From the NCBI GenBank assembly GCA_025603075.1, contig MU626272.1, forward strand, positions 129,634 through 193,633: a stretch of 64,000 nucleotides of DNA, read 5' to 3'. Below are positions 1-64,000 of this stretch, one piece after another (position 1 is the first letter of the stretch; each line of letters starts with the position of its first letter). Origin of the DNA: Neoconidiobolus thromboides FSU 785 (lineage: Eukaryota; Fungi; Entomophthoromycota). Below the pieces are notes generated by a model. It worked only from the letters and a program-made list of their open reading frames with translations. It did no database searches and was not told where the DNA came from. Both the position numbers and the translations under genes were made by a program.

Positions 1-356
1 TGAGATTAAGACAAACCTTAAATCACGATGTAATTTGATATAAATATATATATATAATACGTTTAATAGCTATTGTTTTTATTTAATAGGACTCGGTAAT
101 TAAGATTCAATGGCAAAAAGCAAGTCCATATCTATTCTCTATTTCAGTTGACCAAAGTGTGAGATTGTGGGATGCACGTAATGGACAATTAGTTAAACAA
201 TGGAATGGACATACAGATTCTATCCTATCATTTGCTATTTCAAAGTAATAATTAACATTTATAATACAAATATTTTATTAAATTATTATTTTTAGTCAAG
301 GCGATAAGGTTATCACTGGCTCTGACGATGGCTGTTCTTTAGTATTTAAAGTTTAA
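1..356 (+). CDS. SQT1: 3' end of WD40 ribosome assembly protein (SQT1/AAMP-like), truncated by window start
   Basis: Spliced exons (1-29, 90-244, 296-356) read ...RQTLNHD-DSVIKIQWQKASPYLFSISVDQSVRLWDARNGQLVKQWNGHTDSILSFAISN-QGDKVITGSDDGCSLVFKV*, resembling the Sqt1/AAMP C-terminus; GT-AG introns. Confidence 0.7.
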
Positions 357-465
357 TAAAAAATCATAGAATTTATTGCTTATTTATTTTGTATTACTTT
401 AAACTTATTTTTGAGAATCAATTTTTATTTTTTGTTAAATTATATAAACTAGCAGAAATATTGAA

Positions 466-2666
466 ATGGGAGATAGCAATAATAAAGAAAGGATTCATTT
501 CGGTTCTATTGAAGAAATCGAAAAAGATAATAATAAAAGGGATATTCAAGAGGTAATTAGACTATTAACTACTAAATGAATGGTTTTAATCTTAATTTCA
601 TCATTTAGGTAAATCAAAATGATTTAGTCGATATAGATAAAATGGGTAAAACATTATAATATATCATAATAATTGTATTAAATAACTATTTGTAAAAATA
701 GAAACCAAATTTGGTTATAGAGAAGAAGTCGGCACTCGAGCATCATTAGAACAGCAGCAGCTATTAGAAGAATTCGAACGAAATAAGCGAGCAAAAAGTT
801 TAACTATACCAACAGATGATAATAAAGTCAAAGCTAAACTACGAGAATTAAAAGAACCTATTACTTTGTTTGGTGAAAGGGTAAATATTATTTACTATCA
901 ATTAATAATGTTTTGAATTTTATACTTTAATTTTTAGCCAGGTGACAGAAGGGCTCGATTAAGGACCTTATTGACTGGTGACAATACTATTACCATTGAG
1001 GACGAGGCTGCTGAAAGTAGTGGTAGTGAGGTAGTTTTTATAAATTTTTGAATTTAAAATATATTAATAATTAGTCTGGTGAATTCTTCACCTATGGCTC
1101 TGAGTATCTTAGACAAAGTAGAGTTGATATTGGATTGTTTTCACTCCCAAGGTAATTAATAATATTACAGAATTAAAATAACTAATGAATTCATAGAGCA
1201 CATGAGAGATTGAAGTTTGAGGCATCTGAAGAAAAAAGACCAATTGCACATGGAAAAGCATTAAGGCAAGATTTATTTAAATATTTAAAGGTATATATAA
1301 ACAAAGCCTATCGTTGTATTATTTTTTTATTTTATATTTATAGACATATGGTAACTATAGTTCCCAAGTTGGTGATGAAAGACCACTAACTCAATGTAAA
1401 TTCTCACCCGACTCAAAAATGTTACTAACTGGTTCTTGGAACGGAAATTGCAAATTATGGTCTATACCAGAATCAAAACATATCATGACATTTAGAGGTA
1501 TTTATTAATATTAAGGGTATTTATGTAAAGTAAACAATCGAAATAATTAGGACATACCGATAGACTTTGCGGTATTGCATTTCATCCCAAGTCAACTATT
1601 TCACAATCTAAATCAGAAGTTAATTTTGCAACTGGGTCTTCGGACAATTTGATTAACTTATGGGGACTTGAAAAGTAATTTTTATATATAATTATATTTT
1701 ATTTTATTAAATTAATTACAGAGACACACCAATTGAAACTTTATCTGGACATCAATCTAGAGTATCAAGAGTTGAGTTTCATCCTTCAGGCAAATACCTC
1801 GCATCCTCTAGGTAATTGTTTTATAATAATAATATTTAAGTAGTTAAATTTTATAAATATAGTTTTGATACAACATGGCGATTATGGGATGTTCATACAA
1901 GTAATGAAATATTAGTAGGACAAAATAGAGACAGAGAACTACTATTACAAGAAGGTCATTCTAGAGAAGTTTATAATTTATCATTTCAAGCCGATGGTTC
2001 TTTAATCGCAACTGGGTAATTTATAATTTTATAACAAGTATAGTGTATATTTATATCTCTTTAGTGGTTTAGATGCTATTGGTAGAGTTTGGGATCTAAG
2101 GAATGGAAAGTCCATAATGGATCTGAAAGGACATGTAAAGGAAATATTAGGCATTGATTTCTCGCCTAATGGGTAAGACTAATTCAAAAAATATATAAAA
2201 TATACACTCATTTAAAAATAGGCATGAAATTGCAACTTCTAGTGAAGATAATACAATCAAAATCTGGGATGTTCGTAAATTATCTACAATTTATACAATA
2301 CCTGCACATAAATCAATTGTGTCTGATGTGAAATATTATCATGGTGATGTTAAACTAAATCGGGAGCATGTTGATCCAGATACTAAAGTAAAATCCAACA
2401 TGGAAATCCCTATTAACGGGCTCTATCTTGTTTCCTCATCTTTTGACGGTATGTTAAAAATGTGGTCAGCTGATGATTATCGCCTTATTCATGCTATTTC
2501 TGCCCATGATGGTAAAGTCATGGGCTTCGATGTTGCGCCTGGTTTGTTTTTTTTTTATATATGTTAACAGGTGTTAATTTATTTTTATTTAGATAATAAG
2601 GTTATTGTTACTGCTGGTTATGATCGCACATTCAAGCTTTGGTCCTCAGATGAAGTTCCACTCTAA
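466..2666 (+). CDS. PRP4: U4/U6 snRNP protein Prp4 (PRPF4), multi-exon
   Basis: Exons encode [49 protein letters not shown] (SFM/PRP4 motif), [39 protein letters not shown] and WD40 repeats ending [18 protein letters not shown]; about 12 GT-AG introns. ORF 2319..2567 is one exon. Confidence 0.93.
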
Positions 2667-3128
2667 AGTTTTATAAAACAGCTTAAATCTATTTGTTTCA
2701 AGTTTACTGTTTGCCTTTTTAAAAATCACTTTTTATAACATTAAATAATCAAACAAATAAAAATCACCATTAATTAACCATATATTTAATAGAGAGTATT
2801 CAAAAGTGATTGATTATAATATATCATATTTAAATAAAGTACTACTTATTTTAATAAACCATCGATGAACTAATATTATGTTTTTGCCTGAGATAACAAT
2901 TCTTGATTTGCCCAAAATTCTCGAGAACTAAATTTTCTAGCCAATCCATTGCAATCCTTCTCAAATCAAAACTAGTGAATATTTTAACATACCAATTTCC
3001 ATAAAATTATTAGGTTCTCTTTTAATTACCCAGCGTAAATTTTAAATTTTAGCGGGAAAAGACCAACTTTATTAAAAGTAAACTTAATAAAAACAAATCA
3101 ATTTTAATCAAAGTTAGTTAACTGAATC

Positions 3129-4065
3129 ATGGTAATGGCAACCTTTTATACCTTTATAGCCCAAAACTTAATTTTACTCTTTTAGCCTCAAAATGATTAT
3201 ATTGACGAGAGTATCAAGCGCCATGGTCGCCGTTTCAATCATGAAGAACGCATGTAAAATAAATTCCCAATTTTAACACAAATAACTAAACCTATTTTAG
3301 GCGTAAGAAAGAAGCACGTTCAGCACATAAAGCTTCAGCATATGCTCAAAAAGTCCATGGTTTAAAGGCTAAGTTGTACAACAAGAAACGTCATGCTGAG
3401 AAGATTCAGATGAAGAAGACGATCAAGCAGCATGAAGAGAAATCAGCTAAAAAGAAGGGAGATGAAGCAGTACCAGAAGGTGCTGTACCAGCTTATCTTT
3501 TAGATCGTGAAAGTGAGAAGCGAGCTAAAGTATTAAGTAACATGGTCAAACAAAAGCGTAAAGAAAAGGCTGGAAAATGGGATGTACCATTACCTAAGGT
3601 ACGTGGTATTGCAGAAGATGAAATGTTTAAAGTGTTGAAGAGTGGTAAAAGTAAGAGTAAGCAATGGAAACGTATGGTGACCAAGTGTACTTTTGTTGGC
3701 GATGGTTTCACACGTAAACCACCAAAGTATGAAAGATTTATTCGTCCTATGGCTCTTCGTTATAAAAAGGCCCATGTTACCCATCCTGAGCTCAAAGCTA
3801 CTTTCCATCTTCCAATTATCGGTGTTAAAAAGAATCCACAATCACCATTATATACTCAATTAGGGGTTTTAACTAAAGGTACCGTTATTGAAGTTAATGT
3901 TTCCGAACTTGGGTTAGTTACCTCAGGCGGTAAAGTAGTTTGGGGTAAATTTGCACAAATTACAAATAATCCAGAGTTAGATGGGTGTATTAATGCAGTG
4001 GTAATTATATAATATATATTAATAGTAATAATTATTTATTAATATTTTTTTAGCTTTTGGTATAA
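3129..4065 (+). CDS. NSA2: Ribosome biogenesis protein Nsa2
   Basis: ATG-only first coding exon (3129-3131, intron 3132-3185), then [16 protein letters not shown]..., [55 protein letters not shown]. Confidence 0.97.
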
Positions 4066-5392
4066 ACGTAAATTAATGAAAAAATAAAAAATTGGTAATA
4101 AATTCTTTTATTTATGAGAATTTACTCTTGATTGAACCACCCTTTATCTCTTGTATCCTTTATATTTGTTTACATCTCCCTCCCCTTACCCATAGACCTC
4201 TCATTTATTTTTGGCGAATTTTAACTGAATTCTCTTTAATAAAGTAATTCTAGCATGAATTAAACTATGAAGCTATCGATTTTGATATGAATTTAAAAAT
4301 ATACAGTTATATAGTGTTTGAGACCATGCTTTCTTCTATTATGCCACATATTGACACAAAAAGTTAATATGAGTTTTTTAAAGTTATTTGTAATATAGTC
4401 CTTATACAATCATACAAAGTTGAATTTTGCACTTTTACATAATCATGGTTATTATTGTTCTGAATCTTCTTTTAACTGTTACTTTATATTAATAAATCCC
4501 TTGCTAGTTTTTAGCTTGACATATATTTCAAAAAAAGCAAAACAAATAAGATAAATACATATTTAAATAAAACTTTATTAATTTGCAAAAATTGAGTCAT
4601 ATTCATTCGAGTATTTTTCTAAATCATTGTTAGATCCAACACTTTGAATAATTATATATATTTATAATGAGTTAAAACACACTCAAGAAAAACATTTGAA
4701 TTATAATTATAATTATTATCAAATTCTACAATATTTAAATTTTTATATAATATACGTTTCTTTGCTTACAAATAATGGATTGCTAATAAAATTATAATAT
4801 TGTACTTTTAAGCTATATAGATTTAGACACAAAGTATGTAAAAATTATAAAACTCAATTTTCAAAGTGCAAAGACAAACCTTTAATGCTATTATATCGTT
4901 ACGCTTTTTGGGATAGATATCACTAATTAAAAAAAAGGAAATATTATACATGAATAACTAAATAAGTGAGTATTAACATATTTAATATAGAGTGAATAAA
5001 TTTAGATGTAAATTTAATACAATAGTCTAAACTTAGTTGATTTAATTTTGGAAATAATTCATTATTATCACTACTTTAAAACCAAATTGTTTATTTAATA
5101 TAAAATTAAGTTGAAAATAACTTAATTTGAGTGTTTTTAAATTTCTAAATTATTTATTTTCAAAATAAACTAGTAAATTTAAATCTATTTTTAATAGCAT
5201 TTTTTCAAAAACTTTAATATCTGAGTTAATCTATATTATAAAAAAAAGTATAAAAAACATACTTAACTATAATAAATAACGTCATCTTATCGAGTTAAAT
5301 TTAATAGGATTATTTTACAAAAATCCCATATTATTTTTTCAATTAAAAAAGGCCAAGTTAATTAATTTAATTATATTTTAAAATAAACATTA

Positions 5393-5489
5393 GGGGATGT
5401 ATTTTTGTGTTTAAGAATTTTGCTCAATTTTTCTACTCAAATAACGCTTAAAAGATGGAAAAAATAATGAAGCCAAAAAAAACATCACC
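5393..5489 (+). mobile_element. MITE family A copy 1
   Basis: GGGGATGTATTTTTG...AAAACATCACC flanked on both sides by ATTA (non-palindromic 4-bp direct repeat). Confidence 0.9.
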
Positions 5490-5566
5490 ATTAATACTAC
5501 TCAGCTATGCTTTTTATTTTGATTTGATTATTAAATTATTAAAAAGAATTCCTTATTTATTGATAT

Positions 5567-5663
5567 GGGGATGTATTTTTGTGTTTAAGAATTTTACTGA
5601 CAATCTTTCTACTCAAATAGTACTTAAAAGACGGAAAAAATAATGAAGCCAAAAAAGCACCTC
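5567..5663 (+). mobile_element. MITE family A copy 2
   Basis: Same internal sequence; ATAT flanks on both sides. Confidence 0.9.
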
Positions 5664-7661
5664 ATATTATCATCAAGATTTTTCAATACTAGGAATAATT
5701 TTAATTATTAGCATTTTAATAAAGCTAAAAAAAGTTCTTTTTATTCAAAAGAGCAAATTGCTTATAATATAAAAAATAAAATATTTATTATATTTCCAGG
5801 AATGAAAACACTTAAGCTCTATTGCTTTTTCATTATCAAAAAGACTCTTTATTAATTGAAAGTCTGTTAAAAGTCTGTTAAAAATACAAATATTCGAATA
5901 CAACTCTTTGAGTTTAAATATGAAATATATAACAATGATTTTTATATTTAATAGATATCTTATTGCCCTGATCTAAAGCCTAAAGTACCAATTTTTATTC
6001 TCAAATAAGTGTGGACTTAAACTTAAGTAGTTGTAAGCTTACCTCATATTCAAAAAATATTTAGGCTAATTCAACATTAAACTAAAGCCACAAAAGATAT
6101 TTTTGGCTTTTTTTCACCTCTGATTAAATCAAAAAAATTTACTTAATTTTCCCGTTTTAACTGCTATTTTTTGAATAATAATTCAGTATAAAAATAAACA
6201 TCAACCCAAATTTAGTTTAGGGTGGTTTTGGTTTTACCTTCAACCAATAAAATGGACAGAAGTTGTATACCTGATTTACTGAAATAAGCAAAAGATGTGG
6301 GTGTCAAAAAGATAACAAATTTTATCTGTCCAGATTTGATCACAGCTTTATCTATTAATAAATTTGTATTTAAATGCTAAACAATGGCAATAAATAAAAT
6401 TTCAAAAGCCTATCTAATCTTTATATTCTATTAGTGTCATAACAATCAAAGCCTTGTGATCGCATATCCTAATTTATTATCTCTGGCATCTTCAATATCG
6501 ATTACTATCTAAAAGTAATCGATTTACATTAAAAATCGAATTGAAGTTATCGTTTCTATTTATTGTTTACCATAATACTTATTTAGGGGGCAATTAAAAC
6601 AGTTCTTTATCAAATTTATTAGTAGAACGGTGCTTTATATTTTTAATTAACTGCTTATCAATGTGTTGTAATTGACCATTTTAGTCTTTTGAGCTTAGTT
6701 TTATATTAAATTAGAGTTGATAAGAATAAATTTAATTTACAAACTGATATTGTAAAAATAAGATATTAAAATATTATATTTTTATTCTATTTTTATGATG
6801 ACTATGAGAGTTTCGAAAGATCCTAATAAGTTTTAATTTTATTGAAGACGTTTAAAAAAGATCAAAAATAGTTAGATTTTAAGAATTTTCATTTTAATTA
6901 AACTTTCCGTCACTTTAAAAATTGTTGTTTTGTTAAGCTATTTTATCCCCTTCCACTATATCATTGTTCTTGGGCTTAAATTGAAGTGAGAATTTAACTT
7001 TAACTGTTATTTTTTTAGATAAAAGTTATACAAATGAATTCAAATTAAGCCTAGTAAATTTTAATAATAATTAAATAATATGAAATTATTATTAGGAAAT
7101 TTTAACTTTAAGTTTGACTAATATTTCTTTGCGTTATTGAAAAGGAGATTTTACTTAAGGAATCACTATTATCTAATTGAAGGACTTTATTTCCACTTCA
7201 TAAAAAACCCAAGCACCAAGCTCGCAGTATTCAAAAAAGAGTGAAGTGACATAGCATGAAGGTTAGTAAACAAATAATTACCTCTATTAATAAAAGAATA
7301 CATAAATATAATAATAAAACACCCATTTATCTTTATTATCAACATATTTTTAGATAAATTTGATAAGCTTAACTTCAATTTCTAGTATTGATTTCCTTGA
7401 TGAACTTCATGCTTTAAGCCTAAGCTTTCTATTAATTAAACTGTGCTTAAAATAACTTTTAAACATGTAAAATATAGAATGATAACAGATTTTAAATTTA
7501 ATTAAATGGCACCATAAATTAAAATCTTATCAAATAAATAAATAATATTCTAAATTAAATATATATTATTATAAAATAAATTTTATATTTTATTACATAG
7601 CACAACTTAATTGGAGAAGATAAATAAATGTTTTGAATCAACAAAATAGCAAAATAAAGAA

Positions 7662-8492
7662 TTAAAATAATAAATTTCTAGCCCAGCAAACCACTTCATA
7701 AGTAGTGGTTACCGCTTGTACACATCTTTGTATTAAATCTGGGTCCCCGTTCATTTCCTTGGGATATATCCTTGAGGCTTGAGATGCTTTATATGAAAGA
7801 AAAGAATCGAGTTCATCATCTTCATTGAATAAAGAAGTATCAACTTGTTTTAATATTATTAAATCTTCTTCTTCATTCTTTATAATCGTAGGTTCCATTT
7901 TTTTTACCATTCTTAAATCTTTTTGATTATCTGTTATAATAAATTGTTCTACTCTATGATTAAATCTTAACTTCGTTTTCTTTTTTGGTTTCTCTTTGAA
8001 TAGGTCAGTATTTAGAGGCGTTAATTTCTTTAAAGCTGGTTTTAATTGAGTAGGTATAGCATTAACAAAGGAAGGTGATTTTGAAACTGGTGCACTTGAT
8101 GTTAAACTTGGGTTTTTGTTCTTAAGTAAGGGTCCATACAACCAAGTGATATCATTTTCTTTATACCAATTTAATTTCTCTGGATTAAGGGTTGGTATAT
8201 TTTTACGTTGTTTAGCCCATATCCTCCAAGATGCATTCTCTAATCTTGAACAATTTAAACTGGTATCACTATGTCTAGATACTGCTTTCCATGATAAAGC
8301 TAAATCTTCAAATTCCCATTGATGAGTGAGATAATCGACACATTGGGATGGGACAGGTGCTCTTTCGAATGGATCATCGATATCTGTTGTTGGTGAAGTT
8401 ATTTCCCATCCACAATTTGTAGGGACACAAGGCGGTAGATGGTGTCCTTTAAATAAGTTTGAATTATTTGGTGGAGTGCTTGATAAAAGCAT
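7662..8492 (-). CDS. Reg1/Reg2-like PP1 regulatory subunit (DUF1752)
   Basis: Intronless ORF with SWKAV..RLENASWRIWAK, ENDITWLYGPL and KLRFNHRVEQ (compare the Reg1 PP1-docking HIHFNDRVEQ). Confidence 0.8.
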   Translation of the reverse strand: MLLSSTPPNNSNLFKGHHLPPCVPTNCGWEITSPTTDIDDPFERAPVPSQCVDYLTHQWEFEDLALSWKAVSRHSDTSLNCSRLENASWRIWAKQRKNIPTLNPEKLNWYKENDITWLYGPLLKNKNPSLTSSAPVSKSPSFVNAIPTQLKPALKKLTPLNTDLFKEKPKKKTKLRFNHRVEQFIITDNQKDLRMVKKMEPTIIKNEEEDLIILKQVDTSLFNEDDELDSFLSYKASQASRIYPKEMNGDPDLIQRCVQAVTTTYEVVCWARNLLF

Positions 8493-8825
8493 ATTGAATT
8501 ATAATACAAGAAGTAAAAATATATTTTTTAAAATTAATATCAACATGGAATATTTTTCCACCTATTTATATACAGCTATTTGTGGTAAGAGATAAGAATT
8601 AAGTTAGTGCATTAAATCAAGTTAAGTTGCTAGATTTATATAGCTATTTTTAAAGCATCCCTTTTTCTCATGCTTAAAATGGGCAAAAAGATTCAAGTTC
8701 GATGGTTTAAACTAGATAAGAAATTATTAATCTCATCAAATTCATTAAGTTTGTGTACAATGATTGGTAAATAGAACTTATCTAACCAATTATATATCTT
8801 TATTAATTTACTTGATATAAATATT

Positions 8826-9040
8826 CTCACCCCTTAATACAAAAGACTATTTGAGATTATTAAATTATTGCTCTTGACCTGTTAGCAGGTATTGAACTGT
8901 AAGTTTTAATTAGTTCCTATTGGGTGAGCTTAATTTAAGACCAATAATATCATTTGAAGCTATCATTGTTTCATTTTTACTTGTATGTGACCAATAGTAT
9001 TAATAAAATTTACTTCAATATTATCAAAATAAGGGGTGAG
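8826..9040. mobile_element. Putative Tc1/mariner-type MITE (family B)
   Basis: Perfect 11-bp inverted repeat CTCACCCCTTA (8826-8836) / TAAGGGGTGAG (9030-9040); TA on the right flank, TT on the left. Only one copy seen. Confidence 0.4.
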
Positions 9041-10295
9041 TAGAAAAAGTTCAACATTGTAGTTAAGGTGCATACTGGCTTGCTTAAATTTTATAAATTA
9101 AACAAGATTATCAAGAGAAATACGACAATTGCTATTTCATTAGTTGAAAATTTGTTAAAAAAAACTAATAAAACCTAGAATTATAATATACAAAATAAGT
9201 TGTTAGTTATCTCACTTCCTTTTTTTAAAGATAAAGTGATCAACTTAACAAAAATAATTGGGGTTTCAACTTTCTTTAGCATGATTAGCTCATGATAACT
9301 TTTTTGTCAAGTTGTTTTAAAAGCCTTTACAGTTAGAGGGGAATTTTCCCACGGTTTAACACATGATTTAATCCAAATTGGGATCTAGACACTTCTAATT
9401 GGTTTATTATATTGATCCCTTTTTATTCTTTTTAACTAGAATTTCATTGTTTTATCATATAAATTATCATTTAATGATATAAACCAAAATTAAAATAAAA
9501 TCATACTACTAAGATTAATAAAAAACTATTGAATTTATTATTATTATATTATTTAGAATGTTATATTAATTTAACCTATCTAAAATGACATTAACAATAA
9601 GCTGTAAATTAATTTTAGTACTATTTTATATTTAATCATTAATTCTAATTAAAAAAATTCTAAATGTAACAATCAATTAAAACATTATAATCATTGTTTA
9701 ACATCAAAATAGAATCCAGCTGAAAAAATCAAGTTTCATGTCATATAAAATACATTGTGTGATAAAATCAATAATGCTAGCAATCTAATGATATTACATA
9801 ATTTAGTTTTTAAATTTATTAAGATTTTAACACTTTTATACATTTCATAATATGCTTTAAAACTATCATTATGAAAATAATTTTACTGTTATAAATGATA
9901 TTATATATATTAATGCAGTATAGTGATGAGTAATAGCAAAAACTAGTTTTATAGGATCTTATTATTTTAATACATTTATATGATAAATTTTACACACTTT
10001 ATTTAATGTGTTCTTATTTTCAAGATAATTAATATGGAATTGATGATTTATCTTTAATAAATGTTATTCATTTAGTTGTAGCAAAGCACTATAATATTTT
10101 AAAAGCTAAAATGATATAATAGGTGGGAAAAATAATCAATGTTAATAGGTTACTTAGAATACAGTGAAGATAAAATCTTTGTTTAATTTTATCGTTGTTT
10201 TATAATAAGGATTTAAAAAGCAGATACTGTTGATTAAAATCAATATTTTAATTTTTCAATTTCTGTGTATTTAAGACTGAAATTAGATTAGATAT

Positions 10296-10390
10296 GGGGA
10301 TGTTTTTTTGATTTCATTACTTTCCCTTTTTAAGCACTATTTGAGCAGAAAAATTGTTAGTAAAATTCTTAAATATAAAAATACATCCCC
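10296..10390 (-). mobile_element. MITE family A copy 3
   Basis: Reverse orientation; GGGGATGT...ACATCCCC with ATAT flanks. Confidence 0.92.
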
Positions 10391-10726
10391 ATATATTACA
10401 TAAAATTAAGATTTATTTTTAATATATTTTTATTGAAAGTTATGATAATTTTTTAAATAATCCCTAGATCAATTAAATATTTAAAAATATAATTACATTT
10501 CACATTAACTCTCTAGATTTGTTTTACTTTCCAAACAAAGAAACTCTATTCCATTTTTCTATGAATGCTTCTTGCTACAAATATCACTTTACTTTAAGAT
10601 TATAGTTCTGGACTTGGTTTTACCTCTTGCTTTTATTTCTCCAGTTATTACTGAGATCTGTTAATTTTATGATGTGGCTATTAAACTTTACCCTTCCGCA
10701 ACAGACTCTCTTCAACTATAACATAT

Positions 10727-10826
10727 GGGGATGTATTTTTTGTATTTAAGAATTTTACTAACAATTTTTTCACTCAAATAGCGCTTAAAAGATGGAAAAA
10801 GTAATGAAGCCAAGAAAAGCACTCTC
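10727..10826 (+). mobile_element. MITE family A copy 4
   Basis: Full length, ATAT flanks. Confidence 0.9.
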
Positions 10827-11844
10827 ATATTGTATATTATTTATCAGAGCATTCTACGCCCATAAATCGTTCATCATCGCTTTAATTGTTTTAACTATTC
10901 TTTTTCTGGACTTGAAAACTTATTATTAAGCTGTCTTCTTTTTTAGTTTTATTATAAAACTTGCTTTTCTTGGCTAAACTCCTCTCTCCCACCAATTCTT
11001 TTAATTGGAATTTATTATCATAAAGATACGGAAAATAGTTATGCCTTGGGTTAAATTTTATTCCCATATATCAAAATTAAAAAAGTAGGGTTATTAATTG
11101 CAATATTAACTTTAAAGAGGGCTTTAGTTACTTAGCTTTTCTCTATTTATAAGTTGGTAGAATTAAAAAAAGAGAAGAGAAATATATTTATCAAATAAAG
11201 TTTCTATCTAAAAAGGTAAATATTAATATAGGTCAAGATGCCATCAGACTAGCAGCTAACGAGCTAATATTTTTACTTTTGTAGGATTTGATAATCGAAA
11301 TAATAATTAGGGACAAGAAGGAGTTAAAGTAGGTTTCTTTTGTAATAATGGCATAAAGTTTCTCTATAATATTTCCAGAAGGATTTGAGGGAGGAGGTTT
11401 TTTATAATATTAATATACAAGTGTTTTTTTACTTTATTCTGTTTTACTCAATAAGTGATGAATGTTTAGTTCTTAATCATTTTTAGAAGATTATTAAATG
11501 TATAGATTTACGTATTGTATTTAACTCATAAATTTAAGTAAAAGAAAAATATATTCACTAAATATAAGACTATACCAAAATACTGCACCTTTCAAATACT
11601 TAGTAACTATCATATAGACAAGTTTTATCAATAGGATTTTAAATTATAAATTTCAATATAAAAATAAAATAAAATATTCCTCACTTAATAAACTAAAACA
11701 ACTACCATTTCAAAAGATAAAAATATGCAATAAGCCCAAATTCTATTCAATGGTAAAGGGTAGATTATGTGACTAAAAAATAAAATATATCAAATTTATA
11801 AGCTCGTATATTAAATTAACATTGACATTTTTATCTTCCTCTTT

Positions 11845-12189
11845 TTAGATATAAACGTGTACCACGCCATAAAACAGTGTCCAAAATAAAACATGGGAAA
11901 GTAATCCACCAAGTACTCCATGCCACATCATCGCTGTCATTGGAGAAACAAATAAATCCTCAAGTCTCTGTTTTGTAGGTAATACTTTTAATACATAAAT
12001 CAACATGGACATCACAATGGAACATATTAAATAAAATAAAAAACCAGAATAGCCTTTGAGTCCGAGTATACCACTGATAGCTCCAGAAAACATAGATAAG
12101 CAACTACGGAGAAAATCAACTGTTTCCAGATTTTGTTGCATATATAACTGATCATATTTTTCCAGAGTAGGGTCAAGTTTAGGATCCAT
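11845..12189 (-). CDS. EMC6: ER membrane protein complex subunit 6
   Basis: 114 aa, three hydrophobic helices; NLETVDFLRSCLSMFSGAISGILGLKGYSGFLFY and terminal GLLSHVLFWTLFYGVVHVY typical of EMC6. Confidence 0.88.
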   Translation of the reverse strand: MDPKLDPTLEKYDQLYMQQNLETVDFLRSCLSMFSGAISGILGLKGYSGFLFYLICSIVMSMLIYVLKVLPTKQRLEDLFVSPMTAMMWHGVLGGLLSHVLFWTLFYGVVHVYI

Positions 12190-12338
12190 TTTTTTTAAGT
12201 TTTATAAAAAGATAAAATTTTTAGATTTTCAAAAGTTGAGTTTTTGAATTTCAAAAGCTGGAAATTTTTTAGGATTCTATTCTCTATTAAAAATTTAAAT
12301 AAATACATGTCAAAGTATATTAAATACATTGAACTACT

Positions 12339-12376
12339 AAATAAATAAATAAATAGATAAATAAATAAATAATAAT
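12339..12376. repeat. (AAAT)n microsatellite
   Basis: aaataaataaataaatagataaataaataaataataat in the TYW1 3' region. Confidence 0.7.
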
Positions 12377-12455
12377 AAAACCTCAATTTGCATATAAAAA
12401 ATATTTATTACAAATAAAATCTATCAATAGTAACCCTAAATCAATCTCAATCTTT

Positions 12456-14591
12456 TTAATTCTTCTTCTTTCTATAATGTCTAGTATCGGTAGGAGCAAA
12501 CCCTTGTTCATCTGATCCAAATAGAGCCCAATCCGGTGTTTTAGCACAATAGTCTAAAGAAGTAAAAGGTTTACCCTCTTCCACCAATTGATGGAATTTG
12601 TCATAATCAATCCAAGTGTACCAACCATCTTCTCTCTTGAACTTTTTATTGGTCATTAAAATAGATACAGAATGAGCATGTTCACACGAAATATCGTAGA
12701 TATTGTCTTCACCTAATTCTTTTTGAATTTGTTCTACAAAATGAATTACTTCATTATGATAAGGTACATTTTCCATAGTTAAGCCAGAGGTGGCACCAAA
12801 ACCACAAAAAGTAACTCCTTTAATTTCAATAAAATCTGGTTTACCACGTAAAATTAATTCCGCATAATTCTTAATTTCTTCAGTATTATATGATTTAACT
12901 AAAGTTAATCGATAAACAGTACGTTGACCTTTACGACTCAATGCATCTAAAGAATCTAAAAAGCGTTCCCAGAAATCACGGAATAATGGTCGGTCCACCT
13001 TTTTTAAACTTTCTTTAGTAGCTGCATCCACACTAACATATAATTGAGTCACTGGAACTAATTCAGCAATTTTATCTGGGAACTGAGCATTAGTCACCAA
13101 GAAACTGGATATTTTTTTAGAATGTAATAAAGAAACAAATTCGTTAATATGTGGATACATAATAGGTTCACCAACAAGAGATAAAGCACAATGTTTAATT
13201 TGAAATGCCTCTTCAAATCTTTCAGGTAAAACACCAGGTACACCTCGCATTTGTTTGATCATTTGATAATGATTTTGCATAGCACCATCTAAAATAAACT
13301 TAGGATCATCTAAATTCCATCGCCATTCAGTACCTACTGGGTTAGTATGATGTCTCCAACAGAAAACACACTTATTAGCACAAGCTAAACTAGGGGTAGT
13401 TTCCATACAAAGATGACTTTTAATTCCATAAAAAGCATGTTTATAACAATAACCTCGACCACGTAAAGCTGCTTTTGTCCATCGACACATTTTTACACCA
13501 GAATGAGTACCAACAATTTTATAACCTTGTTTCGTTAATGATTTATGTAACATTGGATTAACCATATCTCTTAACGGTCTTGGTTTGACTTCTTCCTCGC
13601 CATTAGAGCCTATATTCCGTTTTGGGTTACCACTTTGATTTAATAACATATCATCATCTTCTTGACGTTCTTTTTTAGCCTTAGAAATATTTTTTGCGAT
13701 TTTACCAATATCTTCTAAATCAACCATTTCATCTTCAGATAATTCAACTGAATTATTACTATCATCATCTGAAGTAACATAATTTTCAATATCAATTTCA
13801 ATATCTTGTTCGGTAGCTAATAAAGCGGGACGTAATTTCGATAACCATTCATTAAAACTTTTTTCTTGATCTAATTGTTTATCACCTTGGCCAATATAAT
13901 AAATTCGATTAGCTCCCAAAGCTTTTAAACATTTATCTAAATGCAAAGCAGTTTGGTTAAATTCATTACTGTAAGCCGAATCTCCAAGTCCAAATATTAT
14001 ATATTTTAAATGATGTAAACTTCCTTTTCCTACTCGCCAATCATGTTTCGCTTCTTCTAACCATTTTAAAAACCAATCATAGGGAGCTTCGACATTGTAA
14101 CTAGATAAGATAAATGCAACAGTACACTTTTCATCTACAAGGTTCTCCGGATCATAATCAACGATGTCCAAGGTCTTTGGATTAAATTCAGTTAGGTCCT
14201 TCTCCGCTTTTTCGGCAAATTTTTTAGCTGTTCCTGTCATACCACTGTAAACAATTTTAATATTATCTTTCTAATGTTTATTTATTTATTAGTTTACTAA
14301 AAATAAAAATAAAAATATTTAAACCTTTACCTTACAACAAACGCCCCCTGTAGAACAACCATTGTTATTACATGATTTTTCTTCTTCTTTTTCAATAACT
14401 GTCTCGTTTGATTTTACTTTTTCTTTTTTAATGGATTTATTTTCTTTTTTATTTTCTTTTTTATTTTCTTTTTTAAAATAATTGGTCAATAAAAGAGAGC
14501 GATGTAACACATAAGATGTAATTATAATAGCCCCAGTAGCTAATAATATATTTCTTGGATCAAAACCAAATAAATTGGATTCAAGTCCCAT
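12456..14591 (-). CDS. TYW1: tRNA 4-demethylwyosine synthase Tyw1 (flavodoxin plus radical SAM), 2 exons
   Basis: Exon 14591-14331 (TM anchor) joins exon 14270-12456 in frame (CCK-KDNIKIVYSGMTGTAKKFA). Flavodoxin domain (FGLGDSAY), KMCRWTK, ACANKCVFCWRH radical SAM motif. Confidence 0.96.
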
Positions 14592-16139
14592 TTTTAAATA
14601 TTTCTTTTGAGTAAAAAAAATAAAATCAAACTCAAAGTTTGAATCTTTGGTTTTAGAGCTCGAGGTTTTAGTTAAGATTATCAGCAGCCAATGAAATCCA
14701 GGTTAATTGCTAGCTTTTTTTGAGACAATTTTTCCAAATTAAGTAGGTTGGATTTAACTTAATGTCCCATAAACACTTACGTGGCAAATCTTTAAAATAT
14801 CAAAAAGCAAAAAACTAGTACTAACACAAGATCCAGGTACTAATTCTTCCAATCTTTCAATCTTTTAATAACCCTATCATCTTTATTTTTCTGCTAACAC
14901 TTTCTCAGTAAACGTTTTTTCTCAATTATGTTTTATTCCCTTGACAATTTATTGGGGTTGACCTTATTCTATTTGAAGTAAAAGCCATTGTTGAAAAGTT
15001 TAAAAAAAGAAAAGCTATCAATTCTAAGCCTTTCATTTAAGTAAATTGGAAATTTGATAATAAACAGCCTATATTCCTGTAAGATAACATATTGATATTT
15101 ATTGAAGAAAATTCAATTATAACAATACATAGTCTTGTTAGAACTAACACATTCATTTTTATTTACTCTTATCTCAAAAACTCATAAAATTACAAACAAA
15201 AAGTCAAATCAATATTATTATAAACATGCTTATCAACGATCGCTCTACTAAAATATAATCATCTAACACATTTCCTCAAGATAAATCCAGTACTATTATC
15301 ACTACTATAAATAATAAATCTAAATCACTCCTAGAGAACGAAATATATTACAATCTTATATTTATGGAGCACTATTTGATTTAACTACTTTAGATTTGAC
15401 TTCTCCCATGTTATTTAAAAATCAAACCATTACTACCTCAGAAGAAATATATTTAATTATTAGTCATTTTGGTCTAAAATATAATTGTTAACTAATATGA
15501 TTGATAAGCATCATATTGAATTAAGGTTTCCTGATGAAAATAATTAAAAAGGAGTTGTAATTGAGAAATTGGAAGTTCCAACTAGTAAAATGAAGTTTTA
15601 TTTATCAGAAGATAATTAACTAGTATTATTTATATGATTATTCATTCTTAAATGAAGTAACTCATACTATTTTTATCAGTTATTAGTAATTTTGTATCGA
15701 CGAATCTCTTTTATTTTTTGTTAGGTTAAAAGTGGGCTTAAAAAAGTGACTGTAAATATAAATATAATTTTTTCGAAGAAAAATTGGCTTGAGAAACAGT
15801 TATTAACAAATTTTTAAATTTTGTAAATGTTTATAAAAATAATAAAGTGTAATACTGTGATAAGAAAAAATATTATTTGTTAAGTAGAAAAATATAGCAT
15901 AATATATCAAAAATTATTTATTTTACAAGTGTAAAATTCCACCTCTTTTATTCGAAATTATCATTATAAAATCAACTTGATAAAAATAGCCATAATTACA
16001 ATAACGTTAAAAGTGAAACGATATGGATTGAATAAAAATCCCATAAAATTTTAAATCTGAGATTCAAAATTCTATCAAAAAATACTTCAAACAAAACTCA
16101 AATAGCCATCTGTTATAAAAAGTCTATTCAACTTCAACA

Positions 16140-18281
16140 ATGCCTGATCCATTTTTTAAAGCAAGCAAAAGTGACTCCAAGAAATCGAATAACAGTTTAC
16201 AGAAACGAAAAAGAAAAGGAAATAATATTAATGAGAATGAGAAAAGTCTTAAAAGCAATAATAAAAACTTAGAAGAAGATGTAACTGAGTCAAGTGAAGG
16301 GGAGGAAGGGGAAGAGGATTATGATAGTGAAGAAAATAATGAAACTGCAGAAGAAAAAAGGTTACGTTTAGCTAAAGAATATTTAAAAGGATTAAAAGAA
16401 GGATTTGGTAAGTAGAAATTCAGCTACTATTTAAACATGAATAAATATTGATTAAAATTAGTTGGTGATGAGTTAGAAGTTGATGCCAAAGAAATTGATC
16501 GTGATATTATTACACAAAGATTATTAAAGGATTCGGTAATATCTATTTTAAACATTGTTGGGTTCTGAGTTTTAATATTATATATAATACTAGTTAGAAG
16601 CAGAAAATAAATTATACTTTAAAATAGCTGAACAGGTAATTGAGTTCTGTTTATTAAGTTAAAATTTAGTTAATAAAAAACAAAGATACCTGATCTTGAA
16701 TCTTTTACAATAAGAGTAAAAAAAGCCCACCAGTTAGCAGTTACTTGTGTTGAAGTAGATATCACCAGAAATCGTATTATTACTGGATCAAAGGATGCAT
16801 CTATTATTATATGTAAGTTTGTTTTTATAGAAATAATAATAGTAATAAGGTTATTTTGGTTTTGGGTTCAATTAATAATTTATTTATTTTTTATATAGGG
16901 GATTTTAATACATTTCAAAAAATACATACATTTCCAGGTGGCAGGAGAGAATTAAAAAAATTTGAAGGACATACCAAACCTATATTATCAATGGCACTTT
17001 CATTTGATGGGAAATTACTAGTAATTTTAAAAAATATTAGCTTCGTAAATTGAACTAAATTAATATTATTTATACTTTATTTAATAGGCATCAGGTGGGA
17101 GGGATAACAAAATTATTATTTGGGATTTGGAAAGTTTAAATTACAAGGGTCAATTTATTCAGCATAAAGATGCTGTTTCAGTAAGAACAATATAAATATG
17201 AGTATGTATATTTATATACTTATATTTAATTATTAGGGCCTTACTTTTCGATTAAATTCGTATGATTTATATTCTTGTTCATTTGATCGAACTATTAAAG
17301 TATGGAATGCAGAAGAAATGAGTTATATTGAAACATTGTAAATCATATATATTATATAGTTAACTTATAGCTTATTTTTTGTATTTATTAATTTAGATTT
17401 GGACATCAAGATCATATTTATGATATTCAAGCATTATCTAAAGAACAATGTGTTACTAGTGGAGCAAGAGATAAAACAGTTCGATTATGGAAAATTATTG
17501 AACAAACTCAATTGGTATTTAGGGCAGGTATGACTACCAAATCAACCGAAAACAAAGATAAAAATAGTAGAGAAATCGATCAAGAAGAAAATGAAACTAA
17601 AGAATCAACTCAAAATAAAGAAGGTATAATAAAGTATGTTGAAGGCTCAGTAGACAAAGTATGTATGCTAGATGAAGTGAATTTTATCTCTGGTGGAGAT
17701 TCTGGAAATTTATGTGTTTGGAATACAAATAAAAAAAAACCTAGTTTTACACTTCCGTTAGCACATGGTTTAAATCCATTAAATCAACAGCCTAATTTGA
17801 TTACGGCAGTGGCTTGTTTCCCATTTACAGATTTAGTAGCTTCAGGTAAATTTTTTTTACATGTTAATTAAGATGTAAAGTTAATAAAAAATTCATCATT
17901 TAGGTTCGACTGATGGCTATTTAAGATTATGGAAAGCTAATTTTGGACAAAAAAGAATACTTGAACCTATTACAAAGGTTCCTATGGTAAGTTTCTATTT
18001 AGATTACAATCGCAATTCAATAATAATTTAATATTTTTATTTAATAGGAAGGCTTTATAAATTCAATAAAAATTAGTACCAAAGATAGTAAACATCATAA
18101 AATGATAACAAAAAAAGGAGAAGGAGTAGAAGGAAATGAAGAGAAAGAAAGCATTAAATATAATATTGTAGTTGGTCTTGGGCAAGAATCATCATATGGA
18201 AGATGGGATATCAATAAAAATTGCAAGAATCGTATTGTAGTAGTGGAAGTTCCACTTATAGGGAATCCAAAATCGGTTTAA
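16140..18281 (+). CDS. RRP9: U3 snoRNP WD40 protein Rrp9 (U3-55K), multi-exon
   Basis: MPDPFFK start, ETAEEKRLRLAKEYL, ITGSKDASII, FEGHTKPILSMALSFDGK, LFGHQD, TSGARDKTVRLWKIIEQTQLVFRAG, GQESSYGRW near the end. Confidence 0.93.
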
Positions 18282-18505
18282 GTGAAGTGAAAAGATAATG
18301 AAGTGAGGGTTTTAGAAGGAACAGAATTTTATAGAGTTTTTAATATATATTTTTATTATAAATAAACAAAAAATATATTTTATTTAGTTAAATATTTATT
18401 TTAGATATAAAAATAAAATTTTATTAAAAATAACTCAAAAAAAGTAAGTAATAAAACTTGATTTTTATTAATAACTAATACTCTAAAAAACTATTCTTCC
18501 TATAT

Positions 18506-19204
18506 TTATCTACCTAAAATAGCATTAGATCTATTAGCCAAAATAAGTTTGTGTAATTCTAATTTCTTAGCCAATACAGAACTTTCTCCATTCATAATGG
18601 CAATCAATTCATTAGCGAATTTTTCACTAGCAGATCTATTTTTTCTTTTCATTGCAGCAGTCAATATCCAATTAATACCAATTCTATTTCTTTTTCTTTG
18701 ACTAATAGCTCTTGGAACTTGTACTGTTTTACTACCTACTTTTGAACTTTTAGTTTTCATTAATGGACTTGCTTTTTCTACTGCACTAGTTAATACTAAA
18801 TATGGATCCGATAATGTTCTTTGTCGGATTAAAAATAAAGTTTTATTCACTATTTTTTCCGCTTTTGATTTTTCTCCATTTTTCATTACAAGATTGACAA
18901 AAAGAGATAATAATGGATCTCTTTTTAAGGATAATCGTTCAGCATCAGTAAGTTTATCACTTTCTCCTAATTGGGATAAGCTGGTGATTTTACGTTCGGC
19001 GGAAGCAGTAACCTTGGTTTCTGAAACTGTTGAAGTTGCTTCTACTTTATTTGCATGTGCTTCTTTTGGTTGAATAGTTAATTTAGACAAATCATTTAAT
19101 AATTTATCAGCATCAGTTGATACAGTAGATAAACATCTATAAGAGGACAATACGGTGATCCTTGTAATATTGGTTTTTAATAAATTGGAAGTTAATCTAT
19201 TCAT
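18506..19204 (-). CDS. RSM7: Mitochondrial ribosomal protein uS7m
   Basis: DPLLSLFVNLVMKNGEKSKAEKI..VQVPRAISQRKRNRIGINWIL..LANRSNA is the uS7 fold. The real start is probably MNRLTS (ATG 19204), a presequence-like N-terminus, not the longer ORF start at 19429. Confidence 0.9.
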   Translation of the reverse strand: MNRLTSNLLKTNITRITVLSSYRCLSTVSTDADKLLNDLSKLTIQPKEAHANKVEATSTVSETKVTASAERKITSLSQLGESDKLTDAERLSLKRDPLLSLFVNLVMKNGEKSKAEKIVNKTLFLIRQRTLSDPYLVLTSAVEKASPLMKTKSSKVGSKTVQVPRAISQRKRNRIGINWILTAAMKRKNRSASEKFANELIAIMNGESSVLAKKLELHKLILANRSNAILGR

Positions 19205-19516
19205 TTTTATCGTTGTTATTAAAAACAGTATTAATGTTGATAAAATTAAGTATTTTGGTATTAGGTTTGATATTAGGTTTAGGATTACTTTGGGTTTAAT
19301 TGGTTTTATGGGTTTTTTTATAAAATTGGTTGGTTTAATTTGTGCAAATATTGAGTTTACGAGTGTAATTTCTTCTCTTATTGGTTTACTTTTCATTGCA
19401 AACATTCCTTCATTCATCTTCAATTTCAATTTCGACTATTATTGGCCAACTCAACGATTAAATTTAATATCTAATAGATAATCTAGAATTTGAAATTTAA
19501 TTAGATTTTATAAAAG

Positions 19517-20069
19517 ATGATGAATCGTATTAGCACAAGTTTAAGATTATCAAGTTTAGCTAGTCGTAGCAGTCGAGTATTACGTGGCGGAGGAGGTGGC
19601 GGTTATCCATATAATGAACCTGGAGGTAGATTATTTAATGAAAAAGTAAGTTAACGATGATTTTCTTAAGCTAATTACATTATAAAAAAAGTATACATTA
19701 ATTCTTTTTTACAAAAAAGTTATAATATTTTTTGACTAATATTTTCATATCAATTAGCCTTTACAGCCCGGAGAAAAAAGAGTCAAAGAAGAATGGGAGG
19801 GTATTTGGTTTTGGGGTTGGACAGCTTTTTTTACTATTGGTTTTGTTGGATATTATTATAAACCAGATAACAGGTAATTTTATTAATTTAATTTATTAAT
19901 TTACCACTATAAGTAGATGTTACTCAATGAAATAAAAGTTAATCTAACAAATTGTAGTATTTCCACTTGGGCTTATCATGAAGCTAAAAGACGTATGGAA
20001 GAACGTGGTGAAAATTGGGATTATGAACGTACTCCAATCTCTACTGAATTTTTACCAAAGAAGGAATAA
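19517..20069 (+). CDS. NDUFB11: Complex I accessory subunit NDUFB11/ESSS, 3 exons (missed by ORF track)
   Basis: MMNRISTSLRLSSLASRSSRVLRGGGGGGYPYNEPGGRLFNEK-PLQPGEKRVKEEWEGIWFWGWTAFFTIGFVGYYYKPDN-SISTWAYHEAKRRMEERGE...*, matching the ESSS signature (KEDWE..W / YKPD.SI.TWA..EA..R). Confidence 0.88.
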
Positions 20070-20245
20070 GTAGTTGAGCTAACAACTAATTTTTTTATAA
20101 AAAGAAATTGATACCTTATAATATGTAGTAAGATTGAGTTTTAATTTCTGATTTTGTTATTTACTTTTTTTGTGTAAATTGTTAATTATTTTTCATAACT
20201 TTATTTATTATAAATAGAAACAGATACTTTAAAAATTTAGTATAT

Positions 20246-20342
20246 GGGGATGCATTTTTGGGTTCAAGAAATTTACTAATAAATTTTCCATCTAAATAGT
20301 GCTTGGAAGGTGGAAAAAGTAATGAAACAAAAAAAACCTCCC
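20246..20342 (+). mobile_element. MITE family A copy 5
   Basis: Flanks ATAT / ATAC; lies between the 3' ends of NDUFB11 and COX15. Confidence 0.85.
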
Positions 20343-20500
20343 ATACTGTTTGTTATTATTATTATTTAGTCAGCTTATTATTTTAACCTATACTTAATGT
20401 TAAGTATAATTAAAACTAAGAAGTTATTTTGTAGTATTATTTCAAAGAAAGTATTTTAAAATTAAAAACTGAAAATTAGGCTTTAGTTAACTTCTAATAT

Positions 20501-20546
20501 TTATTTTATTTTATTTTATTTTATTTTATTTTATTTTTCTTGATTT
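20501..20546. repeat. (TTTTA)n microsatellite
   Basis: About 8 tandem units immediately downstream of the COX15 stop. Confidence 0.8.
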
Positions 20547-22196
20547 ATTTAGGCAAACGTCTTAAAAGATGAACCAAGTATAAATTAGAAGATAACAAAG
20601 CTAATGAACCCGATTGATGAGCAGCAGCTAAAGGAACAGGTACCAAATATAATAAAGTACTGATGCCTAAACTAACTTGTAATAAACTAATTGCCATCAT
20701 AGCATTAACAGCCATTCTAGTTCTTGGTGGTAATATCAATTTACGTGAATGAATATATAAAGCTAATATAGTACTAAAAGTTGTAGTTGCCTAAGACAAT
20801 AAAAAACGTCCATTAATAAAATAATTCCAACTAACTTAACTATTCACAAGTAACTTACCAATAATCTATGATTGAACTGTACTGTAGTTGGATTATCAAA
20901 GATATTACGCCACATACCATCTGGATTACTACCATTAGGTAATACTTCTAAGTTTTTACTATTGGAGTATAGTGGAGACCACATTTCATCAGAAGGTGGG
21001 ATAATACTATCTCCCATATAGGGGAAGGAATTGTAAATCATACCGGCATCTAAACCAGCTACAAAGGCACCTATTTAGGAGTTTAAGTTGATTTATTTTG
21101 ATATTGATTGAAATATTATAAGTAGGCTAAATTACCTGATAAAGCAGTTAAAGAAACCAAACTAAGGGTAATCAAACTAAATGAACGAAAGCGTTGTAAT
21201 TTAGGATCTAATAAAGGGTCTAAAAATCTCTATGAAAAATAAAGTAAAATAAATAAAAAACATACAAAAATGATAAGTTAGCTTACTTTTTGTTGTTTTA
21301 AATTAAACTTATTATCTTTTAAGATTTCTAGTCCAGTAACTAAAAATCCTGAAAACAATAGAAAGGCAGCTCCTAAATGAGAAGCTAAACGATATTGACT
21401 AACTCTTGGTACTGCATTAGGATCTTTCATTAATTCTTCACTTAACCCAGATTTCACCATATACCAACCTAAGGCACCCTATAAGAATAGCATTAATATT
21501 GATATTAACTACGTTTAATAAATCAAGTATTACTTGAAACCCAATTAAAGCACCTAAAGTTAAACACCTCTTTGCCATTTGTTTTGTCATCATCTTTTTT
21601 TTATAAAAAATAATAGCAGGTACAATAAAAGCAATGCCAATAGCTCTACCCCAAACTCTATGTAACCATTCCATAAAAAAGATGAATTTAAACTCTTCAA
21701 TATCCATAAATTGATTTAATTTTTTAAATTCAGGATATTGTTTATATTTTTCGAACTCAGCTTCCCATTCTTGAGGATTCATGGGAGGTTTGATCCCTTT
21801 TATCAAATTCCATTCAACTATAGATAATCCGCTTTCAGTTAATCGAGTGAGACCACCAATAACTACAATACCAACTACAAGACCACCCATGAATAACATC
21901 CAATAGCCTACTTTTTTGTGATTATATTCAACTTCTAATACTTTAGAGTTGATCTTTGAATTACTTTGGGTTTTATCAATACTATTTAATTCATTTTGAG
22001 TAGTTGTATCTATGGTAGTTAACATGCGAGATGATATTAAACGGTGAATGTTTTTAGATTTAAAAGTAGTAGTTGTAGTAGTTGCTTTGATAGTACTTAA
22101 TAGTTTAATATTATTAGCGTTACTGTGAGAAATTGGATTTAATCTCAATTTTAATGTGGTTGGCACCAGTCTACTTTTTATTGCTTTGAATAACAT
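20545..22196 (-). CDS. COX15: Heme A synthase Cox15, multi-exon
   Basis: [85 protein letters not shown]; mitochondrial presequence. Confidence 0.96.
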
Positions 22197-22739
22197 TTTT
22201 TGATTTTTTGATTTTTAAAAAAAAGATGAAGTTTGATATTTTTTGATTTTTTGGGTTTTTGGTTTGATTCAATCTTTCGATCTTTTAAATTCATCTAATC
22301 TGCCAAAGATCTTAACTATTATTTGTGGACTAAGTTTTATATTCTTTTCAAATTATCTTTTGTAGAAAAAGAGTTATTCTATTTTTTATACATGTAAAGT
22401 TTAATTTTATTTGTTTATTAGTTGCTATGTTTTAGAAATATGTAGCATAACAAACAAACAAACAATATATTAAAATTTGTAATGTTTGTTTTAAAGATTA
22501 TATAAAACTCTTTTTTTTCTTAGTGAAAATATTAACAAGTATTATTGATTGCAATATCAAACTTATTTTATGATTAGAATGAAAAGTGATTTCGTAGTCA
22601 AAACAACTTACTACTGCAATCGATATCATTATAGGTATTCTACTTAACTGGTAGAGCAGTGATTTATCAATTTTCGAAAAGGATCTAAGTCTAAATAGAG
22701 ATTTAATTCTTTTCAACTTTTTGCAATTTTAGTCTTGAT

Positions 22740-23330
22740 ATGAATAAGGTATTCAAACTTGAGAACCTTGTAAAGATTGTAGTTGAAGACATTATATCAT
22801 TCAAATAAGATGAAGTCAATTTATTAATATGTTGTAAACAATTGAATAAAACAATGTTACTGAGATTAGGGGAAGGCATATCACCAGAGCACAATGATAA
22901 ATATAGAGTAGAGGCAATTGAAGACTCAAAAATATGAATATCATATTAAGCTTTTACGCTTTAAAATATATGATGTCTTTCCAACTCAATCTTCAATGTA
23001 TCCAAATAGTACAAAATTGTATACCCATTTAGACAACTATTTGACTGAAAGAGACAAGTCAAAAATATTCCATTGATGGGTGTTCATTATACCAATAATA
23101 TCAATTGTTAACTAATTGAAGAATGTGTAGTTAGAAAAGAACTTTGTATTAAAAAAGTACTGCAACATTAAAGACATTCGGAAATATAGAACCTAAACAA
23201 ATATTCTAAAATAGCAATTACAACAGTACCACCTCGGACCATAAGTTATTTAGCAATTAGATTTAGATGTAAAAGTGAAGTGCCTTGTTTTCAAAATCCG
23301 TGGAATAAACTTAATAATTTAAAGGTTTCT
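22740..23330 (+). pseudogene. Decayed coding remnant, possibly F-box/LRR-like
   Basis: MNKVFKLENLVKIVVEDIISFK*DEVNLLICCKQLNKTML resembles an F-box helix pattern, followed by frameshifted coding-like segments. Family assignment is weak. Confidence 0.25.
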
Positions 23331-25282
23331 TAAGCAACATTCTTTTACTTAGGGTGTCTCAATAATATGTTAAATATACAATTTTCTCAATTAAAAAATT
23401 GGATATGAAACATATAAAAATTAGAAATATTGAATATATATATATAAATTTCAACAATTATCCAAAGCATGGAATATTTTATTATAATGGTTATCATAAA
23501 TAACACTCAAAGGAGTATCAACTTTAAAAGAACTCTCTTTGCATCATTTCGATCCATCTAAAGTAATTATGAACAACCAAACATTTACAAAATCAAATCA
23601 ATTAAGTTTAAAATATTATATCAGGTTTTCTTTTAAACTTTCTTATTCAATATTTAGTACATCAGCAATAACATATCTAAGTATGGTTATGAATGATAAT
23701 ACAATATTCTTGATTAAGAATGTTTATCCCCAAAAGAGTAATAATATAATAACTTTAAAGATTCATTATCCTGCTTTAGGAGTCGGTTTTTAAATTTTAT
23801 ATATACTTCATGTCCAAACTTATATAGACTTTATATATACAAAGTTGCAATTTTACTGACGATTCATTATTTGTGAGTAGCAGAAAGAAATGTACAATAA
23901 ATCATGATCTAATAAATATAGAATTTAATGATGATTTTACTTCCAATTCTAATGTCTTTATAGATTATGTTTTAACCTGTTATAAAAACATAAAATCGTT
24001 CTATACTATAAATTACAGTGATAGTTTAGCAGAATATATAAAGATAACTCAATTTTCTGCAATAGATGAATTCATATCACATTTAATTATATACGGCCTG
24101 GTTTCTATATAAACTGACAGCTCAATATTAGTTTTTCATATTTATACTACAAGTACTCATTATTTGTTAGAACTGGAACTACCAGCTTTTCATTTTTTCT
24201 GATTGAAAAAATCTATCTATGCTGAATTGAAAATACTTAGGTATTTTACTTGAATAAATACAAATCTTAGGTCTTTTGATTAAGACATATGGTATTATAC
24301 ATAGTTTTATTTTGGATATGTTTTTCTCAATTATGAATCTAAGGCATTGAAATTCTAGCTTAAAAAACAATAAAGTAAAAAAGTATTACAAGGTTTTTGT
24401 TCAACATTAAATTTTGTTATTAATGTTATTAAAAGTAAGTAGATTAATGTATAAATAGCATAATTTGTTTTTTCAATCATTTTTCTATTTTTAAGCTTAA
24501 AGTTAAAAGTTATGAAATATAAGTTTACATACTTTTATAATAGTAGTATATATATCTATTATACAATGAAAGTATTTGAACATAAATTCCAACCTTTAAA
24601 CTATTTTTTGAAGGAATATATACATTAAAAAAACGTAACTTTTGTGATATAACCTTTTAAAGTAACTAGAGTTCGATTTTGCAGAATCCCACTCAAAGCT
24701 ATCCCCTAAAATTTAAATTTGTTTTGTAGTTATTTAATTGGTCATAATTCTTTCCTGCTGAATACTAAAAGGGTTTAAGATTGTTTTTCTATTTCTTTGA
24801 CTACAAAATCGATCTTAGTTTGAGAAGCTAAAAGGAAATAATATTTGAGTAATTATATTCTATTTTTTAATCGCTTCAATGAGAAAACAGCAATCATGAC
24901 TCGTTTACTTCATAGTTAACAATAATGATTTTTACAAATAATTTAATAATTTATTATTAATTCAAGTATTACTTCGATACTTAATTACAATGATGAAATA
25001 AAAATAGATCAGGTACTGATGAGACTTAAGTTTATTGTTTAACCTCGCTATTACTTGAGTAAGGCGGTTGTTTTCCTTTTATAATCACTTATGTCAGCTA
25101 TGGACGACGGTTTTTATAAATAAGCAATGAATTAACCTATTTTCTGAGTAATTATGTTTTTTGATACTTAATTAACAATATTTTTGTTTATTCTAATTTC
25201 CATTTAATAAAAAAAAACTACATAATTTCGATCCTTTTAACATTTCTATTTATAACTTATTAAACCTCATATTGGTAACAAA

Positions 25283-25379
25283 GAAGATGTATTTCTGTGT
25301 TTAAGAATTTTACTATAAGTTTTTTCGTTCAGATAGCGCTTGAAAGGTGGAAAAAGTGATGGAGTCAAAAAACATCACC
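25283..25379 (+). mobile_element. MITE family A copy 6 (left TIR mutated to GAAGATGT)
   Basis: Internal sequence matches the family; right end ACATCACC-ATAT. Confidence 0.85.
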
Positions 25380-25620
25380 ATATTATATTTAAATAGCTAA
25401 ATCTATTATATTCAGCAAAAAATAAAGAATTTTTTACTGACAACTATTTGCGTCTTAATCAAGCAGATTAAGAGAGAGGGCATTTCAAAGGTGAATTTTA
25501 ACTAAAGAGATAAAAGTTTGACAATCACTTAATCATATAGTAATAGTTTTTCAAAAATAATTATCAGTTGATGAAGCAAAAATAACAATAAAATTAACAA
25601 CCGTTTAATGTATATTCAAC

Positions 25621-28600
25621 TTAAACTTTAACAAGATAAAGCATAAACGTCGAGCCATTAACCTCTTGTTGTTCTTCTATAATGACTTTATCAGCGCTAC
25701 CAACCTTAGTATTAGATAATTCCCTTTTTAATGTCTTTTTGAGCATTTCTTTTTGGCTATTAATAACTTTTTCTAGCTCAATTGGATCATTGATGAAGCT
25801 ATAATGATATAGCACATCATCGCTTGGTTGTAAATTAGCTTTCTTACGTAAACGTTGTACACGATTAATAACTTCTCTAGCTAAACCTTCTTCTTGTAAT
25901 TCAGGATAAACTTGAACATCCAATAAAATAAGGATATCACGATCTGAGTTTGGTAATAAAGTGGAGGCTGTGGCTTCTTCAACAAATCGAACAACCTAGA
26001 TAATTTAAGCAAACTAAAATTGTACAATAAAAAATCCGCTTTACCTGTAAATCACTTTCTCCTAATACAATACCATTGATATCAATATTCTTATCTTCAA
26101 GGAATTTCTTAACTTGATCACTAGTAAGTTCAGCTAACCCCTTCTTAACTTTAGGAAGATCTTTCTTCAATCTTGAACCTAAGACCTTGAAATCGGCTTC
26201 AGCACGATATTTGACACCATATTTAGCCTCATCTTCTGTAATAATGATGTTACGAATATTTAATTCCTAAAGATGTATTAGTATATACTTCGCTGATTAA
26301 TCTTGAATTGAAGCTTACCTCTTGAATATAGTTTTGAAGAGATTTAACATCCTCTCTGAATATAGGATCTGAGTGAATGATGACTAATTCCTTAAGTGGG
26401 GTTTTGAGGTTAAGTGCTTTACGTTCACGAACAACACGACCCAATTCAATTACGCTTTGCATTCTTCCGACAGCCCTTTCAATCTCTGGGTTATTGTATT
26501 CATCTCTAACTTCTGGGAAAGACAAGAAATGAATAGATCTACGATCAGTAGTATCATTTTCACCAATTACCATGAATGGTTGAAGGGCCAAGTACATGGT
26601 TTCGGTTAAGAATGGAGTGAATGGAGCCATAGTACGGCATAATGTAAAGAGCGTTTCAAACAAAGTATTAAGAGCCTGTAAACAATCTTCACGTCCATAC
26701 TCACCCTTAAGACGCTTACGGTTGAATCTGATATACCAATTAGTCAACTCATCAATAAGAGCTAAAAGACGAGGTACAACTGTATACAAACGATAATTGC
26801 TCATTTCTTGAGAAACGAAAGCAATAAGAGACTGACAGGAAGCAAGTATCCATTTGTCCATAGTATTTGTGGTAGGGTTGATTTGAGTGGCATCATATTT
26901 AAAGTCAACGTTAAATTCTTTCTTTAATAATTTAACTTGGTTAATGAAGAATCGATGGGAGTTAAGCCATGGTAAGAATACACGTGAAATAACTTCTTTA
27001 ACGCCGTGTTCTTTAAATCTCAAAGGTTCAGCACGCACAACGGGTGAGTTGATTAAATAAAGGCGTAAAGCATCTGCACCATAGTTATTTAAGATATGGT
27101 TAGGATCTGGGTAATTTTTAAGACGTTTTGACATTTTTTTACCATCCCTAACATAGAAATTAATGATATTAATTATAGTTGATCGTAACAAAAAAACTTA
27201 CTCGGCTAACACCAATCCATTAACAATTAAGTTTTTAAATGGAGGTTGATCAAATAATTGAGTAGATAAAACAAGTAAGGTATAAAACCAACCACGAGTT
27301 TGATCCAAACCTTCAGCAATGAAATCAGCTGGGAAAGATTTCTCAAACTTCTCTTTATTTTCAAATGGATAATGTTGCTGGGCATAAGGCATACTTCCAG
27401 ATTCAAACCAACAATCAAACACTTCCTCTACTCTTCTAAGGATACCTTTACCTTGTTTAGATGGAATAGTAATATGGTCGATCCTAATTTGTGTTAATTA
27501 TTGTTTGGATAGTTTATAAATATCTTACTTATGCTTATGAATATCAGTAATTCCTTTAACTCCTGACAATTCTTCAAGCTCAGCAACTGAACCAACGCAC
27601 ACAACCTCTTCAAAGTCTTCAGATACCCATAATGGTAATGGTGTACCCCAATATCTATTACGAGATACATTCCAATCACGTGCACTGGCTAACCAATTGG
27701 CAAAACGTTTTTCCTGTACAAAATCAGGTACCCAACGGGATTTACCATTATTTTTTAACAAATTATCTACTATATTAGTAACTCTAATGAACCAAGATGG
27801 AATAGCACGGTACATTAAAGGAGTGTCTGATCTAATAATAATGTCAGCTAATTTGAGAGTATAATAATAGGAGCTTACCTCCAACAGAATGGATATGAAT
27901 GGGAAAATTGAGTTTGTTTTACCATTCTACCATTTTCTTTAATTCTTTTAGAAATCTCTTTATCAGCATCCTTAAAATATACACCAACAAAGTCCTTAAC
28001 TGGCATAGTAAATTTACCACTTTCATCAACTGGACATGGTAACTCAGAATCTGGTCTAGTAACTCCATGACTTAGACATACTCTGTTATCATCTTCACCA
28101 AAAGCAGGAGCTTGATGTACAATACCAGTACCGGAATCATCAGTAACGTAGGTATCTGAAAGAATTCTAAAACCAGTTTCTTTATACTCTTCATAGAAAT
28201 AATTGAATAAAGGCTCATATTTAAGTCCAACGAGTTCACTTCCCTTATATTTTTGCAAAACTTCGAACTTGGCTTTTTTAACATCTTTGTATAAGATGCC
28301 TAACTGTTTTTCCAATATGATATAAATCTTTCCGCTTTCAGTATCTTTAATTTTAACATAATCAAATTCAGGATGAACACATAAAGCTACATTGGATGGT
28401 AAGGTCCAAGGAGTGGTGGTCCAAGCTAAAACATGTACTTCTGGTTCAGATACTAAAGGAAATGAAACAACAATGGAAGGATCAATTACATCTTTATATG
28501 CTTGAGTAGCTTCAAAGTTGGATAATGGAGTAGTACAAGCAGTGGAGTAAGGCATAACCTTGTAACCCTTATAAACTTGACCTTTATTAAACAACTGTTT

Positions 28601-29236
28601 AAATACCCACCAGATAGATTCCATAAAGTTGACATCCATAGTACGATAACCATTCTCAAAGTCAATCCAACGACCACATCTTTCTACTGTGGCTTCCCAT
28701 TCTTTAGAATATCTTAAAACAATGCTACGACATTCTTCATTATATTTATCAATACCCATTTTAAGGATATCATCTTTTCCCTATTTTTTAAAATTTAGAT
28801 AAGAATAAAACTTTTAGAAACATTATTTACAGTAATTCCTAATTTTTTATCAATTTCGAATTCAATAGGTAAACCGTGACAATCAAAACCGAATCTTCTT
28901 TCTACGTAGTGACCAGTTAATGAGGCATATCTGGTAACAATATCCTAAAAAAATTAGTAAAAATCCATTTCCACTGTTTAATTTTATCTTACTTTAATAG
29001 TCCCTGCTAAGAGATGACCATAATGGGGTAATCCGGTAGCAAAAGGTGGTCCATCATAAAACGAATAGACTGGCTTACCCTCAGCAAGTTTTAAAGAGGT
29101 TTTGAAAGCATCAATAGACTTCCAATAAGCTAAGATCTTTTCTTCTTCCAAAGGGAAGCTAAATTGGCTTGGTACTGATAAAAAAATGAATATAAATATT
29201 TTAGGGGTAAATAAATGTTTTACCTTCGTCAGACAT
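25621..29236 (-). CDS. ILS1: Cytosolic isoleucyl-tRNA synthetase, about 9 exons
   Basis: [23 protein letters not shown] (HIGH), [74 protein letters not shown] (KMSKS); all introns GT-AG and in frame. Confidence 0.98.
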
Positions 29237-29505
29237 AGTGAATGATGAAATTTAAAGCTAAAAGTGAGGAGTAGTTAGCAAAATTACTACTACTATGTTA
29301 TATGTTAGCAAATACCTATATTTAAATTGCAAAAAATTTAATTCAAAATAAATATTTGACTTATATTCGGTTATTTATATATTTTCACAAAATGTTCATT
29401 TAACTCGAAAATTAAACTCAATTGGCTCCAACTAAAATAAAGTTTCTCTTCTTAGCCAATTATCCGCAGCGTTCAAAATTTTTGAGAATTTTAAGGCAAA
29501 GTTGG

Positions 29506-29607
29506 ATGAGTCATAAAATTTATTTACCCTTTGACAGTTTTTATGTTTTTGTTAGACTTATATTGAGCTTGGTGCATCAACGTTAAAAGAGCAGCAATCA
29601 TGAGTCA
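29506..29607. promoter_or_regulatory. Two Gcn4/AP-1-type bZIP sites upstream of ILS1
   Basis: ATGAGTCAT at 29506-29514 (full palindromic consensus) and ATGAGTCA at 29600-29607, 270-370 bp upstream of the ILS1 ATG. Confidence 0.55.
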
Positions 29608-30587
29608 GACTTAGTTTGATGCCAAGTATAATTATCGTAGGAATTACAGGAAGAAGAAGAATAAACAGGAAGATATAAAAAATGGAAATATATAATTATA
29701 ATTAAATAAGGCAAAGATATCGACATATAAGTTAAGTATTGATTAGCTTGAAATATGAGATTTAAATCAATATTTTACTTAGTAAAAGTCTAGAGATAAA
29801 GTGTATATTCGACTAAAGTCTAAATGAAATTCTTTAAAATTGGTGTTATTATTTTACTTTAATCTAATAGTTTATCAACAAAGTTGTATAATATAAAAAC
29901 GTTGTACGACAATATTTATTTATGAATAAGATTTAGTAAGCGTAATAAAAACAGAATGATATTAAGTTTTTCAATAATGTATTATAACCGATGGAAGTAT
30001 ACAATAATTACATTCTTTTACAAACTAGTGCTGACAAACAAAACAATCTGTAAATCCTGGCCCATTTTATGTATAATCATGTCTCATTTGAATACCAATA
30101 TGTTTGCAATTTGTTATGAAAAATTGAGTTCACTACATGATGGATTAAGTAACAAAATTATTACGGATATAGTAGTTTCGAATCAATTTAAATTAGTACA
30201 AATTATAGGCCCCATAATACTATTAATTAGTTTGTTTTTTTGATGGTTTGATAATTTACTACATCACTCAAATTCTGAAGATGGTTTAAAGATTCTTTTA
30301 GGTTAATAGTAAATCAAAATTGTTAGATTATTGAAGCTTACCTTTGTTAAAAATAAGCTGATAATGAATATAGTATAAATTGGTTATTTCTTTTTCTATA
30401 AAGTGTTCACTATTTATTAGTTACACCTTATCATATTAACATTTGTCTAAACAGTTTTATACTATTAACTATGAGGATTAGCCATGATTTTTAGAACATA
30501 CTTCAAGAACAATCTATAGTATCTCGCATTCTCCTTTAAAGTCTTTAGTTTTTGGTTTTCTATCTTTATTTGAGAAATTCATGATAT

Positions 30588-30682
30588 GGGGATATATTTT
30601 TATGTTTGAGAATTTTACTATAAATTTTTTCGTTCAAATAGCGCTAAAAGATAGAAAAAGTAATGGAGCCAAAAGCATCCTC
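30588..30682 (+). mobile_element. MITE family A copy 7
   Basis: Full length, ATAT flanks. Confidence 0.88.
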
Positions 30683-31499
30683 ATATATTAAAGATTTGGT
30701 CTGAAAATTATATCTCTATTAGCTATTTAATATTATGGTATTAGCTTGATTTATAAATAACTCTGGATTAATTTGAACTTTATATAGTACTATAATATAA
30801 CTCTAATAGACCAAACAATACAACTAGTGTGTTAAAGTTCAAATACAATCTATATTTTTCATTTCCGTTTTGGCATATATATATCTAAATGTAATAAAGA
30901 ACTTTAGATTTTTAATAAAAAAACAAAAAAAAATCGAGAATTTATTATTAAAGTTCTACTAGAAATATGAAGATTGTTTGGAACTTGACTTCTGCCGCTC
31001 GGCCGCTTGGCTGTCAACTAGCAAGAAAAGCTGTGGAATCTTTAGAAAATGGCCTTATTCTCCTATACTCATTAGTTGATTTTCTTATTTAAATAAACCA
31101 CTTGGGTGTTCGCCTTTTCAAGAACTTAAAAAAGTTTTACTAAAACTAACTTTGGTGCAAGTTTCTATTGAGATACTTTTAAAGGAAATAGTATAAGTTT
31201 TCAAAAATATAAAATAGATTTCTAACTTCTAGTAAAATCTGTACATAATTTTTGAGTGTTTATATTGATTTAATAGAATGATCGATACCAAAAATAAAAA
31301 TGAATTTCCGGGGTTTTTCGCCTCTTTATCTATACCTTCTATGTCTAAAAATTATAATCCTGACCCAATCAATCATCTTATCAAATAATACTAAATAACA
31401 CTCTTCGCAAATAGATCGCTACGCATCCATACCATCATATATTCATTAAACTCTGCTTTTTTCAACAATATTTTTATTTGACCAGTATTGTTTTTACCT

Positions 31500-31810
31500 A
31501 TATCCCGACAGTCAATAAATACCAATGATGATGCTCCCCTTTACTACAATGAAACCAGCCATTAAACCATAGCCATTCCATCATCTTGTATACAAGTATA
31601 AGTATACGAAAGTACTCAATATCTAGCTAATGCTACTGATATACCTTAAGTCTATAGTAGCTGCTCGCATAGTGATGGTCACAAGCTCAAAACCAATTTT
31701 GAGTTGGGTGACTTATTATGTGGCACCTTCTTTTTCTGAATCAGGATACTTTACTGCTTATATCTTATAGAAGAGAGGTGTGCGAAATGTGAGAAAAGTT
31801 TTGATAAGGA
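31500..31810 (+). pseudogene. Tandem pseudogene copy of the BRI3-like gene
   Basis: Reads H*TIAIPSSCIQV*VYESTQYLANATDIP*VYSSCSHSDGHKLKTNFELGDLLCGTFFF*IRILYCLYLIEERCAKCEKSFD. It aligns codon by codon with 32611..32916 but has 4 in-frame stops; the 3' flank motif ATTGTATTTTGCG is shared. Confidence 0.85.
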
Positions 31811-32610
31811 AGAAGTAAAAGGAAATAAGAGAAAAAGTTTGAATTAGTGTTTTATATTCAAATGTTTTTTCGAAGTTATTGTATTTTGCGGGTTGTAATT
31901 TTGTTTATGTCCGTTGATAAAGTAGTTGGATTTGTTTTGTGCTACAATTCAAATTTTATAATAAAATATGATATAAAGTTAATACAATTTTAATTTTTTT
32001 ATACTATTTTCACTATTTAAGAGTAAAAGAATAGTTTTTACATCCAATATAAAAGTATCCTACAAAATGAAGTTGATATTTAAGTTTTTATATTAATATG
32101 TTAAATGTGTTGTTTTAAACAAAAATATTGCAAATACTTATTCAGTTTTGTTCAATAAAACATTATATGTGTTTAAATTCCAATTTCTTAGAGTATTTCT
32201 AAAATATGTATTAGATTATCATTACAATTTTTCCATAAATGTTTACTTTGTCAAAGTTATCCTATATTAAAGTATTAATTTGGTGTATGGATCATATTAG
32301 TAATGTTTATATTAAATAGCATCTTAGCATAAAATTAATAAATCTAAATAACACAAATTAATATATTAAATTTAATAATAATAACACGTTTGTCATATCC
32401 ATCCCAGCATTTATCCAAACCTAATAAAGAATTTGGCACTCTCAAAAGGCCCAAACTTCAACCAATCAATTCCCTAATTATCAACAAATCAAAAATAAGC
32501 CACACTGAGCGTAATCAATACCTCATCCCTAATTCTATTTAAACGTTAAATCGTGCTTTTTCAATTTCAATCTCAATTTCAGTTAACTTTTAATTTTTAT
32601 TTATCCATAA

Positions 32611-32916
32611 ATGTCTCAACCAAAGAACACAAATACTCCCATGACTGCACCACCTCCCTACTCAGAAAATAGGAATCAAGGCACTTCGTCTTCAGCGCCT
32701 CGTATGCATGCACAAACTTATGGAAGCACCCAACAACCAGCTAACGTTATCTATATACCTCAAGGTAGTTGCTCTCGTGGTGGCGATCACGCGTTCACAA
32801 CTGAGTTTACCTTAGGGGGATTATTATGTGCTTTGTTCTTTTTTCCAATTGGTATACTTTGTTGTTTGTGTCTCACGGAAAAGAGATGTGTAAAATGCGG
32901 AGGAAGATTTGATTAA
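32611..32916 (+). CDS. BRI3/DUF2367-like small Cys-rich membrane protein
   Basis: PPPY motif, then C..G.H..TTEFTLGGLLCALFFFPIGILCCLCLTEKRCVKCGGRF: Cys pairs flanking a hydrophobic hairpin, as in brain protein I3. Confidence 0.8.
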   Translation: MSQPKNTNTPMTAPPPYSENRNQGTSSSAPRMHAQTYGSTQQPANVIYIPQGSCSRGGDHAFTTEFTLGGLLCALFFFPIGILCCLCLTEKRCVKCGGRFD

Positions 32917-33150
32917 GCGGTAAGAGATAACAGAAAAGGTCGAGTTTTATCGATTTAACTTTTATTTATACTCAAAAAGGTTTTGAAGGTATTGTATTTT
33001 GCGAGATGTAATTTTTTGTTTATATCATAAATAAATATTCAATTTGTTTTATCAGGTTCTTATAGAGTTTTAATTTATTATACAGTTTTGTAAGTTTGAC
33101 TAAAATTCTATACAAATTAGTAAAATTAATTTTTAATTAAATAAAAATAT

Positions 33151-35295
33151 TTATAAAACAAATTTAGAAGGACCTAGTCCTAATTCATTATCCTCAGATT
33201 GCAAGTCGACTGACCTAACGTCTTCATTAAATTGTGTCAATATAGTTTTCCTAGATTTTTTTCTTTTCGCTTTTTTCTCCTTTGAGCCTACAACCAAATT
33301 ACTAAATCTGGATGGAAGCACAGGTGGGTGGACAGTAGCAACTTGTCTGCCTTGATTTGATTTTGGATTACTTGTCGTCATTGGTAATGAATAAAACAAC
33401 GGCGATATACTTAATTCAGAAGATTGTGCCGATGGTGCTAAATATGCAGAGTCATTTGATTGTAAATTAAAAGAAGCATTGGATGTAGGTGTAACCAATT
33501 GATTTAACACATTGGTTTCTCTAGATACGTTAAAGTGTTGATAATACCCTTTATGAATATTGATACCAAACCTATCTTCCACTGTATCAAATGATTTTGC
33601 TGATAAATTACTTGCAGTCCCTTTAGTGTAATTGGAACCATATCCTTGCTCTTGATCTTCAATATCAAACTCTTCTTCAATGGACTCAAAGTCTTCTGCT
33701 ATCTCTTCTTCAAGTCTCGACGGTACCAATGGTATCTCACAAAAGTAAATATGGGCTAACAAATATAATGAAATAAAACATGCTATCAATCCAAGCATTG
33801 AAAAAAATCTTTCTAAACTTATAAATTTGTCTTCGATTATAATAATTTGACTAACGACTAAAGGTGAGATACTTAATCCTAAATTCAATATGCTTGTTGA
33901 AGTGGCATAAGCTAGAGGTAAATAATGATCAGGTACAAAGAAAGGAATAGAGGACCAAACAGAGGAAGTAATAAGGGAATAAAATAAACCCAATAAAATC
34001 ATAGGAGGTATTGGAGAGGTCAAATCCACTAAGGATAATAAAAGATGGCAACTGGCTAATCCTAAGCCACATATGAAACATATCAAAAGTCTTGCTCTAA
34101 TACCTTTAATTAAGAAACTTAATATAGGAACTAGTAATGTACATAGTAAATCTGGGGTAGCCAATAAAAAGCCAGCTAGTTGAGGTTGGTTGGGATACCA
34201 TTTAGCTTGTATAAAATAAGAAGATATATTAATAAATGGGATAACAGCTGCATAACCACATAAAATCAAACAAGATAAGCACCAATAATCAAAAGTAAAC
34301 GAAGTCAAAGCACTAAGACTTAACGAAGGTATCTCTTCAATAGGTTGATTAATAGAAGTTAAAGGGTCTATTTTATGATTAAAAGTAGAATAGTTGTTAA
34401 TTAATGTTGAATTTCTTTTACTATTTTGGCCATTTTCATTCATTTGCGGAATAAAACTTCCTTCTTCATAAAGATTCTTTTTCTTCCAGCTGATATAAAA
34501 GAGATCCATAAAAACTAGCAACAAAGAGCATAAAAAGGATAAACAACACATATACCATCCAAACCAAAATGCTTGTATAGTGTTATTCTCCATGTTATCA
34601 CTGTAATTTAATGCTATATAAGGTGACAGTATGTCACTTAACACTGAACCTAGTCTAGCAATACCCAAGTTGATGGTTAATGCTAGTCCTAACTCATCCT
34701 GCTCAAACCAATGACAAGTTAATCTAGCTTGTGCTATACCTATTGATTCTCCACCCAAACCAACCATTAATCTACCAAACAGCATCAAATTAAAGTGATG
34801 TTTCTCTAACCCATAACTAAATAAATATTGTCCTACCATAACCATAAAACAAAATATAATTAATGAGTTTTTAGAACCTTTTAAATGATTTTAAGTTTTT
34901 TTGTATGGAATTAAGAATAGTAGTTATTGTTACCTAATTTATCTACATATCTAGCCATAAAAAAAGGAAGAACAACATTTGGTAAGGAATATAAACTATA
35001 AAATAAAGCTAATTGAACTTGCCATTCTTGGTTTTCACTCTTTAATATATCTTTTATCTGTAGGTTTAAAGCAGCTGGTAAATCATAGGCCTAAGATAGA
35101 AAGACATTATAATAAACATAGATGATATACTTATTTTTATAATTTCATTACATAATAATTACCGGTGAAACACAAAGCGGAGAGGATTAAAAATAATAAT
35201 TTTTTACTAAATGAGTTGTTTAAAGCTGGGTTTGAAGAGTACTCTCGATGCACTCTTGATAATTTACTGTTGATATTTAATACTCCTTCTTTCAT
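33151..35295 (-). CDS. MFS transporter, MFSD1-like, 3 exons
   Basis: Start MKEGVLN..LLFLILSALCFTGNY-AYDLPAALN, LFYSLYSLPNVVLPFF, GRLMVGLGGESIGIAQ, WFEQDELGLALTINLGIARLGSVL; about 12 TM segments plus a long Ser-rich C-terminal tail. Confidence 0.85.
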
Positions 35296-35722
35296 CTTCA
35301 GATAAAGATAAGAAGCAAAAAAACTATATTGGGCTGTTAACCAATAAAAGAAATTGGATTAGGGGCCTAGAATTCTGTTAACTGTTTTTGAAAATAAGAA
35401 CTTTAAAGTGAAAAATAAGTTCAAATTAATAAATTATGATTACTAGCAAATCCTTTATGCCACTTTATTCCTGAGAAAATATTAACAGTTTAAGTTAATC
35501 AAAGTATATAACATTATAATTAATAAACAAAAGATACAGATAAAAAGATCAATTAAAGTCAAAAAAGATATTGTAATAATAAACTAAAAATCAATATCAT
35601 TTTAATTTTAATAAAAATATAAACGACAATTCAATGAAAAGAAAGGCAAACAATAAAAAAGAAAATTAAATCTCGTCCAGTATAACAATAAAACCAAGGA
35701 AAATAAATCGCTAGGAGCTTTT

Positions 35723-38700
35723 TTACATTCTATAATTGTTACCCTGTCCATAATTATTGGAATTAAAGTTATTATTATTCATGGGGTTAAACTGCTGTTG
35801 ATAACCACCCATATTCTGACTTTGCTGTTGATAGTTATTCATTCCCTGCCCTTGTTGTTGATAGTTATTCATCCCTTGGTTGAGCTGTTGGTTCATCATA
35901 TTACCCTGTAATCCACTATTATAACCCAAACTTGAATTATTTCCGATAGGACGATTTAAGTCCATACTATTATAGTTATTCAATCCTCCACCCGAAAGAG
36001 TATTTTGATTATAATTTGAATTATTCAAAGAGCTCGAATTTAATGAAGTATTAAGATGATTACCATATGAACTTGAACTACCAGAATAAGCGTTATTTAA
36101 ATTACTATTTATATTCATACTTGACATAGAATTGGTAGATAAACTAGTGTACTGGGCGGTATTAGAGTAATTATTTAAGCTTGAACCAATGTTCACACTA
36201 CTATTATTTATATTATTATTCCCGTAAGTGCTTCCAAGTCCACTCATACCACTATTGTTACCAAGACCATTCATACCATTATTACTTCCAATTCCACTCA
36301 TACCATTATTTTGACCAAATGAAGATCCTGTATTACCAGCGTAAGAATAATCATTCATATTACCACTAGCTAAACCAAGATTACTATGGCTCGAGATAAC
36401 TTTATCTTGCTGAAGATTGGATGACATACTTAAAGAAGAAAAATTGTTTGGAGTGCTAATATTACCCATTCCTAAACCACTATTACTGCTCATCCCTAAA
36501 ACATTGTTATTACCACTCATTCCTAAAGTATTATTACTTAGCGTTGATGGACTATTATAATCCATTGACTTTAAGCCTGAACTATTATTTATTGCACTTT
36601 GATTTATTCCCAACAACTTACTGCTACTCAGTGAAGTATTGAATTCATTTCGACTACTATTAAAATTACTCTGTTGTCCAGTCATGTTATTTAACCCAGT
36701 CTGATTATGACTTAAATTTCCAGAAGTATTAAAACTGTTATTCAGCAAGGATGAATTCATATTCAAGTTATTAGTGTTATTATTATACAATCCAGGAATG
36801 TCATTTAATGAGCTTGATGTATGTAATCCCGCTTTTGTTGAATCTAAAGTGTTGTATCCTCCAATTGAATAGCCCATATTGTTATTATTAGTGTTACTTA
36901 ATGTAGGTGTTAAACTTCTTGTTAAATTGGCTGTTGGAGTGGTATGGTTGGATAACAAATTGTAAGAATTGCCTTGAATAGTTGAACTGAAACTTGAACT
37001 AGCTGATTGATTTATATTTATAGTATTCAAATTACTATTTGATCCTGTGTAAGAATGTGATGATGCTGTCCCATAATTAGTCTCTTTATTCAAACTACTA
37101 TGAGCATTCATAGTGTTATAAGATGGACTCTCGTTCAATGTGTTAGACCCTAAATATCAACATTACTATTAGTCCATTCATCTTTTAAAATTATAAAGTT
37201 ACCTGTATTAATATCAAAACTTTGATTTAAACTACTTGGTTTATCAAGTTCCATTCTAAACTGATCAAATTCATTTAATTTGACTGGGGTTGAATCCATT
37301 AATCTTGGAACTGAATCAAATGTAGATCCTAAACCAGTACTAGAATTTTGACTTATACCCAAATTGTAATTTACAGATCCTTGAGTTTGTGTGTTCTGAT
37401 TTTTATTCCCACTACTGTACTGAGGTATTTTAGGAGTACTAGTAACTCCCAAACTCTTTAAACTTAAATCATCGAACTGATAATTTGATGAACTAGCTTT
37501 AGTTCTGTTTGTTGTAGTAGTTGATATTGAATAATCCATATTACTTGGTAAATTGATTGTACTCATAGAGGTATCATGTAAGTTGCCGCTAAATGATCTT
37601 TCCGAAATGATGGGACTGTCCATAGCAAAATCATTTTTATAATTGAAATTCTTACTATCAAAAGTATCTAAATTCTTGTTCAATAACATACTCGAATTCA
37701 ATGGTGTTGAGCTACTATCACTGTTGTTGTGTGGGATATTAAACGAAGCTAAACTGGACATAGAGCCTTCTCTTTTAATATCGCTCATCGGAGATAATGT
37801 CTTTGAATTAGCTCCAAATAGATCAAGTGCTTGTTCTTGATTTGAAGTTGTAACATTACCATTAGATTTGTTGCTTAGGGTAGCACTTGGAGTAGTACTT
37901 GACCCAAATACATTAACACTTGGTTGAGTATTTGAGTTTGATCCAAAGATGTTGGAATTCGATTGGGTATTGGGAGTGCTAATAGTACTAAAAACACTTC
38001 CACTCTCTTTATTTTGTGTGGATTGATTAAAGATAGAAGCCCCCACTTGCATATTATCTGAAGCTTTACTGCTTTGATTGTTTACAGGCAATGAACTAAC
38101 CGAAGAATTACTACTAAAAGTAGCATTTGCGTCCCCAAATACATTCTGGTTTTGGGTTGGTTTAGGTGGTGCAGGCCTTCTAGTTGGAATGAATACATTA
38201 GATAAATTACCACTTGGAATTGGAATCAAGGGTTGAGCAAGGATAACAGGAACGTTATTTTGGATTTGTTGTGTAGGCATTTGTTGCTGCTGTACAAACA
38301 TTGAAGAAGATTGTTGAATTTGTGGTTGAGTAAGTTGTGGTGTACTTGGTCTCCTTGGAGATGCTTGTTGAACTTTTGTAAATACCGCAAAATCTTGATT
38401 ACCCTTTTTAGTTACTTCTGGGGCCACTTTAATAGGTTTAACAGTAGCGCTATCATTAACACTTATCTTTGAAAATTCGGCACTTAAGGAACTCCAATCT
38501 TGATCTAATGCTGAGTTACTTTTCCCTTTAGTATCACGTCGAACTGAATTATCTGAAGAAAATATAGGTGTTTCAGATGCAGTGGAAGATGGTTTTGTAT
38601 TTGAATCTGGGAATACAGCCCAAGGATCAGATGTAATGGTAGCTTTAGTAGTAGTAGGAGATGCAACAGTGGGAGATACAACAGTAGGAGATGCAGGGGT

Positions 38701-41299
38701 AATATCTTTTGCTACAGTTGGTGGTGTTTTCTTTTGATATGTTGCTCTTTGTCCTGGAACGCCCCAAATGTCATCATCAAACCCGCTCTTTGATTTTGAT
38801 TTTGATTTTGATTTATCGTCATCCTTTACTTTGTTCTTATTTTCTTTTTGATTTTCAGCTTCAAGAAATTCAGTGGCTTTAGCAATCTTTTGTTGATCAA
38901 TTGAACTTGATTTGCCTTTAGGCTTTGATCCTAATCCACCCGATAATCCCAACCCATATTTTTTACTTTCGCTTGATGATGTCCCTAAATCTGAAAATCC
39001 TTCCCATGAGCTATTAGAATCTCCTTGACCTTGGAGTCTCCTTGCTAACATTTCATCTTGCTCAATTTGTAATTCAACAAAGCTACCTGACGCTTTTTCT
39101 TTACGTACTCTTTCAATTTCTTCTTGTTGAAGTTTATATGCCAATTCTTCATCTTTTGAAGGGTCAATGACAGTAGTATTTGGATTGAAAGTCACACTAC
39201 GTTTGCCTTTAGGTGCCTTTGAAATATTATCTGATTTGATAGCATTAAGCACTCTTATAGAATCACCTTCAACTAATCCAAGATCTTTTAAGCTACTTTT
39301 GTCCATTGATTTAAGTAAACTTCTATCAATTTTTTCTTTTGTAAACGTAGTCGCATAAACTTGTGCTTCATCATCAGCCACATTACAATCCTTAAAAAAT
39401 CGTAGCCATTTTTCGGATTCTGCATTTTGCTTTCTAGTAGAATCTAAAGATTCAGTTAAATCTTCTCCAATCAATTCAGATACATATTTTAAATCCACCA
39501 TAGACATCTTTTCAATTGGTACTGCTATTTTAACCCCATTTACTTTATGTAAATGGATTTTATTTTCACTGAATTTAATAAACTCTGCTTCCACTTTAAA
39601 GGATCCAGTAGTATCTGTCCACTCTCTAACCATAATAGAACTTGGTTCATTTGCTACATTATTTCCTCCAGCTAATGCCGAACTTTGAGGGGCATCGGAT
39701 GGAAGTAAAGTGACATATTCAGCTGGCACAAAACCTTCATCGTAATCCTCATCAGATCGATAAATTCTGCATCGCCACCAATCGGAATCAGTATCACTAT
39801 CAAGTATATAAATCCTTGTATCGGCTACTACAGATAGTTCACCTTCTTCTGCAGCATCAAAATCATATACTACAATCGCTGGTTTACCTTTTTTGCTTTC
39901 ATTACCAGCTTTTGAGGGTGTACTAGAGATAGAATTATTACTAGGAACTCTCAATTGAGTTCTTGTTTCTGGATAAAATTGCTTTTGCTGTTCAGATGCA
40001 CGATCAATTTCTTCTTGTGGTATTGGTGGTAGAGGAACTGTTTCATATTTATCCTTAATAGTTGGTACATCATCGGATTGATTATATTGTGGACTATGTT
40101 GTTGATAAGACTTTGGTGGTGCAGCTGATGATTTGGTGGATTTTTTAAACATACCAAAGAAACCTTTTGAATTTTTATCTTCTGCTTTTTCACGATAAAT
40201 GGCATCTGAGCAACTTTTTATTTTAAATGCAATAGCTTCGGCTTGTTTTATGGAACTACAGCTAAAATCAAAGGTTACACTATCCTTTCCAGATAATTCA
40301 ATAATGATATGTTTGTTTTTTAAACTATACGAAACTAAATCAGAAATAGCCCATTGCTTTACTGGGGAGCCCTTTTTAGAAACGATTAATTATTATTCAA
40401 AATTATGGTTTAACCCATTACCTTCTCTTCTTCACTTGCAACAAAGATCATATTGCTACTGATACCCAAACGTACTTTTTGTTTCTTTTTCTTACTTTTA
40501 TCTACTTCCTTTATAAAAAGTTAGTTTCGATCAGCAAAACATTAACTACTATACTTACTGAAACCCTCCAAAATAACATATCGTCTTTAGCAATTTTTTT
40601 AGTGCTTAATGGGGTAGTATTATGTTGGTCAATGCTTTCATTGATATTTTTTGAAACTTGAGGTAGTTCTTGTTCAACCTCTTCTACTGCATCTTCATAT
40701 TCCTATTAAAATATTTAATAAAATTAATAAAATTTAATAATTAAGTTTATTTACCTCCATATAGCCTTCTTCAGCATAATTATTTTGTTCATTTGTATCC
40801 TCAATAATCTAGAATATGAATTTTACTGTAATTAAAAATAAAAATAAGAATGAAGATAGATAGTTACTAACCTCTTCTGTATAATTTTGAGGTACAAACC
40901 CAAAACTACCATTAATACAACCTAACATCCAATCCTCACCTTCGACTTGATAAACCAATATCTCTACTCCTTCTTCAAATGAAAGTTCGTCTTCACCTTG
41001 AGCTTCATAATCATAAATTGCTCTATATTTAGCTATGTAATCGATCTTTATTTTTAAAAAACTTATTAACTACTTGACTCTATAATCAACCAAAAAAAGA
41101 ATTTTACCTCCTCAACATAGTTATAAGGGATTAAACCAATATTCATTTCGTCTGTTGAGTTAAGTTCTGTAGAAGCTTTCCACCAAGCTTCATCACTATC
41201 ATCGACTATATATAATAAACTATCTTCTTCAAAAGATAACTCACCTTCTTCTACTGCTTCATATTTATATAAGGCTTTACATATTCGTTGAATATTCAT
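35723..41299 (-). CDS. SLA1: Endocytic adaptor Sla1 (3 SH3, SHD1, SAM-like SHD2, low-complexity tail), multi-exon
   Basis: SH3 motifs ALYKYEAVEEGELSF, AIYDYEAQGEDELSF, VVYDFDAAEEGELSV; SHD1 REWTDTTGSFKVEAEF..IHLHKVNGVKIAVP. ORFs 37150..40152 and 35723..37138 join through a GT-AG intron near 37150-37200. Confidence 0.93.
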
Positions 41300-41729
41300 T
41301 GTTTACTAGTATTGCTATTTATTGTTGAATTGCTAATGTAATTGGGTATTGAAATGAAAGTTTTTTGTTGAAATTAAATGAGGTATTTCTTTTGAAGCCA
41401 CCAAGTTAGATTGTGGTAAATTGATAACCAATTAAAGATGAGTATTTGGAAGAAATTTTTCAAAATCCAAGTTCCTAGTTTTTTAGCCAAAACTTTATGG
41501 TTTTGTAAGGAGTATTAGGTAATACCAGGTTGCTTTTATTTTTATTTATTCTATTATTTACTCTTTAGGTTGTTTGTTTACTATATTTTTTATAAAATTT
41601 CATTTGAAACTATTATTAAGTAAAATTCAATAGAGTCAATAAATTTTATAAAATTCAATTTAAGACTGGCTTTTACTTTTTAGTATATTGATTCTCAACT
41701 TTTATTATTTCATTACAAATTTAGTATAT

Positions 41730-41826
41730 GGGGATGTTTTTTTTGGCTTCATTGTTTTTTTCATCTTTTAAGCGCTATTTGGGTAGAAAAATTGTTAGTA
41801 GAATTCTCAAACAAAAAAATATCCTC
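41730..41826 (-). mobile_element. MITE family A copy 8
   Basis: Reverse orientation, ATAT flanks, about 430 bp upstream of the SLA1 ATG. Confidence 0.9.
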
Positions 41827-42771
41827 ATATTCTCATGAGTTTTAATAATTTAGCTAAAATAATTGTTAACTTAATAGAATTGAACCTATTTAATATATTT
41901 CTATTCAATATTATTATACTAAAAAAGTAATAAAAAGAAAGACATTGAATTTCAATTTAGTATTACAATAATGATGTTTTTTTATTTTAATATTCATCTA
42001 TTAGTTTTTTTCAACTTATATTACTTAATAAATGAATAAAATATATTCATTCAGAGATGTTAGTTTTGTTTAATAGATTTATTAACATTTCTTCTATTTA
42101 ACAATATTCAAGAAGCAGAAAAATAAAGAAATTAATAAAAATAACAATGGTAAGTAAGATATCATTTAATTTAGACAAAAAATTAAATAAAAACAGCTAG
42201 TTAAATAAATAATATTAAAACTTAGATCAAAAATGAATTTTTACTCCAATTTCTTAGCCTTTATAATCAAGATTTGCCCAAAATATGAAAGAAACATGGA
42301 AATACCTAATAATAATAACTATAATCAGAAAGCACCCTTCCTAAGGCTTCCTCTAGAATATTGTAGTCTTTTATTTTTTGTGTTACTTTTTGCAATCATG
42401 TGGAGACTTTAGGTAGATAAAATATATTAATATATTAAGTTTTCTTTCTAAAATTTAAATCTACTTAAAATTAGAACAATCATTGTTTTGATTTTTCTAC
42501 TAATAAGCATGGCATTTATTGTGTTTTTTGAGGGAGTAAAGGTAATAGTAAAAGGGGTTACAGAATTAACTAATTATGGTTCATTTTAAATAAGGGGTTT
42601 ATAATTAAAATAATTATTACATAATAATAACAGTAGAATGACGTTATCCTTTTAAATATACATTAATATTAATATTCTATGTTTAACCGATAAATTGTAT
42701 TGAAAAGTGTATAAAAGTAACGGAATTTTTATTTTGTAAAAACTTTTGAGTTTTAAATAATATCACTAAAA

Positions 42772-43401
42772 ATGAAATCCGCTAATAATAGTTCAATCAT
42801 GATGATGGATCCAACAACGGATTGTCCTGCTAAAAATACAAGATCTAAATCTAATTTATTAGATCATACAGTACAAGAGATTATTACTAATGTTAATGTC
42901 ACGCCAAGAGCTAAAGGAAAGAAAAAATCAATGAGTACATCAAATACAAAAGAAAAAAGATTACAAAACAATAATTCAAAATCAATTAAAAGAAAAAATA
43001 GCGTATCTGAAGATATTTATTTTGAATTTCGTTCCTCAAAATTACAGAAAAACATTAATCTCCCTTCAGATCAAGACTTCATTCAAGAAACTAACTTACA
43101 ACGACCTAAAATAATAAAAGAAGTTCAACAATGTATAGAGTATTTGAATAGCAAATTAAAAAAAATTTATGGTAAAAATATACAGGGTAAAAATATTATG
43201 GTAAGTATTTATACTTATGTTGGTAAGAAACAAAATTTAAATGAGTTTAATGATGCTTTTATTAAAAAGAAAAAAGGAAGAGATAGGAAAGCAAAGGAGG
43301 AAGATAAGATAAACAAGGAGCAGGATAATATAGAGAAAGAAGATATAAATCAGATAGATACAAAAGAGAATTATAAAAAGGATACAAAAGAAAAGACGTA
43401 A
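42772..43401 (+). CDS. Hypothetical Lys/Asn-rich protein or decayed element ORF
   Basis: 209-aa ATG ORF with no recognisable domain; downstream DNA (43680-44060) reads as stop-interrupted coding-like sequence. Confidence 0.35.
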   Translation: MKSANNSSIMMMDPTTDCPAKNTRSKSNLLDHTVQEIITNVNVTPRAKGKKKSMSTSNTKEKRLQNNNSKSIKRKNSVSEDIYFEFRSSKLQKNINLPSDQDFIQETNLQRPKIIKEVQQCIEYLNSKLKKIYGKNIQGKNIMVSIYTYVGKKQNLNEFNDAFIKKKKGRDRKAKEEDKINKEQDNIEKEDINQIDTKENYKKDTKEKT

Positions 43402-44523
43402 TTGGAGAATTTGTATGTACGTTGTGTTGTAATTAATTAGTTCGGTATTATTTGATTTCTAATGGAATTATTTATAAAACAATTGACTATTTTAAGTGTA
43501 TTATTTTAAAAATATTTATTCAAATAATGTTTGTTATATCTAATTAATAATAACCAAACAAGATTTTAGTTAATAATAAAAGATAAATTATGAAATTGAA
43601 ACAAACATCAAATATTATTAATAAATAATAGAAATAAGTTGAAGATATCATCAACTAAAAGTTCATTTTTTGATTAGAATTCAACTTAATGGAAACATAC
43701 TCCTTAAACCAATTGAGCTTTTTATTCCAAGAAGAGCGGCCACTTAGAGAGATAAAGAACTAGATTAAAAGTTGATTGATTCGTTATACTTTTTATAAAC
43801 AACTTAGAATGAAATGAATGGTAATAACAGTGATTAGGTATAAAGTAAGAAGGAAAAGGATTCAATATAAAGAAGAGAGGTCTTAATTTTAGAGAACACA
43901 TCAAAACTAACCAAGTTATTAAAGGGACAGGGGATTATATTTAAGTGAGTCAAATCTATGAATAAATAAAAAGTATATAGATTGGGAGGATCTAACCTAA
44001 GGTTGATTCAAAAAAGACAAGAAGCTTTGTTTAATTATAGAAATCTATTTTAACAAAAAAAAACAAAGTAAAAGTATTTAATACACAGTGTGGGAAATCT
44101 TTTTGCTCATTTGTACTTTTATATCAACTCAGTTTAAAAAGCTATCTAATTATAATTATTACATTAGAATGTTCACTTCTTAAATGTTCTGGTTATTTTA
44201 TAAATTTAATATAGCTACTCCAACTCTATTGCAACTTAGTTTGTAATCTTTTTAAAGACATTGCTTTTTTCGTTTTTTAAGTTTAATTTTAAATTTGTCC
44301 TAATTTTAATTGAATTTTAGTTTTAAATGAACAGTTAATTATATCTTAATAGAGTTGTAACATCCGTGTTTAGTAATTTCTTAATATTAATAAAAGATGC
44401 TAATATTTAATATAACATGAAATTTAAAATTTAAAATATTCCTATTATAAACTTTATTATTTACAATATAAATTCAACTTCTTAATATTTAAACTATTAA
44501 CTACATAATTAATAAAAATTTAT

Positions 44524-45258
44524 TTAATTTCGATGAGTTAAAAACATGAAAAGAAGATAAAACATTAACAAAGTGGGTAATAAATTCCATGGCTGACTCA
44601 TAGTAGGGATTGAATTAGAGGTAGAAGAATTAGGAGATTTTGAAGAAGTACTACCAGAAGTATTTGAAGATGAACCACCAGTTGATGAAATTGAATTAGT
44701 ATTAGGACTAGTGCTAGAACTTCCATCTTCACCACCCATAATCCAAACATCTGGTTTATTATCATTATTAATAGATTTACAATAACAATCTGCTAATTTT
44801 TTTTTATCTGTATCTTTACATTCCAAAAAACTAGGCAATATAAATTCCATTTTATCTCCTTTCTCCAAAATAAAGCATTTCTCTTTAGTATCTAGTTTAG
44901 CCATTTGACAATAAGAAACTAACTCATAAGTAATTAAAAAGGTAGCATCTTTAGTTACTTTGCTTGTAAAACCAGCTGATTTTAAACATGCTTTCTTATC
45001 ATTAGATTCAAAACTGGCTTCCATAATTTGCATACGCGCTGTATAAGCTACTTTATCACTATAACTTTGACCTGGTTTTCCATCTTTAAATTCCATCTTT
45101 GGAGCAGCTCCAATAGTAGCCACAATTGCTCCTGTATCTTGACCATATTGAATAGAAGCTAAGGCATCGGTATCAGCTACTTTATTCGCTTTTAATTTGT
45201 TGATTCCTCCTTGAATAGAATCAATTACTTGCTCAGGCTTAAATTCTTTTTCTACCAT
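44524..45258 (-). CDS. Hypothetical Cys-containing protein with Ser/Thr stalk and C-terminal hydrophobic (GPI-like) tail
   Basis: Long open frame, 6 Cys, SSSTSPNTNSISSTGGSSSNTSGSTSSKSPNSSTSNS linker, then LLPTLLMFYLLFMFLTHRN; first ATG at 45258, TATAAATA about 65 bp upstream. Confidence 0.75.
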   Translation of the reverse strand: MVEKEFKPEQVIDSIQGGINKLKANKVADTDALASIQYGQDTGAIVATIGAAPKMEFKDGKPGQSYSDKVAYTARMQIMEASFESNDKKACLKSAGFTSKVTKDATFLITYELVSYCQMAKLDTKEKCFILEKGDKMEFILPSFLECKDTDKKKLADCYCKSINNDNKPDVWIMGGEDGSSSTSPNTNSISSTGGSSSNTSGSTSSKSPNSSTSNSIPTMSQPWNLLPTLLMFYLLFMFLTHRN

Positions 45259-46271
45259 TATTATATATTTTAGTGAATTTCTTTTCAATAATTTATTTAA
45301 TGAAATTGAATTTAATGAGGTATTTATACTTTTAATAATTTCCAGTAAAATTATCCAAACTTTCTTCTTTTAAAAACCAATGATTTAGTTAAAGAAGATG
45401 ATTGTAATTTAGTAGCATCACATGAATTCCAATGATAGCTTTCTATTTTCATATCTTTTTATAAATAAACGATATACAAGTACATAATTGAAGTAGCTAT
45501 TTTTTATGACCTATATTTCTATTTATTATAATATCATTAAGTGACGTTATATATATAAATAGTTTATGATGATATTCAATAGAAAACTTAGGAAATCTTA
45601 AGATTCACTAAATAATCAGCAGATTGAATATTAATTGAATAATGTGTAGTAACTAATGTAATTGTGTTTATATTTTTAGTTTGAAATGATCATTCATAAT
45701 CTTGGCAGAAGTATTTTTATATAGTATGATGTCTAATATCTATTCGCATCTATTTAATATAATTATTTATAAAACAATCATATTATAAAATAGAAAATAA
45801 AAAATATATAAATAATACAATATTTGGTTAAATAATAACTATTTATTCTGCAACTAATTCAATTTAAACATAAATTGAATATTAATTTTGTGTTTATTAA
45901 ATAGAAAATAGCTAAAATCCTTATGATTTAATCTAACAAATAAAAAATGCCCAATCGATGTTTAACATATTTTCATAATATGCTTATTTTTTTACAAATG
46001 AACATTTAACAATTCAATAATTTAATTATTCTTTAATCTATAAATTCAATTGCATTTTTTGTCATAATTAATTAGGACTTTTTAAAAAATACTCCAATGA
46101 AATCATACTCTAACTATATTTAACATAGATGATTGAACTTTCAAACAAACTTATTTATCAAACTTAGAAAATATTTGATTACGTAATTACTTTCTATTTT
46201 CAATTATTTAATAATACATGTTTAATTCAATAATACAATTTTAATCTTGTATCAATCCATTATACAGTCAA

Positions 46272-47222
46272 ATGCCTTTTTCATTACATAGTCATTCGGG
46301 TGAGTTTTGTCATCATGGAGAAGGTACTTTAGAATCTATGATATTAAAAGCTATAGAAAAGCAATATTTAATTTATGGAATATCTGAACATGTACCTAGG
46401 TTTAATAAGTGTCATTTTTATCCAGAAGAACAAGATTTATCAGAAAATGATTTATTACAATTGTTTCAAGGTTATATTAGAGAAGCTAATCGATTAAAAC
46501 TCAAATATCAACATCAAATTGAAATATTGATTGGTGCAGAAACAGAAAATTTAGGTATGGAATATTTAACGCAATTAAAGGAATTGTTAAAGGAAAATCA
46601 AGTAGATTATTTAGTTGGTTCTATTCATCATGTTAATAATATACCCATCGATTTTAATCAAGAATTGTATAATGAAGCACTAAAAACTCACAATAATAAC
46701 TATGAAACTTTATTTTTAACTTATTTTCAGCAACAATATGAAATGATATGTCAATTAAAACCAAGAGTTATTGGTCATTTTGATTTGATTCGATTATTTT
46801 GTCCGAAAGATAAAGATTATCATGTTAAATTTCCAAATACTGTTTATAAAGCAATTAAAAGGAATATACAATTAGTAGTGGATTATGATGGTTTATTTGA
46901 AATTAATACAGCTGGTTTTAAAAAAGGATTGAATTCGGCTTATCCATTTCAAGATATCATTAGTTTAATTTTAGAATTAAAAGGTAAATTTACTTTAAGT
47001 GATGATGCTCATAGACCAAGTGAAGTTGGTCAATATTACAATAAAGAATTAAAAGAGTATTTAATAAAAATGAAAATTAAAGAATTATATTGTTTTACCA
47101 AAAGAAGTAAAGAGCCAATATTTAATGAAGACAATAAACATGATTGTGAGAAACATTTAACTAATCAATTGGAGCTTATAAAGTTTAATGATTGGGAAGA
47201 TATATTAATTGATAAAAATTAA
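46272..47222 (+). CDS. HIS2: Histidinol-phosphate phosphatase (PHP family)
   Basis: SLHSHSGEFCHHG, GISEHVPR, DYLVGSIHHV, IGHFDLIRLF, EINTAG, SDDAH metal-ligand motifs. Confidence 0.93.
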   Translation: MPFSLHSHSGEFCHHGEGTLESMILKAIEKQYLIYGISEHVPRFNKCHFYPEEQDLSENDLLQLFQGYIREANRLKLKYQHQIEILIGAETENLGMEYLTQLKELLKENQVDYLVGSIHHVNNIPIDFNQELYNEALKTHNNNYETLFLTYFQQQYEMICQLKPRVIGHFDLIRLFCPKDKDYHVKFPNTVYKAIKRNIQLVVDYDGLFEINTAGFKKGLNSAYPFQDIISLILELKGKFTLSDDAHRPSEVGQYYNKELKEYLIKMKIKELYCFTKRSKEPIFNEDNKHDCEKHLTNQLELIKFNDWEDILIDKN

Positions 47223-47436
47223 ATAAAGTTATTATTATTATTATTAATATAACAAATTTAGTTATAGATTTTAAAAAATAATAAAATGAAATAAAAACAC
47301 ATAGTATAAATACATAATTTCTATATTTTTAAAAATTTAAAATGGAAATGAAAACGAAAATTATATAAAGATCCATTTCACTATTCTCTTAATTTTATCT
47401 CGCTTCATTCTATTAAACCTCATTGAATAACCCATT

Positions 47437-49738
47437 CTATACCACCAGATCCAAATCCTCATCACTAATATCGAAAACTTCTTCTTCTTCATTCTTCTTT
47501 TTCTTTTGATTTTTACTCTTTGAATTATCAATATGATTAATTGGAATTTGTTGATTTTCTAAATAAATTGGAGCTACTTTACGTTTCTTTTGTTGTTCAC
47601 TTTGTTTCTTTTGTAATACAATAGTAGCTTGAATAAAATCTAATTTTGAATTCATTTTAGATAATTCTTTAATATCTTGACAACGAGCTTCACTAGCTTG
47701 AATAAATTGAGCTAATTTATCAGCAGTCCAAGGAATCTAAAAGTTTAAAAAAAGAGTTAATTCATAATTTAATTCAGATAAAATAATTTTGAGTTTTAAA
47801 TAAATAAACTTACCGTCACTAAATAAGAGGAGTATTGAATTAAAATCTCTCTAATCCATTCTAAATGCTTGATATGCGTTCCTTTTCTTTTACAAATAAG
47901 ATCAACGAGATATTGAAATAATTGTGGTATATGAAGATCTCCCATATTACTAACTGTTGGGGCAATGGAACGTACTACTGTACTAGTAATGGTAGCTTCC
48001 AATAAATTGATATCATTAGTATGTAATGCTTGTTGCATTACTTTAGCTACTGACTCTTCTAAATTAGGAATGTTCTTAACGTTTTGAACTTCTTTTTCAT
48101 TCATTAAGTTAGTAGTGAAAGTATTGGTGATATTATCCGAGTTATTAAGTTTTAACTCGGTTTCTAATGCTGATAACTTTTCCCCCATAGTCAATGCAAC
48201 AGATGCATTAACTCCCTTGGAATTAAATCCTGATTTAATAGTAACTTGATTGGATATCTTAGATAAGGCATCCTGATATAAAATGTTAATATAAACTATA
48301 ATTAATAATAATAGAATGTTATATTATATTAAACTTACCAAAGTTTTGTTTTCTTTAAGTAAAGCACTTGGATCCACACATTCATAACTAGTAAATTTTT
48401 CTTTATAAATTTTTGGAAATTTCTAAATTTAATTAAAAATAAAACTATATTAAAATAATAAATTAGGAATGTCTTACCAAAGTTTCAAAACTTAAATTCC
48501 AAGTATCTCCTCTAGCAACAGTAAAAGATTTACCATTTTCAGCACAAACTACTTGTAATACTGGAATTTGAACCTTGGATGGAGTTGTGAATTGAATAGT
48601 TGTATTTGGATATCTTTTATCCATTTGTTTCCATCCCTTAGATTTATCTTCATGGGCATAGAATGTTTTCCATATACCAATGTTACCTTTTTCAGTTACT
48701 GATACAACAGTCGAAGAACTGGATAACACTACTTGATAAATTTCATCATCGAGAGTGAGACCTAAAGAATAGAGAATTAGTTAAAAAATGGTGAAAGAGT
48801 TAATTTACCAGTTGGTAAAGTAATGAAGGAATCTTTTTGAGCAAATTTTGTCATTTTATGAACACTTATAAACCGATCTTGATGAGCACAAGTGATAAAG
48901 GACTTTTGTTTAGAGTTGGCTGAAATGGATTGAATTTTATTAATGTGACCAGGAAGCGACTAAATAATAATAAAATTAATATGAAAAAGTTATTTCAATA
49001 AAAATAGAAATTACTTTAACCAATTTGCAAGTATCAATATTCCAAACATTAACTGAGTTGCCACCTGAAATTAAAAATTCATGTTCCTCAAAAGCAGCTA
49101 ATTTATTAATACTTTCGGAATGAGCTTTCCAAGTACTAAAAATTTAGTTCAATATAAATTTAATTAAAACTTGAAATCAGTATTAAGTTACTTTAAAAGT
49201 TGTCCTGTTCCTAAATTCCATTTAGCAATTTTACCATCCGTTGAACTTGAAAATCCAAATTTTTTAAAAACTACAAAATCAGTGATAGGCCCGTTATGTG
49301 CCTCTGCAAGTTTTAATATAACTTCATTATCAGGTAAGGAGTAGATTAAGATACTTCCATTATCACAACACAATACTAATAATTGTTCCTTTTTCTATAA
49401 ATAAATTATTAACCATTTTTCAAATCCCTTTTTAGAATTATTAATAATAACAATGACCAAAAACTTACATGACCAAAACCATCAATAGTACACCATTTTA
49501 AATTTCTAATACTTGATTTCGTAGGGGAAATGATATCGAATTCCAACTTATTTTTAATCACATCAAATACTTTAATTTTTTGACCAGTAACTGTAGTCAC
49601 CAAAGAAGCACAATAATTGATTAAATTATCAAATATAATGATTGGTGCTTCATTCACTCTCTTTAAAGATTCATTATGGATCGCTTGTTTTTTACGCTTT
49701 TGAAATAACTCTTTTTCAATTATACTTTTTTTTCCCAT
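47437..49738 (-). CDS. UTP5: SSU processome WD40 protein Utp5/WDR43, multi-exon
   Basis: N-terminal WD40 exons (AHNGPITDF, SSSTDGKIAKWN, SGGNSVNVWNID) and a C-terminal Utp12-type domain (QQALHTNDINLLEATI..LEWIREILIQYSSYL), acidic end. Confidence 0.85.
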
Positions 49739-49864
49739 CCTTGAAAGCCGATATTAAGATGCAAGTATTGATATTAAACAATTTCAAATTCAAGTCTCTA
49801 CAAATGTTAAGAAAGTGAACCAATTAAAGCTCAAATTTGGGAATAGAATTCAATTATAAGAAAT

Positions 49865-49957
49865 GGGGATGTATTTTTTGTTGAGAAATCTTACTAATAC
49901 TTTTTCACTTAAATAGCGTTTAAAAAATGGAAAATTAATGAAACTGAAAAAACACTG
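49865..49957 (+). mobile_element. MITE family A copy 9 (right end degraded)
   Basis: AAAT-GGGGATGTATTTTTTG plus family internal sequence; 127 bp upstream of the UTP5 ATG. Confidence 0.8.
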
Positions 49958-50158
49958 AAATGGAATTTCGTTATAAAATGAGATGGTTGTATATTAAATG
50001 TTTGCTATTGTCACAACTTAGAATAATAAGTTAAAATTATATTTTTAAATAGATGATATATAATCGATGATAAATTGTAAATAAAAATGAGACTTACATT
50101 TTACTTTTTTAAAATATAAAGTATATTAAATATAAAAAGGATAATAAATAAATAGTAT

Positions 50159-50253
50159 GAGGATATTTTTTGTGTTTAAGAATTTTAGTAATAATCTTTC
50201 TACTCAAATAACGCTTAAAAGATAGAAAAAGTGGAGCTAAAAAAAACGCTCCC
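50159..50253 (+). mobile_element. MITE family A copy 10
   Basis: GAGGATAT...CGCTCCC-ATAT. Confidence 0.87.
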
Positions 50254-50607
50254 ATATAATAAAAAGCAAAAATTGCTTTCTATATAAAGTATTGCTTAAA
50301 CATTACAAAGCTCACTTTAAAAAAAAGTAAGCTTGTCAGTAAAAGTAATCTTAATTTTAAAATTTTCAAAATCCAGTAGTTCAAAAAAACCCAAAATTTA
50401 AAAACCTATTTATAGCTACTGCAACTCTATTGTGATTCAATTAAATATATATTTAAAAAATTGAATTTTTGGTAGGTTTTAGAGCCAGCTATTTGTTCAT
50501 ATGTTTTTTTTAAAGCATAACCTCAAATTTTATTGTTACAATAGTGACAGCAAGTTGTATCATAAAATTGATTACTTTTAATTAATATAGCACAATAGTC
50601 ACCATAT

Positions 50608-50705
50608 GAGGATGTTTTTTTTGATTTCATCATTTTTCCATTTTTTAAGCACTGTTTGAGTAGAAAGATTGTTACTAAAATTCTTAAACACAAAAAAACA
50701 TCCCC
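50608..50705 (-). mobile_element. MITE family A copy 11
   Basis: ATAT-GAGGATGT...ACATCCCC-ATAT. Confidence 0.9.
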
Positions 50706-50734
50706 ATATAAACATAAAATGAGTTTATATTATA

Positions 50735-50813
50735 CAGTAATGATTGGAAAATTTTAGTTTTTATGCTAGGAAAAAACCAGTATAGAAAAATCAAAATTTT
50801 CCAATTACCGCTG
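50735..50813. mobile_element. Putative Tc1/mariner-type MITE (family C)
   Basis: TA-CAGTAATGATTGGAAAATTTT...AAAATTTTCCAATTACCGCTG-TA: about 30-bp imperfect inverted repeats, CAG/CTG termini, TA flanks. Confidence 0.6.
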
Positions 50814-51821
50814 TAAAGTTAGAGTTTTTATTATCAAAATTATATAAATAATAGAAATCTAGTTTTGTAGAGAATAAGCATAAATTAGATAGTAATACAA
50901 AACATTCGAGAGATGATAAATTAATTTTATGAGTTGGTGCTAAAAAATCCCATGTCCAAAATCAGCCATAAGGAGCTGTAAGCTGAACCGTATAAATGAG
51001 ACCTTTTTGCACAAATCTTACTGCAAAAAAAGATGGATTACAAATCAAACCTAGAAATTCCCAATCAAACAGAAGATGAGATTAAATATAATGAAGAAAC
51101 TAATAATCGACAAAATTAATTAAGTTACTAAATAATTTATTTTTATTTTTGTGACTATTTATAAAGAAAACTATGCAAAGATGGTTGTAAGTTGGTTTCA
51201 GAACAATAATTAGATTTTGATATCAAGTTCTAACTTTATTAATAATTAAAATCTAGGTTTTTACATATGAAAAATTAAGGGCAGTATTCTAGTAATATTA
51301 TAAAAATACTCTATTATATTTGTTTAAAAACGGTATCAATCAACTGAGCTAGATGGGATTATATTATTAGCTCTGTGAGTTACTTTTTGGTTACTTTATT
51401 TACATGACAAATGCTTTATAGCATAATATAAGGTATCAAACCTGATACTTACACTAAATATTTGCTATTTTTGAATAATAAAAGAAATCTAAAGACATAC
51501 CTTCACCAATCATATTATAACCACTTATAATACAAATTCTACTTTAAATAATCATGATAGGGGCTGCTTAGCATACAGATTGTTCATCTGATATTAAAAG
51601 AATGATGACATGAAATAAAGAGTTAGGAAAGATATATTATCATTATAAATTGAAGATATTGAAAACGTATAAACGAGGATTGAAAAATGGTTCAAAACAT
51701 TTATTTAATCTAAAAAAAAGGAGTAGTTGGGTTCGTAGATAAAACTAAATGCTTATAGAAGATTTATTCATGTTTTGAAATTTAAATAACCCAACTAACA
51801 AACTTAGTAGATTCACTAAAT

Positions 51822-52729
51822 TTACTCTTCTGCTTTGGCATCTTGGTTTGCTTCTAATAAATTTATTAATAATTTAAAATAATACTTATTTTCATTTTTA
51901 CCTGTGTTATTTTCTTGCATATCAGTGGTCCATAAGGTTAAGTTGTCACGTAAAAGTTGCATTATCAATGTGCTATCCTTGTAACTATCTTCATTAAGAC
52001 TATCTAATTCAGCAATGGCATCATCAAAAGCTTGTTTAGCGAGATGGCAAGCACTATCTGGTGAGTTTATAATTTCATAATAGAAAACGGAGAAGTTAAG
52101 TGCAAGACCAAGACGGATTGGGTGAGTTGGAATAAGATCTTTATTAGCGATTTCAGTGGCCTTCTTGTAAGCTTCAAGAGAAGCGTCAGCAGAAGCATCA
52201 CGTTCTTTTTCGGTTAAGAATTCAGCGAGGTAACGGTGGTAATCTCCTTTCCTGTAAAAATTAGTAAGCATTTAAAAAAATGGTTTAAAATTAATTACAT
52301 TTTGTAATAGAAAACGAGACATTCTCCGGTCTTGGCATAAGGGATAAGGAGGTCATCGAGTACTTTAAGAATATCATTACAGATATCTGAAAGTTCATTT
52401 TCAATCTTTTTGCGGTATTCCACAATTCTAGTAACGTTTTCAGCGTTTCCTTTTGAGTCTTCTCTGCTTTCAATTGATGAGACAATTCTCCAGGAAGCAC
52501 GACGAGTACCAATAACGTTCTTATAAGCAACAGAAAGTAAGTTACGTTCTTCAACAGTAAGTTCTTGCTTTTCACCAGCTACAGCTTTCATGGACTCCAC
52601 CATTTCTGGTATTCATTGAGTTAAATAATCAAATAAAATAAAATGAAATAAAAACGAATTACCGTCATAACGTTCAGCTTGTTCAGCTAATTTGGCGAGG
52701 TAAACGTTTTCGGATCTCTTTGACTCCAT
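51822..52729 (-). CDS. BMH1: 14-3-3 protein (epsilon/Bmh-like), 4 exons
   Basis: [84 protein letters not shown]. Confidence 0.97.
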
Positions 52730-53248
52730 GGTATTAATTTTTAGTTTATCTTTTGAAATAATAGATATAAGATGGACTGAAAGTAAATTTAACCAATATT
52801 AAATGTCATTTATTTAAAACTAATTGGTTTATTATTCTTATAGTTTATGAACCAATTAAAAGTCAAGTAGCTGTCACTTTAATCTTTTACGCCAATCAAG
52901 GTTCGATTTTATTGTTATGAATGAAGTCGAACCAAAAACTGTGGGGAATTTGGGTAAATCAAACTAGACAATGCTAATTTGATAATTTTAAATGGCTGTT
53001 TTTTATTGGTCGAACTTACAGATAACTAAGATGTGAATATTATATTATTTACAAGTTTTAAGCCACTAACATTAAATATAACTATACTATATTATAATAT
53101 AAACAGACTCATTTTATTAAATTTACATTTGACTATACTGTTGTTATGATAGTGGCTTTATAATAATGCGACCTTTTTTATAAAACTTAAAGCATTATTA
53201 TTAATATATTTTATTATCTTTATAATTACCTCATTAATTCTAATATTA

Positions 53249-53401
53249 GGTCGTTCCATATGTTTCAGACACTTTGATTTAAATTTATTGTTAATTTTTT
53301 TAACTGAATTTAAAGATTATAAGAATCATGTATATTTATATTCAGATAAAATAAATCAATAACAAATTTAACTAAAGATACCTGAAACATATAGAATAGC
53401 C
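53249..53401. mobile_element. Putative MITE (family D) with about 45-bp imperfect TIRs
   Basis: Left TA-GGTCGTTCCATATGTTTCAGACACTTTGATTTAAATTT versus the reverse complement of the right arm TA-GGCTATTCTATATGTTTCAGGTATCTTTAGTTAAATTT; TA flanks. Confidence 0.65.
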
Positions 53402-54628
53402 TAATAAAACTTAGATGTCATCTTTTCTTAAAAATTTTGCACTAAATGGAATCATTCAACTAAACTAGAAATAGTTCCTCTTATTTACTTGTATTAGTCT
53501 AATAGTTGCACGGACATTTAGGTATTTGTACTGTTGGAAATGTAATAGCTTATAGTTATATCCATGGTAAATAAATGATAGTTTGAAAGTAACTATCTAA
53601 AACTTTTGCGGTCTAATACTTACAAGAATAAATAGAATTATTCTTAGGTATTTTTGTAATTTAAAATTTTATGCTTTAGTAGAAAATTCAACAAATATAA
53701 TTTTGTTGGATAAAATTAATTTATTTTCAACTTATAATTTAAAATATAATAATAGATTGTTATTAATTTAATAATTTACAATAGTTTAGAGGTACACTTA
53801 GCTACAATATGAGTTAAAGTATTTTCAAAAATACAAAAAGTGATATAGTTATTGCTTATTAGCTCATTTCAAATTAATTTAATTGTTTGTGTTTAAATAC
53901 TGATAGTTTATGTACTGTATTATATTTTAAGTTGTTACAATCATTAAAAAACTTTATAACATTAAAATATCTATTTCAAAAAAAACCATAAAATATAAAT
54001 CTTATAGATCAAAATTTGTATATAATAATTGTTAGCTTGTTTTTGTAACAATGGTATTGATTAAGTTCTCTTATCTTTTATACGCTAATAAGTAAAATAA
54101 AAAATATAATAAAACTAGTTTATGAATGCTATTGTCTTTATATTTTAAACTTGTTATTGTTGTCATTATCTCAAATTTAATCGAGTCTATTTAGTATAAG
54201 TAGTAACATGCTTTTTATAAGCCACAAGTTGATAATCAAATATTATTATAATTTTTTAATATAATTTATAATACTTTCCAAGGCCAAATATTTTCAAGCA
54301 CATTATTAATGTTTATATAATACTTAACTGTAGTTCTACGTAATTTAGTAACTTAATGGTGGATTAAAAATTTACTATTGTTATGTAACGTAATAATATT
54401 TTGCTCAAGAAAGCTTAATATGTTTTTAATAAGCCATAGTCATCTTGCAAAGAAGAGTCTTTGTTATATAAAAAATGATATTTTGATTCATCATTATACC
54501 ACTATCAATATTATGTAATTATACTAAAATCAAAATAGTCAAGTTTATTAGAAAATGTTTTAATTGAATGCATAAAACAAATGAGGATACTATTCTGAAT
54601 CTAATGTTAAATGTATTTTTATTATACG

Positions 54629-56136
54629 TTAATTAGATTCTGGTACAATTGTCTTTGGTAAAGTTTCCTTTAAATCTGCAACTGCATAAATAAATCCTCC
54701 TGTCATTGCTGCATTCCTGGCCAATTGCTCTGGCTTAAGAACTTCCATACGATCCCCTGCAGTATGGTGAAAAGTAAAATAGCTTAAAGTGGAATTATTC
54801 TCAGTTTTTGATGATAGTGATGCACAAGGAATTCCTCTTGAGCATAAATATGAAATGTCAGCATCTCCACCTTGGGTTTCTAAATAAAGTATTTAAAGCT
54901 GAATAATAAAAAGGGAGAAATTTTACCTTTAACGCCCCCAAAAGTCGTATGCCCTAACAACTCTTTACCAATCGAAGTAAAAATAGCAGTAGCTTCGCTA
55001 TTTCCAGAGAAAGCAAACCCATATGGTTCAAAAGCTCCGGAATCCGATTCCATGGCAAGAACATGATTTTCTAAATTATTTATATTTTCTTGGTAGTATG
55101 TTTTACCACCAGCTATCCCAGCTTCTTCATTTGTCCAAAATATAGCACGGAGAGTACGACGAGGCTTAAGCCCGAGGTTAACTATTTGACGAAGTACTTC
55201 CCAACCGATAAAAGCACCAGCGGCGTCATCCATAGCACCAACGCCAACATCCCAAGAATCAATATGACCGCTTAAAATAACGATTTCATTTGACTTTTCA
55301 CTTCCTTTGATCTCAAGGATCAAGTTACGTGTCTTAGCTTTACCTTTTTCTAGCGTGGCTCCCATCTTTAAGGTAAGTTTTGGCTCTTTATAAATATTGC
55401 ACTTATGGTTACCATTTTCTTTTGCTCTTTTTTGAATTCTGGTTAACATTTGGGCATCTTCTACAGTGACCACAGCTCCTGGTATTTTTGCTTCTTTCAT
55501 TGCCCCAGTATGTGGGGTATCAATAGAAAATGGTGTAGCAGCACGAACTAAAGCAGCAACTGCACCATAGTTTTCTGATAATGAAGCGCAATTTTGTCGA
55601 ATATTAGAAGCGGCACCATAACCAGTCCAAGCAAAATTACACAACACAATCTTTTTCTTTAATTCCCCTTTTTCACCTTTTTCTTTGAGATCATCTTTAG
55701 AAACCACGGTGACCACTTCAGCAGTTATACCATCCTTTGGTGTACCAACCGATCTTCCGAGACCTAAAAAGTTGAGCTTTACATCACCTCTAGTAGGCGA
55801 ATGATATACTAGAGATTCTTCATTACGTTTCCAATAGTCTGCTGTCACATTTTGGGTATATGCTATCAACCCATCCTTTCTGGCTTGCTTTTGTATCCAG
55901 TCAATAGAGTCTTCTAACGCCTTTGAGCCAGTTATGCGATGCCCATACAAGTCTGTCATTTCAGCTAATCGATCCCAGATTATGGTGTTATTTTGGGTTG
56001 ACGCTAACAATCTGTTAACGTTATCTTTAAGATAGGATAAAGTTGGAATTTTAAATTCTTTTTGGACATTCTGAGAATAAGCGATATTGGAATAAATCAG
56101 TGCTACACAAAAGTTAGAAGCAGTATTGAACTTCAT
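54629..56136 (-). CDS. Secreted M28 metallopeptidase, carboxypeptidase Q-like (PA domain), 2 exons
   Basis: Signal peptide; DRLAEMTDLYGHRITGSKALEDSIDW, GHIDSWDVGVGAMDDAAG, WTNEEAG, AMESDSGAFEP; second exon GGDADIS..YFTFHHTAGD completes the Zn ligands. Confidence 0.9.
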
Positions 56137-57411
56137 TTGTTAACAATGATGATAAATTTTATTTAATGTTGATCTATTTTAAATCTTTTTATATTGTTTT
56201 AAATTACTATACCATTATATTTAGTTCAGCCCCTAATCATCTTTTTTAAACCAGATTTACTCTTCTACTTATAATGTTATTCACTTAAACAAGGATTTTT
56301 TGACTCAATAAATGACCAAGATGTCTCCAATAATAGAAAGCTAGATTAAAAAAGCGTACTTGTGACAATTAAAATGATAAAAGGAATTGATAAAAATGGA
56401 TAGGTACAGTTTAAGGATGAGTTTGTTTTAATAATACTTTCAAGAAAAGTGTAAATCAAGTATACATTTGATTATTTCTAAAAATATGTAATTATACTTT
56501 GCTTTGATTAAATAAAGCTGTTAATAATATACTAGTCAAACGACTAACAAGAGTATTATTTATAGTTTGAAATAATAGTTGCTTTGGATAGCAAGTACAT
56601 TTATAATGCTGTTTATTTAAATAACATTCCATCAAATTTATATTGATTAAAATTTGTATTTGAACACTTATGTATTGTTTATTTTGCTAATTATTTCAAG
56701 TTTTTCTCATGACCAGTCAGTCATATTTAAATATTCGCTAAATTTATGATTTTGGAATAAATTTAGAATAATTTAGAGTATCATATATTAAAGCTATCAT
56801 ATAAAGTATTATATATTCCATAATTTCCAAAATTTCAACAAAAGACATCTAACTACAATTTGTTCTATAATTAATTAAAGTCATATTGCTTATTTTATTT
56901 TTGAAAATATATCAGATAACATTTAAACATACAATAGCAGAGTTTGTTGCATTTTTTTATTTTTTTTGTAAACAAAAACTAATCAACCATGTGCTTATTT
57001 GCACTAATATTGTTTTTATCATCGTATCGCCATTAAATCGACTTCAGCTTTAATGTGTTTTTAAAAGACTAAAAGTTAAGTTCATTTATGATCTGTTAGT
57101 AATTTTCAATATAAATATAAGCGTATAAATAAATTAGTAATATTAATTATACAAATTTTAGGCTTATAGCAATTTCATAAAAATCCAGACCCTATGAAAC
57201 TGTAAATAGTTTAATAGCCACTACATTTTATTCTTACCTTAAATCCTTATTCTCTCAACTGTCTAAAATTGTGTTTTTATCCTTGTTTTTTATAACAATC
57301 AGAAATAATTAGGTCAGATTATCTTTTATATATCCATTAGTCACTGTTTAATTAATTTTTAGATCAAATTTGGAAAATTTCTGTTTAGTATAGGTTTTGA
57401 TTTCATTATTT

Positions 57412-57509
57412 GGGGATGTTTTTTTTAACTTCATTTTTTTTCCATTTTTTAAGTGCTATTTAAACGAAAAGTTTGTTAGTAAAATTCTCAAATACAAAAA
57501 TACATTCCC
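57412..57509 (-). mobile_element. MITE family A copy 12
   Basis: Flanked by ATTT / ATTT (non-palindromic 4-bp TSD). Confidence 0.9.
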
Positions 57510-57789
57510 ATTTAGTAAGATCAATAAAATTACTATAATTACACACTATCAAATATCATAATTCCATAGCAATAAGTGACAACAATTAAACAATAATGAT
57601 GATAGACAATTTTATTACGAACTTTGAGCCTTTAAGTAAGAGAGTATTTTGAAATACTAAATGCAAAGAAACACACAGGCGTTCTATATTTATCACTTAT
57701 AAAACAGATCTTTCAAACTCAGGACCAAAGGCTTTGTGGTTAATTTTCTTTGATAAGCTTAAAGTACTGAGAAGTAAAAGAAGGCAATT

Positions 57790-57886
57790 GGGGATGTATT
57801 TTTGTGTTTAAGAATTTTACTAACAACCTTTCCACTCAAATAATGCTTAAAAAATGGAAAAAGTAATGAAGCCAAAAAAATATCCC
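57790..57886 (+). mobile_element. MITE family A copy 13
   Basis: Flanked by AATT / AATT. Confidence 0.9.
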
Positions 57887-58698
57887 AATTATTTTTTGGA
57901 ACGCTTTTGAACTGTTATTTTCAAAAATTAAACTTATTTTGGACTGCTTGAAAATTTTATGCAACAAGTTTGAGAAAATTGAGTGCTTTTTTAACTCCAA
58001 CAAAATCAATCATTTTAAATAATAACTTTACTCTTGAAAGTCTTTATGAGGTCACTTGAAGCTTTGTTCAATGAAAAATGACCATTAACAAAATAAATTT
58101 TATTTGAGTGCCGTTAGCTTTAAAGGATGGCAGTTCCTAGAGTTCAAACGATAAAAATTAAAATGACTTGTGAATATCACAAATGCTTAAAAGCTAGTTG
58201 GCAATGATATTCAGAGCCTACAATTATAATGGTGAGATAGAGAATTAATGTAGATTTAATTTCCTTCATTTCCTTATATGGCTTTGTACACCTTTTTTAT
58301 CAAATTTTTATAGTCACTGATAGGTAATTGTAAATCAATAATATCAATAAAACATAATATGTAGTATTGCAGCTGACCCAACTCTTTTATGACCTAAATA
58401 ACTACCTACTTAAGAATAAAAGTTGTATTGAAATTCGATAAAATGTATGGACTAGGCTTTAAGAAATTAACTATGCAAATAACCACCTGCCTATAAAGAT
58501 TATCGCTAAAAAAGACTTAAAAGAGTTCTAACAACTGTATGGGTTGGTTTAAAGAACTTTAAAAAGGGGAATTAGTAATTTACAGAATTTTAAACCGTTA
58601 GGCAATAATATAGGAATTTTAGAAGGTCAAGTGGTTTTAAAACCATATTTTGAGTAATATATAATGCCTAAGTTTAATTATTGATTTTTCTTTTTAAA

Positions 58699-59647
58699 AT
58701 GGATAGTACTACTTTAGAAGGAAACAATATCTATAATCAAATAGATTTGAACAATTTCAATAATTTAATCTGGTATCAAAGATACAAATTTCAAGCTTTT
58801 AAAATTGTTGATAATTATACTTTTCATTACAAAACCACCTTGATTTCAACTTTCTATCTAATTGTTTTGATCTTTGAATTCGGCTGTCGTAAAATTTAAT
58901 TATTCTCATAAAATGTTAATGTTAATAGTAAATAATATAGGATTTGCGTTTGGAGAAAGGGATAATGCTCTATCTAAAGATCGATCTCTTTTGCATCTAG
59001 TATTTAGTATATTGGAAATTCCATTTATACTATTATTTTTAATAGAATTGGCTCTAAAATTATTCACATTAACTAATGTTAAATTGTATGTCTTTCAATT
59101 ATCAGTAATGGATTCTAGTTTTTTGGTGTTTAATATTGCTGCAAGTATATTTGATATTGTCAAACATGAAACTTTATCTTTAGAAATTAAAATGCTAGTG
59201 GCAGCAGCCAGACTATTATTGCAAGTGTATATAAATAAGCAAGTAATCGAAGTGATCGAAGAATGCGTAATTTTAATATTTAAGCTAATGAATCAATTAA
59301 TAATAACAAACTATTAGGAAGATAAAATAACTGAACGATACAAAGAGCACTATAAGTCTATTGTGTTGAAAAACGAAACTATGAAATTAATTAATAAAGC
59401 ATTAGAAGTGGAAGTAGAAAACTATTCAAAAACTATAAGTAGTATAGAAGCCGAGGTTAAAGAATTAGATAGTGAGATGATTGAAACTCATCGAAAATCA
59501 TGGGGTGCTCTTGTATCACCGATGCTATCAGTTAAAGTGAATATACCTGTTATGAATGAAAGTTCTTTCAAAAATCAACGTAAATCTAAAGAGTTAAAAA
59601 GAACAACGGAATATAGAAAAAGATGCAATTCATTTAGTAACTTTTAA
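58699..59647 (+). CDS. Standalone voltage-sensor-domain protein with C-terminal coiled coil (degenerate Hv1-like), 3 exons, 281 aa
   Basis: Introns 58889-58940 and 59267-59317 (GT-AG) join three ORF fragments in frame. S2 FLIELALKLF, S3 MDSSFLVFNIAASIFDIV, S4 with a single Arg, then a heptad-like E/K-rich tail. Confidence 0.72.
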
Positions 59648-60242
59648 TAAAATACCACTAACTCTACATATACTTTATAAAAACTTATTCTAAAAATATT
59701 CAAATTAGTACTAAAAGTATAGTAAAGTTGCTTATAATACATTTTTAATTACGTTAAGAAGTTGTCATTTATTAATTCTTTTAGTTTTGAGATAAATAGA
59801 TAATAATTTCAATAAGTTTTCAATCATGTCAATGAATTGTACTTGGCAGTATAGCTCAATTATTACCATAAATTAAAAAAATAATATTCTATCATTTATA
59901 TCTATTTTGATTACTCATGAATTTGTAATTGTTGATAAAATTGGTATTAATGATGTTTTAAAGTATCTATATATAATTAGTTTTCAAATAGTTTAACCTT
60001 TGAAATAGTTTTTTGATAAAAATTACTCTTGTAGTCATATGTTATCTAGTAAGTACATCATCAATCATATTAGCGCAATAGACACATTCATCAATAAGAT
60101 ATCCTTTATATCACTACTGTTTTTTAAATAGCTATCTAATCATATGTATAATTCAGTACTGTTTGTATACCTTAATAGCTGAGTTGTTAGATTGGAGTGT
60201 ATTTTAAAGTATAGGCATTTAATGTGACCCCTATATTTTTTG

Positions 60243-60342
60243 AAATATTTGACTTTTTATGTTTAAGAATTTTACTAACAATTTTTCTATTAAAATAGCG
60301 CTTAAAAGATGGAAAAAGTAATGAAGTCAAGAAAAATACCCC
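60243..60342 (+). mobile_element. MITE family A copy 14 (left end degraded)
   Basis: TTTAAGAATTTTACTAACAATTTTT...AGCGCTTAAAAGATGGAAAAAGTAATGAAG...ACCCC-ATAT; left boundary approximate. Confidence 0.82.
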
Positions 60343-61028
60343 ATATGTTTCCATAGTATTGGTATCGTTAACTTACTCTATTTTTTACAACATAAAAGTA
60401 GGTTGACTTTATCCTCATCTGAAAACCGGTATAACATGTTTTCGGTAGTATTTCTTCCATATTTTTCAAGCTGAAACAAATTTTCTATCATAAAGCAAAT
60501 TTAATATACAAATCATTAGAAGTGTTTGTTATTTGGATTAAATGCTATATATTATTACTAGTGACAATTACCTATCATCCTATCAGTGTAACTTTAGTGG
60601 CATTATTCTATAAAATGTCCCTGGCTAACTTTATCACAAATTATTGTTTAGGAAATATGTTTTTTTAAAATTATCAATAATGTAAATCCTATCTTACTAT
60701 TGTTCAATTAATCATATATATAATACTGGTAACCATGCCATTATTATTTTTTACTACTATATTTGAAGAATCGTTATGTTTGTAATATTTGAATTTTACT
60801 TGAGTTTTTATTTGCAAAGGGGTTTACAGATTTTTAAAATGATAGCTTTTTTAAAACGTAATTTATTTTTTGAATTATTGATTATTGATTATTACTATAA
60901 AAATGTTTACAATCATTCATAAACCCTTTTATTCAGGACTCATATTGAACCTGATTTTTTAAATATTTTATACTAAATCTATATTTACTGTAGTTCTGTT
61001 GATTGTCCTATCTTTTAAACTAAAATAT

Positions 61029-61126
61029 AGTGATGTTTTTTTGGTCTCATTACTTTTTTCATCTTTTAAACATTATTTGAGTGGAAAGATTGTTAGTAAG
61101 ATTCTTAAACACAAAAATACATCCCC
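61029..61126 (-). mobile_element. MITE family A copy 15
   Basis: ATAT-AGTGATGT...ACATCCCC-ATAT. Confidence 0.87.
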
Positions 61127-61155
61127 ATATAGAGAATTATGTGAATTTATTATAT

Positions 61156-61253
61156 GGGGATGTTTTTTTTGATTTCATTATTTTTACATCTTTTAAGCGT
61201 TATTTAAGTGGAAAAATTGCTAGTAAAATTCTTAAATACAAAAACACATCCCC
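61156..61253 (-). mobile_element. MITE family A copy 16
   Basis: Intact termini, ATAT flanks; 29 bp from copy 15. Confidence 0.92.
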
Positions 61254-61442
61254 ATATGTTATTTTTCAATAGTGGGTTAAGTGACCATTAGTGATACAAA
61301 ATGTTTAATAAAAGATCCCTTTGGTTAATAAACGAAAATTAAATGGCATAATTTATTATAATAATAATTAAAAGTCAACTTTACATTATGATAATAATAC
61401 TGAATATCTTATTAATACTTGTAACTAATATTTAAATAATAT

Positions 61443-61540
61443 GGGGATGTATTTTTGTGTTTAAGGATTTTGCTAATAATTTTTCCACTCAAATAGCACT
61501 TAAAAATGGAAAAAGTAATGAAGCCAAAAAGAACACCCCT
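61443..61540 (+). mobile_element. MITE family A copy 17
   Basis: ATAT flanks; about 390 bp upstream of the I78 inhibitor gene. Confidence 0.9.
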
Positions 61541-61927
61541 ATATTCTAAATCTTAAATAACAAATCATATTAACTTATGATAAATCCATTCTTTATTTTT
61601 AAACAAATTTGGTGGCTTACTTTTAAACATAATTATACTTCAATATTTATAAAAATAAATGATAATTCAATGCAGTAAATAAGAATGATATTAAAAATAG
61701 AGATAATGTTTTAAGATAATTTAATAAACTAATTTTATACTTGATTAAAGTTAATTAATATAATTTTAGTAACTATCGATTACTTGAATTTGCATAAATT
61801 GGTACCAAAAGGACATAAAGTAAAGCCTCAAGCTAAAATTAAACAGAATTGATAAAAGAGAGACTATAAAAAAGACCAAAATAAGACCAAAATAAAATTA
61901 GAAAAACACTAAACTTTTATTTAAACC

Positions 61928-62497
61928 ATGAAATTTATTAACGTTGCATCTTTATTTTCTCTCAGTGCTACTGTTTTAACTGCCACTTTACCAGCTGATC
62001 AAGCTCTTGCTCAACCAATCAATCAAGCTACCCTTGCTCAACCAATCAATCAAGCTACCCTTGCTCAACCAAAAGGTGCCAGTGGAGCAAGTTATAATGT
62101 CGGAAATCCATATGGTAGCACCGAACTAGATGAAAGAATTCGCAATTATTTTCGATACAGTATGATGAATCGATATAAGGATCCTAGATTTTATGACTAT
62201 CTTAATATATCACCTGAATCTAATAAGAAGCCTTCCGATATCCTTTCTTATGTTGGCAAAAAGCTTATTCTAAAAGGAGGTTACCCATCTTATGGAGGTT
62301 ATAATAGTGTAAGTTCATTATCTAAGTAATGTATTAATAAGCTAATTATCTATTTTTAGATTAATGAAGCTGATTTACCTCAACCTAATCGTATTATAAC
62401 ACCAGATACATTTGGTGTAACTATGGATTATGTTCAAAATCGATTAAACGTTGTTGTTGACAAAGATTATATTATTACAAAAACTTATTATGGTTAA
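61928..62497 (+). CDS. Secreted peptidase inhibitor, I78 family, with N-terminal 9-aa tandem repeats, 2 exons
   Basis: Signal peptide and (NQATLAQPI)-type repeats. Intron 62309-62359 joins to INEADLPQPNRIITPDTFGVTMDYVQNRLNVVVDKDYIITKTYYG*, matching the I78 pattern LP..HRII.PG..VTMDY...RLN..D......G. Confidence 0.82.
61996..62072 (+). repeat. 27-bp coding tandem repeat (about 2.8 units)
   Basis: Unit AATCAAGCTACCCTTGCTCAACCAATC inside the I78 gene. Confidence 0.85.
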
Positions 62498-62699
62498 GTT
62501 TTAATAAACCTTATTTATTCGCCATTAATAAACTATATGCATGTTTATTTTTATCACTTTACATTTTCTATTTTATTATTATGTCATGCAACTATGCTAT
62601 TATTCTTAGACTTGTAGTAAATATGATATTGTTGGCCAATGTTGGTATTTGGCAACATATACATAGATATTAGAATATGAGCAACTGAAAACAAGTCTG

Positions 62700-62797
62700 G
62701 GGGATATATTTTTTTGTTTAGGAATTTTACTAATAGCTATCCTGCTTAAATAGTACTTAAAAAATAGAAAAAGTGATAAAATAAAAAAAACGTCCCT
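62700..62797 (+). mobile_element. MITE family A copy 18 (diverged)
   Basis: GGGGATATATTTTTTTG...AAAAAAAACGTCCC; flanks are not duplicated. Confidence 0.75.
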
Positions 62798-63758
62798 TTA
62801 TAAAAGAAACATCTTAGTATGTTTTATTATTTAAGAATTCAATTAATACTTTTTTCTGTTGAATTCAGATACTATCAGTATAAATAAACTTTTAACCTAC
62901 TTTAAGTATACATGTATAACCATTCAATTAACTATAGTTTAAGCTGTCTAGTAGTCCCATTTGAAATTACAGTATTGTTAAGACTTCATCAATTGTCTAT
63001 ATTTTCAATAATTAAATATGCCACTTGATATTTATTTTATTTTATCTTATTTTGTTTTATTATACTATATAAGTTTGGTTTAAATTAAAGATAGACGATA
63101 AATTTTTTTGTTTTATTCCATACTTTAAAACATATAATTCATATTCAAAGTATCCATCATAGTAAAAATACAATATACCAATATAGTATGAATGGCTTTT
63201 AAATTATTACTTTCCGCTAGTTATTATGTAATAGTTGTTAAGCTTTTGTCTGTTAATTTGACATTGTAATTGAAAATGTCATAAAATAAATAAAATGAGA
63301 TTAAAATTTTAGTTAATTAAATTTAGTCAATGATCAGATGAAATCATCAATTTAATTCATTAATGTTTGATCAATAGCATTGCGTAATTTAATTACTTTA
63401 TTAACTGCCTAATTCATTAGATTTTATATGTTACTTTGCTAATTGATTTTGTTTCTAACGGTAAAGGAAATTGAACAGTGTAACAAAAAGATGGATATTA
63501 AAAAATCAAAGATTATCGTTGAGCTAGATGTCATCTACTTGAGTAAAATCCATAAGTGAAGTCATTACTTAATGATATAATGGGATTGTAATGTCATTAC
63601 ATAAGATCATCGGGTATTTTGATACAATATTAAACAAACTAAGTGGAGAAGGACAACTGTTATTCAAACGAAAACACTATAAATACATGCATAAGAACCA
63701 CAGTCTTTTATTATCAAACTAGAATTACAATTATATTATACAAACAACAATCTAAACA

Positions 63759-64000
63759 ATGAAATTTTTCACTCCTTCTTTATTATCTGTTATCATTGCA
63801 TCTATTAGCTTAAATCAACTTGCTTCTGCACCACTTGGTTCCGATGATATTAAATCAACTTCAGTAAGCAGTGCTAACCCAGACCTAATAACTATGGATC
63901 AGGCACCTATTAAATCAACTAATTCTAACAATAGATTAGTAAAGAATGAGTCTAATGCTCCATTAGTTGGCGAAAAACCAAAGTCCAGACGTGCTGATAT
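63759..64000 (+). CDS. Secreted protein, truncated by window end
   Basis: MKFFTPSLLSVIIASISLNQLASAPLG signal peptide; frame open to the last base, with a dibasic RR site (KSRRAD) at the edge. Confidence 0.75.
   Translation, partial: MKFFTPSLLSVIIASISLNQLASAPLGSDDIKSTSVSSANPDLITMDQAPIKSTNSNNRLVKNESNAPLVGEKPKSRRAD

Follow-up and report, generated by a model that had tools for sequence, protein, structure and literature searches.

A four-paralog family of pore-less membrane proteins with an Hv1-like layout in the fungus Neoconidiobolus thromboides

Among voltage-gated channels, the Hv type is the minimal form. The genome of Neoconidiobolus thromboides FSU 785, a fungus of the Entomophthoromycotina, contains a gene whose predicted product resembles them in layout and lacks their signature residues. 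The question raised by this locus is whether the resemblance reflects descent. A preliminary description had read the product as an Hv1-like protein that consists of a voltage sensor only and that has lost the proton-channel signature. Here, we consider first whether the gene is real, then whether its product has the form and the residues attributed to it, and finally whether form and residues point to a voltage-sensor ancestor. The DNA analysed, which we refer to as “the window”, comprises the terminal 64 kb of contig MU626272.1 (positions 129,634–193,633; assembly GCA_025603075.1), with a GC content of 27%. We find that the locus is a real, functional gene under selective maintenance; its kinship to voltage-gated proton channels is plausible.

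Gene structure and selective maintenance

The spliced product of three exons is 281 aa long and, by exact exon mapping, identical to the public protein KAI9297985.1 (hypothetical protein K502DRAFT_346623; P0001 in residue lists below). The three-exon product of this length given in the preliminary description is therefore the annotated one, and its frame is intact (Table 1). Both introns have GT..AG borders. Retention of intron 1 leads to a stop at codon 67; intron 2 is in frame with the exons on both sides, yet it terminates in TAG (59315–59317), such that its retention would yield 188 aa and no coiled coil. Hand-built models of 277 and 285 aa, which use an alternative acceptor or donor, are superseded by the annotated model. 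Analyses of the full-length protein used KAI9297985.1, while hydropathy and dN/dS were computed on the joined exons.

Table 1. Features of the KAI9297985.1 gene, in window coordinates
Feature	Position	Strand	Description	Basis
Exon 1	58699..58888	+	aa 1–63 plus one base; predicted cytosolic N-terminus and most of TM helix 1	exact mapping, paralog alignment
TM helix 1	58834..58948	+	aa 46–66, split by intron 1; Y53 invariant; mid-helix Asp absent	hydropathy, AlphaFold2, conservation
Intron 1	58889..58940	+	52 nt, phase 1, gtaaaa..atatag, GC 0.13	
Exon 2	58941..59266	+	aa 64–172, 326 nt; end of TM helix 1, then TM helices 2, 3 and 4	
TM helix 2	59000..59074	+	aa 84–108; P91-F92 and F96-x-x-E99-x-x-x-K/R103 conserved in the family; FLIELALK from 59036	
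TM helix 3	59099..59161	+	aa 117–137; acids at 121 (D/D/E/D) and 135 (D/D/D/E)	
TM helix 4	59189..59248	+	aa 147–166; K147, R154, Q158, N162, K163; one Arg, no Trp	
Intron 2	59267..59317	+	51 nt, phase 0, gtaatt..tattag, GC 0.16	
Exon 3	59318..59647	+	aa 173–281 and TAA stop; coiled coil to ~aa 232 (~59497), then basic tail	

One alternative is that the locus is a pseudogene, or that its open frame arose by chance in sequence rich in AT and in MITEs. Several properties of the locus agree with it: the GC content of the coding sequence (0.28) is hardly above that of the flanks, there is no Pfam domain, and open runs of ~120–150 codons arise in simulated windows of like composition. Indeed, in dinucleotide-matched simulated windows of 64 kb, the longest stop-free run averages 118 codons and reaches up to 152. 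An open stretch of 148 codons is unexceptional at 27% GC by this measure, and open reading frame length was dropped as evidence of coding.

The evidence for a gene comes instead from its relatives. KAI9297985.1 has three paralogs, all intact (29–57% identity). P0004 (282 aa; contig MU626580.1) is 57% identical to it and P0003 (282 aa; contig MU626285.1) is 31% identical. The third, P0002, lies on the same contig, ~118 kb upstream. It is annotated as a “partial” protein of 172 aa (KAI9297939.1); however, an intact exon 3 follows at L003:3621-3953, beyond an intron of 56 nt, which gives a protein of 282 aa that is 56% identical to KAI9297985.1. The annotation can thus be improved, in that KAI9297939.1 and the adjacent 80-aa call form a single intact gene for a protein of 282 aa.

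The intron sites and their phases (1 and 0) are common to all four paralogs, as is the 326-nt length of exon 2. The introns themselves differ in length among the four genes (52/51, 52/51, 48/56 and 42/47 nt for intron 1/intron 2). Their GC content is 0.12–0.23, as against 0.26–0.31 for the coding sequence, and intron retention would introduce an early stop in seven of the eight cases (two introns in each of four paralogs). Comparison of the paralogs thus supports the splicing of both introns.

Selection on the encoded protein is evident at several levels. Between the gene for KAI9297985.1 and those for P0002 and P0004, nucleotide identity is 0.66–0.73 in exons and 0.43–0.50 in the 300-nt flanks. 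The dN/dS ratio (Nei-Gojobori) is 0.21–0.36 in all six paralog pairs; these ratios are approximate, since dS is ~0.9–3.3. For each of four domains compared among P0001, P0002 and P0004, dN/dS is 0.11–0.35, and for pN/pS without correction, the bootstrapped 95% interval lies below 1 in each domain. On the branch of the KAI9297985.1 gene itself, a least-squares split of the distances among the three closest paralogs gives ~0.29. A ratio near 1, which the preliminary description had named as the mark of a young pseudogene, was thus looked for and not found, either between pairs or on the gene's own branch (~0.3). Because four paralogs share their exon structure and have dN/dS well below 1, a chance origin is excluded on grounds other than open reading frame length. 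With all four genes intact at such divergence, and with the gene seated between MITE copies rather than within one, the pseudogene or chance reading is scarcely credible and can be regarded as effectively refuted.

The MITE-like repeats nearby are at 57398–57894, 60244–60349 and 61015–61500, and none overlaps the gene. Further upstream is a Peptidase_M28 gene (L004:5931-7438, corresponding to window positions 54629–56136), and a copy that is 84% identical lies upstream of P0002. The presence of this copy beside P0002 indicates that the peptidase gene and the gene for KAI9297985.1 were duplicated together as a block.

An exhaustive HMMER search with exon 2 (58931–59266) returned three proteins among 1.84 billion representatives, the best match being P0001, and a profile word search added the fourth member, P0004. 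All four are encoded by the N. thromboides genome. Neither the HMMER search of the 1.84 billion representative proteins nor the profile word search returned a relative beyond this species; a profile word search with the TM domain returned no further members of the family, and a locus scan of metagenome contigs found no relative of it. A word search with the open reading frame at 58874–59314 had no matches either, its length limits leaving out proteins of 281 aa. The four-paralog family is therefore restricted to N. thromboides in the data searched. Within the 64-kb window, motif patterns and HMM searches in six frames found neither a canonical Hv nor a further paralog. Exact-protein look-ups along contig MU626272.1, which covered 60,865–81,107 and 127,295–148,125, did not yield a canonical Hv either. 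A neighboring gene, at L007:19453-20181, encodes a 207-aa protein of voltage-sensor-like layout, in which a coiled coil accompanies four TM helices. This protein has no Pfam match and no PDB match, and in comparisons with the four-paralog family, its hmmsearch scores are negative and its hhalign probability is 0.5%. Since it has no detectable relation to the family, it does not establish a chain of intermediates.

Form of the protein and absence of the Hv signature

The hydropathy profile has four hydrophobic segments, with nothing hydrophobic after them. AlphaFold2 places helices at residues 25–68, 74–109 and 115–137, followed by an uninterrupted helix at 141–243; beyond a disordered segment, a final helix spans residues 258–280. 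The confidence of the model (pLDDT), with an alignment of four sequences only, is 72 over the full length and 76 when residues 24–172 are modelled alone. In the model, helix 4 runs unbroken into the coiled coil, and a pore domain is absent. In all four paralogs, residues 168–229 keep to a single heptad register, with 61–67% of a/d positions hydrophobic. Hydropathy, structure prediction and heptad register thus agree on four TM helices and a coiled-coil tail with no pore, as originally proposed.

Conservation extends beyond the membrane domain in both directions. In the predicted cytosolic N-terminus, exon 1 encodes a stretch that is conserved in the paralog alignment (Y-Q-R-Y-x-F-x-A-F-K-I-V-D-x-Y-x-F-H-Y-K). 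Past the coiled coil, the tail has conserved elements as well: H-R/Q-K-S-W, S-V/I-K/R-V-x-x-P-I/V-M, R-K-S-x-E-L and, near the end, R/K-C. In KAI9297985.1, this basic tail reads H-R-K-S-W...S-V-K-V-N-I-P-V-M...R-K-S-K-E-L...R-C. Judging by their residues, the two R-K-S sites of the tail look like sites for basophilic kinases.

Within the membrane domain, the motifs named in the preliminary description are in place, with FLIELALK at aa 96–103, IFEF at aa 58–61 and MDS at aa 120–122, such that the Asp is residue 121. Where residues of the four paralogs are listed together, the order is P0001/P0004/P0002/P0003. P91, F92, F96, E99, R154, Q158, N162 and K163 are invariant in all four; position 103 is K/K/R/R and position 60 is E/E/E/G, the Gly being that of P0003. 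A charge-transfer center is therefore present at the level of the motif, comprising the invariant F96 and E99, a basic residue at 103 and an acid at 121. By contrast, the periodic charges of an S4 helix, i.e., a basic residue at every third position, are absent. Residues 147–162 of helix 4 read KMLVAAARLLLQVYIN, with one Arg and no Trp, as had been claimed; R154 is the sole Arg of this helix that the paralogs conserve, and none of the four has a Trp there. Polar residues conserved along helix 4 (154, 158 and 162) are spaced four apart, not at every third position as in S4.

Homologs of Hv are recognized by the selectivity Asp of S1 together with the motif RxWRxxR, which is RxWRxxK in fungi (PMC10377628). 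The proteins described here have the layout of Hv1, in that S1–S4 stand without S5–S6 and a coiled coil is continuous with S4, dimerization itself being predicted. The signature is another matter. No paralog has an acid in mid-S1, the presumed place of an Asp112 equivalent, as there is no Asp or Glu ahead of position 60 in TM helix 1 in any of the four; likewise, RxWRxxR/K is missing from helix 4 of all four paralogs, and from all six frames of the window. The proposed lack of the Hv signature therefore holds for the entire family. Because both parts of the signature are absent from all four paralogs, we do not file the family as an Hv channel, and by its residues, the product is probably not a canonical voltage-gated proton channel.

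Possible descent from a voltage-sensor domain

Sequence searches did not connect the family to any voltage sensor. For Pfam, hmmscan was applied to the exons, to all four proteins at full length and to their TM domains, with matches considered to E = 10, and there was no match to PF00520 (Ion_trans) or to anything else. Searches of PDB sequences to E = 10, using phmmer and hmmsearch with single sequences and a four-member profile, returned no Hv1, VSP or voltage-sensor chain; the matches obtained were to coiled coils or due to chance only.

Searches by fold gave a mixed picture. Foldseek searches of the PDB, with models of the full protein and of the TM domain alone, returned no match at E ≤0.001, and the best E-value (0.14) was for a designed protein, not for a sensor. 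Nonetheless, among the weak top 50 matches of the full model, most are S1–S4 domains, including Nav1.7 voltage-sensor chimeras, NavAb, CavAb, KCNQ1, Ci-VSP (4g7v) and SLC9C1, as well as the S1–S4 domains of TRPV1–3, TRPM8, TRPA1 and TPC1/2. VIA-align ranked designed soluble four-helix bundles (Z of 13–15) above the sensor domains of TRPML, TRPV, PKD2, TPC2 and SLC9C1 (Z of 10–12), although the tool itself cautions that Z below ~13 is uninformative for helical bundles. Its best matches also include ligand-binding domains of chemoreceptors, and neither Hv1 nor Ci-VSP is among its top 50. Cornichon and cytochrome oxidase subunits are likewise found among the membrane fold matches. The AlphaFold2 model was built from four sequences and is probably an idealized bundle; therefore, the fold search is weak evidence in either direction. 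The structure search suggested in the preliminary description thus neither returned a voltage-sensor fold at E ≤0.001 nor came back without one: the weak Foldseek list is rich in voltage-sensor domains, and designed bundles head the VIA-align list.

Protein language-model features of the membrane domain gave a positive lead. With exon 2, the top three neighbors in ESM-Atlas are small eukaryotic clusters of PF00520 (Ion_trans), at 0.88–0.90. The first of these shares 184 features with the query, where at least 170 shared features are seen in nine in ten true family members and in one to two in ten chance matches. All 10 family-bearing matches of exon 2 fall in one clan, a result that is likewise obtained with one third of shuffled proteins. 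With exon 3, the neighbors are unspecific, coiled-coil-like bacterial clusters. In the ESM-Atlas shape search, the coiled coil alone was matched.

These results bear on a second alternative, in which the proteins form an unrelated, lineage-specific orphan family, with a generic four-helix TM bundle and a coiled coil whose likeness to Hv1 is convergent or coincidental. A protein of this kind could function as a dimeric membrane anchor or adaptor without ion-channel ancestry. Such an origin fits the lack of similarity to Pfam and PDB sequences at any threshold, the leading position of generic and designed helical bundles in fold searches that also return cornichon and cytochrome oxidase subunits, the confinement of all relatives to one species in the protein, word and metagenome searches, and the four-residue spacing of polar positions in helix 4. 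It does not readily explain why the language-model neighbors are specifically Ion_trans clusters, or why the weak Foldseek list is so strongly enriched in S1–S4 domains. Moreover, a set of four TM helices, the last of them joined directly to a coiled coil, is in combination with the exact spacing of F-x-x-E-x-x-x-K/R characteristic of Hv1-type proteins. We consider an orphan origin possible, if on the whole unlikely.

Descent of the four-helix domain from a voltage-sensor domain is, in our judgment, probable, while descent specifically from Hv is about evenly balanced. The initial view of an Hv1-like voltage-sensor protein is accordingly retained with respect to layout, motifs and absence of the signature; with respect to descent from a voltage-sensor domain, it lacks a significant match.

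Proposed function and comparison with known systems

The explanation that we prefer, and to which we give an even chance, is that the family is a very divergent offshoot of an Hv-type, pore-less voltage-sensor domain, likely a dimeric, largely voltage-insensitive and non-proton-selective membrane module. We infer that the product descends from a voltage-sensor domain, dimerizes and neither gates nor conducts. In the proposed arrangement, both termini would be cytosolic and the four TM helices would form an up-down bundle, with helix 4 prolonged into a long coiled coil, most likely the means of dimerization, followed by the conserved basic tail. The inner part of the sensor would have been kept, namely Phe and Glu in helix 2, acidic residues in helix 3 and a single Arg in helix 4, while the periodic charges and the Trp of S4 and the Asp of S1 would have been lost from the ancestral sensor. 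With one conserved Arg, there should be little gating charge. This buried Arg, R154, and its counter-charges (E60, E99 and D/E121) might instead constitute a structural salt-bridge network, as opposed to a moving gating charge, which would make the module largely insensitive to voltage and not proton-selective. Its action would then be exerted through protein-protein contacts of the coiled coil and the basic tail, as a regulatory or scaffolding partner, and the coiled coil may also permit heterodimers with further Hv-like proteins that the genome encodes.

The main functional alternative is a weak residual leak lined by E99, D121, Q158 and N162. On another reading, the product would be an ion-conducting relative of Hv, with a pathway for protons or small ions that is constitutive, weakly voltage-dependent or pH-gated, and in which these four residues replace the Asp-Arg filter. 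The conserved buried acids and the polar stripe on helix 4 are consistent with such a pathway, and there is a precedent in unconventional Hv channels, e.g., AcHv3 with LPWRxxR, which show leak and shallow voltage dependence (PMC10377628). Against it, all four paralogs lack the two elements by which Hv conduction and selectivity are defined, namely the Asp of S1 and the pair of R2 and the Trp beside it, and we regard conduction as improbable.

Should the family derive from Hv, it would amount to a natural experiment on the voltage-sensor scaffold, without gating charges, Trp or selectivity Asp, and heterodimers with a conducting subunit could readily form through its coiled coil. A more far-reaching scenario can be envisaged, in which this entomophthoralean fungus expanded a single ancestral Hv gene into a charge-depleted, pore-less family, represented by the four members here, whose products pair via their coiled coils with each other or with canonical Hv, acting as “dead-sensor” subunits to adjust or shut off the proton conductance. 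This scenario is a long shot, and we know of no organism in which Hv channels are regulated on this principle. If the ancestor was not Hv, this is an orphan family of membrane proteins, confined to one species and of ordinary interest.

Among known systems, Hv1/HVCN1 shares the most features with the family: a small, pore-less form with a cytosolic N-terminus, four TM helices of which the fourth leads into a C-terminal coiled coil, F-x-x-E-x-x-x-K/R in helix 2 and two acids in helix 3. The family differs from Hv1 in lacking the mid-S1 Asp, RxWRxxR/K and any detectable sequence similarity. The fungal Hvs that have been listed, including SlHv1 and AoHv1, are 204–262 aa long (PMC7910559), as compared to 281 aa here, where there is an additional conserved basic tail. 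Furthermore, a single Hv per species has so far been found in fungi (PMC10377628), in contrast to the several paralogs in N. thromboides.

The S1–S4 domains of TRP, TRPML, PKD2 and TPC channels are also four-helix TM bundles, with few or no charges in S4. They are among the best membrane-protein matches by fold (Z of 10–12), no better than unrelated helical bundles. These sensor-like domains are always joined to an S5–S6 pore, whereas the bundle described here stands alone with its coiled coil.

A further parallel is TMEM266/HVRP1, which Papp et al. reportedly described in 2019 as a non-conducting, Hv-related voltage sensor. TMEM266 carries a coiled coil after S4, as does the family described here. 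Searches of PDB and Pfam gave no sequence relation between the two, and TMEM266 (C15orf27) belongs to another taxon, the vertebrates; it is also pore-less and Hv-like, and it too is without the selectivity Asp (cited in PMC10377628). The difference lies in the fourth helix: TMEM266 retains the charges of S4 and with them a working voltage sensor, whereas the family in N. thromboides retains one Arg.

Duplication and annotation of the P0002 locus

A segmental duplication within contig MU626272.1 pairs the sensor-like gene P0001 and its neighborhood with a second block that holds the paralog P0002. In both copies, a Peptidase_M28 gene lies on the minus strand upstream of the sensor-like gene; the two peptidase copies share 84% nucleotide identity over 308 nt. 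The public annotation divides P0002 into two gene calls, KAI9297939.1 (“partial”, 172 aa) and an adjoining 80-aa call, which together form a single gene (L003:3001-3953; MU626272.1:70,155-71,107). Exon 3 is intact and follows a 56-nt GT..AG intron, and the rejoined product is a 282-aa paralog of P0001.

MITE-like repeats border P0001 on both sides, with none extending into the gene. These copies are both direct and inverted, and are 74–91% alike. Further copies occur at the loci of P0002 and P0004, another paralog.

Coordinates of the duplicated block, MITE-like copies and a further pore-less gene
Feature	Location	Strand	Remark
Peptidase_M28 gene	window 54629-56136	-	duplicated block with P0001
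P0001	window 58699-59647	+	duplicated block
Peptidase_M28 gene, second copy	L006:5873-7539	-	duplicated block with L006:10001-10953
Sensor-like gene, second copy	L006:10001-10953		duplicated block
MITE-like copies	window 57398-57894, 60244-60349, 61015-61500		
MITE-like copy	L001:4599-4709		P0004 locus
MITE-like copy	L003:1822-1912		P0002 locus
Small pore-less gene	L007:19453-20181 (MU626272.1:80,317-81,045)		207 aa, two introns

A further pore-less gene

The same contig carries a small pore-less gene whose annotated length is compatible with three splice models. Its protein combines a short coiled coil with four hydrophobic helices, the fourth of which includes the stretch F-R-L-I-F-V-Y-L-R-V-S-I-N-N. 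Neither Pfam nor PDB yields a match for it, and no relation to the P0001–P0004 family is detectable.

Basic tail and introns

Beyond the coiled coil, P0001 has a basic tail (window 59498-59644; aa 233-281) that is kept in all four paralogs. In P0001, it contains a Cys near the C-terminal end and the R-K-S motif twice, once in H-R-K-S-W and once in R-K-S-K-E-L. This conserved tail may act as a site for a kinase or for partner binding. About 6 kb upstream of P0001 there is a 14-3-3 gene (L004:3124-4031), probably by coincidence.

Intron 2 of P0001 (window 59267-59317) is 51 nt long and in frame with exons 2 and 3, its sole in-frame stop being the acceptor TAG (59315-59317). Intron 1 of P0002 (48 nt) is likewise in frame, with no stop. 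Retention of P0001 intron 2 would yield a predicted 188-aa protein without the coiled coil.
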